NCBI GenBank assembly: GCA_963755025.1
Contig: CAVWIH010000011.1
Location: 1-64,000, forward strand
Direction: 5' to 3'
From: an uncultured Actinomycetes bacterium
GTDB taxonomy: Bacteria > Actinomycetota > Thermoleophilia > UBA2241
Length of the DNA stretch: 64,000 nt
The number at the start of each line of letters is the position of its first letter. The stretch's first letter is position 1. Below the pieces are notes generated by a model, which did no database searches, was not told the origin of the DNA, and was given only the letters and a program-made list of their open reading frames with translations. A program made the position numbers and the translations under genes. Shown piece by piece: positions 1-64,000 of the stretch.

Positions 1-343
1 AGGACACCCCCCGCCGAGTCCTGTCTATCGAGGGCGGCTACGCCCGGTACGGCGTCGATAGCCGCTGACGCCAACCACCCAGACAACGCCAGGAAGACGA
101 CGGCGACGACCATGAGCGGCGTGCCTGTGGCCTCGGCCGCGCTGCCGTGAAACACAAACGCGGCTGCCGCCGCAAGAAAGACAAACCCGACGGCGAGGCC
201 GAACAGAGAGAACGGATCGTCCCTCCATCTGTCGGTCAGCCTCTTCTTGCCTTGCTTCGCCACCGTTCGTCGAGTCTCTACCACGCAGGGCGGCAAGTCC
301 AGACAGCGCAACCGACCTCTTCCCCACCCTTCGGCCCGTCCCC

Positions 344-3300
344 TCACGCCAGCCGCAGCACGACCACCTGCAGGTCGTCGCGCAGCCGCCCGCCGAACGA
401 CAGGGCGGCGTCGCGCACGCCGTCGGCGACCTGCTGGGCGGAGCCGCCGCGCAGCTCGGCGACGAGCTCGACCAGGCGAGCCTCGCCGAACAGCTCAGGC
501 CCGCGGCGCGCCTCGGTGACGCCGTCGGTGTAGAGCACGAGGTAGTCCTCGAGGGTGAGCACAGTCTGCGCGTCGACGTAGTCGTGCGCGAACGAGCCGA
601 GCGGCGGCCCGAAGGCGACGGCGAGGGGCCGGCAGGCCAACGCGCTCAAGTGGATCGGCGCCGGGTGGCCGGCGCTCGCGTAGCGCAGCTCGCCGGTTGC
701 CGGGTCGAGCACCGCGACGAAGGCGGTCACGTGGGGCTCGTCGGGGTCGAAGCGCCGCAGCAGCTCGTTGGCGCGCGCCAGGATGAGGGCCGGCGACGGC
801 TCGATCGTGGCGAAGGCGCGCACGGCGCTGCGCACGGTCTCCGTGAGCCCGGCGGCGCGCACGCCCTTGCCGGCGACGTCGGCGATCAGCACCACGACGT
901 GGCTGTCGTCGGTGGCGAACACCTCGCTGAAATCGCCGCCCACGAGCTCGGGCTCGTAGGCCGTCATGGCGGTGACGCCCAGCTCGAGGCCCTCGACCAC
1001 CGGCGGCTCGTGGATGAAGTTCTCCTGCAGGATGGCCGCTATGCGCTGCTGCTCTTCGTACATGCGGGCGTTCTCGAGGGCCGCCGAGATGGCGGCCGCG
1101 AGGCGGGCGGCGAAGTCGACGGTCTCGGGGGTGAACTTCACGGCGGCGCTGTGGTGGTTGAAGAAGATGACGCCGAGCGCCTCGTCGCGGGCGATCAGCG
1201 GCAGGCACAGCACCGAGCGCACGCCGAAGCGCCGCTGCACGGCGGAGATGCAGCGCGGGTCGGTCTCGCAGTCGTCGATCGCCACCGGCACCCGTTTTGC
1301 GATCGCCTCGATCATGAAGGGCGCCTCGTCGCTGCGCACGCTCTCGTGGATGACGCCCGGCACCTCGGGGTGGCCGTACTCGGCGACCCAGTCGTCGCCG
1401 TGCCGCAGCGCGACCATGGCGCTGTCGGCCCCTACGACGCCCACCGAGTAGGCCACGACGCGCTGCATGATCTCGTCGACCTTGAGGGTGGAATGGATCA
1501 CGACGTCGATCTCGTTCAGGGCGGCGCTCAAACGCTCGCGCTCGGCGACCTCTTCGTGCAGCCGCGCGTTCTCGATGGCCGCCGCGGCCTGCGAGACGAT
1601 GCGCTCGACCAGGCTGATGTCGCGCTCGGCGAACGCGCGGCGCTCGCCCGGGTCGTCGATGATGAGCAGCCCGACGAGGCGGTCGGCGAAGACCAGTGGC
1701 ACGGCGAGCGTCAGGTGCCACTCCTCGCCGTCGGCCGTGCCGCGCTCGACCGGCCCCAGGTGGTCGTGGTCGACGATCGTCGTGCGGCGTTCGAGGACCG
1801 CCCGCCTGGCCGGCACCGAAAGCCAATCGAGCGGCCACACCAGTCCGCGCTGCAGCGCCGACCGGCCGCGCGACGTGTTAATCTCGAGGCGCCGGCCGGC
1901 CTCGTCCCAGAGTCCCACGGTCGCGCGGGCGTGGCCCGACGCCCGCACCACGATCCGTGCCAGCCTGTCGAGCACCTCGTCGACCGCCAGCGACTGCGTG
2001 AGCGAACCGATCGCTTCGGACAGCACGAGGGTCGTCTCGAGCTCCTGGCGAGCCTGCTCCTGGGCCGCCTGGAGCTCCTGAGCCTGAGCCTGCGTCTGCT
2101 CGAGCAGGCTCTGCAGCTGCCGCTCGGCCAGCTTGCGCTCGGTGATGTCGCGCCCCACGACCACCGACCCGACGATCTCTCCGGCGCTGTCGCGGATGGG
2201 GCCGAAGCTGTAGCTGCCGACCCACGTCTCGCCCGTGTCTTTGCGCCGCAGGTTGTACTCGGCGTCGGTCATGACCTCGCCGCGCAGCGCCCGCGAGACG
2301 GCCCACTGGTCGAGCGGCGCGACCGTGCCGTCGGGCAGGGAGACCTCGAGAAAGTCGGGGTACTCCTCGAGCGTGGTGGCGCACTCCTCTTTGCCGCCGA
2401 AGCGATGGAACGTGGCGAAGGCGTCGTTAAAGTCGATGAAGCGACCGTCGACGTCGGAGATGAAGACCGCGTCGGTCATGCTGGCGAGCGCCGCGCGCAG
2501 CTTCTCGCGACTGTCGCGCAGGGCCGCTTCGGCGCGCTTGCGCTGGCTGATGTCGGTGATGAACGAGCGATAGTGCAGCAGCACCCCGTCATCGTCGAAG
2601 ACCGGCTGCGCAAAGACCTCGATCGGCAACCTCGTACCGTTCCTGCGCAGATACTCCTTCTCGTAGCGCACCGGCCGGCGCGTCGATACGGATTCGGCGA
2701 GCAGGGGTGCTTCGGCCTGCCACCAGTCCGGCGGCGTAAGCCCCGCCGCCCACGTCGACGAGCCTTCCTCGAGCTCCTCGCGGCTGTACCCGGTGAGGTC
2801 GGCGAAGGCCTGGTTGAAGGTCACGAGGCGCCCGTCGGGCAGGCGTATGGCGAAGGGCATGTCGGCCTGTTCGACGACGTCGGCCAGGAACCGCGCCCGG
2901 GCGCTGCTGCGCGACAGGTCTTCGATCAGCTGCTCGCGCTCGAGCTCGACCAGCTTGCGCCGGTTGATGTCGCGGTAGTAGGCGCTGACGCCGGCGTCGG
3001 TCGGGTAGATGCGCACCTCGAGCCAGTCGTCGGTGACGACCGAGCGGTGCTCGACCACCCCTGGCCGGCCGAGCTCCATGGCGTCGTGGTAGGCCTGATA
3101 GAGGGGCGCTTCGGCGATCGCCGGAAAGAGCTCCCAGGGCGTGTGGCCGAGCAGCTCGTCGAGCGACTTGCGCGTGATGCGCAGCGCCTGCTGGTTGGCG
3201 TAGACGTAGCGGTACTCCCAGTCGAGCGCGAAGAAGGCCTCGTCGATGTCTTCGAGCAACGCCCGCGTGCGAGCCTCGCGGCGGCCGGCGGCGCCGGCCC

Positions 3301-3772
3301 CGTGCGGCTCGCCCAGGCCGCTCTGCAGCGGCAGCGGGTCGCAGCGCGCCTCGGCGCGGCGCCTCATGAGGACCTCGAGGCCACGGTCAACGTGCAGCTC
3401 GAGGGCGTCCATGAGCTTGGCGATGATGAACAGGCCGCGGCCGTGGTCGGCCAGCAGGTCGGGCAGCGCGTCGGGGTCGAAGGTGGCCACGTCGAAGCCG
3501 CGGCCGCGGTCTTTGACGGCGGCGACCAGGTCGTCGTCCTCGAAGTGCAGCGAGAGCTCGATGGGCCGTTCGACGCCGCTGTGACGGATGGCGTTGGTGG
3601 CCGCCTCTTCGATGCAGAGCACGACGTCGTCGATGACGAGGGCGTCGGTGCAGTACTGACGAAGGTAGTCGCGAATGCGGTCGCGGGCGCGCAGCAGGTG
3701 CGAGGGTCGGGGTGGCACGCGAAAGTGCAGTCGGGGGGGCGCGATCTGCGGCGTGGCGCTGCTTTGCGACAA
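344..3772 (-). CDS. RsbW-like HATPase + 3xPAS + 2xGAF + SpoIIE/PP2C phosphatase (partner-switching signalling protein)
   Basis: N-terminal EEAATNAIRH...DRGRGF...GRGLFII; PAS repeats; GAF domains; C-terminal VGGDF, IADVAGKG, LYTDGVTEA, RDD; TTG start with GGAG upstream. Confidence 0.92.
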   Translation of the reverse strand: MSQSSATPQIAPPRLHFRVPPRPSHLLRARDRIRDYLRQYCTDALVIDDVVLCIEEAATNAIRHSGVERPIELSLHFEDDDLVAAVKDRGRGFDVATFDPDALPDLLADHGRGLFIIAKLMDALELHVDRGLEVLMRRRAEARCDPLPLQSGLGEPHGAGAAGRREARTRALLEDIDEAFFALDWEYRYVYANQQALRITRKSLDELLGHTPWELFPAIAEAPLYQAYHDAMELGRPGVVEHRSVVTDDWLEVRIYPTDAGVSAYYRDINRRKLVELEREQLIEDLSRSSARARFLADVVEQADMPFAIRLPDGRLVTFNQAFADLTGYSREELEEGSSTWAAGLTPPDWWQAEAPLLAESVSTRRPVRYEKEYLRRNGTRLPIEVFAQPVFDDDGVLLHYRSFITDISQRKRAEAALRDSREKLRAALASMTDAVFISDVDGRFIDFNDAFATFHRFGGKEECATTLEEYPDFLEVSLPDGTVAPLDQWAVSRALRGEVMTDAEYNLRRKDTGETWVGSYSFGPIRDSAGEIVGSVVVGRDITERKLAERQLQSLLEQTQAQAQELQAAQEQARQELETTLVLSEAIGSLTQSLAVDEVLDRLARIVVRASGHARATVGLWDEAGRRLEINTSRGRSALQRGLVWPLDWLSVPARRAVLERRTTIVDHDHLGPVERGTADGEEWHLTLAVPLVFADRLVGLLIIDDPGERRAFAERDISLVERIVSQAAAAIENARLHEEVAERERLSAALNEIDVVIHSTLKVDEIMQRVVAYSVGVVGADSAMVALRHGDDWVAEYGHPEVPGVIHESVRSDEAPFMIEAIAKRVPVAIDDCETDPRCISAVQRRFGVRSVLCLPLIARDEALGVIFFNHHSAAVKFTPETVDFAARLAAAISAALENARMYEEQQRIAAILQENFIHEPPVVEGLELGVTAMTAYEPELVGGDFSEVFATDDSHVVVLIADVAGKGVRAAGLTETVRSAVRAFATIEPSPALILARANELLRRFDPDEPHVTAFVAVLDPATGELRYASAGHPAPIHLSALACRPLAVAFGPPLGSFAHDYVDAQTVLTLEDYLVLYTDGVTEARRGPELFGEARLVELVAELRGGSAQQVADGVRDAALSFGGRLRDDLQVVVLRLA

Positions 3773-3862
3773 GTGGCTCCCCGCGTAGGGTCGGTCGGCT
3801 AGGGGTCAGGCCATTTTACGGCGGCGTGGCGCTGGCGCCGCCGTTTCTGCACATATCGAGCG

Positions 3863-5539
3863 CTAGGCCCTCCAGCCCGGGCCGCGCAGCACTGCGCCGC
3901 CGCGGACGCCCGTGTGGACGCCCTCCCAGACGACGGCGCAGCCGTTGACGAACACGTAGTCCATGCCCTCGGCGTAGCGGTGCGGGACGTTGGCGAAGGG
4001 CGCCGTGTGCGGCGCCCGGTTCGTGGCCCGGTCGCGCACGCGGTCGAGGTCGAAGACCACGACGTCGGCCCGAGCGCCCGGGCGCAGCACGCCGCGGTCC
4101 CACAGGCCGAAACGCTGGGCGGGCAGCGAGGTCATCTTGCGCACCGCCTCTTCGAGGCGCAGCACCGCCCGGTCGCGCACGAAGCGCTCGAGCAGGCCGG
4201 GGTACTCGCCGAAGCTGCAGGGCCAGTACGCGGCCGGCTCGCCGGGCTGCGGCAGGGGTTGTATCAGGCCGTCGGAGCAGACCATGCAGTGCGGGTGGCG
4301 CAGCACCGCGTCGAGCTCGACGGCATCGATGTACTCGAAGATGGCCACCGCCGTATCGCGGCTCTCGACGATCAGGTCGAGGTAGGTGTCGAGGCCGTCG
4401 CGGCCGCGCTGCGCGGCGATGTCGGCGACCGAACGGCCCGGCAGCGAGGCGTCGGGGGCGTGCAAGATGACGATGCGCTCGAAGCGCCCGTGACGCACGA
4501 GGCCGGCGTAGCCCGGACCGGGCCGGGCGTCGTCGGCGGCGATGTCGCGGGCGAGGGCGGCGCGCCGGGCGGGCTCGCCGAGCACCGCCAGCAGCTCGTC
4601 GACCGGCAGGCTGTGCAGCGGCTGCGGCAAGGCCCGCGACAGGCGCGGGGCGAGCTCGGTGTGCGTGTCGTTGTCGAGCGTGACGTCGAGGCCCTCGGCG
4701 CGGGCCCGGTCGATCACGGCGAGGTTCTCGGCGGCGGGCGGTCCGCCCCACTTGGGGGCGTTGTGCGAGACCTGCACCGGCAAACCGCTCTGACGGCCTA
4801 TGCTCACGGCCTCCTCGACCGCCGCCACGATGGTCTCGCGCTCGCCGCGCACATGGGTGGCGTAGAGACCGTCGTAGCGCTTGACGACGCGGGCGAGCGC
4901 GACGAGCTCGGCGGTCGACGAGTAGCAGCCGGGCGGGTAGACGAGGCCCGCCGACAGGCCGAACGCGCCGGCGCTCATGCCCTCGGCCAGCAGGGCCTTC
5001 ATGACGGCGAGCTCGCGCTCGCCGGCGGCGCGCTCGTCGAAGCCCATCGCGGCGATGCGCAGCGCGCCGTGGCCCACGAGCGCCGCCACGTTGATGGCGC
5101 AGCCGCCCGCCGCGATCGTGTCGAGGTACTCGGCGAAGCTGCGCCAGGTCACCCGGGGCACGGCGAAGTAGCTCTCCCACATGGTCACGAAGTCGGCCAG
5201 GCGGTGGTCGTCGACCGGCGCCGCCGACATGCCGCAGTTGCCCACCACGTGAGTGGTGACGCCCTGGTAGACCACCGACTCGGCGCCGGGGTCGGTGAGC
5301 ACCGTCAGGTCTGAGTGGGTGTGAGGGTCGACGAAGCCCGGCGTGACGTAGCGGCCGCCCACGTCGATCACGCGCCAGCCGGCGCGGCCGCGCCCGGCCA
5401 GGCTGCCGGCCGGCCCGACGGCCGCCACGCGCCCGGCGTCGAGCGCCACGTCGGCCGCGACCCAGGGGTTGCCGGCGCCGTCGATCAGCCGGCAGTCGGC
5501 CAGCAGGACGCGCTGTGCTGCGTTGGACGTAGGGCTCAG
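3863..5539 (-). CDS. N-acyl-D-amino-acid deacylase (D-aminoacylase family amidohydrolase)
   Basis: PGFVDPHTHSD, GVTTHVVGNCG, HVRGE, KMTSLPA motifs; frame extends upstream of 5449 through LIDGAGNPW to a CTG at 5537-5539 preceded by GAGGAGG. Confidence 0.88.
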   Translation of the reverse strand: MSPTSNAAQRVLLADCRLIDGAGNPWVAADVALDAGRVAAVGPAGSLAGRGRAGWRVIDVGGRYVTPGFVDPHTHSDLTVLTDPGAESVVYQGVTTHVVGNCGMSAAPVDDHRLADFVTMWESYFAVPRVTWRSFAEYLDTIAAGGCAINVAALVGHGALRIAAMGFDERAAGERELAVMKALLAEGMSAGAFGLSAGLVYPPGCYSSTAELVALARVVKRYDGLYATHVRGERETIVAAVEEAVSIGRQSGLPVQVSHNAPKWGGPPAAENLAVIDRARAEGLDVTLDNDTHTELAPRLSRALPQPLHSLPVDELLAVLGEPARRAALARDIAADDARPGPGYAGLVRHGRFERIVILHAPDASLPGRSVADIAAQRGRDGLDTYLDLIVESRDTAVAIFEYIDAVELDAVLRHPHCMVCSDGLIQPLPQPGEPAAYWPCSFGEYPGLLERFVRDRAVLRLEEAVRKMTSLPAQRFGLWDRGVLRPGARADVVVFDLDRVRDRATNRAPHTAPFANVPHRYAEGMDYVFVNGCAVVWEGVHTGVRGGAVLRGPGWRA

Positions 5540-5638
5540 GGCTCCTCCTCGGTCGTCGAGCGCGAGTATATGCGGCGCAAGGGCGCTGCTCCCAGGCCCT
5601 GTTGTCAGTCGTCCAGGCGGCCGGCCGGCGGTGGCGCT

Positions 5639-6274
5639 TCAGCCGTCCCAGGCGACGGCGCGCACCGGCGAGCCGTCGAGGCCCTTCAGCCGCAGGGGCA
5701 GAAAGGCGAAGTGGTAGAGGCGGCCGGGCGCGAGGCGCTCGAGGCCGCACAGGTTCTCGACGAGCAGCACGTCGGCGGAGAGCAGCGTCTCGTGCACGTG
5801 GGTCGTGCCCTGTACCGAGGAATCGGGGTTCATGGCGTCGATACCGACGACGCCAGCGCCGGCGCCGGCCAGGCCGCGCGCCGTCTCGGCGGCGAGGTAG
5901 GGGTGCCGCAGGCAGCGCTCGTCGCCGAAGTGGCGGTCCCAGCCGGTGTGCAGCACGACGGCGCCGCCGGCCGGCAGCCCGGCGAGGCCCGGTTCGACCA
6001 TCGCCCAGGTGATGGGCTGGTCGTCGGCCAGGCCGGTCAGCGCCACCACCAGGCCGGGCACCACAAAGCGCGCGACCGGGTAGGCGTCGATGGGTGTCGC
6101 GGCCGGCGCGTAGTGGCGGGCCGCGTCGATGTGGGTGCCGGTGTGAGTACCCAGGCGCAGCTCGCTGACCGTCCAGGGCGGCCCGACGTCGGCGCGCGCG
6201 ATGCGCGGTTCGGGGTCGCCTGGGTAGAAGGTCATGCCGTTCTCGATGGGCACGGTGAGGTCGAAGAAGGTCAT
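5639..6274 (-). CDS. Cyclase family protein (kynurenine formamidase-like metal hydrolase)
   Basis: HTGTHIDAARH, GIDA, ENL, PLRLKGLDGSPVRAVA motifs. Confidence 0.9.
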   Translation of the reverse strand: MTFFDLTVPIENGMTFYPGDPEPRIARADVGPPWTVSELRLGTHTGTHIDAARHYAPAATPIDAYPVARFVVPGLVVALTGLADDQPITWAMVEPGLAGLPAGGAVVLHTGWDRHFGDERCLRHPYLAAETARGLAGAGAGVVGIDAMNPDSSVQGTTHVHETLLSADVLLVENLCGLERLAPGRLYHFAFLPLRLKGLDGSPVRAVAWDG

Positions 6275-6350
6275 GCAGTCGCGACGGTCACAGGGCCGCG
6301 AAGGTCGCAACGGAGTCGTGCGCCGTCTCGGTCGCCGCGCCGGCCACGTC

Positions 6351-8096
6351 TCAGGCGATCGGCTCGAGCCTGGCCTTGAGCGACTCGTGGGCCAGGATCA
6401 CGAGTCGTTCGAGCGCCCTGGTGCACCCGACGTAGAGCGCCGAGCTGGACGCCGGCGAGTCGAGGTCGGCGATGTCGGTGAGCACGACGGCGGGCGCCTC
6501 GAGGCCCTGGAACCGGCTGATGGCGCAGTAGCGCGTGGCGCTCGGGTGCAGTTCGACGACGCCGGAGTCGGCGGCGCCCGCACCGGGCAGGGGCGCGAGG
6601 CGTTCCGCCCAGGGGCGCCCGGCCAGGCCGTGCGCGCAGCACGTGTCGTCGTCGCGGGGGCTCAGCACGACCGTGCCCGGGCCGGCGAAACCCTGCTCGT
6701 CGAGCTCGAGGAGCGTGTCGGCCAGCAGCTTGGACTGCTGGGCCTCGTCGTGCCAGTAGCGGATCTGCGGCTCGGACTCGTCGTCGGGGCGGCGCACGCG
6801 GCTGTAGCCGCGCGCGACGCCGCCGCAGGTGCAGGCAAGCTGCGCCACCCGGGGCGTGTTGCGGCAGTTGACGCGCAGGTCGTAGCGCACCGCGCCGGCG
6901 CACGGACCACCCGGCACCAGCAAGGCGGCGAGCGCCGCGGCGCCATCGCTCTCGTGGTGGCCGGCTGCGTCGGCCAGGCCGGGGCGGCCGAAGTCGCCGA
7001 AGAAGCGGTAGACGCCCCCGGCAAGGCCGCCGCTCAGACTGTGGTCGAGCGCTGCTAGGTAGTCGGGGCGCAGCACGTCCTGGGCTTCGTCGACGACGAT
7101 CTCGTCGTAGCGTTGCGGCGCGTCGCCGGCCAGGCGCAGGTGCTCGTCGATGGTGCGCGCCACGATGCCCGCCCCCGGGGCCGCGGCGTCGGCGGCCCCC
7201 GCGGGCGGCGCGCCGGCGTCGGTCGCCGGCAGCAGCTCGCGGGTCTCGTCGGCGAGCCAGCGGCCGAGCGCCTCACTGGCGCACAGCAGCAGCACGCGGC
7301 GCCCGGCGACCGCGGCGCGGCGCGCCGCTTCGACCGCCAGCATGGTCTTGCCGGTGCCGGCCGGACCGTCGAAGACGACGCGCGGATTGGCGTCGATCGT
7401 CTCGAGCGCCTCGAACTGCTCTTCGGTGTAGCGGCGTACCTCGTCGTCGACGCGCTTGGCCCGCGACTTGGGGCTTTCGAAGAACTCGAAGTCGCCGCGC
7501 AGGTTGCGCAGCAGCTCGGTGACCTGCTGTTCGCGCGGCTCATGGCGCTCGGCGTGGAACCAGGGCTCTTCGTGGGCGACCAGCTCCTGTCGGGCGTGGT
7601 CGAGCACGCTCTCGCACAGCTGCGTGAGCGACCGCTTGGCCAGCGCCCGGCGGTCGATCACCTGCCAGGGGTGCCACTCCTCAGAGGTCTCGGCGAAATC
7701 GACGAACGGAAAGCAGACCGCCGACCAGAACACCACGCGAGCCAGGTCGCGATGCTGGTGGACGAGCCGGTCGCGCAGGCTGTGCATGGCCTCGGACGCC
7801 TGCTTGAAGGGGCCGCGCTCGTCGGGGCGCCGCTCGGAGCCGTAGAACCAGAGGCCGTCGTGGCGGCGCAGGTGGTGAGCGCCTTTGACCTCGAGCACCA
7901 GCACGCCCTTGCCGGGCACGATGACGAGAAAGTCGATCTCGCCCGCCAGGCGGCGCTGGTGGTTGGCCAGGTCGAGCGAATGCAGCACGATCCAGTCGTC
8001 GGCGCCCCTGGCTTCGGCGAAGGCGCCGAACACCATGCGTTCGCCGTCGCTGGGCGTAGACAAGGGGATGGACGGGGGGATCAGGCGGGGCGGCAT
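6351..8096 (-). CDS. NERD nuclease domain + SF1 (UvrD-like/DUF2075) helicase
   Basis: GEIDFLVIVPGKGVLVLEVKG (NERD); GPAGTGKT; VVDEAQD; NCRNT; FQGLE; YVGCTRA. Confidence 0.85.
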   Translation of the reverse strand: MPPRLIPPSIPLSTPSDGERMVFGAFAEARGADDWIVLHSLDLANHQRRLAGEIDFLVIVPGKGVLVLEVKGAHHLRRHDGLWFYGSERRPDERGPFKQASEAMHSLRDRLVHQHRDLARVVFWSAVCFPFVDFAETSEEWHPWQVIDRRALAKRSLTQLCESVLDHARQELVAHEEPWFHAERHEPREQQVTELLRNLRGDFEFFESPKSRAKRVDDEVRRYTEEQFEALETIDANPRVVFDGPAGTGKTMLAVEAARRAAVAGRRVLLLCASEALGRWLADETRELLPATDAGAPPAGAADAAAPGAGIVARTIDEHLRLAGDAPQRYDEIVVDEAQDVLRPDYLAALDHSLSGGLAGGVYRFFGDFGRPGLADAAGHHESDGAAALAALLVPGGPCAGAVRYDLRVNCRNTPRVAQLACTCGGVARGYSRVRRPDDESEPQIRYWHDEAQQSKLLADTLLELDEQGFAGPGTVVLSPRDDDTCCAHGLAGRPWAERLAPLPGAGAADSGVVELHPSATRYCAISRFQGLEAPAVVLTDIADLDSPASSSALYVGCTRALERLVILAHESLKARLEPIA

Positions 8097-8309
8097 GCTC
8101 GTTCCCCCGCTGGAAGGCAGTCTCATGGCTTTAGGATATCAGGATTGCCGGAACGGGGGTCCGGGCTCGCCGGCGCGGTGCGCGCCGACCCGCCCGCGGA
8201 GCGCGGCCAGGCTCGCCGGCCGGGCGCGGCAGGCTCGCGGCCGGCCCGGGAGCCGCGCCGCGAGCGCGGTGGTATCGTGACGCCAAGCGATGCGAAGCGA
8301 GGTTCCGCG

Positions 8310-9266
8310 GTGCCGAGACCAGTCATCATGTTCGACCACGACGGCGTGCTGGTCGACTCACTCACCATCTTCACCGCGGCCTTCGGCGGCGCCTGCGGCG
8401 CGCACGGCCACCCCGAGATCGCCAGCGAAGAGCAGGTGGTGGCGCTGTTCGCCGACAACGTCTACGACACCATGGCGGCCATGGGCATGAGCCGCGAGAC
8501 CATCGCGGCGATCATCGGAGACACGGCCGCGACGCTGTCGCTCTCGGCCGACCTGCACCCCTTCCCGGGCGTGCCCGAGCTGCTCACCGGACTCGCCGAG
8601 CGCTTCGACGTCGTGGTCGTCACCTCGAACGCCGCCGGCGTCGTGCGCGACTTCATGGCCCGCGAGCAGCTCGCCGACTCCGTGAGCGACGTGCTCGGCG
8701 TCGAGGTCGACGTGAGCAAGGTGCGCAAGATCGCGACCATCATGGCGCGCTACCCCGACCAGACGCGTTACTTCTACGTGGGCGACACCTGCGGCGACAT
8801 GATCGAGGGCGCCGAGGCCGGCGCCACGCCGCTCGGCGCCGGCTGGGGCTGGCACGGCGCGGCGGCGCTGCGCGACGCCGGCGCCGCCTTTGTGGCGACC
8901 ACCCCGGCCGAACTGCTCGCCTTCGTCACAAGCCGAGGAGCCCGGCCGGCCCTCCTGACCCCTCAGGGCCGCTCAAGCTCAGTCTGGCCCGACGCGGCCC
9001 TACCCTATCGAGTCCGAGCGCCCGGACTCGCGGCCTCAGGCCTGCGCGGCCTCGACGCGCGCGCCGACCACCAGATACGACAGCCCCTCGGGCCCGGCGA
9101 CCACCTGGCGCTGCGCGGCCGGCTCGACCAGCACGTAGCGACCCGGCTGCAGGGCGACCGTCTCGCCGTCGATCACCATGTGGCCGGCGCCGGCGAGCGC
9201 CACAAAGAACTCCTCCTGGCCGCTGCGCAGCTCGTCGTGAGCGTGACCTTCCTGGCCGGGCTCTGA
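8310..9266 (+). CDS. HAD-family hydrolase (phosphoglycolate phosphatase-like); domain ends near 8930, and the true stop is probably earlier than the ORF end
   Basis: FDHDGVLVDS, VTSN, YVGDTCGD, WGWH; the tail overlaps the cupin gene on the opposite strand. Confidence 0.8.
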   Translation: MPRPVIMFDHDGVLVDSLTIFTAAFGGACGAHGHPEIASEEQVVALFADNVYDTMAAMGMSRETIAAIIGDTAATLSLSADLHPFPGVPELLTGLAERFDVVVVTSNAAGVVRDFMAREQLADSVSDVLGVEVDVSKVRKIATIMARYPDQTRYFYVGDTCGDMIEGAEAGATPLGAGWGWHGAAALRDAGAAFVATTPAELLAFVTSRGARPALLTPQGRSSSVWPDAALPYRVRAPGLAASGLRGLDARADHQIRQPLGPGDHLALRGRLDQHVATRLQGDRLAVDHHVAGAGERHKELLLAAAQLVVSVTFLAGL

Positions 9267-9365
9267 ATCGAACTGGTTCGCCTTGATGGCGGCGGCGCCC
9301 AGCGCCTGCGCGACGGGCTTGCGCCGGCCCTCTACGTCGCTGGTATCGAACACGGTGTAGGCCAT
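9036..9365 (-). CDS. Cupin domain protein
   Basis: HAHDE...QEEFFVALAGAG...IDGETVALQPG; AGGAG RBS. Confidence 0.8.
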   Translation of the reverse strand: MAYTVFDTSDVEGRRKPVAQALGAAAIKANQFDSEPGQEGHAHDELRSGQEEFFVALAGAGHMVIDGETVALQPGRYVLVEPAAQRQVVAGPEGLSYLVVGARVEAAQA

Positions 9366-9502
9366 GACGGTCTCCTTCGTCGACGAGCCGGGTGGGCGCT
9401 GCCGCGAAGGCGGCGCGCGAGCCCGGCGATACGGGAATGATCAGGGCAGAGTATAGGCCCGGCGCGCGGCCGGAGACCGCAAGCCGGAGGGAGGCTGCTG
9501 CG

Positions 9503-9856
9503 ATGGAAGCCCGCTGGATCGCGTTCGGCGAGATCGAGATCGCCGGAGCGCGCTACGACCACGACCTGGTGATCGACGAAGGCAGGGTCGCCAAGCGCCG
9601 CAAGAAGGCGTCGAAGCCGTTCCGCGAGCGCTTTGGCCACACGCCGCTGTCGACCGCCGAGACGATCCCCTGGGGCGGCGAGCGCCTCATCGTGGGCACG
9701 GGCGCCTCGGGCAGCCTGCCGATCATGCCCGAGGTCTGGCAAGAGGCCGAGCGCCGCGGCGTCGAGATCGTCGCCGCCCCCACCAAAGACGCGCTGGCCC
9801 TGCTGCGCGACACCGACGCAGGCGAGGTGCGCGCCATCATCCACGTCACCTGCTAG
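9503..9856 (+). CDS. Mth938-like domain protein
   Basis: FGEIEIAGARYDHD, LIVGTGASG, C-terminal HVTC; GGAGG RBS. Confidence 0.85.
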   Translation: MEARWIAFGEIEIAGARYDHDLVIDEGRVAKRRKKASKPFRERFGHTPLSTAETIPWGGERLIVGTGASGSLPIMPEVWQEAERRGVEIVAAPTKDALALLRDTDAGEVRAIIHVTC

Positions 9857-9897
9857 CGCGCCGCGGCCAGCGAACGGGTGGCCCCGCGCGATCGCCC

Positions 9898-10746
9898 TCA
9901 GGCAGAGGTCCGGTACACGCTCCAGCCCTGCCCGTCGGCGATCTCGAGCGCGGGGGCGCCGGGCGCGGAGTCGACGGCAGGCGCCGTCGCACCCGCAGGC
10001 GCCGCTGCCTCGTCGGGCGGCGCGAAGCCCTCGCCGGCCGACGCCGTGGCGAGCGTGAAGAACTCGTCTTTGGGCTTGCCCGGCACGTAGTCGAGCACGC
10101 GGTGGACCGAGACCATGGCGTCGACGCTTAGCAGGCAGACGTGAAAGGCGATCTGCTTGGCGCGCGGCTCGTAGGTCTTGCCCGACGCCAGGTAGGCGGC
10201 GAGCTTGTACGGGTTGCTGAGCTGCGAGATCGCCGTGTCGAGCGTGCGCAGCAGCCCCTGCAGGGTGGTCTCGCTGGCGTCGCGCACCAGGTGGAACCAC
10301 AGGGCGGCCGGCTGTTCGGCGAGCACCTTGGCCATGTCCTTGCGGATGTTCTCGTCTTGCTCCGACCTGCCGGAGCGACCGCCCGACTTGAACTCGACGG
10401 CCAGCGCCGGGGTGTCGGGATCGCCGCGATAGAGGGCGAGGTCGACCAGCGCGCGGTGCGCCCGCGGGCCGGCGGTGCGCCCGGCGAAGCGGTACGACAG
10501 CCTGGTGGGCGCCTCGGCGGCGAAGGCCCAGGGTGCGCCCGCCGGGTCGGCGAGCAGCGCCGCGATGAAGGCCGCCCGCGCCTCGTGCTCGCCGACGCGC
10601 GGCTCGTGCCCCTTGAGCGGGAACAGCACGCGCGGCCACGGCGCGTCGCTGGCCCCCTGGGAGTAGCGGTAGCCGCCCCAGAGGATGTCGTCGGTGCGCC
10701 GACTGAGCTCAGCCAGCCAGTCGTGGTCGATCGTCGTCTGTGCCAT
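9898..10746 (-). CDS. Hypothetical protein, PD-(D/E)xK nuclease-like
   Basis: E...VDLALY...AVEFKSG spacing; GGAGG RBS. Confidence 0.55.
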   Translation of the reverse strand: MAQTTIDHDWLAELSRRTDDILWGGYRYSQGASDAPWPRVLFPLKGHEPRVGEHEARAAFIAALLADPAGAPWAFAAEAPTRLSYRFAGRTAGPRAHRALVDLALYRGDPDTPALAVEFKSGGRSGRSEQDENIRKDMAKVLAEQPAALWFHLVRDASETTLQGLLRTLDTAISQLSNPYKLAAYLASGKTYEPRAKQIAFHVCLLSVDAMVSVHRVLDYVPGKPKDEFFTLATASAGEGFAPPDEAAAPAGATAPAVDSAPGAPALEIADGQGWSVYRTSA

Positions 10747-10821
10747 GGTCCTCCAGGAACCTCGCTCGCTGCGCGTCGCCATCGCTTGCGGTGCGACCGT
10801 CTCGCCGACGGTCGCCTCAAG

Positions 10822-10882
10822 CGCCGCCGACCGCCGGTGCGCCGCCGCCGACCGCCGGTGCAGCGCCGCCGACCGTCAGTGT
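10822..10882. repeat. 21-bp tandem repeat x3 (cgccgccgaccgccggtgc..)
   Basis: Seen directly, intergenic. Confidence 0.8.
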
Positions 10883-11048
10883 ACAGAACCGGCGCGCCCC
10901 AGCACGCAGATGCAAACGGCGCCCGACAAGGTCTTCGCCGCGGTAGTGCAGAAGACGTGGGGCCAAGGGGACAGTTTGCCGGCCGGGCGCCCCCCGCGTG
11001 CTTGACATGCGCGCTATATGGGGACCTTTGAGCGGGGAGGGTCTGAAA

Positions 11049-11474
11049 GTGAAGGCAAACGGCCGAATGGTCACTGCGCACCACATCAGCGAACTGCAGA
11101 CCATGCGCGAAGAGTTGCGCCTGTACCTGCAGAGGCGTTCGCTGCCCGACGATGTCACCTACGACCTTCTGACGTGCGTCCAGGAGGCCTGCATGAACGC
11201 GCTGCGCTTTGGCGCGAGCCCGCGCGGCGTGCGCGCCTGGATCGTGATCAACCGCAACGAGGTCGTGGCCACCGTGCGCGACTACGGCGAGGGCCTCGCC
11301 CTGGCGGTCCCGGTAAGCTGCCCCGAGCCCGGCTCCTACTGCGAATCGGGCCGCGGGCTCTTTTTGATGGCCGAGCTCATGGACCGCGTCGAGTTTCGCG
11401 TGGCGGGCGGCACGCAGGTGCGCCTGCACAAGCGCCTGCCGGCCCCGGCGATCGTCGAAGCGCGCGTCGCATAG
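11049..11474 (+). CDS. RsbW-like anti-sigma factor/Ser kinase (HATPase_c_2)
   Basis: QEACMNALRF, VRDYGEG, ESGRGLFLM; GGAGG 8 nt before GTG. Confidence 0.85.
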   Translation: MKANGRMVTAHHISELQTMREELRLYLQRRSLPDDVTYDLLTCVQEACMNALRFGASPRGVRAWIVINRNEVVATVRDYGEGLALAVPVSCPEPGSYCESGRGLFLMAELMDRVEFRVAGGTQVRLHKRLPAPAIVEARVA

Positions 11475-11536
11475 CGAAAAGCGCGCCTGGTGTAGAGGCA
11501 GCGCGCCTCGCGTAGCGCAAAGCGCGCGCCGCCCAG

Positions 11537-11568
11537 CGGCTCCCACGGCTCCCACGGCTCCCACGGCT
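11537..11568. repeat. 9-bp tandem repeat (cggctccca) x3
   Basis: Seen directly between convergent genes. Confidence 0.75.
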
Positions 11569-11606
11569 GCGCGACCCGCGGCGCGCCTCAGTTCAACACG
11601 ACTCGC

Positions 11607-12326
11607 CTAGAAGGCCGCCACGAAGTTCTCGACCAGGCGGCGGCAGAGCACCCGCGAGTCGGCGACCACCTGGGCGATCGAGGCGACGAGGCGCGCGTGC
11701 AGCTCGGGGTCGCGGCGCGCCACTCCCTTGTTGTCGCGCGCCAGCCAGAACCGCAAGATGCTCTCGTCGACCTCGGCGTGGAACTGCACGCCCCAGGCCC
11801 GGCGGCCCATGCGAAACGCCTGCACGCCGGGGTCGCCCGAGCGCAGGGCGAGCACCTCGGCCTCGGCCGGTACGGTGAACGACTGGGCGTGCCACTCGAG
11901 GGCGCAGAAGGGCGACTCGATGCCGCGCAGCAAGCCGTCGGGGCGCACGATCTCGACCGGCAGCCAGCCCACCTCGGGCACGGCGCGGGCGTACACGCGG
12001 CCGCCGACGGCCGCCGCCAGCTGCTGGCCGCCCAGGCAGATGCCGAGGACCGGCAAACCGGCCTCGACGGCCGCCACGAGCAGGCGGCGCTCGCGGTCGA
12101 TAAAGGGAAACTCGGCCGCCTGGTCGGCGTTCATGGAGCCGCCCAACACGACGAGGCCGGCGATCTCGCCGAGCTCCTCGACGGCCGGCACGCGGGCGCC
12201 GGCGTGGAGCTGGCGCACATCGACGGTGAGCCCGGCGTTGACCAGGGTCTCGAGCAGCGTGCCGGCGTGCGCCGCGGCCTCGTGCTGCACGATGACGACG
12301 GGGTCGTCTGTCGGTGCGTGGATCAT
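11607..12326 (-). CDS. Type 1 glutamine amidotransferase (GATase)
   Basis: LGGSMNA, PVLGICLGGQ, QFHAE. Confidence 0.9.
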   Translation of the reverse strand: MIHAPTDDPVVIVQHEAAAHAGTLLETLVNAGLTVDVRQLHAGARVPAVEELGEIAGLVVLGGSMNADQAAEFPFIDRERRLLVAAVEAGLPVLGICLGGQQLAAAVGGRVYARAVPEVGWLPVEIVRPDGLLRGIESPFCALEWHAQSFTVPAEAEVLALRSGDPGVQAFRMGRRAWGVQFHAEVDESILRFWLARDNKGVARRDPELHARLVASIAQVVADSRVLCRRLVENFVAAF

Positions 12327-12470
12327 GGCAGAAGCGTACCCGCTGAACGGCGCCCACGCGACCAGGGCCGCCATCCGGGGCATCATCTGGCGCAAGACCG
12401 GTCCGGGCGAGCGGCGCGCCGGCCGCGGCGCCCGCGGACCGGCGCGTCCACGTCCAGAGGGGGCAGACAG

Positions 12471-13415
12471 ATGGCCGACAGAGTCAGGCAGATCCTTTCG
12501 TGGTACCGCTCCGAGAGCCCCGGCGTGCAGGCGAACCTCTACCGCTTTCTCATGAGTGGTCGGCTGGCCGGCACCGGCAAGCTCGTCATGCTGCCGGTCG
12601 ACCAGGGCTTCGAGCACGGCCCCGCGCGCAGCTTCTCGCCCAACCCCGCCGGCTTCGACCCGCGCTACCACTTTCAGCTCGCCATCGACGCGGGCTGCAA
12701 CGCCTACGCCGCGCCCCTCGGCTTTATCGAGGCCGGCGCCGCCGACTACGCGGGCCAGATCCCGCTCATCCTGAAGGCCAACAACAACGACCTGCTCTAC
12801 GGCAACCCCGAGGCGCCGCTGCCGGCGGTCACCGCGGGCGTCGACGACGCCCTGCGCCTGGGTGCGAGCGCCATCGGCTTCACGATCTATCCCGGCTCGG
12901 CCGAGCGCACCCAGATGTACGAGGAGCTGCGCGAGCTGGCCGCCGAGGCCAAGTCGGTCGGCCTGGCCGTTGTGGTTTGGTCGTACCCGCGCGGCGGCGA
13001 GCTCACCAAAGAGGCCGAGACCGCGGTCGACGTGTCCGCCTACGCCGCCCAGATCGCGGCGCAGCTCGGCGCGCACATCATCAAGGTCAAGCCGCCGACC
13101 AACGCCCCGTGGGACAAGAAATCGGCCGAGGCCTACGCCGCGGCCGGTATCAAGGTCGAGACGCTGACCGACCGCGTGAAGGCCGTCGTGCAGGGCGCCT
13201 TCGCCGGCCGTCGCATCGTCATCTTCTCGGGCGGCGAGGCCAAGGGCATCGACGCCGTGCTCGAAGAGAACCGCCAGTGCGCGGCCGGCGGCTCGTTCGG
13301 CACCATCATGGGGCGCAACTCGTTCCAGCGCCCCCACGACGAGGCCGTCAAGCTGCTGCAGGACGTCATGGAGATCCACGCCGCGGCGCCGGCGCCCGGC
13401 TCGGTGCACGACTGA
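12471..13415 (+). CDS. fbaB: Class I fructose-bisphosphate aldolase (DhnA/FbaB type)
   Basis: LPVDQGFEHGP, WSYPRG, AHIIKVK, IFSGG, GRNSFQR. Confidence 0.92.
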   Translation: MADRVRQILSWYRSESPGVQANLYRFLMSGRLAGTGKLVMLPVDQGFEHGPARSFSPNPAGFDPRYHFQLAIDAGCNAYAAPLGFIEAGAADYAGQIPLILKANNNDLLYGNPEAPLPAVTAGVDDALRLGASAIGFTIYPGSAERTQMYEELRELAAEAKSVGLAVVVWSYPRGGELTKEAETAVDVSAYAAQIAAQLGAHIIKVKPPTNAPWDKKSAEAYAAAGIKVETLTDRVKAVVQGAFAGRRIVIFSGGEAKGIDAVLEENRQCAAGGSFGTIMGRNSFQRPHDEAVKLLQDVMEIHAAAPAPGSVHD

Positions 13416-13470
13416 AATCCCGGCGCGGGGGCGACTTCCCCACCGCGCGCCGAGCGCCGGCAACCGGCCC

Positions 13471-14874
13471 CTACGGCCGCCGCCTTGGCGTGCCCGCCAG
13501 GCCCGCCCGCAGCCGCTCGACCGCGTTCAACCGCAGGCCCAGCAGGTCGGCGATGTGCCACTTGGCCTCGAGCGGGCTGGGGTCGGCGAAGTAGCTCGAC
13601 TCGGTCTCGAAGACGCGCCCCAGGCGCAGCTCGCCGCGCAGCTCGTGCATGACCGTGTTGTCGGACAGGTCGCGTACCGTGACGCCGAGCCTGTCGGCCA
13701 CGAACCGCTTGGCCTGAGCGATCCTCATGCCCTTCGCCATCTGCATCCGCGCCACCAGGTCTCCGGCGGCGCGCAGTCCGTTCATGCCGGAGGCGCACGA
13801 GTGGGCCACGTCCATGCCGAACGTGTCGCCCGAGCCGACCTATAACCCGTCGAGGCGCAGCACGTCGACACAGGCCCGCGAGGCCCGCGACACGGCGTCG
13901 ACGGGGGCGAAGGCGTGCATGGGCAGGCCGCCCACGCCCATGCCGACGTTCATGTGCACGGGAATGCGGGCGTCGGCCATGCAGGGCTTGACGTACGTCA
14001 GGGCGCGCGCCGAGTTCCAGGCGGCCGACTCGACGGTCGAGGTGTTCACCGCCGGACCGAACACCGTGGCGCCGGCCTGCTGCACGACGGCCAGCTGACC
14101 AGCGGGCTTGAGCCCGGCGAGGCGGGTGCCGCGGTACTCGAGGCGTCCGTGGGTGCCGAGCACCATCTCAGACGCCATGCCGACCATGATGCCCATGTCG
14201 GGGTGGCCGGCGCGCAGCGTCTCGACGGCCCGCAGAGTGGCCAGAAAGTCGGCGTCGCCGGCGGCGCCGGCGGTATCGAAGTTGATGCCGTCGGCGCCGG
14301 CCTCGTAGAGCGCCTCGGCCACGTAGACCATGTCGTCGACGGCCAGCTCGACCGCCTCTTCCTGCGCCTCGCGAGCCTCGTCGATCTTCATGTCGGGCAG
14401 CAACTCGGACCAGTTGCCGCAGGGCCCGTCGGGCGTCGAGTAGCGGCCCAGGTCGGGCTGCGCGCCGTAGTGCACGGGCACCGTCAGGCGCTCCTGCGCC
14501 TCTTTCATGGCCTGCTGCTCGAACGGCACGACCGTCTTCACGGCCTTGTACGAGTAGTCGATGTGAAAGAGCTCGACCGTGTCGTGGGCGAGCACCTGCT
14601 CGCAGGCATAGAGGGCGTCGATGCGGCTGCCGAGCTGCGGCGTGCCGCTGCCGTCTTTGGAGAGCACGACCTCGTCGCCTATGTCGACGCCGGTGAAGCG
14701 CGCCGACGAGGCGAAGATGTCGAGGAGATGGTCGAGCTCGTCGTCGGGGAGCGGCGGTACCTTGCCCCTGGTCGCCGCGGCCAGCGTGCCAGCCGCCAGG
14801 TCGGCCTTGATCTGGCTGCGCGTCGTTTCGAACAGCGAGCCGTCGCCCCTGCGGGCCAGCACATGCGGTTCCAC
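13471..14874 (-). CDS. mtbB: Dimethylamine:corrinoid methyltransferase MtbB family, pyrrolysine-encoding (in-frame TAG 13840-13842); paralog 1, 467 aa with readthrough
   Basis: HIDYSYK, FDTAGAAGDADF, VGMGVGG, DGL-TAG-VGSGD...AAGDLVARMQ; the ORFs 13840-14979 and 13471-13815 are in one frame. Confidence 0.92.
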
Positions 14875-14977
14875 CAGCGTCCCCCTCGGCCGTCCGGTAG
14901 CCGCGATGCTATCGCAGGGCCGCCGCGAGCGGCAAGGACGACGGGACCGACCGGCGGCCCCGGTCGTCCACCGCCGC

Positions 14978-15020
14978 AAGAAAGGAAGAAGCGGGGGCGC
15001 GGCCCTGCCGCGCCCCCGCT
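14978..15020 (-). terminator. Intrinsic terminator after mtbB paralog 2
   Basis: 14-bp stem agcgggggcgcggc/gccgcgcccccgct followed on the minus strand by TCTTCCTTTCTT. Confidence 0.75.
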
Positions 15021-15058
15021 CCTGGCCTGCTCGGCGCGCCGTTACCGACGCCGCAGAA

Positions 15059-16444
15059 CTACAGCCCGGCGCGGGCCTTGAAGCGCTCGACGCAGTTGAT
15101 GGGAATGTCGAGCGTGCGGGCGATGTTGAACTTGGCCTCGATCATGCCGGCGTCGCCGGGGCGCACCGCCGAGGTGTGAGGCAGCAGGCCCAACCCCTTC
15201 TCGCTGCGGATGGTCTCCATGGCGATCGGGTCGGACAGGTCGCGGACTCCGCAGCCGAGCTTGTCGGCGACGTAGGCCTTGGCCTCTTTCAAACGCATTC
15301 TCCGGGTCATTTGCATGCGTGCCACGAGATCTCCCGCGGTGCGCATTCCGCCCATGCCCGAAGCCTGCACGTGGGCAGACTCCATGCCTTGGGAATCGCC
15401 CGTGCCTACCTAGTACCCGTCGATCTTGAGGATCTCGACGAAGGCCTTGGAGGCTCGTGACGTGGCGTCGGCCGGCGGGTAGACGCAGGTCGGCACGCCG
15501 CCGACGCCCATGCCTACGTTGACGTGCACCGGGATCTCGGCGATCTCGGCCGCCGGCTTGATGAACGTCATGGCGCGGGCGATGTTCCAGGCCGTCGACT
15601 TGCCGGTGTTGATGTTGATCGCCGGGCCGTAGATAGAGGCGCCGGCGGCCTGCACCATGCGGATCTGGTCCTTGGGCCACATGCCGGCCAGGCGCTCGCC
15701 GTCGAAGGTGAGCTGGCCGTGCATACCGAGCACGAACTCGCTCGCCATGCCGATCTCGATGCCGAGCCAGGGGTACTTCTCGCGCAGCATGCGGCAGGCG
15801 GTGAGGCCGGCGAGAAAGTCGGCGTCGCCGGCCGCGCCGGTGGTGTCCATGTCGATGCCGTCGGCGCCGGCCTCGATCATGTGGTCGGCCACGTAGTTGA
15901 TGTCTTCGATCAGCATGTCGCAGGCTTCGAGCTGGGCTGCGCGGGCTTCGTCGACCTTCATGAGCGGCAGCAGCTCGGACCAGTTGGGAATGGGCCCGTC
16001 GGGCTTGGAGTAGCGCCCGAGGTCGGGCATCGCGCCGTACTGCACGGGGTTCGTGCAGAGCATCTGGGCGATCTTCATGGTCTGGCCTTCGTGGGCCACG
16101 TTGGTCTTGATGGCCTTGTACGAGTAGTCGATCTGCCAGAGCTCGACCATGTCGATGCCGACGACCTGCTCGTAGGTCTGCAGGTCCTGCACCCGGTTGC
16201 CGATGTGCTTGGTCCCGGTGCCGTCGTTGCTCATGATGACTTCTTCGCCGATGTCGACCGCGGTGAAGCGCGCCGACGAGGCGTAGATGTCGAGCAGATG
16301 GGCCTGCTCGTCGGCCGTGAGCGGCTCGGTCTTGGCCCGCTTGGCCGCCTGCTGTGTGCCGTCTTCGATGTCGGCCTTGATCTCGGAGCGGGTCATCTCG
16401 ACGAGCGAGCCGTCACCCATGCGGGTAGCGATCTTGGGTTCCAA
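15059..16444 (-). CDS. mtbB: MtbB-family methyltransferase, pyrrolysine-encoding (in-frame TAG 15410-15412); paralog 2
   Basis: TRMGDG, DYSYK, YGAMPDLG, DTTGAAGDADF, DGY-TAG-VGTGD...RTAGDLVARMQ, AKFNI; GGAGGTG 6 nt before TTG. Confidence 0.92.
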
Positions 16445-16640
16445 ACGCATCACCTCCACTGCTTCGCGCGAGTGCCCTGCCGCAACGAGCGCGGCGGGGC
16501 CGATGGGGCCGGGGGTCGGCGTGTGGTGCGTGAGAACGGCGACGACCCCGGACCGTGCGCTCATGGTATATCGGCCCTCGCGCCACCCGCCACCCGGGGC
16601 GGCCGGCGGGCCGGTCGCGCGGGTCGCGCGGCGGCGGCGG

Positions 16641-16703
16641 GGTGGCGCACGATGCGGCGCCGGTGGCGAACGATGCGGCGCGGGTGGCGGGCGATGCGGC
16701 GCC
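16641..16703. repeat. 21-bp tandem repeat x3 (ggtggcgnncgatgcggcgcs)
   Basis: Seen directly between ldh and mtbB2. Confidence 0.75.
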
Positions 16704-16730
16704 GATGCGCGGTGGCGCCGGCGGCGCGAC

Positions 16731-17759
16731 TTACGCGGCGCGGCGGCCGCCGATGTGCCCGCCCGGGCCCAGGAGCACTTCGTTGACGAGCGGGCGGCCG
16801 GCTTCGAACTCGCTCACGTTCAGCAGCGTCGTCGCCGCGATCTCGCGCAGGGCCTCGCTCGTGAAGTAGCCCTGGTGGGCGGTGACGATCACGTTGGGAA
16901 AGGTGAGCAGGCGGCTGAAGACGTCGTCCTGGATGATCTGGCCCGACAGGTCGTGCGAGAACAGCTCGGTCTCTTCTTCGTAAACGTCGAGGCCGAGCGA
17001 GCCTATGCGCCCCGCCTTGAGGCCGGCGACCACCGCCGCCGAGTCGACCAGGCCGCCGCGGCTCGTGTTGATCAGCATCACGCCGCGGCGCATCTGCGAG
17101 ATCGCCCGGCGGTCGATCAGGTGCGTCGTCTCGGGCAGCAGCGGACAGTGCAGCGTGATGATGTCCGACTCGGCGAACAGCTCCGCCAGCTCCACGTAGC
17201 GCGCGCCCAGCTCGAGCAGGCGCTCGTTGGGGAACGGGTCCGAGGCCAGCAGCCGGCAGCCGAACCCGGCGAGGATGGCGGCGGTGGTCGCCCCGATGAT
17301 GCCCGTGCCGATCACCCCGACGGTGCGGCCGTACAGGTCGAAGCCGAGCAGGCCGTCGAGCGAGAAGTTGCCGTCGCGCACGCGCTGCCAGGCGCGATGG
17401 ATCTTGCGGTTGAGGGTGAGGATCAGGGCGACGGCGTGCTCCGCGACGGCGTGCGGTGAATAGGCCGGCACGCGCACGACGTGCACGCCCAGCGCCCCCG
17501 CCGCCGCGAGGTCGACGTTGTTGAAGCCCGCCGAGCGCAGCGCCACGAGCGCCGTGCCGCCGGCGGCCAGGCTGGCCAGGGTGGTGCGGTCGAGCTCGTC
17601 GTTGGCGAACACCGAGACGGCCGCGAAGCCGGCGGCCAAGCCCGCCGTCTCGGCGGTGAGGCGCGGTTCGAAGAACACGAGCTCGTGACCGACCCCTTCG
17701 TTGGCGGCGGTCAGGAACTCGCGGTCGTAGCGGCGGGTCGAAAAGACGGCGATGCGCGT
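16731..17759 (-). CDS. ldhA: D-lactate dehydrogenase / D-2-hydroxyacid dehydrogenase
   Basis: [47 protein letters not shown]; the canonical Met position is ACG, so the start is uncertain. Confidence 0.88.
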
Positions 17760-17942
17760 GGCGGCCTCGCGTTGGTCAGGGTCGCGGACTGCCGTGACAG
17801 TTCCCGCTCTCGAGCAGGGCAAACGCCGCAGGACGCGCCGGTCGTACGTGTCGCGCCGCACAGGGACGGGCGCGGCGGCCGGGAACGGCGGCGGCCGCCC
17901 GGCCCGCGCCCGAAGGCGCGGGCCCGCGGCCGCCGCTTCGCC

Positions 17943-19355
17943 TCAGATCTCGACCGGCCGGCGGCGGCCCGCCTTGGCGCGAAAGCGCTCGACGCTGTTG
18001 ATGGGCAGGTCGAGCAGCGCAGCGATGTTGAACTTGGCCTCGATGCCGATGGGGTCGTGGATGTCGGTGACCTCGCCCGACTCGAGGATGCCGCCCAGGC
18101 CCAGCTCCTTGCGCACGTCGAACATGACGGTCGGGTCGGAGAGGTCGAGCGTCGAGACGCCCAGCTTGCCGGCCACGTACTCTTTGGCCTCTGTGAGGCG
18201 CATCGCTCGGGTGATCTGCATCCGGGCCACCAGATCTCCGGCAGTCCTGATCCCGCCCATCCCCGAAGCGACGCCGTGACTCACGGCCTGGCCGTAGACG
18301 TCGCCCGCGCCTACCTATAAGCCGTCGAGCCGCAGAATGTCGACCGCGGCGCGCGAGGCCCGGCAGGTGGCGTCGCCGGCCGGCACGACGTGCATGGGCA
18401 CGCCGCCCACGCCCATGCCGCCGTTCAGGTGCACCGGTACGGTGGCCGCCTCGCAGCAGGGTTTGGCGATGGTGAGCGTGCGCGCCACGTTCCAGGCGAT
18501 CGACTTGCCGGTGTTGACGTTGATCGCCGGCCCGAAGATGGTCACGCCGGCCTTGGCGGCGAGGCGTCATCTGCTCGAGCGGCCACAGGCCGGCCAGGCG
18601 CACGCCGTCGTACTCGAGCTCGCCGTGCATGCCGAGCACGAACTCGCCGGCCATGCCGATCTGGATGCCGAGGTCGGGGTGCCGGGCGCGTATGCGCTCG
18701 ACCGCCTTGAGGGCGGCCAGGAAGTCGGCGTCGCCGGCCGCGCCGGCGGTGTCTAAGTCGATGAACTCGATGCCGGCCTCGACCATCTCGTCGGCCACGT
18801 AGACGATATCGTCGGCGGCGAGCTCGACGGCCTCTTCCTGGGCCGCCCGCGCCTCGGCGATCCTGCCGAGCGGCAGGAGCTGCGACCAGTTGGCGACCGG
18901 GGCCGTCGGGCACCGTGTAGAGGCCGAGGTCGGGCATGGCGCCGTAGCCGAGCGGCGCGGTGGTCACGAACTGCGCCTGGCGCATGACGACCTGCTCGAA
19001 GGCCATGACGGCCTTGGCCGGCTTGTAGGAGTAGTCGTGGTGGTAGAGCTCGAGCGAGTCGGCGCAGAGGTACTGCTCGTAGTACTGCAGATCGTTGACG
19101 CGGGTGCCCAGGTCCTGGCTGCCGCAGCCGTCGTAGGAGAGCACGACCTCGTCGCCGATGTCGACGCCGGTGAAGCGGCTGTTCGAGCAGAAGATCTCGG
19201 CGAGGTGGTCGAGCTCGGCGCTCGGTGAGCTCCGGCGACTTTCGGACGCGCTTGGCGCCCGCCTGCGTGCCCTCCTCGAGATCGGCGCGGATCTGCGCCG
19301 GCGTCATCTCGACGAGCGCGCCGTCGCCCATGCGGGTACGGATCCTGGCTTCCAA
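17943..19355 (-). CDS. mtbB: MtbB-family methyltransferase, pyrrolysine-encoding (TAG 18315-18317); paralog 3, with about 3 frameshifts (~19230, ~18900, ~18565)
   Basis: Segments in successive frames reconstruct full MtbB: TRMGDG / DYSYK, YGAMPDLG / DTAGAAGDADF / DGL-TAG-VGAGD...RTAGDLVARMQ. Confidence 0.85.
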
Positions 19356-19474
19356 GCGCACACCTCCGCGGACAGGGGACTTGCGGCCGACCCTACCCCG
19401 CCGCGAGGCGCCTGTCATCAGCCGCCGCTGCCGGGCCGCGAAGATTGCCGAAGGATCCGCGCGGCGCCGGCCTC

Positions 19475-19618
19475 TCGGACCTGCCGGTCGCCCGGACCTG
19501 CGTATCGCTCAGACCTGCCGGTCGCTCGGACCCGCCGGTCGCTCGGGCCTGCCGGTCGCTCAGACCTGCGTATCGCTCAGGCCTGCGGATCGCTCGGACC
19601 CGCGTGCCGCTCAGACCT
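19475..19618. repeat. 17-bp tandem repeat x8.5 (tcrgrccygc(cgg/gta)tcgc), upstream of mtbB3
   Basis: Units start at 19475, 19492, 19509, 19526, 19543, 19560, 19577, 19594, with a partial unit at 19611; no spacers. Confidence 0.9.
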
Positions 19619-21017
19619 TCGGGAAGCGACTCGAGCTCACCTCGACCGTGCCGCCCGTGGGACCCCACACCCATTCGTCGGAGACCTTGATCGTCCACCC
19701 TGTGTACTCGGTGTGGTGGGTGGTATAGACCGTCCAGGCGCTCCAGTCGGTGTAGGACGACGTCCACGACGACGTCGTGAACGCGGCGGCATGCTTGAAA
19801 CGCTCGCGGTCGTCGGTCGTGAGAAAGTCGCGCATGGTGCGGTTCCAGTCGGTGCCCGACGTGAAGTAGATGTAGAGCTTGCCGTCGCCGATGCCGGTCA
19901 CCGTGGCCGAGCTTTTGGAGCGCACGTAAAAGGCCAGCGAAGGGCGACGCCCGCCGGCGGCATCGGTCGACAGCACGACCATGCAATCCTCGTGCATCTG
20001 GTTCTGGAAGGTGAGCCGCCCCGGTCCGCTCGACGAGCGCGCCAGGACCGCGCCGGTCGCCGGCCTGAACGGCTTGACGATGTCGATCGCCGAACGTGGC
20101 GAGTCGCCCAGCCGCACCACGTAGCGGCCCGGCGTGGCGCGCGTGAACTGATACGAGACGGACTTGCTGGCGCCGCCGGCCAGGCTGACGGGTTTGGTCT
20201 GGGCCGCGTGGCCGTCGACCTCGAGCTCACCGGCGAACACGCCGCTGGCCTCGCCCCTGTTGGTCACCTCGGCGACTACGACGACCGGCGCGTGCACCAG
20301 GGCGGCGCTGGGCGCGATCACGAGGGGACTGACATCGAAGTCGGCCGGGGTCAGGGCCGTGAAGGCGAGCGTCTGTCCGGCCACCGTGGCCACGTGCTTG
20401 CCCGACGAGAGCGAGCCGGGCAGGGGCAGGTCAACGGTCGTAGCGCCGCGCGCGGAGACGGCTACCTGCAAGGGGCCCTGCGAGACCCCGTCGAGCGTGA
20501 ACGCGGAGCGCAGCGTGCCCGACAGCAGGCCGGCGTTCTTGACCTCGACCTTCAGCCGGGAGCCGGGCGCGGCCACGATCTGACCCTGGCGAGCTACAGT
20601 GAGGGCGTAGCGCGGCGGCGCCAGCAGCACAGCCGCGGCGGCGACGAGAACGACGGCGGCCACGCCGAGCACGATCGCGCCGGTGCGGCCGCCGGAAGCC
20701 GCGCCCGCGGTGACGGCGACGCCGGCAGGCTGACTGGGGGGCGCGCCCGAAGCCGCCGCGACGCCGGCGTCGGCGGGCGGCGCCGGCGGCGCGCCCTCGA
20801 GACCGACGACCGTGGCGCCGGCAGGGTCGGCGATCGGGGCGTCGGCAGAGTGGGCGACCGTGGCGCCGGCAGAGTCGGCGACCGTGGCGTCGGGAACCGG
20901 CCCGGCGGCCGGCCGACGCAGAAGGCGGACGGCCAGCACGACGGCGGCGGCGACCGCCGCCGCGAGACAGATGATCCCCCAGATGTCGCGCACAATCCCC
21001 CCGATCGCTCCGACCAT
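19611..21017 (-). CDS. Membrane-anchored protein with Ala/Pro-rich linker and CARDB/Ig-like domains
   Basis: Two hydrophobic segments; 8-aa ATVADSAG repeats; VTNRGEASG CARDB-like strands. Confidence 0.65.
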   Translation of the reverse strand: MVGAIGGIVRDIWGIICLAAAVAAAVVLAVRLLRRPAAGPVPDATVADSAGATVAHSADAPIADPAGATVVGLEGAPPAPPADAGVAAASGAPPSQPAGVAVTAGAASGGRTGAIVLGVAAVVLVAAAAVLLAPPRYALTVARQGQIVAAPGSRLKVEVKNAGLLSGTLRSAFTLDGVSQGPLQVAVSARGATTVDLPLPGSLSSGKHVATVAGQTLAFTALTPADFDVSPLVIAPSAALVHAPVVVVAEVTNRGEASGVFAGELEVDGHAAQTKPVSLAGGASKSVSYQFTRATPGRYVVRLGDSPRSAIDIVKPFRPATGAVLARSSSGPGRLTFQNQMHEDCMVVLSTDAAGGRRPSLAFYVRSKSSATVTGIGDGKLYIYFTSGTDWNRTMRDFLTTDDRERFKHAAAFTTSSWTSSYTDWSAWTVYTTHHTEYTGWTIKVSDEWVWGPTGGTVEVSSSRFPKV

Positions 21018-21152
21018 GTTCGTAGTCTGTGAAGGCCGAGCCTACCGCGCGACCAGCCGTCTGTCATCACCCGATAGTACCAACACTCCGGAGGGTTGGC
21101 CGGATACTTCATGCGGAGTGAGACTCGCCGTCGGTTTCGGAAGCATTCGCCC

Positions 21153-21181
21153 TTGCACCCGGGCGTCATCGGGACTATATG
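21153..21181 (+). promoter_or_regulatory. Putative sigma70-type promoter of the APC permease
   Basis: TTGCAC-N17-TATATG in an AT-richer intergenic region. Confidence 0.4.
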
Positions 21182-21256
21182 CAAGAGTGAGTATGTCCGA
21201 TGCGCCAGGGGGAGCGTCGGGTGAGTCCGCAGTAACGATGCACTGGAGGGGTCTGC

Positions 21257-22798
21257 ATGGCCGAAGTCGCGCTCAGAAAAGAAAAGGCAAAACTCGTCAG
21301 GACACTCAAGCGCTGGGACCTCGTGTTCTTCAGCGTCTGCGCCATCATCGGGCTCGACGCGGTCGCCGGCCTCGCCAAGTGGGGGCTCGGGCAGGGCGTC
21401 ACGTGGTTCGTCATCTTCGTCTTTCTCTTCTTGCTGCCCTACGGCTTGGTGACCGCCGAGCTCGGCGCCGCCTTCCCCGCCGAGGGCGGCATCTACACCT
21501 GGGCGCGCATGGCCTACGGCAAGCTTCCCGGCGAGCTCACGGCGATCCTCTACTGGATCTCGAACGCGGTCTGGATCGGCGGCTCTCTGGCCGGCGTGAC
21601 GATCGCCTCGATCAACGGCTTCTTCCTCGAGCCCAACCATAAGGCCGACGTCGGCTGGGTCGGCTCGATCGTCATCGGTCTCATCTTCGTCTGGGTGTGC
21701 ATCGCGATCGCCGTCATGAGCCTCAAGCACGGCAAGTGGGCCGCCAACGTCGGCGCCTGGGTCAAGGCCATCGCGGTCATCGCCTTCGCCATCCTCGTGG
21801 TCGCCAACCTCGCCAAGCACGGCCTGCCCAGCGGCATCGCCGGCGCTCACACCTACGTGCCGTCGATCAGCGGCTTCCTGGCCGTGATCGGCTCCATCAT
21901 CTTCCTGTTCGTCGGCTTCGAGCTCGAGTCGGGCGCCAGTGAAGAGATGACCAACCCGCAGCGCGACGTGCCGATCGGCATCCTGCGCTCCGGCATCATC
22001 ACCAGCGCCCTGTACATCATCGTCCTGCTGGGCATCCTCTTCACGCTGCCGGTCAAGGAGCTGACCACCTCGAGCGGCCTCACCGGCGCCTTCTCGCTGG
22101 TCAACAAGACCGTCATCGGCACCGGCGGCGGGGCCAAGTTCATCGGCTACCTGTTCGGCATCGTCATCATCCTCACGCTGATCGGTTCGGGCTCGGTCTG
22201 GATCCTCGGCTCCTGCCGCGTGCAGGCCGTCGCCGCCCTCGACGGCGCCGCGCCGCGCTGGCTCGGCAAGTTCGGCAGCCAGGGCACGCCGACCTCGATG
22301 GCGTGGCTCTCCGGCATCGTCGGCTCGGCCTTCGTGATCGTGGTGTTCTACCTGTCGCACCTGAGCAACGCGAACACGCTCAACAACGCCATGGCCGTGT
22401 TCCTGGGCATCGCGCTCTCGACCGCCGTGCTCGCCTACATCTTCACCATCCCGGCCACCATCACGCTGCGCCGCAAGTTCCCCGACGTGCACCGCCCCTT
22501 CCTGGTGCCCGGCGGCACGTTCGGCCTGTGGCTCTGCGTCGTCTTGAGCGAGATCGGCATCGTGCTCACCGGCTTCACGCTGCTGTGGCCCGGTCTCATC
22601 GACAAGGTCCTCGGCCAGACCTACTCGATCAGCGACAACTGGGGCGTCTCGCGCTCGTTCTTCGAGCTCGTCACGTTCGGCTCGTTCATCGTCATCTGCC
22701 TGGTCGGCGTGATCTTCTACCTGATCGGCCGGGCCCAGTCCAAGGGCGCCGACGTGACCACCGCGGAGCTGCTCGAAGGCGTCGTCGAGGATTCGTGA
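21257..22798 (+). CDS. APC family amino acid/amine permease
   Basis: AELGAAFPAEGGIYTW, FVGFE, EEMTNPQRDVP, RPF; about 12 TM segments; GGAGG RBS. Confidence 0.92.
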   Translation: MAEVALRKEKAKLVRTLKRWDLVFFSVCAIIGLDAVAGLAKWGLGQGVTWFVIFVFLFLLPYGLVTAELGAAFPAEGGIYTWARMAYGKLPGELTAILYWISNAVWIGGSLAGVTIASINGFFLEPNHKADVGWVGSIVIGLIFVWVCIAIAVMSLKHGKWAANVGAWVKAIAVIAFAILVVANLAKHGLPSGIAGAHTYVPSISGFLAVIGSIIFLFVGFELESGASEEMTNPQRDVPIGILRSGIITSALYIIVLLGILFTLPVKELTTSSGLTGAFSLVNKTVIGTGGGAKFIGYLFGIVIILTLIGSGSVWILGSCRVQAVAALDGAAPRWLGKFGSQGTPTSMAWLSGIVGSAFVIVVFYLSHLSNANTLNNAMAVFLGIALSTAVLAYIFTIPATITLRRKFPDVHRPFLVPGGTFGLWLCVVLSEIGIVLTGFTLLWPGLIDKVLGQTYSISDNWGVSRSFFELVTFGSFIVICLVGVIFYLIGRAQSKGADVTTAELLEGVVEDS

Positions 22799-22857
22799 CC
22801 GGCGACTGAAAGCGCGTCCGCTCGTGAGCGACGACTGAAGGGCGACACGAGCGTCGC

Positions 22858-22904
22858 GACGAGGCGGGGCTGCGGGCCGGTACGGCCCGCAGCCCCGCCT
22901 CGTC
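22858..22904. terminator. Perfect 22-bp inverted repeat, likely bidirectional terminator
   Basis: gacgaggcggggctgcgggccg-gta-cggcccgcagccccgcctcgtc between convergent genes. Confidence 0.8.
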
Positions 22905-22935
22905 TGCACCCGACGCACCTGGATCGGGACCGCCC

Positions 22936-23673
22936 TCAGGCGACCTTGCGCTCGGCGCCGCCCAGCAGCGCGGCGATCTCCACGGAGTCGAAGATCTCCT
23001 CGACGCCTGCGACGAGCCTGCTCACATCGACAGAGTCGGCCACGATCGCGCGCAGTCGTTCGTCGAGCTCGCGGTCGTACGGCTGGACCGCGGCGGCAAG
23101 GCGGTGGGCGGCGGCATACGGGTCGACGCCCTCCAGGTAGACGGCGCCGATCGGCCCCCGCGGCGTGCGCAGCAGGGCCGCCACCTCGCCGTTCTCACCC
23201 AGCGCCCGCCGCGAGGCGGCGAACTCGCGTGACGCGTAGGCCGCCGACAGGTCCGGTCGCGCCCGGTCGAGCGCCTCGGGCCGCAGCGGCGCGCAGAAGG
23301 CCAGGCCCATGCCCCTGCCGGCCGTGGCCGGGTCGAACCAGGCGGCGACGGTCTCCGGGTGCGCAGGCAGGGGCGCGGTCAGGTCGACGCCGTGGAGCTC
23401 CCTGACGGCGTTCACGAAGTACCGATCGATGTCGAGCGCCGAGCGCGCCAGCATGGGCAGCGTCTCGGCGAGGCTGCGCTTGGATTCGACGTAGGAGACC
23501 ACGACCGTGCCCGTCTGTGTCTCCTGCAGGTAGGTCCGTTCGAGCGCGATGCCCAGCCGGCGGCGCGACTCTTCGTACTCGCGGGGATGGGCTCGCAGTT
23601 CGGCGGCGACGCGCCCGGCGGCGGTCGCGGTCTTGCCCGGCGCCACGGGGTAGGGGATCACGGAACGGTACAC
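22936..23673 (-). CDS. Hypothetical protein with internally duplicated domain
   Basis: GGAGG RBS; two related halves (EYEESRRRLG / EFAASRRALG). Confidence 0.7.
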   Translation of the reverse strand: MYRSVIPYPVAPGKTATAAGRVAAELRAHPREYEESRRRLGIALERTYLQETQTGTVVVSYVESKRSLAETLPMLARSALDIDRYFVNAVRELHGVDLTAPLPAHPETVAAWFDPATAGRGMGLAFCAPLRPEALDRARPDLSAAYASREFAASRRALGENGEVAALLRTPRGPIGAVYLEGVDPYAAAHRLAAAVQPYDRELDERLRAIVADSVDVSRLVAGVEEIFDSVEIAALLGGAERKVA

Positions 23674-23752
23674 GGTCTGCCTCCTGCAACGAGAACGTGC
23701 GGCACCTCGACGGCGAGGGGCCTGGCGGCCCCTCGCCGTCGTCTTTGTGCCC

Positions 23753-24334
23753 TCAGGCGGCCTGCTCCGAGGGCTGGGCCACCTCGGACAGCGCCCTCAG
23801 CAGGCCCTGCACCGACTCGCGCACGTCGCTCGTCGGGCGCCCCTGGCTGTGGCCGTCGCCGCGCACGCAGCTCCAGATCACCCTGGCGCCGTCGTCGTCG
23901 CCGTCGCCGTTCGCCTGGCTGGCCCCGAGCACGTCGCGCATCTGCGCTTGGGCCTCGAGCAGGCGGGGCGCGTCGCACGACGAGCCCATGATGCCAAGCG
24001 GCTTGCCGGCCAGCGCGCGGCGGCCGTCGGGTGAGCCCGCCGCCCAGGCAAAGGCGTTCTTCATGGCGCCGCCGATGTCGCCGTCGTCCTGCGGCGTGGC
24101 CACGAGGATAGCTTCCGAGCGCCGCAGGGCGCTGCGCAGCCGGGCGACCTGGACCGGTTCCGCGTCGGCCGCCGGGCTGCCGTCGCCGGGGTAGTCGGGC
24201 AGGGCGGCCACGTCGAACTCGTCGATCATCATGCCCGCCGGGGCCTGCTCCTGAGCGGCCCGGAACAGGCCGCGGTGGTAAGAGCGCCGCCCCGCGCCGG
24301 GAGCGCTCGCCGCTACCAGGCCGAGCACACGCAC
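23753..24334 (-). CDS. NADPH-dependent FMN reductase-like domain (degenerate), possibly fused to the MFS
   Basis: VRVLGL, ILVATPQ...MKNAFAW, LAGKPLGIMG. Confidence 0.65.
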   Translation of the reverse strand: MRVLGLVAASAPGAGRRSYHRGLFRAAQEQAPAGMMIDEFDVAALPDYPGDGSPAADAEPVQVARLRSALRRSEAILVATPQDDGDIGGAMKNAFAWAAGSPDGRRALAGKPLGIMGSSCDAPRLLEAQAQMRDVLGASQANGDGDDDGARVIWSCVRGDGHSQGRPTSDVRESVQGLLRALSEVAQPSEQAA

Positions 24335-25920
24335 CGGGCGTGGCCGCAGCGCGGCGCCGCCGCGGCGGCAGCCGCCGCGGCGGGCTCCTGCTCGGCCCCG
24401 GCGGCGGCGGTCGCCGGCTCCGAGGCGATGAACAGCGCCGACAGCACGGCCGCCACGGCGAGCACGCCGGCCAGCACGATGAAGGCGATGTGGAAGCCAT
24501 GGACGAGCGCGGTCAGCGGCGCCGCGGCGCCCAGCGAGAGGTGGCTGCGCAGGTAGCTCGAGGTCGCCGTCGTGGCGATCGTGGTGATGGCCGCGAGACC
24601 CACGGCGCCGCCGATCTGCTGGCTCGTGTTGATCAGCCCCGAGGCGGCGCCCGCCTCGCGCGGGCGGGTCCCGGTCAGCGCGGCGATCGAGTCGGGCACG
24701 AAGGCGAGGCCCAGGCCCACGCCGGTCAGCAGAAAGCCGGGCAGCAGGTCGGACGCGTAGCTGCCGTGCACCGGCAGCCTCGTGTAAAGCAGCACCGCCA
24801 CCGCGGTGAGCGCCAGGCCGATGGGCAGCACGATGCGCATGCCGAGGCGGTTCACGAGCCCTTGGGCCACGACCGCCGAGACCACCGTCAGGAACGTCGT
24901 GGCGATGTAGGCCACGCCGGTCTTCAGAGCCGAGTAGTGCAGCACCTGCTCCATGTACAGCGAGAGCAGGAAGAACTGCGAGAACAGCCCGGCGCCGATC
25001 AGAAAGCCGACGATGTTGGCGGTGCGCGGCGTGGTCAGGCCCAGGATGCGCAACGGCAGCAGGGCGTTGCGCGAGCGCACCTCGATCACGGCGAAGACGA
25101 TCAGCAGGGCGGCCGCGACGGCCAGCAGGGTGATCGTCTCGCCGGCTCCCCAGCCGATCTGGGTGGCGCGAGTCAGGCCGTAGACCAGCAGCATGAGGCC
25201 CGCCGTCGCGGTGACCGCGCCGGGCAGGTCGAAGCCGCGGCGCGCGCCGCCGGCGCGACTGGCGGGCAGCAGCAGGGGGCTGAGCGCGATCAGCGCGGCG
25301 CCGATCGGCACGTTGATGTAAAAGATCCACTGCCAGCCCAGGGCGCTCGTCAGCACGCCGCCGAGCAGCGTGCCGGCCGCGGCCCCGCTGCCGGCGATGC
25401 CGCCCCACACGCCCAGCGCCAGGTTGCGCTCGCGCCCTTCGGCGAAGGTCGTCACCAGGATGGACAGCGCCGCCGGCGACAGCAGGGCGCCGCCGAGCCC
25501 CTGGATGCAGCGGAACGTGATGAGCGAGGCTTCGGACCATGCGAAACCGCACGCCAGCGAGGCGCCCGAGAAGAGCACGAGGCCGATCATGAACAGGCGC
25601 CGGCGGCCGAGGACGTCGGCCAGGCGCCCGCCGAGCAGCAGGAAGCCGCCGAAGAAGATGGCGTAGGCCGTCAGCACCCACTGCAGGCTCTCGACGGTGA
25701 AGTGCAGGTCGTTCCGGATCGACGGCAGCGCCACGTTCACCACGGCGATGTCCAGCACGACCATGAACTGGGCCACGCAGATCGCCGCGAGGATGAACAC
25801 CTTGTGGCGGTCCCAGGCGCTGCGCTCGCCGCCCGACAGGGCTGCCGCGGGCCCGTCCGCGGTGGTGAAGTCACCCGCGGGACCGCTCGGGGGCGGCGTG
25901 GGGGTGTGGGGATCGGCCAT
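24313..25920 (-). CDS. DHA2 (14-TM) MFS efflux transporter
   Basis: QFMVVLDIAVVNVALP, GGRLADVLGRRR, WIFYINVPIG; AGGAG RBS. Confidence 0.92.
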   Translation of the reverse strand: MADPHTPTPPPSGPAGDFTTADGPAAALSGGERSAWDRHKVFILAAICVAQFMVVLDIAVVNVALPSIRNDLHFTVESLQWVLTAYAIFFGGFLLLGGRLADVLGRRRLFMIGLVLFSGASLACGFAWSEASLITFRCIQGLGGALLSPAALSILVTTFAEGRERNLALGVWGGIAGSGAAAGTLLGGVLTSALGWQWIFYINVPIGAALIALSPLLLPASRAGGARRGFDLPGAVTATAGLMLLVYGLTRATQIGWGAGETITLLAVAAALLIVFAVIEVRSRNALLPLRILGLTTPRTANIVGFLIGAGLFSQFFLLSLYMEQVLHYSALKTGVAYIATTFLTVVSAVVAQGLVNRLGMRIVLPIGLALTAVAVLLYTRLPVHGSYASDLLPGFLLTGVGLGLAFVPDSIAALTGTRPREAGAASGLINTSQQIGGAVGLAAITTIATTATSSYLRSHLSLGAAAPLTALVHGFHIAFIVLAGVLAVAAVLSALFIASEPATAAAGAEQEPAAAAAAAAAPRCGHARCVCSAW

Positions 25921-26298
25921 CGTTTCTCTCCTGGCCTCGGTTCGAGCGGCGCACCGTGTCGTCTCGTGCAAGCGTCGCGCCCGATGGGTTACCGGTATCA
26001 AACACGACGCTACGGTCCGCCGGCGCTGGGGTCGGACGGCGGTCACGCCGTCGTTTCAGGCACCTTTCCCCCGCCTTTACAGTGATAACCCGTCGCCGCC
26101 CGGCCACCGCCCGGCCACCGGCCGGCCACCGACGGCCACCGGCGGCCGTCGCCCGCCGATTCAACTTCGCCGCGCGGCGGACCGATAGAATGGGCACGAC
26201 CGCGGCGCCCCACAGAGCTTTCGCCCGCGACCACGACCAGACCCGGGGGCAGGTCGGCCACGACCCCGACAACGAACGCAAGGGCTGGCACTCGCACG

Positions 26299-27480
26299 AT
26301 GACCGCAGACCCCACGGCGCGCGCAGGCGCCCGCTCCACGACCGGCGTAGCGCCGCAGGCGGGCGCCGGCGACCGCAGGTGCTACTCCTTCCCCGACTTA
26401 GGCGCGACGATCGACTGCGACGACTTCAGCGCCGACCTGGCCAGCGAGCTCCCCGACCGCTACGGCAGCTGCTTTTGCGTGGCCGAGTACTTCGACATCT
26501 ACGACCGTCCCGCGAACGTGAGCACCTGTCAGCTCGACGAACCCCGCCACGTGATCGTCTTCACCGTGAAGGGCGCGACCGCCGAGATCCTGAACAAGGT
26601 CGTCGACATCGAGCCCGAGGCCGTCGAACGGGTGACCACGGCCATCTTCCGCGCCCATCCCCGGGTGCATCGCGTACAGGCCGAGATCAAGTTCGCACCG
26701 GCTGAGCTGCGGCGCCCCGCGCGCCAGTTGCTGCGCGCCGACGACTTCGTGGTCACGCTGCCCGCCACGCTCGACGAGTACAACCAGACGATCGGCTCGA
26801 CGACCCGCAAACACCTGCGCCAGTACGGCAACGGCCTCGTCCGGCGGCACCCCGACTTCACCCTGTCCACGCTCGAACGCGGCGAGATTCCGCGCGAACT
26901 GGTCGACCAGGTGATCGCCTGGCACCTCGAGCGCATGCGCGCCAAGGGCGTGGTCTCCATGTGGGAAGACTCGAGCGACGCCCCCGACCAGCTCTGGCGC
27001 CTGCTCCAGGCGCACGGCTGCGCCCTGTGCGGCTCGATCGAGGGCCGCTGCGCCGCCGCCCAGCTCCTGCTCTTCGTGGGGCGCGACTGCTGGGTGCACA
27101 CCGTCGGTTTCGACTCGGCCTACGAAAACGAGCACCTGGGGCTGTTGATGACGTCGTACTCGATCGCCGAAAGCATCAGCCGGGGCTGCGCCCAGACCCA
27201 CCTCACCTGGGGCACCGACGTCTACAAACGGCGCCTGGGCGCCGTGCCCGTGCCGGCCTACCGGGTGTCGATCTACCGCTCGCGCCTGTGGAAGACGCTC
27301 TACCGCCGCGAACGCTGGACGCTCCTCGTGAAGCACCGCCACGACGTCTACTGGCGGGCGCGCACCGCCCTCACGGCGCGGCTGCCGCACCTGTCCGCGT
27401 GGTACCGCGGGCTCAAGGCACGGCTGCAAGCGCCCGCCGAGCCGCCCGCCCCCGGCCGGCCGCCGGTCAAGGAGTCCTGA
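26299..27480 (+). CDS. GNAT family acetyltransferase (CelD/BcsL-like)
   Basis: LPATLDEY...STTRKHLR, GFDSAY...LGLL, WGTDVYKRRLGA. Confidence 0.75.
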   Translation: MTADPTARAGARSTTGVAPQAGAGDRRCYSFPDLGATIDCDDFSADLASELPDRYGSCFCVAEYFDIYDRPANVSTCQLDEPRHVIVFTVKGATAEILNKVVDIEPEAVERVTTAIFRAHPRVHRVQAEIKFAPAELRRPARQLLRADDFVVTLPATLDEYNQTIGSTTRKHLRQYGNGLVRRHPDFTLSTLERGEIPRELVDQVIAWHLERMRAKGVVSMWEDSSDAPDQLWRLLQAHGCALCGSIEGRCAAAQLLLFVGRDCWVHTVGFDSAYENEHLGLLMTSYSIAESISRGCAQTHLTWGTDVYKRRLGAVPVPAYRVSIYRSRLWKTLYRRERWTLLVKHRHDVYWRARTALTARLPHLSAWYRGLKARLQAPAEPPAPGRPPVKES

Positions 27481-27564
27481 GCCGCAGCCTCAGCGCCGCG
27501 CCAGCGCGTCGTGCGCCGCCGCCGCTCCGGCGGCGGCGCACAGGGGCTGCCCTGCCGGGCGCTG

Positions 27565-28174
27565 CTAGACGACGAGCACCGGGCAGGTCGCCTTTCTGAC
27601 GACGGCCTTGCCGACTCGCGGGGCGCGCAGGGCGGCCAGCGGCGACGGGCTGCTCGCGCCGATCACGATGACGTCGGCGGCCATCTCCTGCGCCTCCAGC
27701 AGGATGTGCCTGGCCACCCGGCCGGCCGGCGCGCTGCGCAGCTGTCCCCGGGCCGCGACGCCGCGCTCGTGCAGCTCGCCCAGCAGCGGGCCGATGGTGG
27801 CTGCCGCCTCGGAGCGCGTCTCGCCGGCCGGAGCGCCGCCGCAGCGACCCGCAGCCAGCTCGCGGACATGCCAGCACCTCTACGGACCCCTGGCTTCGCC
27901 GGGCGAGGGCGAGGGCTGCCTGCGTGGCCCTGCGCGAGCGCGGCGACCCGTCGACCGCCAGCAGGATGCGCCACGACGCGCCCGCCAGGACCCCGTCGCG
28001 CGGATCGTCGTCGAGGAGCGCGGCCGCCTCCCGGTCGAGGTCGCCGAGCTCGCTCTGCATGATGCGGCAGCGGCGACGCAGTTCCGGCTGGCCGTCGAGC
28101 GCCGCGGCGACCGCCAGATCCGTGCGCAGGCCGAGGACGTAGTCGGCGAGCTGCTCGTCGCTGATCTGGCTCAC
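27565..28174 (-). CDS. Universal stress protein with N-terminal anti-sigma-like segment (frameshift near 27870)
   Basis: RILLAVDGS...ADVIVIG...KATCPVLVV; N-terminal LADYVLG. Confidence 0.7.
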
Positions 28175-29163
28175 GGCGTCTGCCCCACCCTTCCCCGCTC
28201 CAAGCGCTCCACGCGCTCGCCGCCGGGCGCCGGTGAGCGCACGACCACGACCGGACAGCCGGCGCGCTGGATCACCCGGTGGGCCACGCTGCCGAGCGGC
28301 TGCCCGGCGACGCTCCCCGACGACCGCAGGCCGAGCACGATGGTGTCGCCGCGAAAGTCGGCGGCGGCCCGCAGGATGCCCTCGGCTACGCGAGCCGCCG
28401 CGTTCACCTTGAGGCGTCTGGGCTCGCGCGACACCTTTCTGGTGAGCACGTCGGCCGCGATCTCGCCGAGCGTGGCGCATGGTTCTGGCCCGTTCAGCTC
28501 GGCCGTCTGGCGAGACACGAGCCCGCTCTCGTACACGTGCACGATGAGCACCTGTGCCGGGGCTGTGCCGGCAAGGTCGGTGGCGGCGGCCACCGCCCCC
28601 AGGGCCTGCTCCCAACCGTCGACCGCAAGCACGATCCTCTGGAACATCGCCGCCTCCCCACTCCTCACGTCTTGCGGCCGGTCGCGGGGCGAGCCCGGCG
28701 GCCCTCGTCGGCCGGTGCGGCGGGCGCCGCTCGCGGCGCCCGCCGCACCGGAGCGCACCACGACCACGGGACAGTCGGCCATCTGGATCACCCGGTGAGC
28801 GACGCTGCCCAGCAGGAGGCCGGCGAACTCGCCGAGGCCCCGCGAGCCCAGCACGATGGTGTCGGCGGCGAAATCCCGGGCAGCGCGCAGGATCTCTTTG
28901 GCGATGTCGGCGGACGGAGCCGAGCGCAGCTCGGCGCGCGCCGCCACGCCGTGCTGGGTCACCACGTCGAGCAGCGCCTCGGTGAGCAGGCGCGCCTCGT
29001 CGTGGGTCTCCAGGTCCACCGTCTCCCGCGACCCCAGGCCCAAGTCGTGGACGTGCACGACCAGCACCTCGCCGTGCGCCTTGCCGGCCAGGTCGAGCGC
29101 CGCGGTGAGCGCCCCGCGCGCCTGGTCGGTGCTGTCGACGGCGAGCACGATCCGTTCGAACAT
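28171..29163 (-). CDS. Tandem universal stress protein
   Basis: Two MFxRIVLAVD...GSVAHRVI..CPVVVVR domains. Confidence 0.9.
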   Translation of the reverse strand: MFERIVLAVDSTDQARGALTAALDLAGKAHGEVLVVHVHDLGLGSRETVDLETHDEARLLTEALLDVVTQHGVAARAELRSAPSADIAKEILRAARDFAADTIVLGSRGLGEFAGLLLGSVAHRVIQMADCPVVVVRSGAAGAASGARRTGRRGPPGSPRDRPQDVRSGEAAMFQRIVLAVDGWEQALGAVAAATDLAGTAPAQVLIVHVYESGLVSRQTAELNGPEPCATLGEIAADVLTRKVSREPRRLKVNAAARVAEGILRAAADFRGDTIVLGLRSSGSVAGQPLGSVAHRVIQRAGCPVVVVRSPAPGGERVERLERGRVGQTP

Positions 29164-29385
29164 GGCCCGTCACCCCTTCCCGCACGCTCCCCAGGGCGTG
29201 TCTGCCGCCACCGGGCTCAGGGCGTCGGAGCTGCCGCTGCGAAAAGGGCTCCCGGCGCCTTGGCCCTCACTGCAAGGCTAGGCGCGAGGGCAGCGGCGCG
29301 CATCGGGCGGTCAGATGGTGTCGCGCTCGGTCAGTCGGCCGATCTTTCGCCCGGTCGTCGGGCCGGCGCGGGCGGGCGCGAAAGG

Positions 29386-30075
29386 CTAGACCAGGTGGTG
29401 CCGCACGGCGATGGTGGCCGCTTCGGTACGGCTCGAGGCGCCGAGCTTGGCGATCACGCTGCTCACGTGGGTCTTGGCGGTGGAGCGGCTGATCACCAGC
29501 CGGTCGGCGATATCGGCGTTCGACAGCCCCTCGGCCATGAGGGCGAGCACCTGACGCTCGCGCCGGGTGAGGTCGCCGCCGGGAGCGTCGGGCGTGGAGA
29601 CCACGTGGATCAGGGCCTCGGCGGCCTCGGGAGCGAGGGTCGAGCGGCCGGCGTGGGCGGCGCGGATGGCGTCGGCCAGCTGTGCGCCGCTGATGTTCTT
29701 GAGGAGGTAGCCGATCGCCCCGGCGCGCAGCGCGCCCTCGATCAGCTCCTCGTCTGAGAAGCTGGTCAGCGCCAGCACGCGCGTGCCGGGGTGCTCGCGC
29801 AGCAACACCTCGGTCGCCGCCACGCCGTTCATGCCCGGCATGACGAGGTCCATGAGGACCACGTCGGGCCTGGCCTGCCCGCACGACCTGACGGCCTGCG
29901 CCCCGCTGTCGGCCTGCGCCACCAGCTCGATGTCGTCGAACAGGCGCAGGATGTTCTCGAGACCGCTGCGCACCAGCTCGTGGTCGTCGACGATCATCAC
30001 CCTGATCGTCGGTCCGACGTTCGGCGCTCCGACCTTCGGCGCTCCGCTATTCGGCGCAGCCCCGTCAGCGCTCAC
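29386..30075 (-). CDS. NarL/LuxR family response regulator
   Basis: IVDDH, MDLVMP, GYLLK, LTRRERQVL...TAKTHVSS HTH. Confidence 0.92.
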   Translation of the reverse strand: MSADGAAPNSGAPKVGAPNVGPTIRVMIVDDHELVRSGLENILRLFDDIELVAQADSGAQAVRSCGQARPDVVLMDLVMPGMNGVAATEVLLREHPGTRVLALTSFSDEELIEGALRAGAIGYLLKNISGAQLADAIRAAHAGRSTLAPEAAEALIHVVSTPDAPGGDLTRRERQVLALMAEGLSNADIADRLVISRSTAKTHVSSVIAKLGASSRTEAATIAVRHHLV

Positions 30076-31170
30076 CGCTCGCCCCCTGTCCTGCCGACCA
30101 GACCACGTCGACCACGGTGCCACCACCGAGTTCGCCGGCGACCTCAAGACGGGCGCCCACGGCCTCGGCTCGCTCGCGCATGATGCGCAGCCCCAGCTGC
30201 TCGGCGCCGACACTGGCGCGATCGAACCCCTCGCCGTCGTCGCCGACCGCCAGCCTGACGGCCTCGTCGGAGTGGGTCAGCGTCACCCACGCCCGGCGGG
30301 CGTGGGCGTGACGCACCATGTTGTTCGTCGCCTCCTGGGCGATGCGGTAGAGCGCGATCGTCACGTCGGCGGGCAGCGCCCGCAGGTCATCGTCGACGTT
30401 CAGCGCGATCGCCGTGTGTGTGCGAGCCTCGGCGGCCTGCACGACGTGCGCCAGCAGATCGTCGAGCGACGACTGCGCCAGGGCGCCAGGGCGCATCTCG
30501 AGCAGCAGTGTGCGCATCTCGGCGAGAGCGCCTCGCGTGAGCCGCTGCACGTCGAGCAGGTTCCGGCGCGCCCGCGCCGAGGCCGGGTCGGATCTTGCAG
30601 CAGGGCCTCGGCCGTGAGGCTGGCGGCGAACAGCGACTGCGTCACCGAGTCGTGCAGCTCGCGGGCGAGGCGCGAGCGCTCGGCGGCCGCAGCGCCGCGC
30701 TCGATCTGCTCGCGCAGCCGGGCGTTCTCGATGGCCAGGGCGGCCTGATCGGCAAACGACGCGGCAAGGCGGACCTCGTTGTCGTCGAAGCGTCGTGGCC
30801 GCTGCGGTAGTACAGCGCGATCACGCCGTACACCTCGTCGCGCACGACCAGGGGCACCGCAAGACAGGCCCGGCAGTCAGGCCGCCGCCCGGCGCGCCCG
30901 CCGTCGTCGGTCTCGTCGGCCGGCGCCGCGCCGGGGTCGGTCGCCGCCACCGCCCGCCGCGCCGCAAGGGCTTGCCCGACGGGACCGCCCTCCAACGGCA
31001 GCGGCAGCGGCGCGTCTGAGGCGCCGAACGGGGTGAGCCCGACCGTCGCCTGGGTGCTCAGCCGCTTCTCCGCCGTCTCGAGCCGGAAGAGCCTGGCGCC
31101 GTCGCTTCCCAGGAACTGCCGCGCCTGCACGACGATGTCGAGCAGCAGCTCCGACAGCGGCCGGTCGAGT
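30065..31170 (-). pseudogene. GAF + HisKA_3 + HATPase sensor kinase, 5'-truncated and frameshifted
   Basis: ERSRLARELHDSVTQSLF, RIAQEATNN, DDGEGF, GLRIMRERA; in-frame TGA immediately upstream of LDRPLSELL and no start. Confidence 0.7.
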
Positions 31171-31290
31171 CAGCCAAGAAGGGCGCGCTGTCGAGCGAGG
31201 AGAGGGCGCGGCTCGAGAGGTTCTATCACCCGACGGCTGTCTGACGAGCGAGGCGGAAAGCGCGCTCGGGACCGGCGAACCAGACCAGCG

Positions 31291-31326
31291 GTCGAAGGGG
31301 CCGTCCGGGAGGGCGGCCCTTTCGAC
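31291..31326 (+). terminator. Hairpin (terminator-like)
   Basis: gtcgaaggggccgtcc-ggga-gggcggcccctttcgac. Confidence 0.6.
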
Positions 31327-31371
31327 GTCGGTGGCCGGTCGCTAGACTGGCGAAGTCAAACAAGGAGCGCA

Positions 31372-31815
31372 GTGGACCAGTCAGCACCTGCATTGTCGAC
31401 TACGTGGCGCGTCGCGGGAGACGAGCAGCGTCCCGGCGGTGCGCCGATCGCCGAAGCCCTCTCGATGACCAGGCCTATCGTCGAGTACATGGCCACCGCC
31501 TGGAGGGTCGAGACGGCCGACCAGACGCCCTCGACGACGATGGAGGCGGCTCGGTGGACGCTGCGACGCACCTACACGCTCAGGCGTGTCAGCCGTGCTC
31601 AAGCGGGCCGTGGCAGCCAGAAGGAAGCCGCCGAGCGGCTGCGAGCTGCCGAGCGGCTGCAAACCGCGGTCGAACGGCTCGAGACGCGGTTCACGGTGCC
31701 CGCGGGCCTCGATGCCGGTGAGCGCGCCGAGCTTCAGCAGATCGCCGCGAAGAACTGCATCTACGGATTGCTGAGCCAGGCCGGCCCCCTCATCGAGCAG
31801 AACGCGTCGGGGTGA
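31372..31815 (+). CDS. Hypothetical protein converging on the tRNA 3' end
   Basis: AAGGAG RBS, TAGACT -10 upstream; ends 4 bp from the tRNA CCA. Confidence 0.55.
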   Translation: MDQSAPALSTTWRVAGDEQRPGGAPIAEALSMTRPIVEYMATAWRVETADQTPSTTMEAARWTLRRTYTLRRVSRAQAGRGSQKEAAERLRAAERLQTAVERLETRFTVPAGLDAGERAELQQIAAKNCIYGLLSQAGPLIEQNASG

Positions 31816-31819
31816 CCGC

Positions 31820-31895
31820 TGGAGCCGGCGAACGGAATCGAACCGTTGACCTACTGCTTACAAGGCAGTCGCTCTGCCAACTGAGCTACGCCGGC
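31820..31895 (-). tRNA. tRNA-Thr (anticodon UGU)
   Basis: GCCGGCGTAGCTCAGTTGGCAGAGCG ACTGC-CTTGTAA-GCAGT AGGTCAACGGTTCGATTCCGTTCGCCGGCTCCA; 76 nt with encoded CCA. Confidence 0.97.
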
Positions 31896-32096
31896 CCGCG
31901 GGTAGTCTACCGTCCCGACGACGGGCGCGTGAACCGCGTGGACGGCGCGCCATGACGGCCGCCGATCGTTTCGCGCGGCCCCTCGCGCGCGAAGGCCGGT
32001 GCCTGCCTGCACCCTGACCCGATCGCACACGAACCCCTTAACGCCGCGCCTCACGTACGTAACGCGAACTTAAGAATCGGCCGCTATCGTTGTGTC

Positions 32097-32162
32097 ACCC
32101 TCCTTACAAGGGCAGCCCCAAGCCCTTGGCGAGCCCCGCCCCCAGCGGGGCTCGCGCCAGTT
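32097..32162 (+). ncRNA. 6C-like small RNA, copy A
   Basis: ACCCTCC leader; CAAGGGC-AGCCCCAA-GCCCTTG and GCGAGCCCCGC-CCCCA-GCGGGGCTCGC hairpins; homologous to 35930-35998. Confidence 0.6.
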
Positions 32163-32187
32163 CCGGGTCGCTTTCGGCGAACGGGTC

Positions 32188-32288
32188 GCCCCGGGCGCCG
32201 CCTCGGGCACACACCCCGGCGCCGCCTCGAGCACACCCCAGCGCCGCCTCGAGCACACACCCCAGCGCCGCCTCAAAGGCACCTCCCG
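32188..32288. repeat. 22-24-bp tandem repeat x4 (cccc(a/g)gcgccgcctcgagcaca(ca))
   Basis: Seen directly. Confidence 0.75.
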
Positions 32289-32413
32289 ACACCGCCGCGG
32301 ACCGCCGCTCACGCGCCACGCACGGCTTTCTCGCGCGGTGCTCATCTGCTCCCTGTACAAGCGGTGGGCACGGTGCGGCGGCGGCGGCACACGACCGCGA
32401 AAGGCGATTCAGC

Positions 32414-32891
32414 GTGGGCAAGACTCGGGTCCTCTTTCTCTGCGTGGGCAACACGGCTCGCAGCCAGATGGCCGAGGCGTTTCTGCGAGCCTACGGCGGG
32501 GACCGGTACGAGGCGCGCAGCGCCGGCCTCCAGCCGCAGGAGATCGAGCCTCTGGCCATCGTGGTCATGCAGGAGGCCGGCTTCGACATGCGCAGCCACT
32601 TTCCGAAGGGCCTGAGAGCTCCCCCGCAGGCTCCGCTTCGACTACGTGATCACGGTCTGCAACCGCGCCGAGCGCCGGTACGCGAGGCTGCCGGGCATGG
32701 GCGAACATCTCAGCTGGCCGTTTGCCGACCCCGCCGCCTGCACGGGAAGTGAAGCGGAGCGTCTGGCCGGCTATCGCAGGGTCCGCGACGGCATCGACCT
32801 GTTCATCCGCGAGTGGCTCGGGGAGCGCGACGCGAGACCGTCGGCAGCCTCACCTCAAGCTCGCCGCCACGACACGCGGCGCTCACCATAA
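32414..32891 (+). CDS. arsC: Arsenate reductase ArsC / LMW phosphatase family (frameshift near 32625)
   Basis: [37 protein letters not shown]. Confidence 0.8.
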
Positions 32892-32964
32892 CGTCTCATG
32901 ATGAGCTCGGCATGCCGCATGGTGCGATGCGCGCTCCACGACCGAAAGAAGGCGGGTGGCTGCG

Positions 32965-33379
32965 ATGACGACAGAGCTCTCCCAAGGTCCGGTCTCGAGC
33001 GTCGAAGTGGAGGTCGCCTGGCTCCGGCAGCCAAAGCTCCCGTTCGAGGTCGGCGTCGTCACCGTGTCGGAGCGCACCTCGCTCGTCGTTCTGCAGGGTG
33101 AGGTCGACGGCAGGACGGTGCCGCTCGTGCGCGATGCCGTAGTGGGCGCCCTCGATACGGGCGCCAAGGCGCTCGTGATCGACCTCAGCGCGGTATCGTC
33201 GATCGACAGCCTGGGGCTCGGCGTGATCGTCATGGCCGCCCGGAACCTGGGCCTGGGCGCGGTCGCCGTGGTCCTGCCGTACCGCGGGCTGGTGCGTATC
33301 TTCCGCCTCTGCGGCCTCGATCGCCTGCTCGAAGATCTACCAGACGCGCGAGCTCGCCCTGCGCGGCGTGCTGGGGTGA
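32965..33379 (+). CDS. STAS-domain anti-sigma factor antagonist (frameshift near 33332)
   Basis: LQGEVD, IDLSAVSSIDSLGLG, RIFRLCGLD, then IYQTRELAL in the next frame. Confidence 0.8.
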
Positions 33380-33398
33380 GACGCCGGGCGAGAGCCCG

Positions 33399-34926
33399 TC
33401 AAGGCACGGGTACGCACGAGGCCGCCAGAGCGAGCATCGTGGTGTTCGAGAGTTGCTCGTCGAGGGTGTTCGAGACCCAGTAGGCCACGCCGGCGGAGCG
33501 CCAGGCGACCATGCGCAAACGGTCGCCGTCGTAGTACAGCGAGCAGAGGCGCCCGCCGACCGTCGCGGTCGAGTCGGGGCTCGCCAGGATCGGGGCCGCC
33601 GGCCAGGCGATGGCCTGCACATCCCAGGAACCGCCCTGGGGCGTCGTGCCCACCACGACCGCCGCCTTGACCGCGCCCGAGGGTGTCGACACGGTGTACG
33701 AACGAAACTCGTCGTATCCCGCGCCGGCGGGCAGGCTCGCCGGCAGAGAGAGGGGCAAGCCGCAGCGGCGCTGCAGCGCCCGCCACTTCGGCCACGTGGC
33801 GGAGCGAGTCGGTGACGACCGGCTTGGAACCGGACGCCGCCGTCGAGGGTGACGCGGACGGGCTCGCTGCGCTCGTCGGCGCCGAGGCGGTCGTCGCCGC
33901 GCCGGCCTTTACCCCGGCCGCCGCTGTGCGAGGCGTCGCCCACTGGGGGTGCAGAAACCGGCGCACCGCCGCGCGCACCTGACCCCGGGTCGCCACGACG
34001 TAGTCGATGCCGTCGATCATCGGCGCGGAGCCGTAGACGTGGGTCTGATAGACGCGGGCGTTGTCGAGCCGCAGCGCCAGCTTGAGCAGCCCGTACGACT
34101 TGCCCAGGCTCGAGATGTCGGAGGTCACGTTGTGCGAGACGATGCCCATCACGGCCAGGAACCGCGGCAGACTGGAGAGCCTGGCCGACGTCATGAGCTG
34201 CCGCTTCATCTCGCGCAGAAAGATCTCCTGGCGCACGATGCGCGTGAAGTCGCCGCTCTGGTCGTGACGGAACCGCACCCACGACAGCGCGGCGGCGCCG
34301 CTCAAGCGCTGGTAGCCCGGCTGTATGTTGATCGATGCGTAGTCGGTCACCGCGGTGTCGTTGTAGTAGCGGCGGTCGATCATGAGGTAGGCGCCGCCGA
34401 GCTTGTTGACGACCTGCTTGAAGCCGTCGAAGTCGATGTCGACGAAGTCGTTGATGGGAATGCCCAGCAACCGCTTGGTGACCCGTAACGAGAGCGCGGC
34501 GCCGCCATAGGCGTAGGCGGCGTTTATCTTGGTGAGTCCGTAGCCGGGGATCTCGACGCGCAGGTCGCGCGGCACGGAGAGCAGGGAGATGCTGTCCGTC
34601 TGCGGGTCGAGGCGCACGACCATCAGCGTGTCGGAGCGCGCGCCCAGGCTGAGGTCGCCGGCGCGCCGGTCGCTGCCCAGGACGAGGATGTTGATCGGCT
34701 TTCCCGGCCGGCTGTGCGCGAGCTGGGGCCGGACCGCCGCGACCTCCTGCGGGTCGTTGCGCGCGACCTGGCCGGTGGTGCGCTGCAGCCAGGCCGCGGC
34801 CACGCCGGCCGTCAGGCCCGCGCACACCGCGAGCGCCACGACCGTCCACACGGCCACGACCAGCCAGCGCGGCCTGCCCGGCAGGCGCTTCGCCTTGACG
34901 ATGACATAGCGGGTTGTGGTGGGCAC
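33399..34926 (-). CDS. LCP (LytR-CpsA-Psr) family protein (frameshift near 33770)
   Basis: NILVLGSDRR, RSDTLM, SVPRD, KINAAY, WVRFRH, DFTRIVRQ; C-terminal YWVSNTL domain. Confidence 0.88.
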
Positions 34927-35097
34927 GGACCGATCCTGAACGCTTCAGCCTGGCGCCCCGCGGATAGGCGGGCCGTGCTCACATTCTGGCGTCACACGAT
35001 GAGGGATCGGTTAGCCGCACGTTGGCCTTTCGCGCACGGATCGGCGCGACACCGGGTCCGCGAGGGGAACGTCGCCCGCTCGTGGCCCCTCAACGCG

Positions 35098-35670
35098 TCA
35101 GACCGGACCCGCCCCGTCGCCGGCGCCGACGTAGTAGCCGACGGTCTGCACCGACCAGCGCCCCTTGGGGTCGATCGCCCTGACCTCGGCGGCCAGCTCG
35201 CTCAGGCGTTCCTCGAAGCGCCGGTAGGCGGCCGCGTCGAAGGCGCTGCGCCGCTCGTCGAAGAGCGCCTGCCAGGCGCGAGAGTCGATGGGTGCGTAGC
35301 TCTTCGGGTAGCACAGCCCCAGGATGGCGGTCGCGACCCCGAGGCCCACGCCGGGCAGTAAGCCGAGGGTCGCGAGCCGTGCGCGCAGTTCGAAGCCGGC
35401 ATCCTTGTCTTTGAAGGCGAAGGCCATCTGCGTGACGCGCTTGATGCGTTTCTCGGAGCTGGACTCGAGCAGATGCGCGGCCCGTCCGTACTGGTCGCCG
35501 AGCTTCCAACGACAGACCGCGAGGAACTCGTCGCACGACAGATAGAAGGGCACGCGCTTGTCGCGAGCGCGAGCCAGGCGGGCCTTGAGCCGCTCGGCCT
35601 CGACGAGGCCGGGGACTTCTGTGTGCTTTGCGGCGAGGCGACGATCCTTCAGGGTGGCGGCGGTGATCAT
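35098..35670 (-). CDS. HhH-containing protein, DNA glycosylase-like
   Basis: CRWK, LPGVGLGVATAIL, PIDSRAW; GGGAGG RBS. Confidence 0.6.
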   Translation of the reverse strand: MITAATLKDRRLAAKHTEVPGLVEAERLKARLARARDKRVPFYLSCDEFLAVCRWKLGDQYGRAAHLLESSSEKRIKRVTQMAFAFKDKDAGFELRARLATLGLLPGVGLGVATAILGLCYPKSYAPIDSRAWQALFDERRSAFDAAAYRRFEERLSELAAEVRAIDPKGRWSVQTVGYYVGAGDGAGPV

Positions 35671-35784
35671 GGGGCGGACCCTCCCGGCTCGGTCGTTGAG
35701 CGTGACTGCCCTGGATGCTGCCAAGGCCGTGCTCTCTACGTCGTACACCTCAGGGACGACGATGACAAGGCTCAGGCTGAGGGT

Positions 35785-35863
35785 CACCGGAAGGGGCAGC
35801 CCGCCGCCCCGGGGTGAGACGGGGCGGCGGGCTCAGCAGATCCCTGGCTCAGGGGGATCTCTG
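35785..35863 (-). ncRNA. Twin-hairpin sRNA candidate, copy C
   Basis: AGATCCC-CCTGAGCCA-GGGATCT plus a 14-bp stem with TCTCACCC loop; TACGTT -10 and CTCAM 11-bp repeats upstream. Confidence 0.4.
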
Positions 35864-35929
35864 AATCTCAACGTACCCCGCCCGTTTGAGCGTGTCGTGA
35901 GGGTCGGGTGAGTCTTCGCTTCAGACCCT

Positions 35930-35998
35930 ACAAACGCGACGAGCCCCGCGGGGGGGCGGAGCTCGTCGGCAGGGCTTGGGGTTGCCCTTGAGGGGGGT
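35930..35998 (-). ncRNA. 6C-like small RNA, copy B
   Basis: ACCCCCCT leader; AGGGC-AACCCCAA-GCCCT and a 13-bp stem with CCCCCC loop, then GTTTGT. Confidence 0.62.
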
Positions 35999-36004
35999 CG
36001 ATAG

Positions 36005-39941
<3,937 letters not shown>

Positions 39942-40075
39942 CGTGCCGGCGATTCTACCGCACCGCCCGGTGTCGCCAGTTGTGACAACGGGGCGCAGGA
40001 GCCCGACGACGCGCGTCGTAGGTATATCGAACCGTACGTTGGACCGCCGCGGAGTTCAGCCTGGTTCGCAACAGC

Positions 40076-40967
40076 ATGTCCCTACACCCCGATATCGTCG
40101 GTCGTCGCGTCACCATGCGCCGCGTGGCGGCCCTCGCAGGCACGCTCGTCGCCGTCTCCGGCATGCTGCTGGCGGGTGGTTCGCTCTACCTGTGGCCGCT
40201 GTTCATCTTCCCTCTGCTGCTCGGCGCGGTGTTCTTCTTCGAGCTCGGCGGCCTGCTGGTGGCCGGCTGGCTCGGCGGCTTCTTCGTGGCCTGCTTCGCC
40301 CTGCGCCAGCCGGTCGACGCCGGCACCACGCGCCAGGCGATCGTGGGCCTCGCCGCGTTCAGCCTGGCGGGCCTCGTCTTCGGGCGCGTGCAGCGCGACC
40401 AGCACCAGCGCCAAGGCACGCTGGCCGCCTCGTCGCTCACCGACCGCCTGACCGGCCTCTACAACTACGGCACCTTCGCCGACTACCTGCACAACGAGGT
40501 CACCAAGGCCGACCGCTACGGCGGCGAGCTCACCCTGATCATGCTCGACCTCGACCACTTCAAGCGCTTCAACGACCGCCACGGGCACGAAGCCGGCAAC
40601 GACCTGCTGCAAACGCGTCGGCGCCACCCTGCAGGCGGTCGTCCGCGAGGCCGACATGGCGGCCCGTTACGGCGGCGAAGAGTTCGCGCTGCTGATCAGC
40701 GGCGACGCCCACGACGGCATCGAGCTCGCCGAGCGCGTGCGCCACGCCATCGAGAGCACGGCGCTCGAGCTGCGCGGCGGCGAGGTGGCGTACGTCACGG
40801 CCAGCGCCGGCGTGGCGACCTACCCCCTCGGATCGTCGAGCGAGTCGCTGCTGGTCGAGCACGCCGACCGCGCGCTCTACGAATCAAAGCGCGCCGGCCG
40901 CAACCGCGTGACGGTCGACACCGACTCGGAGCCGCCCGGACACCTGTCGGTCACGCTCTCGGCCTGA
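40076..40967 (+). CDS. Membrane diguanylate cyclase (frameshift near 40612)
   Basis: DRLTGLYN, DLDHFKRFND, RYGGEEF, ADRALY..K..GRN. Confidence 0.88.
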
Positions 40968-41004
40968 GCGCCGGCACTCGGCGACCGGGGCCGAGCCGCC
41001 GTGA

Positions 41005-42458
41005 CTACTCAGGAGTGACGAGCTTGGCCGGCCCCAGCTTGGGCAGTCGGGTGTCGGGCCGGGCGAAGACCGCGCCGCTCATGAGCTCGACCCCCACCCG
41101 GCGCAGCGCCTTCATCTGGCGCACGTCGGCGACCTCGGGGGCGATCAGGCGCGCGTCGATGCGCGCCGCGAAGCGCAGCAGGAGCTGCACGATGTCGGTA
41201 AAGGTGGGGTCGTCGGCCGCGCCGGCGCTGATCACCGGGTCGAGCGCCAGGTAGTCGGGCTGGGCCCGGGTGATCAGGTCGAAGGCCGTGAGGCCGCTGC
41301 CCACGCCGGCCACGCACACCGGGAAGCCCATCTCGTGCACCGGCCCGAGCACGCGCAGCGCCGACGCGGCGTTGGCGGCCAGGTCGGCGACCTGCACCTC
41401 GAACACGACGTGCTGCGGCACAAGCGCCTTGTTCAGCGAGTAGAACTCGCTCAGCGCGAGCACCGCCGCGCCGGGCAGCTCGACCGACTCGCAGCGACAG
41501 CATGAGCAGCTCGTCGGGGGCCAGGCCGACGGCCTTGGTGACCGCCAGCTCGCGCGTCTCGATGCCGTAGCTGGGCAGCAGCGCCGAGCGCCGCGCGACC
41601 TCGTCGAGCACGTCGGGCAGGCGCAGCGGCGAGTAGAAGGGCCCGCGGATGGCGGTGTGGTAGCCGAGCACCCGGCGCGTCGGCGACGTCGACCACGGGC
41701 TCGAACAGCGGCTCGAGGCTGTGGTTGGCGACGGCGTCGGCCAGGGTGCGCTCGAGCTCGTCGTCGTAGATCAGCCACTCGCGCTCGGCGGCCTGCATGG
41801 CGGCCGCGACGCCGTTCTGCAGCGACTGCTCGAAGGTGAGGTCGGCGCCGGCCTGCAGCACGGCGACCGTGACGAACGGGTGCACGCGGTCGAACACGCC
41901 CGGCGCGAGGTCGTTCAGGAGCATCGACTGCAGGCGCTCGTAGACGCGCCGGCTGATGGCCGTGAGGTCGTCGCGGGCGATCTCCTTGGCGCGCCGCGGC
42001 GGCGAGAGCACGACGATGAAGGCGTTGTCGGAGAGCGTGAAGTCGGCCAGCACGTCGAGCCTGCGCAGCGAGGTGCCGACCATCTCCTGCAGGATGCTCG
42101 AGCAGGCGTCGAGCACGTCGGAGGTGACCTGCCAGCCGAAGACGCGCTCGAGGCGCCCGTAGCGCTTGAGGCCGACGTAGAGGATGGCCACCTCGCCGCG
42201 CTTTTCGAGCTCGAGACGGATGCCGTCGGCGATCAGGCGCAGCGAGGGCAGGGCGAGCGTGTCGTCGCTCACCAGGTTGCGCAGGTTGGCGCGCGCCTGC
42301 TGGGCGATGCGCTCGGAGGCGCGCTCCTCGGCGCCGCGTGCGGCCGCGGGCTGCCCGGCCTTGGGCTCGCCGTCGTTGCCGGCGCCCCCGCCGCCCTTGT
42401 GCTGCTCGGCCTCGCGCTCACCGTCGTGGGGCGCGCGCTCGTCGTCGTGGCCCTGCAT
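41005..42458 (-). CDS. Degenerate GGDEF + degenerate EAL domain protein (2 frameshifts)
   Basis: LEPLFEPVVD, VFEV, VAGVGSG, IAPEV...ELMSG; catalytic residues altered. Confidence 0.7.
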
Positions 42459-42478
42459 GGTCTCCCCCGCCGGCGGAC

Positions 42479-42853
42479 CTAGCCGGTCTTGTCGGTGCTC
42501 GGGCGACGCGAGGCGTCGCCGCCGGACTTGCCTTCGCTTTTCTTGGCGTCGCCGCCGCCGTTGCCGGCGGCGCCCGACGCGGGCTTGTCCGCTTTTTTGG
42601 AGGTGTCGCTGCTCGCGGGCTTGGCCTCGTCGGCCGTGCGGGCGGCGTCGCTCGCGGCGCGCGCCTTGCTGGAGCCGCGCCCGTAGTCGGTGGTGTAGAA
42701 ACCCGAGCCTTTGAAGTGGATGGCGACCGGGTGCAGCACCTTGGAGACGTGCCCGCCGCAGACCTCACAGGTCTCGAGCGGGTCGTCTGAGAACTTCTGG
42801 AAGACCTCGAGGGTGTGGCCGCACACCTCGCAGCGGTACTCGTAGATCGGCAA
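42479..42853 (-). CDS. FmdB family zinc-ribbon protein
   Basis: MPIYEYRCEVCG...CEVCG...FKGSGFYTTD. Confidence 0.92.
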   Translation of the reverse strand: MPIYEYRCEVCGHTLEVFQKFSDDPLETCEVCGGHVSKVLHPVAIHFKGSGFYTTDYGRGSSKARAASDAARTADEAKPASSDTSKKADKPASGAAGNGGGDAKKSEGKSGGDASRRPSTDKTG

Positions 42854-42949
42854 AGCTCTGCTCCTGGGCTTCGTTGCGGCTCGGGTTTTTCAGTCTAGCA
42901 CAGGCTCGCCCGTGGTCGGCGCGAGCCGGTTGCGAGACGCGAGCCGCCG

Positions 42950-43662
42950 CTACTGCCCGGGCGTGAAGGGCGGCACGTGCCCGGGAATGAGCGTGACGGC
43001 TCCCCACGAGGCGATCGCCCGCCAGGATGCCGCGAGCACCGGGTCGGGCCCGGCGTCGGCGCCGGCCACGACGCGCTCGAAGTCGTCGCGCAACGGGCCG
43101 ATAGTGTCGCCGGTGAGCACGACGAGGCCGGCCGCGGTGTCGACCTTGAAGCACACGCTGCCCTCGGTGTGGCCCGGCGTGCGCGCCCAGGCGATGCCCG
43201 GCGCGAGCTCGCCCTGCGTCGCCCGACAGCAGCCGCAACCGCTCGAGCGGCAGCAGGCCGGCCACCATGGCGCGGCCCGGGTCGTCGAGCTCGAGCTCGT
43301 GCATGGCCACCGGCCCCGGCACGTCGGCACAGGCGCCGGCGTGGTCCAAGTGGGCGTGCGTGAGGGCGATGAAGTCGAGGTCGGCCACGCCCAGGCCGCG
43401 AGCGGCCAGCGCCTTGATGACGGGCTCGTTCTGCAGGTGCGATGCCGGGATCGACCAGGATGGTCTGCGGGCCGCGCAGCAGCACCGTGTTGGGGAACGT
43501 GGTCATGCCCACCACCTGGCGTGCGGCGGCCAGCGCCTCGTAGGCCACGAAGCCCTCGGGCGAGCGGTGGTCGGGCTCGACCTCGACGCGCCCGCCGTCG
43601 ACCCAGAAGGCGAAGCGCGCCGTGGGCAGCAGCAGGTCGACGTCGTACACGGGCGCGCTCAT
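42950..43662 (-). CDS. MBL-fold metallo-hydrolase (2 frameshifts)
   Basis: ILVDPG, THAHLDHAG, TPGHTEG, TGD, IPGH. Confidence 0.78.
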
Positions 43663-43664
43663 GG

Positions 43665-44012
43665 TCAGACGGCGGCCGGGGCGTCGGCGGCCTCGGGGCC
43701 GTTGGGGTCGCGCGCGTAGACCACGTCGACGCGCTCGAGGTTGAGCACGAGGTACGGCACGGTCTCGATCAGCTCGTCGCTCGCGGCGCGGTAGATGCTC
43801 GCCCGCGACAGGGTGAGGCGGTCGTCGGTGATGTGACGCAGATGGTCTGACGAGCGGCGGCTCGACACCCGGCCGTTGTGGCCGAAATGGGCGTAGCCCA
43901 CGATCTTGAGGCCGCCCGTGTAGGCCACCACTTCGAGCTCGAGAAAGCCGATCTCGACCTTGAACTCGGGGCCCGACTCGCCGTTGCGCACCATCACCTG
44001 TTCGTCGTCCAC
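43665..44012 (-). CDS. Hypothetical protein (DUF6812-like)
   Basis: GAGGAG RBS; KIVG..H...RSSDHL...YLVLN pattern. Confidence 0.6.
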   Translation of the reverse strand: MDDEQVMVRNGESGPEFKVEIGFLELEVVAYTGGLKIVGYAHFGHNGRVSSRRSSDHLRHITDDRLTLSRASIYRAASDELIETVPYLVLNLERVDVVYARDPNGPEAADAPAAV

Positions 44013-44122
44013 GCTCTTCTCCTCGCCTAACAGAAAGAATTCCACGGCGGACTCCTCGGCTGCGTTTTCGTGGCTCGAGCACGCGACCGCCGGCCGCTTG
44101 CCGGCCGGCGCCTGCGTGCTCG

Positions 44123-44320
44123 TCACTCGTCTACAGTCTCTTTGTCGCCCGTGGCGCAGGATTCTTGAGTACAGGGGGGCCCGCCAAAGGCGGCCACGGC
44201 GCGACAGGCGCGCGCCGCGAGCATGCTGCGGCAGCGCCGGCCGGCGGCGCCGGGCGCCAGGACGACGCTCAGGGCGCCGCCCAGGATGGTGCCGACGAAC
44301 AACGTACGCACGCGTGCCAT
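44123..44320 (-). CDS. Small YtxH-like membrane protein
   Basis: [16 protein letters not shown]. Confidence 0.45.
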
Positions 44321-44387
44321 GCAGCCACTATAGGACAGGGCGCGCGGCCCGGGCAACGCCCGGGCCGCGCGCCCCCACGGCCCGCTT

Positions 44388-46849
<2,462 letters not shown>

Positions 46850-46999
46850 ATCGTCATCCTTCGTCGTCGTCTCTCGCACAAATCGTTGGTCGTCGCGAGC
46901 GGCGGTCGCTTGCGGCGCCGGGGCGCCGGCTTTGTAGCGGCGGCGCGTGCCGACGCCGTTAGCGGCGTCGGGGGCGTCGCGCCTTAGCAGCGGCGACCC

Positions 47000-47407
47000 T
47001 TAGCGGCGCCGCTTGCCGACGCGCACGATCGCCATGTGGCCGAGCGGCACCAGGTCGCGGCGCGACGAACGCTCGACGCGGCGCACCTCGTCGCGCAGGT
47101 CGTCGGCGGCGCGCGCCAGCTGCGTCTCCAAGCGCAGCACCTGGTCGTGCGCCAGCGCGAGCTGGCTTTCGAGCGCGAGCACGCGCTCGACGCCGGCCAG
47201 GTTGAGACCGAGGTCGGTCAGCTCCTGGATGCGTTGCAGGCGGTCGACGTCGGCGCGCGAGTAGAGCCGCGTGTTCTTGGCCGAACGCTGCGGCTGCAAC
47301 AGGCCGCGGCGCTCGTAGAGGCGCAGCGTCTGCGGGTGCATGGCGGCCAGCTCGGCCGCGATCGAGATCATGAAGAGCGGTCTGGTAGGGTCGTCGCGTT
47401 GCGCCAT
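47000..47407 (-). CDS. hspR: Heat-shock repressor HspR (MerR family)
   Basis: ISIAAELAAMHPQTLRLYERRGLL, GLNLAGV; operon position. Confidence 0.93.
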   Translation of the reverse strand: MAQRDDPTRPLFMISIAAELAAMHPQTLRLYERRGLLQPQRSAKNTRLYSRADVDRLQRIQELTDLGLNLAGVERVLALESQLALAHDQVLRLETQLARAADDLRDEVRRVERSSRRDLVPLGHMAIVRVGKRRR

Positions 47408-47437
47408 GGCGCATCACCGCCCGGGTCGTCTTTGTGG

Positions 47438-48571
47438 CTAGATGCCCCCGAAGCGCGCCGCGCGCGGGTCGGGCTCGGTCTTGCCGAGCTCCTCGGCAAG
47501 TCGCTTCTGTTCCTTGCTCAGCTTGGTCGGCACGATCAGCCGCACGCGCGCCAGCAGGTCGCCGTTGCCGCCGCCCTTGAGGCGCGGCGCGCCCTTGCCG
47601 CGCAAGCGCAGCGTACGCCCGTCGGAGCTGCCCGCCGGCACCTTGAGCGACACCTTGCCGCCGCCCGGCGTGGGCACGCGCGCGGTGGCGCCGAGCATCG
47701 CCTCGGCCATGGTCACCGGCACCTCGATCATGAGGTCGTCGCCGCGGCGCTCGAACAGGCCGGAGTCTTCGACGTGCACGACCACGTAGAGGTCGCCGGG
47801 CTGACCGCCGGCGGCGCCGCCCTCGCCCTTGCCCTTGAGGCGGATCTTGGTGCCCTCTTTGGCGCCCGCCGGGATCTTCACCGCGTAGCGCCGCGTCTGG
47901 CGGGTGACGCCGCCGCCGTGACAGGTGGGGCACGGCGAGTCGATCACGGTGCCGTTGCCGTGGCAGCGCGGGCAGGGCACCGAGATGGCAAAGGGGCCCT
48001 GGTTCTGCGCCATGACGCCGCGGCCGTGGCACTCGGGACAGATCTTGGGCGAGGTGCCCGGCGCCGCGCCGGTACCGTGACAGGTAGGGCAGGGGCCGTT
48101 GCTCTCGACCGGCACGCGCACCGAGGCGCCGTTCAGCGAGTCGTCGAACGAGATGGTGACGTCGGCCTGCAGGTCGGCGCCGCGCTGGGCCGTGGCGCGG
48201 CCGCCGCGGCGGTTACCCTGCCCCGCGCCGCCGAAGAGGCTCGAGAGGATGTCGCCGAAGTCGCCCATCTGGAACGCCTGGCCGCCGCCCTGCTGGAACA
48301 TGCTCGGGTCGAAGCCCTGAAAGCCGCCCTGGCCGGGGCGTCCGGTGCGCGGGTCGAAGGCGCCCAGGCGCAGCATCTCGTCGTAGTGCTTGCGCTTGTC
48401 GGGGTCGGAGAGCGTCTCGTAGGCCTCGCTGACCTCTTTGAACTTGTCTTCGGCGCCCTTGTCGGAGTTGGTGTCGGGGTGGTACTTGCGCGCCAGCTTG
48501 CGAAAGGCCTTGCGGACCTCGTCGGGCGAGGCCTCGCGCGGGACTCCGAGCGTCTTGTAGAAATCGGCCAT
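47438..48571 (-). CDS. dnaJ: Chaperone DnaJ
   Basis: HPD motif; four CxxCxGxG. Confidence 0.97.
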   Translation of the reverse strand: MADFYKTLGVPREASPDEVRKAFRKLARKYHPDTNSDKGAEDKFKEVSEAYETLSDPDKRKHYDEMLRLGAFDPRTGRPGQGGFQGFDPSMFQQGGGQAFQMGDFGDILSSLFGGAGQGNRRGGRATAQRGADLQADVTISFDDSLNGASVRVPVESNGPCPTCHGTGAAPGTSPKICPECHGRGVMAQNQGPFAISVPCPRCHGNGTVIDSPCPTCHGGGVTRQTRRYAVKIPAGAKEGTKIRLKGKGEGGAAGGQPGDLYVVVHVEDSGLFERRGDDLMIEVPVTMAEAMLGATARVPTPGGGKVSLKVPAGSSDGRTLRLRGKGAPRLKGGGNGDLLARVRLIVPTKLSKEQKRLAEELGKTEPDPRAARFGGI

Positions 48572-48574
48572 GGG

Positions 48575-49225
48575 CTACCTCGCCACGATGACCCGTGCGG
48601 GCCGCAGCAGCCTGCCGTGCAGCAGGTAGCCGGGCTCGAGCACGGCGACGATCGCGCCCTCGTCGAACTCGTCGGATTCTTGCGCGACGACCGCCTCGTG
48701 GACGTTGGGGTCGAACGGCAGCCCCGGTTCGGCGGGCACCTCGTCGAGGCCGTGGCTCTCGAGCACCGAGCGCAGCTGCCCGGAGACGATCTCCACACCC
48801 TTGATCAGTTGCCCCTCTTCGTGGCGCTCGGCCGACTCGAGGGCGCGCTGCATGTTGTCGAGCACCGGCAGCAGCGATTCGAGCACGCCCTCGCCGGCGC
48901 GCAAGACGAGCGCCTGGTTGTCGCGCTGCATGCGCTTGCGGTAGTTCTCGAACTCGGCCTTGAGACGCTGCAGGTGGTCGAGGTACTGGTCGCGCTCGGC
49001 CAAGGCCGCGCGCAGCTCGTCGCCCGCCGCCGGGTGCAGCTCGATGACCGGCTGCGCGCCGCCCTCGGGCTCGATGGGGACCGTGCGATCGCGAGACGAC
49101 GCCGCCGCCTTGACGTCGGCCGCGTCGGACGGCTGGTCGGCCGCGCCCTGGGGAGCGGCGTCGGCCTCGTGGTCGCCGCGCTTGCCCTGGCTGCGCCGGT
49201 CCTTCTTGTCGTGGGGTGTCGTCAT
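48575..49225 (-). CDS. grpE: Nucleotide exchange factor GrpE
   Basis: [19 protein letters not shown]...LLRPARV. Confidence 0.96.
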
Positions 49226-49408
49226 CGTCTGGTCGCCCTCTGTCGTGATCGCCTGATCGTTTTGGTCGTTTCGGTCGTACGTGTCGGCTGTGCGGTCGTG
49301 CCTTCGTTCGCGCGGCCCGGCGGCGCGGCCGGGCGGCGGTGACGCCGCCCGGCCGGCGGTCGGCTGCGGCCCGGCGCCCGCCGGGCCGTCGTGCCTGCCG
49401 CCCGCGCG

Positions 49409-49865
49409 TCAGGCCTTGGCCGCCATCGCCTCGACGGTGGCCGCCGGCTTGACCTCGATGCGCCGCGGACGCTCCGGCTTCGGACTTGGGCACGGTGACC
49501 TGCAGGACACCGTCTTCGTAGGTGGCCCTGATCTCGTCGGCCTTCACGCCCTGCGGCAGGGCGAGGCTGCGCTGGAACGAGCCGTAGCGACGCTCGACGC
49601 GGTAGTAGCGCTGCTCGTCGACCTTGTCTTCGAAGGTGCGCTCGCCCTTGACGGTGAGCACGTTGTCGTCGACCTCGATCTGGATGTCGTCGACCTTCAT
49701 GCCGGGCAGCTCGGCCTTGAGCACGACGGCCTCTTTGGTGTCGAACACGTCGACCGCCGGTACCCAGCTCTCGGGACGCCCCGACCACAGCGAGTCGGCG
49801 AGCCGGTTCACCTGGCCCTGCAGGTTCGTCATTTCGCGGAAGGGGTCCCATCTGATGATCGCCAT
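49409..49865 (-). CDS. Hsp20/alpha-crystallin small heat-shock protein (frameshift near 49470)
   Basis: [31 protein letters not shown]. Confidence 0.92.
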
Positions 49866-49976
49866 GTGTCCGTTCTCCTTTCCGGTCGCTGCCCGCCGGG
49901 CCCGGATGGGCCCGGCGGCCTCGACCTTCGGCCTGCTCGCGTGGGTATGACGCGGCGCCTTTACGTTGCTGTCTGC

Positions 49977-51885
<1,909 letters not shown>

Positions 51886-51930
51886 ACGTCTGCCTCCTTG
51901 GCGTTCTTCAGTCCTAGTTAGTCGAGAGCC

Positions 51931-51960
51931 ATAATAAAATCTGAGTCTATCTGTGTCAAG
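51931..51960 (-). promoter_or_regulatory. dnaK promoter with overlapping HAIR operator
   Basis: TTGACA-N17-TATTAT; CTTGACA-N7-ACTCAGA versus HAIR consensus CTTGAGT-N7-ACTCAAG. Confidence 0.85.
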
Positions 51961-52154
51961 TTATTGCCGATGAAGGCCCGGCTCCAAACCGGGGTCGAGC
52001 CCTCAAACGGCCACGCAGAGGGGCCTTCTGGAGCCTGCACAGAGTGCCTCTCGACCGGACCTCTAATCGCGCGGCAAGTCGCGTCTAAGCGCCGCGCGAC
52101 GACGGCCTTGGCGGGGCCTGTCGGGCCGTGTCGGCCCGCAGCTATAATCAGCTC

Positions 52155-53429
52155 ATGAGCGATGATCTGCGCAGGGTCGACGACGCTGGGGCTGCTCCAC
52201 CGCAGCCGCCAGTCACGGGCACGCTCGTCGTGCGGCGCTGGGTGCAGCTCGCCGTGCTGCCCGTGCTGCTCATCGTCGCCTGGCTGACGCTCGGCAAGAT
52301 CGGCGAAGCCGTCTTCATCTTCATCGTCGCTACCCTGCTCGCCCTCGCGCTCAACCCGTTCGTGCACGCGCTGCAGCGCATCAAGGCGCCGCGGGCGGTG
52401 GCGGTAGCCGTGGTCTACCTCGTCGCCGTCGGCATACTGGCCGGCGCGATCGCCCTCATCATCCCGCCGCTCGTGCGCCAGATCCGCGCGCTGCTCGACG
52501 CGCTGCCGGGCATGGCCCAGCAGGTCGGCGCCGGCGTGCACGGCCTGCAGAGCCTCGCCGACCGCTTTCACCTGCGCATCGACGTCTCCAAGGAGCTGCA
52601 GAGCGGCGCCAAGTCGGTGGCGACCTACCTGCTGGGCGCCTCGCGCAGCCTGCTGGGCATCGGCGTCTCGGTGGCCCGCACGGTCACGATCAGCGTCATC
52701 ATCGCCGTGATCTCGATCTACATGCTGCTCGACGCCAAGCGCATCGGGCGCGTCATCGTCGAGCACTTCCCCACCGGCTCACAAGACGACGGCGCCGCCT
52801 ACGTCGCGCTCACCCAGAGCGCCGTGGTGAAGTACCTGCAGGCCCAGCTGCTGCTGTCGGCGGCCATCGGCACCGGCACCGGCCTCACCATGTGGGTGCT
52901 GGGCGTGACCGGCGTGTTCCCTTCGGGCTCCAAGTACGCCATCGCCTTCGGCGCGTGGGCCGGCCTCACCGAGGTCATCCCCTACCTCGGCCCGGTGCTG
53001 GGCGCCATCCCGCCGGTGATCGTCGCCCTGCTGCACGCGCCGCTCACCGCCGTGTGGGTGATCATCGCCTACGTCGGCATCCAGGAGATCGAGGGCCATA
53101 TCGCCGCGCCGCTCATCATGGGTACGCGCTTTCGTGTGCACCCGCTGGTCGTCATCTTCGCCGTGCTGATCGGCAACCAGCTCCACGGCATCATCGGCAT
53201 GTTCATCGCCGTGCCGCTCATTCCGCTCGCCCGCGAGACCTGGATGTTCTTCCGCGCGCGCGTGCGGTTCGAAGGCTGGCAGAACACCGTGCTCGACGTC
53301 ACCGGCGGGGGGCGCCGCGACGACCCGCCGGCGTCGATCGTGGGGCCGGGGCCGGCCGCCCCGCCCGGCGCACCCGGCGGGCTCGGCGCGGCGGCGCAGC
53401 CCGACCCGGCGGGATCTTCCGACACCTGA
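52155..53429 (+). CDS. AI-2E family transporter (probably leaderless)
   Basis: ALNPFV, IPYLGP, QEIEGH...P, VHP; TATAAT 6 nt before ATG. Confidence 0.9.
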   Translation: MSDDLRRVDDAGAAPPQPPVTGTLVVRRWVQLAVLPVLLIVAWLTLGKIGEAVFIFIVATLLALALNPFVHALQRIKAPRAVAVAVVYLVAVGILAGAIALIIPPLVRQIRALLDALPGMAQQVGAGVHGLQSLADRFHLRIDVSKELQSGAKSVATYLLGASRSLLGIGVSVARTVTISVIIAVISIYMLLDAKRIGRVIVEHFPTGSQDDGAAYVALTQSAVVKYLQAQLLLSAAIGTGTGLTMWVLGVTGVFPSGSKYAIAFGAWAGLTEVIPYLGPVLGAIPPVIVALLHAPLTAVWVIIAYVGIQEIEGHIAAPLIMGTRFRVHPLVVIFAVLIGNQLHGIIGMFIAVPLIPLARETWMFFRARVRFEGWQNTVLDVTGGGRRDDPPASIVGPGPAAPPGAPGGLGAAAQPDPAGSSDT

Positions 53430-53804
53430 GACGCCCCGCCGGGTCGCGTGCACGCCGGTTTCCGTCGTGGGCAAGGGCCTGTATTGCCGAAACGGCTGCC
53501 GAACCGGCAAATGTGTTGCCGCAACCTACGCATCCGGGAACAGTAGGCATACACTGAGCGCTCCAGCCTCTTTGGCTTGTGATGCTCCGTTCATGGGGGG
53601 AGCAGCCGGGCGGCCGGGGCGCAGCTCCGGAGCGCCAGTCTGTTATGACTGCGAGGTGATGCGCGGCCCGACGAGGGCGTTTTTGTGACTTCCTTGATTC
53701 TCCGGTCGTTCGGCGTACCCGTTTTCGCCGGCCGCCACGGCGGGTGCACCGCACGGTAGCTCGTCAATCCGGATTCCTTTAGCGATGCAAGGAGTGGACA
53801 AAGC

Positions 53805-55193
53805 ATGGCCTCATCAGCACCGGTCCAGATCGATCGCCAGCTCATCGCCGAGCTCACCGACAAAGAGGAGAAGCGCCTCGAAGACGCGACACCCAAGTCG
53901 TTCGAGCTGTATCAGCGGGCCGTCAAGTCGATGCCCATGGGCGTCGCCTCCACCTACCACGCCCGCGACCCCTACCCCGTCTACTTCACCCACGGCAAGG
54001 GCTCCCACATCTTCACCGTCGACGGTCAGGAGCTGCGCGACTTTCACAACGGCTACGGCTGCATGGTGCAGGGCCACGCCAACCCCATCATCATCGAAGC
54101 CATCCAGAAGCGCGCCCCGCTCGGCACCCAGTTCGGCCTGCCCACCGAAGACGGCATCATCATGGCCGAGCACCTCGCCTCAGCCTTCAAGCTGCCCAAG
54201 TGGCGCTTTGTGAACTCGGGCTCCGAGGCCACCATGGACGCCATCCGCGTGGCCCGCGGCTTCACCGGTCGCGAGCCCATCGTCAAGATGTTCGGCTCCT
54301 ACCACGGCCATCACGACTACGTCATGGTCTCGATCGGCGTCAAAGACTTCGGCCAGATCGGTCCGCGCGACAACTACAAGTCGTTCTCGTACGGCGCCGG
54401 CATTCCGCAGTCGTCTATCGACCTCACCATCCCGGTGCCCTTCAACGACCCCGAGAACATGGTCAAGCGCATCGAGCGCGAGGTCGCCGAGGGCCGCACG
54501 CCGGCCGCCCTCATCATGGAGCCCGCCATGATGAACATGGGCGTCATCCTGCCCGAGCCCGGGTTCCTCGAGGCCGTCCGCGCCGTCACCAAGAAGCACG
54601 GCATCGTGCTCATCTTCGACGAGGTCAAGACGGGCATCTGCACGGCTCGCGGCGGCGCGGTCGAGCGCTGGGGCGTCGTGCCCGACATGATCTGCCTGGG
54701 CAAGGCCGTCGCCGGCGGCACGCCGTGCGGCGTGATCGGCGGCAACGACGAGGTCATGAACGCGATCCACGAGGGCACCGTCTTCCAGGTCGGCACCTAC
54801 TCCGGCAACCCACTCTCCATGGCCGCCGCCCGCGCCAGCTTCGAGCAGGTCATGACCGACGACGCCTACGCCCACCTGAACTACCTGAACGACCGTCTCA
54901 TCACCGAATGCGACGCGATCTGCAAGAAGTACGACTTCCCGGGCTACACGGTCGGCATCTCGTCGAAGGGCTGCGTCAACTTCGCCGCCGGCCACATCAA
55001 CGACTACGAGTCGTTCATCAAGTACCAGGACCACGAGCTCGTCGCCCTGGCGTGGCTGTACAACTTCAACCGCGGCGTGATCATCGCCCCCGGTCGCGAA
55101 GAGGAATGGACCCTGTCCATTCAGCATAGCGACGAAGACATCGACCTCTACGTCAACGCCTTCGAGGACCTCGTCCGCGACGTGACCGCCTGA
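53805..55193 (+). CDS. Class III PLP aminotransferase (GSA-aminomutase-like)
   Basis: NSGSEAT, YHG, FDEVKTG, LGKAVAGG, GTYSGNP. Confidence 0.88.
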   Translation: MASSAPVQIDRQLIAELTDKEEKRLEDATPKSFELYQRAVKSMPMGVASTYHARDPYPVYFTHGKGSHIFTVDGQELRDFHNGYGCMVQGHANPIIIEAIQKRAPLGTQFGLPTEDGIIMAEHLASAFKLPKWRFVNSGSEATMDAIRVARGFTGREPIVKMFGSYHGHHDYVMVSIGVKDFGQIGPRDNYKSFSYGAGIPQSSIDLTIPVPFNDPENMVKRIEREVAEGRTPAALIMEPAMMNMGVILPEPGFLEAVRAVTKKHGIVLIFDEVKTGICTARGGAVERWGVVPDMICLGKAVAGGTPCGVIGGNDEVMNAIHEGTVFQVGTYSGNPLSMAAARASFEQVMTDDAYAHLNYLNDRLITECDAICKKYDFPGYTVGISSKGCVNFAAGHINDYESFIKYQDHELVALAWLYNFNRGVIIAPGREEEWTLSIQHSDEDIDLYVNAFEDLVRDVTA

Positions 55194-55211
55194 CCACCCG
55201 ACCAGCGCGAA

Positions 55212-55312
55212 ACGCGCCTGCGCGCCGCCGCGAGGCGGCGCGCAGGCGCGTCACCAACGAAAGCACCGCCCCGCCGGCGCACCTCGAGCCGGCGGGGCGG
55301 TGCTGTTTTTTT
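55212..55312 (+). terminator. Two tandem hairpins, the second with a U-tract
   Basis: 18-bp stem 55212-55251; 17-bp stem 55262-55304 followed by TTTTTTT. Confidence 0.85.
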
Positions 55313-55322
55313 GTCTCCCCGC

Positions 55323-56276
55323 CTACCAGGACCAGTCGTCGGCCGCAGCCTCGCTCTTCCAGCCCGCGCCCTCGCCCGGGTCGGCCGGCGCCGGACCGGC
55401 GGGCGGCACGGGCTGCGGGTCGTGCAGGTGGTCGAACGCCCAGTCGATGCCGCTGCCGTCGGCGCCGATCTCGGGCGCCGGAGCGCCCACGCGCACGACC
55501 TCGTCGCGCACGCTGTCGCGGTGGCTGCGCAGTCGCGCGTCGTCGGGCGGCCGGGCCGTGCGTTCGCCGCTCGTGAGCAGCACCTTGGCCTGGCAGAACT
55601 TGCCCAGGATGGAGATGACGGTGACCTCTTCGAGGTGGCTGGCCGCGGCGACCTCGTTCACGGTGCGCTCGTCGTCGATGAGCGTGAGCACGTGGAACTC
55701 GTCGCGCCCCATGGGGATGGGGTGGCGCGGCAGCGTCTCGTAGTCGCGGTTGTGCACCAGCACGGTGTTGGCGGCGCCCACCAGTTCGAAGGCGGCGACG
55801 TAGTCGGCGCCGACCGCCGACACCTCGATCAGCACGCTCTGCGTGTCGATCGTGATGTAGTCGACCGGCTCGGCTGTGTCGTCGATGACGAACATGAACG
55901 TGCCGGCCTGCGTGGTCGTCTTGACGGCCAGGAAGGTGTTGGCCACCTGGCGCGAGAGCACCTCGCGCAGGTCGTCTTCGGCCACGAAGCCGCGCCCCAC
56001 GAGGATGGTGCCGATGGGCCGGGGGTCGCTCTCCTGCTCGCGCAGCGCCTGGTCGAGTTGCTCCTCGGTGACCAGCGAGCGCTTGATGAGCAGGCTGCCC
56101 AGGACCGTGTCGGCGTAGACGCGCGTGGAGTCGCGCGTCTCGGCGATCCGGCCCTGCACGAAGTGGACGTCGATCTGACGCTCGGCGCACTCGATGTGGA
56201 GCGTGCCCGAGCGCCGGACCCTGCCCAGCATCTGCAGGACCTCGACGACGCTGAACGTGTCCAGGGTGCCGTGCAT
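55323..56276 (-). CDS. DUF4388 (PatA-N) protein with MshEN-like segment
   Basis: GTLDTFSVVEVLQML...SGTL; LGSLL...VTEEQLDQALREQ...IGTILV. Confidence 0.8.
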   Translation of the reverse strand: MHGTLDTFSVVEVLQMLGRVRRSGTLHIECAERQIDVHFVQGRIAETRDSTRVYADTVLGSLLIKRSLVTEEQLDQALREQESDPRPIGTILVGRGFVAEDDLREVLSRQVANTFLAVKTTTQAGTFMFVIDDTAEPVDYITIDTQSVLIEVSAVGADYVAAFELVGAANTVLVHNRDYETLPRHPIPMGRDEFHVLTLIDDERTVNEVAAASHLEEVTVISILGKFCQAKVLLTSGERTARPPDDARLRSHRDSVRDEVVRVGAPAPEIGADGSGIDWAFDHLHDPQPVPPAGPAPADPGEGAGWKSEAAADDWSW

Positions 56277-56304
56277 GACTACTGCGAGTGTATACTCGCC
56301 CCTG

Positions 56305-56986
56305 ATGAGAGTCGACCTGCACGTGCACACCTACCCGGCGTCGAGGTGCTCGTCGATCGCCTACCGCGACTTCATCGCCCACTGCCGCACGCAGCGCGTG
56401 CCGGCCATCGCCCTCACCAACCACGGCGACGTCGGCGACAACCGGCGCCTCGAAGGCCCGCTCGCCGAGGTCGGCACTGTGCTGGTCCACGGCGTCGAGA
56501 TCTCGACGCCGAGCGGCGACTTCATCGTCTACTCGCCCGACCTCGACTACCTCGCCGGGTTCCGCGCGGAGCAGGGCGTGCCCGAGGCCGGCTCCATCGC
56601 CGCCGGCGCCGCCGTCGTGTGGGTGCACCCGGCCGCCGGCGGCGGGCGCAGCGGTTCGCCGTACCGCGCCGGCCTGGGCGACGAGCTCGCCCCGCTGATC
56701 GACGCGATCGAGGTGTGGAACGGCAACTGGCCGCAGCGCCGCTTTGTCGACACCGCGGCGCGCCTGTGCCACCGGCTGGGCCTGCCCGCCGACCGCCGGC
56801 AGCGACGCCCATCGCGTGGAGCGACTCGGGGTGTGCGCCACCGAGGTGCAGGGCGAGGTGCGGTCGACCGCCGACGTGGTCGCCGCCATCAAGGCCGGCG
56901 CGATCGGGGCCGTGGGGCCCGCCGCCGGCCGCGGCCCGGGCCGCCTGTTCGAGCCGTTCAGACGCTCGCCGACGAAAGGACTCTGA
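56305..56986 (+). CDS. PHP domain protein (frameshift near 56790)
   Basis: DLHVHT, TNH, GVE, HP, GSDAH. Confidence 0.82.
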
Positions 56987-56987
56987 C

Positions 56988-57392
56988 GTGATCACACTCT
57001 CGCTCGAGACCCGCGACCGCGTGACCCTGGTCGACGTGACCGCGCTCGTGGAGCAGGCCCTGGCCGGCAGCGGCCTGCGCGAAGGCGCGGTCGTGGTGTT
57101 CTGCCCGCACACGACGGCCGGCATGACCATCAACGAGAACGCCGACCCGAGCGTGCGCCGCGACCTGGCGATGGCCCTTGAGCGCCTGGTGCCCCAGGAT
57201 CTGCCGTTCGCCCACCTCGAGGGCAACTCGGACGCCCACATGAAGGCGTCGATGATGGGCAGCAGCGTGACCGTGCCGGTCGAGGCCGGCCGCCTGGCGC
57301 TCGGCACCTGGCAGGGCATCTACTTTGCCGAGTTCGACGGCCCCCGCCGGCGCCACTTTATGGTGCAGCCGCTGAGCGGACCGCGCGCCTAG
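56988..57392 (+). CDS. yjbQ: YjbQ/UPF0047 family protein
   Basis: PHTTAG, NENAD, NSDAH, LGTWQGI, EFDGPR. Confidence 0.92.
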   Translation: MITLSLETRDRVTLVDVTALVEQALAGSGLREGAVVVFCPHTTAGMTINENADPSVRRDLAMALERLVPQDLPFAHLEGNSDAHMKASMMGSSVTVPVEAGRLALGTWQGIYFAEFDGPRRRHFMVQPLSGPRA

Positions 57393-57421
57393 GCAGGCCG
57401 GCGCCCCGCACGGCGGTGCTG

Positions 57422-57500
57422 GCGCGGGCCAGCGGCCCAGCGCGCGCTCGGGCCAGCGGCCCAGCGCGTGCCCGGGCTAGCGGCCCAGCGCGCGCTCGAG
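57422..57500. repeat. 24-bp tandem repeat x3 including the peptidase stop codon
   Basis: cgggcyagcggcccagcgcgygcy units. Confidence 0.75.
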
Positions 57501-58979
57501 GTGGAGCTCGAGCGGGCGCGTGTCGAGCCTGCCGCCGCCGTTCTTGAGCAGGAGCTGGTCGGCCGAGTAGTGCTGCCCGGTCGACCACAGGCCCTTGAGC
57601 CAGGCCCCGGCGGCGGGGTCGGAGAACCACTCCATGCCGTAGTTGTCTTGCAGGAGCATGCGCAGCGCGCCCTCGAGCATCCAGGCGCGCAGGTAGTTGG
57701 AGGCGTAGAAGCCGTCGTCGATGTCGACCAGGTAGTTGGCCTGCGGCACCTCGAACTGCACGGCTTCGGAGAGCAGCGCGCCGTAGCGGCCCGCCATGGC
57801 GTCGAGCGAGCCGGTCTGCTTGTGGAACTCGGTCTCGTAGGCGAGCTTGCCGGCGTAGCGCCGTAAGAAATAGAGCTCGACCAGGTTGGCGAAGGTGAGG
57901 TAGTCCTGCGACTCGGCGAAGTCGAGGTAGGTCTCGAGCCAGCGCGGGTTGAGCGTGAGGTGGTCGAAGACGAAGGCGAAGCCCTCGGTGACCGCGTTGT
58001 CGCCCAGAAAGCGGAACTCGAACGGCAGGGCGGGGTCGGTGTGGGCGAAGTGCTCGGTGTGGCCGCCCTCGTGGAGGAGCGCCTGATAGTCGTCTTGACC
58101 GCCCTTGGGCATGACCACCAGGTAGATCTCTTCGGGTATGCGCACCGGCGCGCAGAAGGCGCGCGGCGTCTTTAGCTCGCGGACCTCAGCGTCGACGTGC
58201 ACGTTGCTCTGCTCGGCGAGCGAGACGCCCATGCCGCGCAGCGTGCGTTCGAAGGTGGGCAGCAGGTTGTCGCTCGCGAAGATGTGGTCGTATTCGGGGG
58301 CGCGCACGAGGTAGGGCAGGTCGGACTGCTCGAGCTCGGTGCGCGACAGGCCGAGCTTGGCGCGGGCGACTTTGTCGAGGGTGCGCTGATAGAGCCCTTC
58401 GGTGGCCTGCAGGAACATCTGGGTGGCGCCGCGCAGCATGCCGAAGTCGACGGCGCGGACTTCGGAGAACAGCTCGGAGTAGGTGGGGTAGCCGAGGTCG
58501 CCGACGAGCTCGTGCAGCCGCCGCCAGCGCTGGTCGTAGAGCGGGTTGAGGACCGCCGCCGTGTAGTCGAGCCGGGCGGTGTGGATGCGGCGCCGGCGGT
58601 CGCGATCTGGTTCGTTGGCCTGCACGACGCTGGAGTAGCGCAGGCCGATCTGCTCGCCGTCGACGTCGATCTTGGCGCGCGATTCGGTGTTGGCGATGTC
58701 GTCGGAGATCTCTTTGGTCTCGTTTCCCAGAAAGCCTTCGATGCCGAGGTTGAGCAGGAACGAGAGCTGACGGCGGTCGTCGGCGGCGACGGAGGCGTCG
58801 TAGTGACGGCGCAGCGTACGCACTGCGTCGAGGGTGAACAGGTCGGGGTAGCGGTCGTAGACCGCGGTGAAGTCGCAGTCGGGCTTGAGGCCGGCGAAGT
58901 GGTGATAGGCCTCGAGGTCGAGCGCGCCGGTGAACTCTTCGGCGCGGCGGCGGTAGTCGGCGAGATCGAACGTTGCCAC
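57477..58979 (-). CDS. M3/M32-like metallopeptidase
   Basis: PRAFC, HEGGH, downstream TEGFA; AGGAG RBS. Confidence 0.75.
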   Translation of the reverse strand: MATFDLADYRRRAEEFTGALDLEAYHHFAGLKPDCDFTAVYDRYPDLFTLDAVRTLRRHYDASVAADDRRQLSFLLNLGIEGFLGNETKEISDDIANTESRAKIDVDGEQIGLRYSSVVQANEPDRDRRRRIHTARLDYTAAVLNPLYDQRWRRLHELVGDLGYPTYSELFSEVRAVDFGMLRGATQMFLQATEGLYQRTLDKVARAKLGLSRTELEQSDLPYLVRAPEYDHIFASDNLLPTFERTLRGMGVSLAEQSNVHVDAEVRELKTPRAFCAPVRIPEEIYLVVMPKGGQDDYQALLHEGGHTEHFAHTDPALPFEFRFLGDNAVTEGFAFVFDHLTLNPRWLETYLDFAESQDYLTFANLVELYFLRRYAGKLAYETEFHKQTGSLDAMAGRYGALLSEAVQFEVPQANYLVDIDDGFYASNYLRAWMLEGALRMLLQDNYGMEWFSDPAAGAWLKGLWSTGQHYSADQLLLKNGGGRLDTRPLELHLERALGR

Positions 58980-59301
58980 GCGCGTGTCTCCTAGAGGAAG
59001 GGGTTGGGACGCCCGGACGGACGACCCTTGCCCGCTTGACGTATGTGCCCGTGCCGGCACTCTACCAGACCGTCCATACGAAATCGCGACGAGGGCGGAG
59101 CCTCAAGGTAGACAATTGCGCGAGAGCGCGCCGACGCCCGCGCGACCCCGCCCGGCGCCCTCCCCGGAGGAGCGCCGGAGCGCTCTCGCGGCACAGCCGG
59201 AGCGCCGTCGCGGCGCAGCCGGAGCGCGCTCGCGGCCCAGCCGGAGCGCGCTCGCCGCCCGGGCGACGCACCGCCGCGGCGCCTGAGGTACACTGGCCGC
59301 C

Positions 59302-60735
59302 ATGCCTCCGAAGACCGGCGATACGCTTGACCTTGCCATCGACACCCTGGCCTACGGCGGCCAGGGCATCGGTCGCGTCGACGGCTTCGTCGTGTTCGTG
59401 CGCGGCGTGCTGCCCGGCGACGTCGCCCGCGTCGAAGTGACGCGCCGCCGGTCGGGCTACGCCGAGGCGCGTCTCGTCGAGCTCGTCACGCCGTCGCCGC
59501 GTCGCGTGCCGCTGCGTTGCGACCACCCCGCCGACGTGGGCGGCTGCGAGTGGCAGACCTTCGACTACGACTCGCAGCTCGAGTTCAAGCATCGTCAGGT
59601 CGTCGAGGCGCTGGCCCACATCGGCGGCCTCGAGCAGGTCGAGGTGACCCCCATCCGCGGCATGGCCGACCCCTGGCGCTACCGCAACAAGATGGAGTAC
59701 TCGTTCGGCCGCGACGGCGCCGAGATCGTGCTCGGCATGCACCGCCGCGGCTCGTGGCGCGACATCGTCGACGTGCCCGACTGCCACCTCGCCCCCATCG
59801 CCATCTCACGGGCGCGCACGGCCGTCCTGAACGCCGCCCGCGAGCTGGGCCTGCCGGCCTACTCGCAGATCGACCACACCGGCCTGCTGCGCCACCTCGT
59901 GGTGCGCCGCGGCCTGGCCAGCGGCGACCTGCTGCTCAACCTGTTCGTCACCCAGCGCTTCCCGCAAGAAGAGGAGCTCGCCGCGCTGGTCGCCGCCGAG
60001 CAGCCTTTCACGTCGTTCGCCGTCACGGTCAACGCGACACAGTCCGACGCCGCGGTCGGCGCGGGTCCGTTCATGATCGTGGGGCCGCCCTACTTTCACG
60101 AAGAGCTCGCCGGCGTGCGCCTGCGCGTGCCGGCCCTGTCGTTCCTGCAGACCAACTCCGAGATGTGCGGCGTGCTCTACGAGACCGCCCTGCGCGCCGC
60201 CCGGCCGCAGGCCGGGCGGCGCGCCTACGACCTCTACTGCGGCATCGGCGGGCTCAGCCTGCTGCTCGCTCGCGAGTCGGCGCTCGTGCACGGCTTCGAG
60301 CTGCAGGCCGACGCCATCGCGGCGGCCACCGAGAACGCCGCGCTCGCCGGCGCCGCGAACCTCGAGTTCGTGGCCGCCGACGTGCGCCTCGCGTTGCTCG
60401 ACCCGCCGAGCGGCCGCGACCCCGAGATCGCCAAGCTCGTCGCCGACGACGGCAAGACCCATCAGTCGCTGCGCACGCCGGCCACCCACCCCTTCGAGCG
60501 CCCCGCGGTGGTGCTCACCGACCCGCCGCGCGCCGGCATGGCCAAAAAGGCCGTCGAGCGCATGGCCCTGCTCGGCGCCGAGCGCATCGTCTACGTGTCG
60601 TGCAACCCCACGACCCTCGCCGCCAACGCCGCGCAGCTCGCCGGTATCGGTTACCGGCTCGAGACGGTCACGCCGGTCGACATGTTCCCCCACACCCACC
60701 ACATCGAGGCGGTAGCGACCTTCGTCAGGGTGTAG
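59302..60735 (+). CDS. rlmD: 23S rRNA m5U methyltransferase RlmD/TrmA family
   Basis: TRAM domain, GGC, YRNK, FLQTN, DLYCGIG, DPPRAG, YVSCNP, DMFPHTHHIE. Confidence 0.93.
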   Translation: MPPKTGDTLDLAIDTLAYGGQGIGRVDGFVVFVRGVLPGDVARVEVTRRRSGYAEARLVELVTPSPRRVPLRCDHPADVGGCEWQTFDYDSQLEFKHRQVVEALAHIGGLEQVEVTPIRGMADPWRYRNKMEYSFGRDGAEIVLGMHRRGSWRDIVDVPDCHLAPIAISRARTAVLNAARELGLPAYSQIDHTGLLRHLVVRRGLASGDLLLNLFVTQRFPQEEELAALVAAEQPFTSFAVTVNATQSDAAVGAGPFMIVGPPYFHEELAGVRLRVPALSFLQTNSEMCGVLYETALRAARPQAGRRAYDLYCGIGGLSLLLARESALVHGFELQADAIAAATENAALAGAANLEFVAADVRLALLDPPSGRDPEIAKLVADDGKTHQSLRTPATHPFERPAVVLTDPPRAGMAKKAVERMALLGAERIVYVSCNPTTLAANAAQLAGIGYRLETVTPVDMFPHTHHIEAVATFVRV

Positions 60736-61490
60736 GCGGGCCGCCGGGCGCCGAGCCGTCGCCGCAGCAGGGCGGGGTCCAGCGCTTGGCGATCAGGTCG
60801 GCGTTGGCGACCAGAAAGGCCAGCGAGAGCAGGGGCAGCGCCGGCAGGGCGCGCGACTAGAGCGCGATCGCCACAGTGCCCACGAACGAGGCCACCATGA
60901 GCCACCAGCGTGAGCCGCACGCGCAGCCCGAACCCCACCGCCGCCGCCAGGTAGAGGCTGAAGAAGAGCACGTCGGTCGTGCCCAGCCCCGAGTAGGCGT
61001 CGCGCACCGAGTAACCCATCGTCGGGAACGCGACCACGAAGTAGGTCACGGTCTGCGGCGCCTTGGTGAGCAGCAGGTGCGTGGGCCCCTGGGGCAAAAA
61101 GACGCTGGCCGCGTCGAACACGCCCGCCGCCAGCGCCAGCACGACGATCACCCGCAGGTCGTCGGTGAGCTCGGTGAGCGTCGTGCCCAGCCAGTAGCCC
61201 ACCCCGGCGCCGAAGGCGATCTTGCCCAGGTCGGACAGGGCCACCACGTCGAGCGCCGAGCCCAGCACGGCGCAGGCGAGGCCCACGACGGCGACCACGA
61301 GCATCGTCCTGGTCGAGAGCCGCGCGGTGAGCGCGGCGCCCACCATGATGCCCAGCAGGGCGACGCCCAGCGCCATCGAGACGATGACGTCGGCGCGCAC
61401 GGCAAAGGCGGGCAGATGGGCGCTCCAGACGATGAAGGCGATGAAGACGAGGGCGGCGGCCGCGAGCGCGGCCACCCTGGCGCGGCTCAC
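60725..61490 (-). CDS. Polytopic membrane protein, presenilin/SPP-like (frameshift near 60900, in-frame TAG 60857-60859)
   Basis: GVFDAASV, GLGTTD, LPALPLL motifs. Confidence 0.6.
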
Positions 61491-61494
61491 GGCA

Positions 61495-62100
61495 TCAATA
61501 AGGCGGGATCGCCTCGTACCACTCGCCGAGGCGGCGGAAGGCCCGCCAGAAGGCGGCCTTGAGGCGCTGCTCGTCGAGCGACGCGTCGATGTCGGGGGTG
61601 ATCAGCACCTCTGTCCCCGGGGTGAGCTCGACGATCTCGCCGACGTCGTACTCGAGCGTGCGCGCCGTGGGCAGGGCGAGCTTGTCGAGCGCCGCCACGA
61701 CCTTGTCGCCCATGGCGACGATCAGCTTGGGTTCGACGATGGCGATCTCGCGCCGCAGGTAGTCGAGGCAGCGCGGCTCGGCCTTGGCTTCGTCGCGCAC
61801 GCTGGCGCACTTGAGGACGTTCGTGCCGTAGAGCTGCAGGGGGTCGATCGACAGGCGCTGGCAGCTCTTCATGATCGCCGTGCCGGCGCGCCCGAAGAAG
61901 GCCACGCCCTCGTGCACCTCGCTGGGCTGCACGCGGTACTTGAGCAGCATGATGTCGGCCAGGGGGTGGCCCGAGCCGATGACCGGCATCGACTTGCTGT
62001 GCGAGCAGAGTCGACAGCGCAGCATCTCGCCGGTGAGATCGTTGATCTCAGAGATGGCGCGGGTCAGATACTTGTCGTAGATCTCGTTGGGCTGTCCCAC
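61495..62100 (-). CDS. Uracil-DNA glycosylase superfamily (family 4-like)
   Basis: CRLC, FFGRAG, TNVLKC, CLDYLRREI..VEPKLIVAMG. Confidence 0.8.
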   Translation of the reverse strand: MGQPNEIYDKYLTRAISEINDLTGEMLRCRLCSHSKSMPVIGSGHPLADIMLLKYRVQPSEVHEGVAFFGRAGTAIMKSCQRLSIDPLQLYGTNVLKCASVRDEAKAEPRCLDYLRREIAIVEPKLIVAMGDKVVAALDKLALPTARTLEYDVGEIVELTPGTEVLITPDIDASLDEQRLKAAFWRAFRRLGEWYEAIPPY

Positions 62101-62210
62101 CGAATCGCCTTCCGTGTCCTGGCCCTTGTATTTTGCGCCGCCGGGAGAATTCCTGCGCTCTCCTTGCGTTTCGGCGCGCAGGCGGGGCCCGGCGGCGGGC
62201 CGCGGGGGCG

Positions 62211-64000
62211 TCAGTGCGAGACGCCGCTTTCGTGGGGCGCCTGCAGCAGTTTGAGCGACTGCAGGTAGAGGAGGCTGCGCGGCCGGCGGATGATGTGGCT
62301 GCCGGAGAGGGCCTCGACGAAGTCGTCGGGGCCCGTGAACTCGCCCATGCCGGTGAGCGCCGTCCCGAGGCCCGGCAGCACGTGCGCGTCGCTGCCGGCC
62401 GCGGCCGGCACGCGGTGGCGCTCAGAGAAGCGCACGGCCTTCTCGTTGAAGCCCGGGTAGGCGATGCGCGAGTTGAAGACCTCGATGACGTCGATGTCGG
62501 TGAGGTTGGCCTTGAGCAGCGTGCTGCCCGGCACGGAGTGCAACCGGTCGAAGGGGTGCGGCACGTACACCACGCCGCCCTGGCGCTTGATCTCGGCGAT
62601 GCTCTCGGCGAAGGTCATGCCGGGGGCGATGCGTTCCTTCAGGAAGAGGCCGATGACCTCGCCCTCGCAGGTCTTGACCTCTTCGCCCACGATGACGCGC
62701 ACGCCGTAGCGCTCGGCCAGCGCCTGCGCCTCGAGGGCGCCGGCGATCTCGTTGTGGTCGGTGACGGCCAGCACGTCGAGACCCACCTCGGCGGCCCGCT
62801 CGAGGACCTCTTCGACCGCCATGGCGCAGTCCTTGGAGTAGCTCGTGTGCACGTGGAAGTCGGCGAACAGCTCGGGCTCGAGGTGGCGCCGCGGCACCGA
62901 CCGGCGGCGCAGGCGCCCGCCGATGACGTCGCGGTAGAGCTGCATGACCTCGTCGGAGACGATGTCCCAGCTGTAGCGGCGCACGCTCTCGAGACCGCGC
63001 GCGGCGCAGGCGTCGCGCAGCTCTGTGTCGCGCAGCAGGCGCTCGAGGCCGGCGGCCAGCGCGCGCGCGTTGTGGGGCGGCACCAGCAGCCCCTCGACGC
63101 CGTCGCGCACGACGTCGCGATAGCCCTCGATGTCTGAGGCCAGCACGGAGGTGTCGGTGGCCATGGCTTCGAGCAGCACGATGCCGAACGACTCGTTGCC
63201 CAGCGACGGCGCGCAGAAGATGTCGGCATCCTGGTAGAGCTCGGGCAGCTCGTCGTGGGCGATGCGTCCCCGAAAGCGCACGCGGTCGGCGAAGCGCTCG
63301 GGCACGAGGCGGCCGAACTTGTCGGCGTGCAGGTCGCTGCCGCAGACGTCGAGCTCGAAGGGCGGCAGGTCGGCGCTCACGTAGCGCAGCGCGCGCAGCA
63401 GCACGCCCAGGCCCTTGCGCCGCGAATCGCCGCCCACGTAGAGCACGCGCACCGGCCCCGGCACGACGCCCGAGCGGCGCCTGAAAGCGGCTCAGGTCGA
63501 TGCCGTTGGGCACCACGCGGAACTGCCCGGCGAAGTAGCGCGCCGCCGTGTCGCGCGCCGCTTGCGACACCGCGATCACGCCGTCGAACACCGGGAAGAC
63601 GCGCTTGAGGATGGGCTTGCCCAGCCAGTACCAGAAGAAGCGCTCGGAGTTGGCGTGGAAGGTGGCCACGATCGGGCACTCGGCGTGGTTCATGGCCGAC
63701 CAGCCCAGGCTGGGCACGAACGGCTCGTGGATGTGGAGCACGTCGAACTCTTCGTTCTCGAGCACGACGTCGACGTTGGAGAGCAGGTCGATGGGCGGCG
63801 AGAGGTAGCTCACGGAGCGGTTGTGGCGCACCGAGAAGGTGCCGCCGGCGAAGAAGTGACGCGGGTAGGGCTCGTCGGGCGCGAACAGGCTGTCGCGTTC
63901 GCCCAGCAGGACCTCGCGCACGCGCTCGCGAGCCGCCTTGACCGCCAGCCGGTCGTCGCTCGGGGCGATGATGGTGACGCGGTGACCCTGCGCGGTGAAG
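62211..64000 (-). CDS. GT4 (PimA-like) glycosyltransferase fused to PHP domain; 5' end beyond the window, frameshift near 63470
   Basis: HIHEPF, VATFH, VPNG, ESFGIVLLEAMA; then DFHVHT, TDHN, HPFD, GSDAH. Confidence 0.85.

Follow-up and report, generated by a model that had tools for sequence, protein, structure and literature searches.

The hairpin downstream of the pyrrolysine codon of bacterial mtbB genes is the 3′ stem-loop of PYLIS_2 and is preserved by selection at synonymous positions

Analysis of a 64,000-nt stretch of DNA from an uncultured actinobacterium (contig CAVWIH010000011.1, positions 1 to 64,000; hereafter the window) showed that its dimethylamine methyltransferase (mtbB) copies carry, downstream of the in-frame pyrrolysine (Pyl) codon, a hairpin that selection at synonymous positions preserves whatever the GC content of the genome. 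The hairpin has a 7-bp core (GCY-GG / CUG-GUN-GC) that is usually extended to 11-14 bp, is closed by an A-G-A-Y tetraloop and starts ~63-70 nt 3′ of the UAG. It corresponds to the 3′ stem-loop of PYLIS_2 ("pyrrolysine insertion sequence mtbB"), an element already listed in Rfam, and is therefore not new as an object. A role in the decoding of the UAG is plausible.

The window contains three mtbB copies (Table 1), and four other paralogs bring the number in the genome to seven. In copy 3, segments 41-160, 156-270 and 269-462 of the PF09505 Pfam profile match in different frames, and this copy is broken, being either a pseudogene or the product of an assembly error. The initial annotation had spoken of three genes; the hairpin and the TAG are indeed present in all of them, but the third is not intact, its Pfam match being spread over at least three frames. 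Copy 1 has no cover in the assembled contigs of four RNA runs; such contigs lack ends, strand and level, so that this gap is uninformative. Both tRNA-Pyl and PylS are present in the genome: a search with ARAGORN beside pylS found no tRNA there, and a whole-genome tRNA scan placed tRNA-Pyl 4.4 kb from pylS. TAG is also the stop codon of 343 of 1003 crude ORFs in the genome, about a third. Copies 1 and 2 of mtbB have TAG as their own stop codon, so that a single mRNA contains one UAG meant for readthrough and one meant for termination.

Table 1. Positions of the mtbB copies, their amber codons, the hairpins and the PYLIS_2 matches in the window.
Feature	Position	Strand	Details
mtbB copy 1 (dimethylamine methyltransferase, Pyl type)	13471-14979	-	PF09505, E 2.8e-161; start codon uncertain
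mtbB copy 2	15059-16564	-	PF09505, E 2e-164; start codon uncertain
mtbB copy 3	17943-19418	-	PF09505, E 1.6e-76; at least 3 frame changes
Stop codon of copy 1	13471-13473	-	TAG
End of copy 2	15059-15064	-	CTG-TAG
In-frame Pyl codon of copy 1 with preceding codon	13840-13845	-	TTA-TAG, Pyl codon 13840-13842; rare Leu codon at -1
In-frame Pyl codon of copy 2 with preceding codon	15410-15415	-	TAC-TAG, Pyl codon 15410-15412; residue at -1 is Tyr
In-frame Pyl codon of copy 3 with preceding codon	18315-18320	-	TTA-TAG, Pyl codon 18315-18317
Hairpin of copy 1 (32 nt)	13745-13776	-	Core stem 13752-13769; AGAC loop 13759-13762; columns 67-98 of alignment A2
Hairpin of copy 2 (32 nt)	15315-15346	-	Core stem 15322-15339; AGAU loop 15329-15332; compensated wobble pair GCG/CTC
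Hairpin of copy 3 (32 nt)	18220-18251	-	Core stem 18227-18244; inside the frameshifted mtbB
RF02509 (PYLIS_2) match, copy 1	13743-13842	-	61.1 bits; 100 nt from the TAG
RF02509 (PYLIS_2) match, copy 2	15313-15412	-	57.8 bits
RF02509 (PYLIS_2) match, copy 3	18218-18317	-	57.5 bits

Refolding of the three 32-nt segments reproduced the coordinates, the folds and the 63-nt spacing after the TAG on the minus strand that had been annotated from the sequence, and the Ala/Leu wobble bases are likewise as described there, with GCC/CTG in copies 1 and 3 and GCG/CTC in copy 2. The stem of copy 1 consists of 11 contiguous pairs, two of which are G-U. The predicted folds of copies 1, 2 and 3 have energies of -23.2, -16.6 and -12.3 kcal/mol (z -4.65, -3.50 and -1.35), and 0, 0 and 21 of 200 dinucleotide shuffles, respectively, were equally stable. 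The encoded peptide, M-R-A/T-A-G-D-L-V-A-R-M, is palindromic at the codon level, and synonymous recodings of it have mean energies of -12 to -15 kcal/mol. With the codon usage of the paralogs, 3% (copy 1), 15% (copy 2) and 45% (copy 3) of the recodings are at least as stable as the native sequence. By itself the window thus gives weak evidence for RNA-level selection, since recoding the peptide synonymously yields folds of much the same stability, and for the same reason per-sequence folding energy was dropped as evidence for selection. None of the hairpins beats many synonymous recodings in stability, and it is therefore a particular shape, not maximal stability, that is selected, a result that fits other roles as well.

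These recodings are also what one would expect if there were no selection on the RNA and the hairpin were a by-product of the codon-palindromic peptide R-A-A-G-D-L-V-A-R written in GC-rich codons. A comparison of mtbB homologues bears directly on this alternative. The homologue set comprised 166 genes, 159 from a bacterial "Gly-Leu-Pyl" ("GLO") clade and seven of other types; five of the latter are referred to as Methanosarcina-like, a label given solely because their peptide is almost identical to the translated Rfam consensus. Each scan took 80 mtbB relatives, out of more than 460 and more than 520, respectively. The metagenome scan gave 79 usable mtbB loci, all with TAG, and a phylum-wide sample, in which 2 of 401 genomes contained PF09505 (one being the source genome), added no sequences.

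The most strongly constrained position is the Gly codon of the loop. It is GGA in all 159 GLO genes (87/87 genome-derived and 72/72 metagenomic), at GC3 values from 0.36 to 0.97, as it is in the three window copies and in all seven copies of the genome, although GGA accounts for 3.1% of the Gly codons when 1003 long ORFs of high GC3, crudely collected from this genome, are counted; the annotated use of an uncommon Gly codon throughout is thereby confirmed. In a whole-gene synonymous scan of 40 non-redundant mtbB sequences, this codon is the top outlier (GGA in 40/40, 5.4 expected, z 16.9). The other top outlier is the Leu codon at position -1 of the UAG, which is TTG in 31, TTA in 7 and CTG in 1 of 39 genes (z 14.2), and further outliers within the hairpin are GAT (z 6.5) and CTG (z 7.7).

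The stem shows a corresponding pattern. Its four wobble pairs are paired in 40, 37, 30 and 32 of the 40 genes, with ~17.5 (sd 3) expected, and in 70, 63, 44 and 53 of the 72 metagenomic genes, with 28-33 expected, which amounts to about twice the expectation from each gene's own codon usage. Across 79 distinct sequences, 89.2% of the helix cells are paired and in 69 cells both partners have changed, where shuffling gives a mean of 23.4. Covariation in the helix scores 0.197 versus 0.074; none of 500 shuffles reached either value, and slid registers gave at most 0.074. In phylogenetically independent pairs, G/C swaps were compensating in 3.7 of 4, 4.4 of 7 and 3.6 of 5 cases on average, and the opposite was never seen. 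The bias also holds in the 42 low-GC3 genes, which contain 34 GCC codons where 16.9 are expected and 41 CTG codons where 13.0 are expected. RNAalifold, applied to the 110 nt after the UAG, predicted the mtbB hairpin as the sole structure and no conserved structure in the interval between the UAG and the hairpin. Two GLO genes, L122 and L156, are exceptions in that they retain GGA with unpaired wobbles.

Five of the 14 helix pairs never vary, being fixed by the protein, which is in line with a by-product of the peptide. Such a by-product would not, however, account for an invariant rare codon, for wobble pairing at twice the expected level or for compensated swaps on independent branches. Moreover, the seven mtbB genes of other types encode the same peptide and yet show neither conservation of GGA nor wobble pairing. 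A retrieval bias for these particular codons is countered by the recovery of genes with GGC, GGT and GGG. We therefore regard the absence of RNA-level selection as scarcely credible. The initial annotation had proposed that selection for structure is superimposed on the protein code, and a covariation analysis of mtbB homologues as its check; in that analysis the signal exceeds codon-aware, shuffled and slid controls, and the proposal is strongly supported by the invariant rare GGA, the compensatory wobbles and the independent pairs. In a search for MtbB proteins without Pyl, eight of 150 listed protein representatives spanned the Pyl position, and the sole intact full-length non-Pyl homologue among them was P0009, which has Trp at the Pyl column; DNA of P0009 or of a close relative was not recovered in the metagenome scan (best identity 49%).

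Selection could also act on a primary-sequence motif and not on the hairpin, for example on a Shine-Dalgarno-like GGAG within GGA-GAY serving as an internal pause or start site, or on an element of the opposite strand. Unpaired loop nucleotides are indeed constrained (the A of GGA, and GAT in preference to GAC), GGAG arises only with GGA, and a GTG lies 5 nt downstream. Against this, a motif of this kind leaves the compensatory wobble changes of the stem unexplained, and the mttB hairpin described below contains no GGAG, with a final loop base that varies freely. An element of the opposite strand would have to contain A-C mismatches in place of two invariant G-U pairs, and because these pairs are G-U the hairpin is confined to the sense strand. 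A constrained sequence motif is accordingly an improbable explanation.

Identification of the hairpin rests on Rfam model RF02509 (PYLIS_2). All three window copies score above its gathering threshold of 36 bits, and the four other mtbB paralogs of the genome score 61.1-73.7 bits. The likeness extends to the mtbB gene family, to the start of the model at the UAG, since model position 1 aligns to the in-frame TAG of PF09505 genes, and to the register of the 3′ hairpin: model positions 73-92 coincide with the window hairpin, with no non-canonical pairs flagged in any of the three alignments. The initial description as a candidate PYLIS-like element is thus literally true, but the element is not new, as it is the 3′ hairpin of the curated family. 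The 5′ hairpin of the model (positions 7-38) has many non-canonical pairs in all three window copies; across the bacterial set 62.0% of its cells are paired, and it was not predicted by RNAalifold. The 5′ hairpin thus lacks support in the present lineage.

The bacterial element differs from the model in further respects. The model consensus, which includes the 5′ hairpin, translates to a Methanosarcina-like peptide, whereas the bacterial 3′ hairpin is longer than its counterpart in the model, reaching up to 14 bp. The Ala/Leu wobble pair is paired in bacteria and unpaired in the model, and GGA, which never varies in bacteria, shows weak conservation (lower case) in the consensus of the model. 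PYLIS_2 derives from a consensus structure covering the 100 nt that follow the UAG of mtbB, which is mentioned by Have et al. 2013 (PMC3639795). Our literature search did not find experiments on the PYLIS_2 element.

Among known recoding elements, PYLIS of mtmB (RF01982, PYLIS_1) is similar in being a coding-region structure 3′ of a Pyl UAG that has been proposed to favour insertion. Its model gave no match in positions 13000-19600 of the window, even at E values up to 10. The bacterial SECIS, which is bound by the dedicated factor SelB, is likewise a coding-region stem-loop 3′ of a recoded stop, in which loop nucleotides matter. Both of these elements differ from the mtbB hairpin in position. 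PYLIS of mtmB adjoins the UAG directly, as stated in a passage of a 2024 preprint, and SECIS is placed immediately downstream of the UGA in a section of PMC1976440, whereas the mtbB hairpin is separated from its UAG by 63 nt in all three copies.

Turning to function, we tentatively favour the reading that the hairpin and the UUR codon at position -1 act in cis to bring about decoding of the internal UAG by Pyl-tRNA; for this reading as a whole our confidence falls just short of half. Together with the constrained UUR before the UAG, the hairpin would act on the translation of its own mRNA, with the outcome that the internal UAG would be read by Pyl-tRNA and not as the end of the protein, in a genome where about a third of the genes stop at UAG. 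A kinetic mode, for example the slowing of a leading ribosome or polymerase, would be likelier than a SECIS-like mechanism in which a factor is recruited. Direct contact with the ribosome that decodes the UAG is unlikely because the hairpin is 63 nt away. For the initial suggestion that the hairpin may promote UAG readthrough or protect the mRNA, circumstantial indications are the parallel hairpin in mttB, the restriction to one clade, the constrained -1 codon and the frequent use of TAG as a stop. Counting against a role at the UAG, the hairpin starts far outside the stretch of mRNA held by a ribosome with the UAG in its A site, and copy 2 has Tyr and not Leu before the UAG.

The alternative with which this reading has to be compared is a selected mRNA structure whose role is unrelated to the UAG, such as mRNA processing or stability, a pause for folding of the active site or a transcriptional pause hairpin. 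All evidence for selection fits such a role equally well, and the peptide stretch that the hairpin specifies is among the best conserved in the enzyme. To our knowledge there is no Pyl-specific elongation factor, which, together with the 63-nt gap, disfavours direct action on decoding. Passages of a 2024 preprint describe the original PYLIS as having made no difference to Pyl incorporation in E. coli and as missing from some Pyl genes, and a 2025 paper (PMC12626013) states, in the part bearing on this question, that no mechanism of targeted Pyl insertion is known.

Two further methyltransferase families help to weigh these readings. In bacterial Pyl-type mttB genes (PF06253, unrelated to PF09505), the top synonymous outlier is codon +24 (GCA in 33/36 genes, 4.5 expected, z 14.9), followed by codon +23 (TTG in 30/36, z 13.2). 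The outlier codons belong to a hairpin of 6 bp closed by an AGGN loop, G-UUGGC[AGGN]GCCAA-C, which spans codons +22 to +27; its stem is complete, with all six pairs, in 27 of 37 genes, where 0.95 would be expected. The distance of this hairpin from the UAG is close to that of the mtbB hairpin. The Pyl-type mttB genes of the present genome match RF02510 (PYLIS_3) with 70.9-77.3 bits and bear a hairpin analogous to that of mtbB, whereas the consensus structure of PYLIS_3 lacks the hairpin of codons +22 to +27; the corresponding passage of Have et al. (PMC3639795) gives no common structure for mttB. The mttB hairpin is missing from 17 non-Pyl MttB paralogs of the same genome.

In bacterial mtmB, a candidate hairpin is located at ~+117 and not at +66 to +82, and it was found in only five of seven genes. 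A fixed distance from the UAG across the three families was rejected on this basis, and the deviating position of the mtmB candidate favours a role apart from the UAG. A synonymous scan of the non-Pyl MtmB family reached a maximum z of 4.8, with nine non-redundant sequences and hence lower power than the scans of 37-40 sequences. A structure without relation to the UAG would, on the other hand, leave several coincidences unexpected: the position under the tightest synonymous constraint of the whole gene sits 22-32 codons past the UAG in both mtbB and mttB, the other top outlier of mtbB is the codon that adjoins the UAG, and the non-Pyl MttB paralogs lack the hairpin. We consider a role unrelated to the UAG somewhat doubtful, and still a possibility to be taken seriously.

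Extended beyond mtbB, the reading in which the hairpin assists Pyl decoding suggests a more general and rather unlikely scenario. Bacteria that use Pyl may carry a gene-internal recoding signal that is missing from methanogen-type genes and consists of UUR-UAG-G and, 65-120 nt downstream, a short hairpin of rare codons capped by an A-G-R-N tetraloop. Such a signal would have arisen independently in mtbB, in mttB and perhaps in mtmB, and would allow Pyl at chosen UAGs in cells where a third of the genes still stop at UAG.

The question on which the hairpin bears is how a Pyl UAG is discriminated from a stop UAG. Bacteria would be expected to require a cis element according to Zhang and Gladyshev (2007), and the relevant part of their paper reports that no common structure was found and urges further searches (PMC1976440). 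If true, the two-part signal would be the bacterial "PYLIS" that this 2007 search of bacterial Pyl genes, as described there, did not find. A bacterial insertion signal that has long been doubted is thus made testable at defined sites, namely the stem wobble pairs, the A that GGA contributes to the loop and the UUR before the UAG. Should these sites matter, they would also be relevant to building efficient amber-suppression systems with PylRS/tRNA-Pyl; should they not, another explanation would be needed for what is the strongest synonymous constraint in each of two gene families.

The three mtbB genes of the window (G+C ~71%; copies 1, 2, and 3) and the features related to them are listed in the table. 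The source genome (3.37 Mb in 39 contigs, estimated 84% complete) contains four more mtbB copies outside the window, with one TAG each, as well as a PylS catalytic domain (277.8 bits) and, 4.4 kb from it, a tRNA-Pyl with the anticodon CUA. The profile match of copy 3 is divided among at least three reading frames, marking this copy as either a pseudogene or a product of misassembly; TTA-TAG, the loop codon GGA, and the hairpin are still retained in it. Among 401 genomes sampled across the phylum, PF09505 was found in just two, the source genome being one of them. With seven mtbB copies and ~25 MttB-family loci matching PF06253, only five of them TAG-type, its methylated-amine or quaternary-amine methyltransferase repertoire is large for a 3.4-Mb actinobacterial genome. 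The MtbB family is usually thought to be dependent on pyrrolysine (Pyl). One representative protein, P0009 (463 aa, 37% identity), is a full-length, MtbB-like, non-Pyl relative of this family: it has Trp where the alignment has pyrrolysine, its active-site motifs are altered, and the GDLVAR peptide is retained. The DNA coding for P0009 was looked for and not found.

Features of the mtbB genes in the window and TAG-type mttB genes elsewhere in the genome (C numbers are contigs of the source genome)
Feature	Coordinates	Strand	Remark
Dimethylamine methyltransferase family genes (PF09505), copies 1, 2, and 3	window	minus	Pfam E 2.8e-161, 2e-164, 1.6e-76
mtbB copy 3	17943-19418	minus	divided match
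In-frame TAG, copy 1	13840-13842	minus	pyrrolysine position of family
In-frame TAG, copy 2	15410-15412	minus	pyrrolysine position of family
In-frame TAG, copy 3	18315-18317	minus	pyrrolysine position of family
TTA before TAG, copy 1	13843-13845	minus	
TTA before TAG, copy 3	18318-18320	minus	
Hairpin, copy 1	13745-13776	minus	
Hairpin, copy 2	15315-15346	minus	
Hairpin, copy 3	18220-18251	minus	
Terminal TAG, copy 1	13471-13473	minus	preceded by CCG
Terminal TAG, copy 2	15059-15061	minus	preceded by CTG
Metatranscriptome contig, copy 2	15228-15519		
TAG-type mttB	C14:383544-384962		outside window
TAG-type mttB	C16:23860-25281		outside window
TAG-type mttB	C14:392337-393638		outside window
TAG-type mttB	C34:134667-136073		outside window
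TAG-type mttB	C21:4604-5737		outside window

In all three copies, a 32-nt hairpin starts 63 nt past the TAG and folds exactly as the initial annotation had described. The codons that form it encode M/I/L-R-A/T-A-G-D-L-V-A-R-M; on the codon level, this peptide is a palindrome. The hairpin occurs in 7/7 mtbB paralogs of the genome, with differing stem sequences and GGA for Gly throughout. The proposed "PYLIS-like element" is literally the second helix of PYLIS_2, but it is not new, being already catalogued. Rfam RF02509, described there as "pyrrolysine insertion sequence mtbB" and covering 100 nt from the UAG onward, matches copies 1, 2, and 3 with 61.1, 57.8, and 57.5 bits (gathering score 36), and its second helix (model positions 73–92) lies in the same register as the hairpin. 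The model goes back to Have et al (2013; PMC3639795), where, in the passage retrieved, a "relatively canonical" structure is said to be drawable in the 100 nt after the UAG of mtbB. Its 5′ helix (positions 7–38) is unsupported in this lineage, with 62.0% pairing across the set and non-canonical pairs flagged in all three window copies. The window contributes new PYLIS_2 members and no new kind of element.

Copies 1 and 2, but not copy 3, are distinct from their dinucleotide shuffles (z −4.65, −3.50, and −1.35). Synonymous recoding, which keeps the peptide and uses the codon usage of the paralogs, is the fairer null, and 3%, 15%, and 45% of recodings of copies 1, 2, and 3 fold at least as stably, so that the window by itself is no proof of selection. 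Metatranscriptome contigs (≥95% identity) cover copy 2, showing no ends, strand, or level and with DNA carry-over possible. One of them spans both the UAG and the hairpin, and none of the differences listed for these contigs falls within the hairpin.

Two homolog sets were retrieved by degenerate back-translation of the peptide [AG]GDLVAR, so that the peptide is present in every gene and codon choice is free. Set 1 comprises 87 distinct mtbB genes, namely the seven copies of the source genome and 80 loci from GTDB genomes (the best 80 of 469 relatives confirmed among 619 pattern matches); 91 motif matches were reduced to 87 by removing overlapping-locus duplicates and one match without an upstream TAG. 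Set 2 consists of 80 metagenome loci, 79 of which contain the motif (L138 was left out), and its retrieval also yielded GGC, GGT, and GGG genes. In set 1, the loop Gly is GGA in 87/87 genes, at GC3 values of 0.40–0.97. A whole-gene synonymous scan over every well-conserved degenerate column of 40 sequences with <80% amino-acid identity revealed two outliers far above all other columns: this Gly (GGA in 40/40, 5.4 expected; z 16.9) and the Leu directly before the TAG (TTG 31, TTA 7, and CTG 1 of 39; z 14.2). The stem Leu CTG and the loop Asp GAT reached z 7.7 and 6.5. The four wobble–wobble stem pairs are formed in 40, 37, 30, and 32 of the 40 genes, while ~17.5 (sd ~3) are expected from their own codon usage. 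Across 79 distinct sequences, 89.2% of helix cells are paired, both-sided changes occur in 69 cells (shuffled mean 23.4), and the covariation score is 0.197 versus 0.074; neither value was reached in 500 shuffles, and registers slid by 1–3 columns score at most 0.074. RNAalifold, applied to the 110 nt after the UAG, predicts this hairpin alone. The hairpin columns were left out of the tree from which phylogenetically independent pairs were taken; pairs with a 5′-side G/C swap showed the compensating swap in a mean of 3.7/4, 4.4/7, and 3.6/5 pairs and the opposite never; each test is underpowered (median p 0.125), and pooled, the three would jointly support compensation. The structure is confined to the sense strand by two invariant G-U pairs. 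The claim of a structure selected on top of the protein code is borne out, as wobble pairing and covariation exceed the codon-usage, shuffled, and slid controls: the hairpin is real and under RNA-level selection in the bacterial lineage of mtbB.

Set 2 repeats the set 1 result on independent DNA. Its 72 genes of the Gly-Leu-Pyl clade have GGA in 72/72, GAT in 64, and CTG in 64, and form the wobble pairs in 70, 63, 44, and 53 cases versus 28–33 expected. Among the 42 genes with GC3 <0.65, GCC is used in 34 (16.9 expected) and CTG in 41 (13.0 expected); at low GC3, the codon anomaly reverses direction, as structure would require. In set 1, record titles place the constrained form in Actinomycetota, Chloroflexota/Dehalococcoidia, Bacillota, Thermodesulfobacteriota/"delta", Proteobacteria, and Spirochaetes. 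The seven set 2 genes without the constraint have Ile (five) or Val (two) before Pyl, use GGC, GGT, GGG, or GGA for Gly and CTT or CTC for Leu, and show wobble pairing at expectation. The five Ile-Pyl genes encode a peptide near-identical to the translated Rfam consensus and, by inference from it, appear Methanosarcina-like, metagenome loci being unlabelled. In the Gly-Leu-Pyl clade, L122 and L156 have GGA yet unpaired wobbles.

Family-wide (loci L012–L171), the Leu before the pyrrolysine TAG is nearly always TTG or TTA, in 38/39 genes of the non-redundant genome set and 70/72 of the metagenome Gly-Leu-Pyl set, and likewise in Pyl-type mttB wherever this residue is Leu; together the two codons account for just 3.1% of Leu in the genome. 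In the source genome, 1003 long ORFs with high GC3, taken as a crude set, gave 2.8% TTG and 0.3% TTA for Leu, 3.1% GGA for Gly, 5.5% GAT for Asp, and 2.2% GCA for Ala, with 563 TGA, 343 TAG, and 97 TAA stops. TAG is also the stop codon of copies 1 and 2, so that a single mRNA has one UAG to read through and one to obey; read-through of the terminal TAG would add ~35 residues or more.

MttB-family genes of the genome include five with TAG and ~17 without. In the former, codons +22 to +27 past the TAG, rare TTG and GCA among them, form a common hairpin, and nothing comparable was found at the aligned place in the non-Pyl MttB paralogs of the same genome. Pyl-type mttB genes were gathered from 48 set 1 genomes (PYLIS_3 match in 48/48, above the cut-off in 45 of them); after removal of five of the 40 extra regions, which had no TAG motif, 70 genes were obtained (loci L184–L253), of which 61 were long enough and 37 non-redundant. 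Over 217 columns, the two top outliers of the whole gene are codon +24 (GCA in 33/36, 4.5 expected; z 14.9) and codon +23 (TTG in 30/36, 4.5 expected; z 13.2). All six pairs form in 27/37 genes versus 0.95 expected (maximum 6 in 2000 resamplings), compensated variants are present, and the AGGN loop varies freely at its final base. The Rfam PYLIS_3 consensus structure lacks this hairpin. The loop centre lies ~76 nt from the U of the UAG in mttB and ~82 nt in mtbB. Bacterial Pyl-type mtmB is represented by only seven genes in the 48 genomes (loci L254–L259 lie in genomes other than the source), and six of the genes have TTG or TTA before the TAG. Five of these few sequences contain a candidate rare-codon hairpin (GAC-NYA-GGN-GCG-TTG, AGGN loop), which differs from those of mtbB and mttB in its distance of ~117 nt from the TAG. 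The first loop base is constantly A although the residue varies (V, A, I, L). Non-Pyl MtmB-family paralogs have CTC for the Leu aligned to −1 (three genes) and no hairpin.

In the passages retrieved from Zhang and Gladyshev (2007; PMC1976440), bacteria were expected to need a cis element, "no obvious common structure" was seen, and more searches were urged. Excerpts of a 2024 preprint (10.1101/2024.09.30.615893) report that PYLIS left Pyl incorporation in E. coli unaffected and is missing from some Pyl genes, and an excerpt of a 2025 article (PMC12626013) states that the mechanism of targeted insertion is not known. Among the text portions returned by a full-text literature search, none described the synonymous constraint in bacteria, the hairpin of mttB, or the UUR-UAG context. 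A cis role of the hairpin, by which the UAG upstream of it would more readily be decoded as pyrrolysine, has in our view slightly less than an even chance of being correct; given the 63-nt gap between the UAG and the hairpin, such a role would probably be kinetic. Another mRNA-level role of the hairpin is likewise plausible, if short of evenly probable, and what probability remains falls to a by-product or to a sequence motif as the explanation. Taken with its parallel in mttB, the constrained codon preceding the UAG, and its restriction to a single clade, the hairpin counts for more than a plain match to a database entry.

What the first reader, a model, noticed from the sequence alone, without database searches (positions are those of the whole stretch)
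13471..19355. Cluster of three pyrrolysine-encoding MtbB dimethylamine-methyltransferase paralogs in a high-GC actinobacterium
Seen: three genes each broken by an in-frame TAG (13840, 15410, 18315). The reading frame continues into the conserved C-terminal domain (ASGM.G.R.AGDLVARMQ...AK.NI). Known: methanogen MtbB has Pyl in the motif DGI-O-IGVGD, and these read DG[L/Y]-O-VGxGD. Three independent stops at the homologous codon cannot plausibly be sequencing noise. Inference: this presumed Thermoleophilia-type organism uses the 22nd amino acid for methylamine demethylation, possibly feeding a Wood-Ljungdahl or folate pathway. Pyl is mostly known from methanogens, Firmicutes and Deltaproteobacteria. 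Standard annotation would split all three genes.
Basis: partly seen in the sequence, partly recalled or inferred. Interest (0 to 1): 0.93.

Follow-up and report, generated by a model that had tools for sequence, protein, structure and literature searches.

The report
Pyrrolysine-coding dimethylamine methyltransferase genes, Thermoleophilia
Three neighbouring genes for a dimethylamine-demethylating enzyme each carry an in-frame TAG where the rare 22nd amino acid pyrrolysine is inserted, and the same genome holds the machinery to read it; the catch is correct, but this trait has already been reported for this group of soil and peat actinobacteria.

Summary
Three mtbB paralogs lie on the minus strand (13471-14874, 15059-16450, 17943-19361). 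Each has one in-frame TAG (13840, 15410, 18315) at the same family column: Pfam PF09505 position 354 and position 1-3 of Rfam PYLIS_2. The same genome carries pylB, pylC, pylD, a tRNA-Pyl(CUA), pylSn and pylSc on another contig. It also holds corrinoid proteins, two RamA-type activases, four more Pyl-mtbB genes and five TAG-containing mttB genes. TAG was conserved in 57 of 57 homologous alignments from 30 related MAG loci.

First, gene 3 is also broken by three 1-nt insertions in this assembly. These are probably assembly errors, because pylC and a Clp ATPase are also frameshifted and near-identical contigs from two other metagenomes lack two of the three. Second, no acetyl-CoA synthase was found, so a folate oxidation route fits better than Wood-Ljungdahl.

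The trait is lineage-wide: PylSc occurs in 73 of 79 genomes of the same family. It is also already published (Ellenbogen 2023; Guo 2022), and this scan has found it repeatedly in other Thermoleophilia genomes. Verdict: a new member of a known kind, of low to moderate interest.

The parts
13471..14874 (-). mtbB paralog 1 (467 aa with Pyl). Likely GTG start at 14874, preceded by GAGGGGGA. Pyl codon TAG at 13840-13842. The terminal stop is also TAG (13471-13473).
15059..16450 (-). mtbB paralog 2 (463 aa with Pyl). ATG start at 16450, after GGAGG. Pyl codon TAG at 15410-15412. The terminal stop is also TAG (15059-15061).
   Evidence: Contigs from an RNA library, 99-100% identical, lie on both sides of the TAG.
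17943..19361 (-). mtbB paralog 3. GTG start at 19361, Pyl codon TAG at 18315-18317, TGA stop at 17943-17945. In this assembly it is broken by three 1-nt insertions near 19222, 18902 and 18564-18567, and it also has one in-frame 3-nt insertion at 19242-19244.
   Evidence: Contigs in runs X1 and X2 lack one base at 18567, and X2 lacks one base at 18902.
13743..13842 (-). Rfam RF02509 PYLIS_2 match (mtbB Pyl insertion region). Model positions 1-3 (UAG) lie on the TAG of gene 1.
   Evidence: 61.1 bits against a gathering score of 36. Helix 1 is largely non-canonical, so the score comes mainly from sequence.
15313..15412 (-). RF02509 PYLIS_2 match starting at the TAG of gene 2.
   Evidence: 57.8 bits.
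18218..18317 (-). RF02509 PYLIS_2 match starting at the TAG of gene 3.
   Evidence: 57.5 bits.
14987..15023 (-). Terminator-like hairpin (17 pairs, then TCCTTTCTTG), 36 nt after the terminal TAG of gene 2.
   Evidence: This is a consensus match only; function is not shown.
16731..17861 (-). D-isomer-specific 2-hydroxyacid dehydrogenase gene between paralogs 3 and 2. A gap of the same size separates the two orthologs in related loci.
   Evidence: PF02826, PF00389; spacing in L006, L016 and L008.
21257..22798 (+). APC-family amino acid/amine permease. It is a candidate substrate importer, by inference only.
   Evidence: Similar permeases flank other mtbB/mttB clusters.

Best explanation
These are three old paralogs of the dimethylamine:corrinoid methyltransferase MtbB, in an uncultured Thermoleophilia bacterium from peat or soil. 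In each gene one UAG is translated as pyrrolysine by the organism's own tRNA-Pyl(CUA), split PylSn/PylSc synthetase and PylBCD biosynthesis genes, which lie on another contig. By analogy with the characterised archaeal enzyme, the Pyl residue activates dimethylamine so that a methyl group passes to the Co(I) of an MtbC-type corrinoid protein, which a RamA-type activase keeps reduced. The methyl group is then most likely passed to tetrahydrofolate and oxidised through MTHFR and FTHFS rather than fixed through acetyl-CoA synthase.

What is shown: family membership, the TAG column, the pyl genes, the accessory genes and conservation across the lineage. What is inferred: Pyl insertion itself, the substrate, the second methyltransferase and the fate of the methyl group.

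The three frameshifts in paralog 3 are more likely assembly errors (about 0.6) than true decay.
For: MtbB membership: full-length matches to PF09505 and TIGR02368 across the TAG.

TAG position: profile column 354 in both intact genes. All three TAGs align to UAG at positions 1-3 of Rfam PYLIS_2, scoring 57.5-61.1 bits against a gathering score of 36.

Conservation: 57 of 57 alignments in 30 related loci have TAG at that codon. All 150 listed MtbB matches in 39 of 41 genomes of the same family contain exactly one TAG.

Pyl machinery in the same genome:
- PylSc, 277.8 bits against a cut-off of 178. Its best PDB match is a pyrrolysyl-tRNA synthetase, 3dsq/2zni, E 7e-86.
- tRNA-Pyl CUA called by ARAGORN. 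Its cloverleaf has a 5-nt D-loop, a long anticodon stem and a short variable loop.
- PylB 421.7 bits, PylD 173 bits and PylSn 125.8 bits, all above their cut-offs, plus PylC in two pieces.

Accessory genes: 10 MtbC-like corrinoid proteins and one weak B12-domain match (11 matches), 2 RACo/RamA, FTHFS, MTHFR.

Transcription hint: contigs from an RNA library, 99-100% identical, cover gene 2 on both sides of the TAG (records 9-15).

Gene 3 frameshifts as errors:
- 7 of 7 orthologs are intact.
- X1 and X2 contigs lack the extra base at 18567, and X2 lacks it at 18902.
- pylC is in one frame in at least 8 of 11 genomes of the same genus but is split in this one.
- A Clp ATPase in the same window is split between two frames.
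Against: No protein-level evidence for Pyl was obtained here.

pylC is frameshifted in this assembly. If that is real, this strain could not make Pyl.

TAG is a common terminator here: 459 of 1376 crude ORFs, or 33%. Genes 1 and 2 themselves end in TAG, and there is no excess of back-up stops after TAG terminators (median 69 codons against 55.5 after TGA; Mann-Whitney p 0.08). How the cell tells Pyl-UAG from stop-UAG is therefore unexplained.

The PYLIS_2 helix 1 is not maintained.

The pyl cassette lies on a different contig of a MAG with 5% estimated contamination.

No methylcorrinoid:THF methyltransferase was identified with confidence.

The RNA-library contigs could derive from contaminating DNA, as the tool warns.

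The contigs that lack the insertions differ from the window at 14-25 other letters per ~900 bases, so they come from other strains. The third insertion site was not covered.
Confidence: 0.9

Rival explanations
1. Paralog 3 is a genuine, recently inactivated pseudogene in this strain, with three real +1 insertions; paralogs 1 and 2 remain functional.
For: There are three insertions within 660 nt of one gene, while the two neighbouring paralogs are intact. The genome has six other mtbB copies, so the gene is redundant. The contigs that lack the insertions come from slightly different strains.
Against: Apart from the three bases, the sequence keeps 88-91% nucleotide identity to intact orthologs and has no other lesion. 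Frameshifts also hit single-copy pylC and a Clp ATPase in the same assembly, which argues for technical indels. A crude frame-switch scan gives 186 candidates genome-wide.
Confidence: 0.35
2. The TAGs are true stops. The genes are split or truncated and produce a ~344-aa N-terminal protein, with or without a separately translated C-terminal piece. Pyl is not inserted.
For: TAG is a frequent terminator in this genome (33%). Public gene callers annotate the ~344-aa product.
Against: The downstream 116-122 codons stay in frame, keep coding-type composition and match profile positions 355-462. TAG is fixed at this codon in 57 of 57 relatives. The complete Pyl machinery co-occurs: PylSc in 73 of 79 and MtbB in 38 of 40 genomes of the family, and the two small genomes that lack MtbB (G002, G014) also lack PylSc.
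Confidence: 0.03
3. The Pyl system of this particular strain is defunct because the pylC frameshift is real, so all its TAG-containing methyltransferase genes are relics.
For: pylC is split at profile position 84 into two frames, and its best piece scores just under the cut-off (244.3-246.2 against 248.3 bits).
Against: Twelve TAG-containing mtbB and mttB genes keep open downstream frames. pylC is intact in most genomes of the same genus. The assembly shows other frameshifts in conserved genes.
Confidence: 0.05
4. Binning artefact: the contig with the pyl cassette (C10) belongs to a different organism from the window contig (C11).
For: The MAG is 84% complete with 5% contamination. The two features lie on different contigs.
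Against: The GC content is alike (0.706 and 0.693). PylSc and Pyl-mtbB co-occur in nearly all genomes of the same family, several of which have few contigs. C10 itself carries an MtbC-like corrinoid gene and MttB fragments.
Confidence: 0.03

Closest known systems
MtbB1-3, dimethylamine:corrinoid methyltransferases of Methanosarcina (Pfam PF09505, NCBIfam TIGR02368)
   Same: The match covers the full family length above the curated cut-offs. There is a single in-frame UAG at the family's conserved column, and several paralogs per genome. Cognate corrinoid protein and RamA-type activase genes are present. The review PMC2933860 (passages read) states that the amber position is conserved within each methyltransferase class and that Pyl was confirmed by mass spectrometry in MtbB.
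   Different: The host is a bacterium with about 70% GC, and it encodes a haem-copper oxidase. There are no methanogenesis genes, and MtrH was not found. The seven copies are only 47-69% identical to each other. TAG is a common stop in this genome. I could not align directly to a Methanosarcina sequence with the tools; the residue number 356 for the archaeal Pyl is recalled, not tested.
Pyl-encoding mtbB and mttB of Stordalen Mire Actinobacteriota MAGs (Ellenbogen et al. 2023, mSystems, PMC10805028)
   Same: It is the same lineage. Related loci come from MAGs titled palsa_645, palsa_647, bog_752 and fen_672, at 60-88% protein identity. The paper (passages read) reports that Actinobacteriota MAGs express Pyl-encoding mttB and mtbB, and names genus Bog-752 among the most active.
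   Different: In the passages I read, the paper infers Pyl from gene truncation and does not describe the pyl cassette, tRNA-Pyl, copy numbers or distribution. I did not read its supplements.
Bacterial split PylSn/PylSc systems (the best PDB match is a pyrrolysyl-tRNA synthetase, 3dsq/2zni; I recall these as Desulfitobacterium hafniense PylSc)
   Same: pylSn and pylSc are separate genes, as in all bacteria surveyed by Guo et al. 2022 (PMC9630628, passage read). PylSc aligns over residues 5-281 at E 7e-86.
   Different: The gene order is pylB-pylC-pylD-pylT-pylSn. pylSc lies 3.9 kb away on the opposite strand, with a radical-SAM gene, a corrinoid protein gene, a MarR gene and a YceI gene in between. 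Guo et al. counted only two Actinobacteria.
Rfam RF02509 PYLIS_2 (mtbB pyrrolysine insertion region)
   Same: All three genes match the full 100-nt model above the gathering score, starting at the UAG.
   Different: Most pairs of helix 1 are non-canonical in the three window sequences. The match therefore reflects conserved coding sequence, and no functional insertion element is shown. The review PMC2933860 also says no PYLIS-like element was seen in mtbB.

Membership tests
MtbB (PF09505 Dimeth_Pyl / TIGR02368 equivalog) | Full-length match above the curated cut-off. | tested here: met
   Gene 1: 537.6 bits on PF09505 and 430.8 bits on TIGR02368. Gene 2: 548 and 416 bits. The cut-offs are 25 and 369.1 bits. 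The gene 3 pieces cover profile positions 41-462 in three frames.
MtbB (PF09505 Dimeth_Pyl / TIGR02368 equivalog) | A single in-frame UAG at the family's conserved Pyl column. | tested here: met
   The N-terminal fragments end at profile position 352/353 and the C-terminal fragments start at 355 in both genes. The TAG aligns to UAG at positions 1-3 of RF02509 in all three genes. TAG is present in 57 of 57 related alignments. No direct alignment to a biochemically characterised archaeal MtbB was possible.
MtbB (PF09505 Dimeth_Pyl / TIGR02368 equivalog) | Cognate corrinoid protein and reductive activase encoded in the genome. | tested here: met
   There are 11 matches to TIGR02370, of which 3 are above the cut-off, 7 score 152-213 bits and 1 is weak at 33 bits. 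There are 2 RACo_C_ter matches of 324-344 bits. None lies inside the window.
MtbB (PF09505 Dimeth_Pyl / TIGR02368 equivalog) | Methyl transfer from dimethylamine to Co(I)-corrinoid, and a Pyl residue present in the protein. | not testable with these tools
   This needs an enzyme assay and mass spectrometry.
Pyrrolysine decoding system (pylT, pylS, pylBCD) | tRNA-Pyl with a CUA anticodon and the atypical tRNA-Pyl architecture. | tested here: met
   ARAGORN calls tRNA-Pyl (cta) at C10:71096-71168. The fold shows a 7-bp acceptor stem, a 4-bp D-stem with a 5-nt loop, a 7-bp predicted anticodon stem, a 2-nt variable region and a 5-bp T-stem. That these are tRNA-Pyl hallmarks is recalled knowledge.
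Pyrrolysine decoding system (pylT, pylS, pylBCD) | PylRS catalytic subunit and the N-terminal tRNA-binding subunit. | tested here: met
   PylSc: 277.8 bits against 178.15, with a PDB PylRS match at E 7e-86. PylSn: 125.8 bits against 51.15.
Pyrrolysine decoding system (pylT, pylS, pylBCD) | Intact PylB, PylC and PylD biosynthesis genes. | tested here: inconclusive
   PylB (421.7 against 348.2) and PylD (173 against 150.05) are above their cut-offs. PylC is split at profile position 84 into two frames: 65 bits plus 244-246 bits, against a cut-off of 248.3.
PYLIS_2 (Rfam RF02509) | Score above the gathering threshold, with the model anchored on the UAG. | tested here: met
   57.5-61.1 bits against 36, model positions 1-100.
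PYLIS_2 (Rfam RF02509) | Consensus stem-loop maintained by base pairing. | tested here: not met
   cmscan marks 6 to 10 positions of helix 1 as non-canonical in each of the three matches. Only the short 3' helix is kept.

The most novel reading that the evidence does not exclude
One Thermoleophilia family has made pyrrolysine a core trait: PylSc in 73 of 79 species-level genomes and 1-11 Pyl-mtbB copies per genome. Yet TAG remains a third of its stop codons and even terminates about a third of its own mtbB genes. The genome also encodes an aerobic-type oxidase. Two bolder readings remain open. (a) The divergent paralogs, 47-69% identical with seven in this genome, may demethylate secondary amines other than dimethylamine; one copy is flanked by choline/ethanolamine-kinase-like genes. 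(b) The lineage may have a way, not yet described in bacteria, of telling Pyl-UAG from stop-UAG within a single mRNA.
Probability: 0.2. Interest if true: 0.6.

Novelty: new member of a known kind. Interest (0 to 1): 0.27.

Why it matters
Pyl-dependent methylamine demethylation in abundant peat and soil actinobacteria competes with methylotrophic methanogens for di- and trimethylamine. It therefore bears on methane budgets, which is the theme of Ellenbogen et al. 2023.

In practical terms, standard pipelines truncate these genes: nearly all of the 120 best public homologs are about 344 aa long. As a result, the methylotrophic capacity of this lineage is under-annotated.

This genome adds same-genome evidence for the whole pyl cassette. 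It also shows that the trait is family-wide within Thermoleophilia, while it was not found in about 370 sampled genomes of other Actinomycetota classes.

The coexistence of heavy TAG stop usage with Pyl decoding makes the lineage a natural test case for ambiguous UAG decoding in bacteria.

Tried and rejected
- PDB sequence search with MtbB gave no match, so no structural comparison was made.
- Paul et al. 2000 (PMC111316), which should give the archaeal amber position, is not held. I used the Pfam column and the Rfam alignment instead.
- The test for back-up stops after TAG terminators showed no enrichment.
- The terminal stops of mtbB genes in related loci show no avoidance of TAG. The script counted TGA 27, TAG 19 and TAA 5 of 51. 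One row (L013) was mis-scored because of an upstream TGA, so the corrected count is TGA 28, TAG 18, TAA 5.
- The promoter scan gave 0 sites.
- The PylSc homolog search returned 3625 hits, but none carried an organism name, so no inference on origin was possible.
- A crude frame-switch scan gave 7.0 candidates per 100 kb of coding sequence in this genome and 4.6 in the related loci. It missed the pylC break, so it is too blunt to settle assembly quality.
- MtmB, MtrH and CdhC/ACS were not found. The genome is 84% complete, so this is not proof of absence.
- The TGA reported inside an MttB match on C24 lies upstream of the ORF start. It is not a selenocysteine site.
- In read laying, the RNA-library run X10 gave no cover on gene 1 or on the dehydrogenase gene, and only one 161-nt contig on gene 3. 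These are contigs, so nothing about silence or relative expression can be concluded. No listed contig bridges the TAG of gene 2. The insertion near 19222 was not covered by the informative contigs.
- A genome-wide screen for further TAG-readthrough genes gave 56 candidates, mostly same-frame neighbouring genes, and was not pursued.
Full report
**Observation.** Under table 11 the minus strand between 13471 and 19361 holds three pairs of ORFs, each pair separated only by a TAG (13840-13842, 15410-15412, 18315-18317). Read through, gene 1 (13471-14874) and gene 2 (15059-16450) match Pfam PF09505 Dimeth_Pyl over profile positions 5-461 and 4-462 of 463 (E 2.8e-161 and 2e-164). They also match the NCBIfam equivalog TIGR02368 above its cut-off (430.8 and 416 bits against 369.1). 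I then split each gene at the TAG. The upstream parts end at profile position 352/353 and the downstream parts begin at 355, so in both genes the TAG occupies profile column 354. Rfam RF02509 (PYLIS_2, the mtbB Pyl insertion region) matches all three genes over its whole 100-nt model at 57.5-61.1 bits (gathering score 36), and its first three positions, UAG, lie on the three TAGs. I could not align directly to a biochemically characterised Methanosarcina MtbB: no MtbB structure is in the PDB copy and the original paper is not held.

Gene 3 (17943-19361) is not simply interrupted by the TAG. Its coding sequence passes through three frames. Aligned with seven orthologs from related MAGs, it has three single-base insertions near 19222, 18902 and 18564-18567, and one in-frame 3-nt insertion. 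Otherwise it is 88-91% identical to six of these orthologs at the nucleotide level and 80% to the seventh, L012. Contigs from two other metagenomes, with 14-25 other differences in about 900 bases, lack one base at 18567 (X1 and X2) and at 18902 (X2); the third site was not covered. The same assembly also breaks other conserved genes:
- pylC at profile position 84, although pylC lies in one frame in at least 8 of 11 genomes of the same genus.
- A Clp ATPase in this window, with D1 in ORF 44269-46767 and D2 in ORF 44388-45617.
- MTHFR and several MttB paralogs.

I therefore rate assembly error at about 0.6 and true pseudogenisation at about 0.35. A crude frame-switch scan was not discriminating.

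**Pyl machinery.** The genome (3.37 Mb, 39 contigs, about 70% GC, 84% complete, 5% contamination) carries the machinery on contig C10:
- pylB (421.7 bits), pylC (split) and pylD (173 bits).
- A tRNA-Pyl with anticodon CUA at 71096-71168.
- pylSn (125.8 bits), and an MtbC-like corrinoid gene.
- pylSc on the opposite strand (277.8 bits against a cut-off of 178).

The tRNA folds into a compact cloverleaf with a 5-nt D-loop, a long anticodon stem and a very short variable region. The best PDB matches of PylSc are pyrrolysyl-tRNA synthetases (3dsq and 2zni, E 7e-86, residues 5-281).

**Genome context.** Besides the three window genes, the genome has four more mtbB genes, each with one TAG. It has 34 MTTB-family matches (about 27 genes), five of them with an in-frame TAG, and no MtmB. 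It also has ten MtbC/MttC-like corrinoid proteins and two RamA-type activases. The intact mtbB copies are only 47-69% identical to each other. FTHFS and MTHFR are present and a haem-copper oxidase subunit I is present. CdhC/ACS and MtrH were not found. The methylcorrinoid:THF methyltransferase was not identified.

**Relatives.** The 30 loci retrieved with gene 2 all come from MAGs titled Thermoleophilia, Actinomycetota or Actinomycetes, including peat MAGs palsa_645, palsa_647, bog_752 and fen_672.
- All 57 tblastn alignments that cover the Pyl column have TAG there.
- The trio, in the order paralog 3, a gap of dehydrogenase size, paralog 2, paralog 1, recurs in L006, L014, L016, L017 and L008.
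- In an even sample of the class, PylSc was found in 83 of 401 genomes: 73 of 79 in the window's own family, 9 of 61 in a second family, and 0 in ten other families.
- In a phylum-wide sample only 2 of 401 genomes had PylSc, both in this class.
- In the family, 39 of 41 genomes (40 relatives at least 90% complete, plus G000) have MtbB, with 1-11 matches each. Every one of the 150 listed matches contains exactly one TAG. The two small genomes without MtbB also lack PylSc.

**Ambiguity of UAG.** TAG ends 459 of 1376 crudely called ORFs (33%; TGA 791, TAA 126). Genes 1 and 2 themselves end in TAG, as do 18 of 51 mtbB genes in the related loci after one correction. TAG terminators are not followed by closer back-up stops than TGA terminators (median 69 against 55.5 codons, p 0.08). 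Helix 1 of the PYLIS_2 model is not maintained. So nothing I found explains how Pyl-UAG and stop-UAG are distinguished. Conditional expression of the pyl genes, as I recall for Acetohalobium, or tolerated competition, as described for Methanosarcina (listings, abstracts only), are the ordinary candidates.

**Expression hint.** In one metatranscriptomic library (X10), contigs 99-100% identical to the window lie on gene 2 at 15120-15341, 15431-15617 and on to 16433, that is, on both sides of the TAG. One 161-nt contig lies on gene 3. These are contigs from an RNA library, so this is a hint and not proof of transcription.

**Literature.**
- Ellenbogen et al. [quoted passage not shown]
- Guo et al. 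2022 (PMC9630628; passage read) found PylRS in 81 bacterial genomes, including two Actinobacteria.
- Full-text searches for pyrrolysine with Thermoleophilia, Actinobacteriota or Actinomycetota, and for Bog-752, turned up no paper describing the pyl cassette, the copy numbers or the family-wide distribution in Thermoleophilia.
- Notes from this scan show the same finding made repeatedly on other Thermoleophilia genomes.

**Verdict.** The catch and the core interpretation are correct. This is a further member of a known and already reported kind. The modest added value is same-genome evidence for the complete pyl cassette, the lineage-wide distribution, the unresolved UAG ambiguity, and the warning that paralog 3 and pylC are frame-broken in this assembly.

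Noticed in passing
window 44269-46879 (minus strand): A Clp-type ATPase gene is split between frames. Clp_N, AAA and AAA_lid_9 lie in ORF 44269-46767, and AAA_2 and ClpB_D2-small lie in ORF 44388-45617. The first ~30 residues appear to lie in a third ORF (45512-46879). This suggests indel errors in the assembly.
   Followed up: partly
window 49222-51885 and 48213-49865 (minus strand): The DnaK ORF runs to 887 aa although the HSP70 domain ends at residue 597, and it overlaps an Hsp20 ORF that also runs on far beyond its domain. The cause may be lost stops or indels, or only the open frames typical of high-GC DNA.
   Followed up: no
G000 C10:68840-69968 (L004 6820-8029): pylC is split at profile position 84 into two frames in this assembly, while most genomes of the same genus have it in one frame.
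   Followed up: yes
G000 C10:67100-76376 (L004): The pyl gene order is unusual: pylB-pylC-pylD-pylT-pylSn, then a radical-SAM gene, an MtbC-like corrinoid gene, a MarR regulator and a YceI gene, then pylSc on the opposite strand. pylSn itself ends in TAG.
   Followed up: partly
G000, many contigs (e.g. C14:383544-397373, C16:20054-26617, C34:130916-136073): There are 34 MTTB-family matches (about 27 genes), five of them with an in-frame TAG. They are clustered with mtbB, corrinoid protein, TetR and APC permease genes. That is a very large methylated-amine methyltransferase repertoire for a 3.4-Mb genome.
   Followed up: partly
G000 C36:9196-15753 (L045 196-6753): On the locus that holds the best-scoring mtbB copy (C36:15959-17326) lie two choline/ethanolamine-kinase-like genes and a DeoR regulator. 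The nearer kinase gene ends about 200 nt from mtbB and the other lies about 6 kb away. This hints that this paralog may act on an ethanolamine-type secondary amine.
   Followed up: no
G000 C24:14507-14604: ARAGORN calls a tRNA-Sec (TCA), so this genome may decode both selenocysteine and pyrrolysine.
   Followed up: no
window 16731-17861 (minus strand): A D-2-hydroxyacid dehydrogenase gene sits between mtbB paralogs 3 and 2. A gap of the same size separates the orthologs in several related MAGs. Any link to methylamine metabolism is unexplained.
   Followed up: partly
protein P0077 (public, 468 aa): A full-length MtbB homolog, 51% identical to gene 2, has Q at the Pyl column. This is either a gene call under a TAG=Q code or a genuine non-Pyl variant.
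   Followed up: no
G000 C14:130124-131461: A haem-copper oxidase subunit I (525 bits) is present in a genome that relies on corrinoid and RamA-type, oxygen-sensitive chemistry. As far as I recall, the known Pyl bacteria are anaerobes.
   Followed up: no
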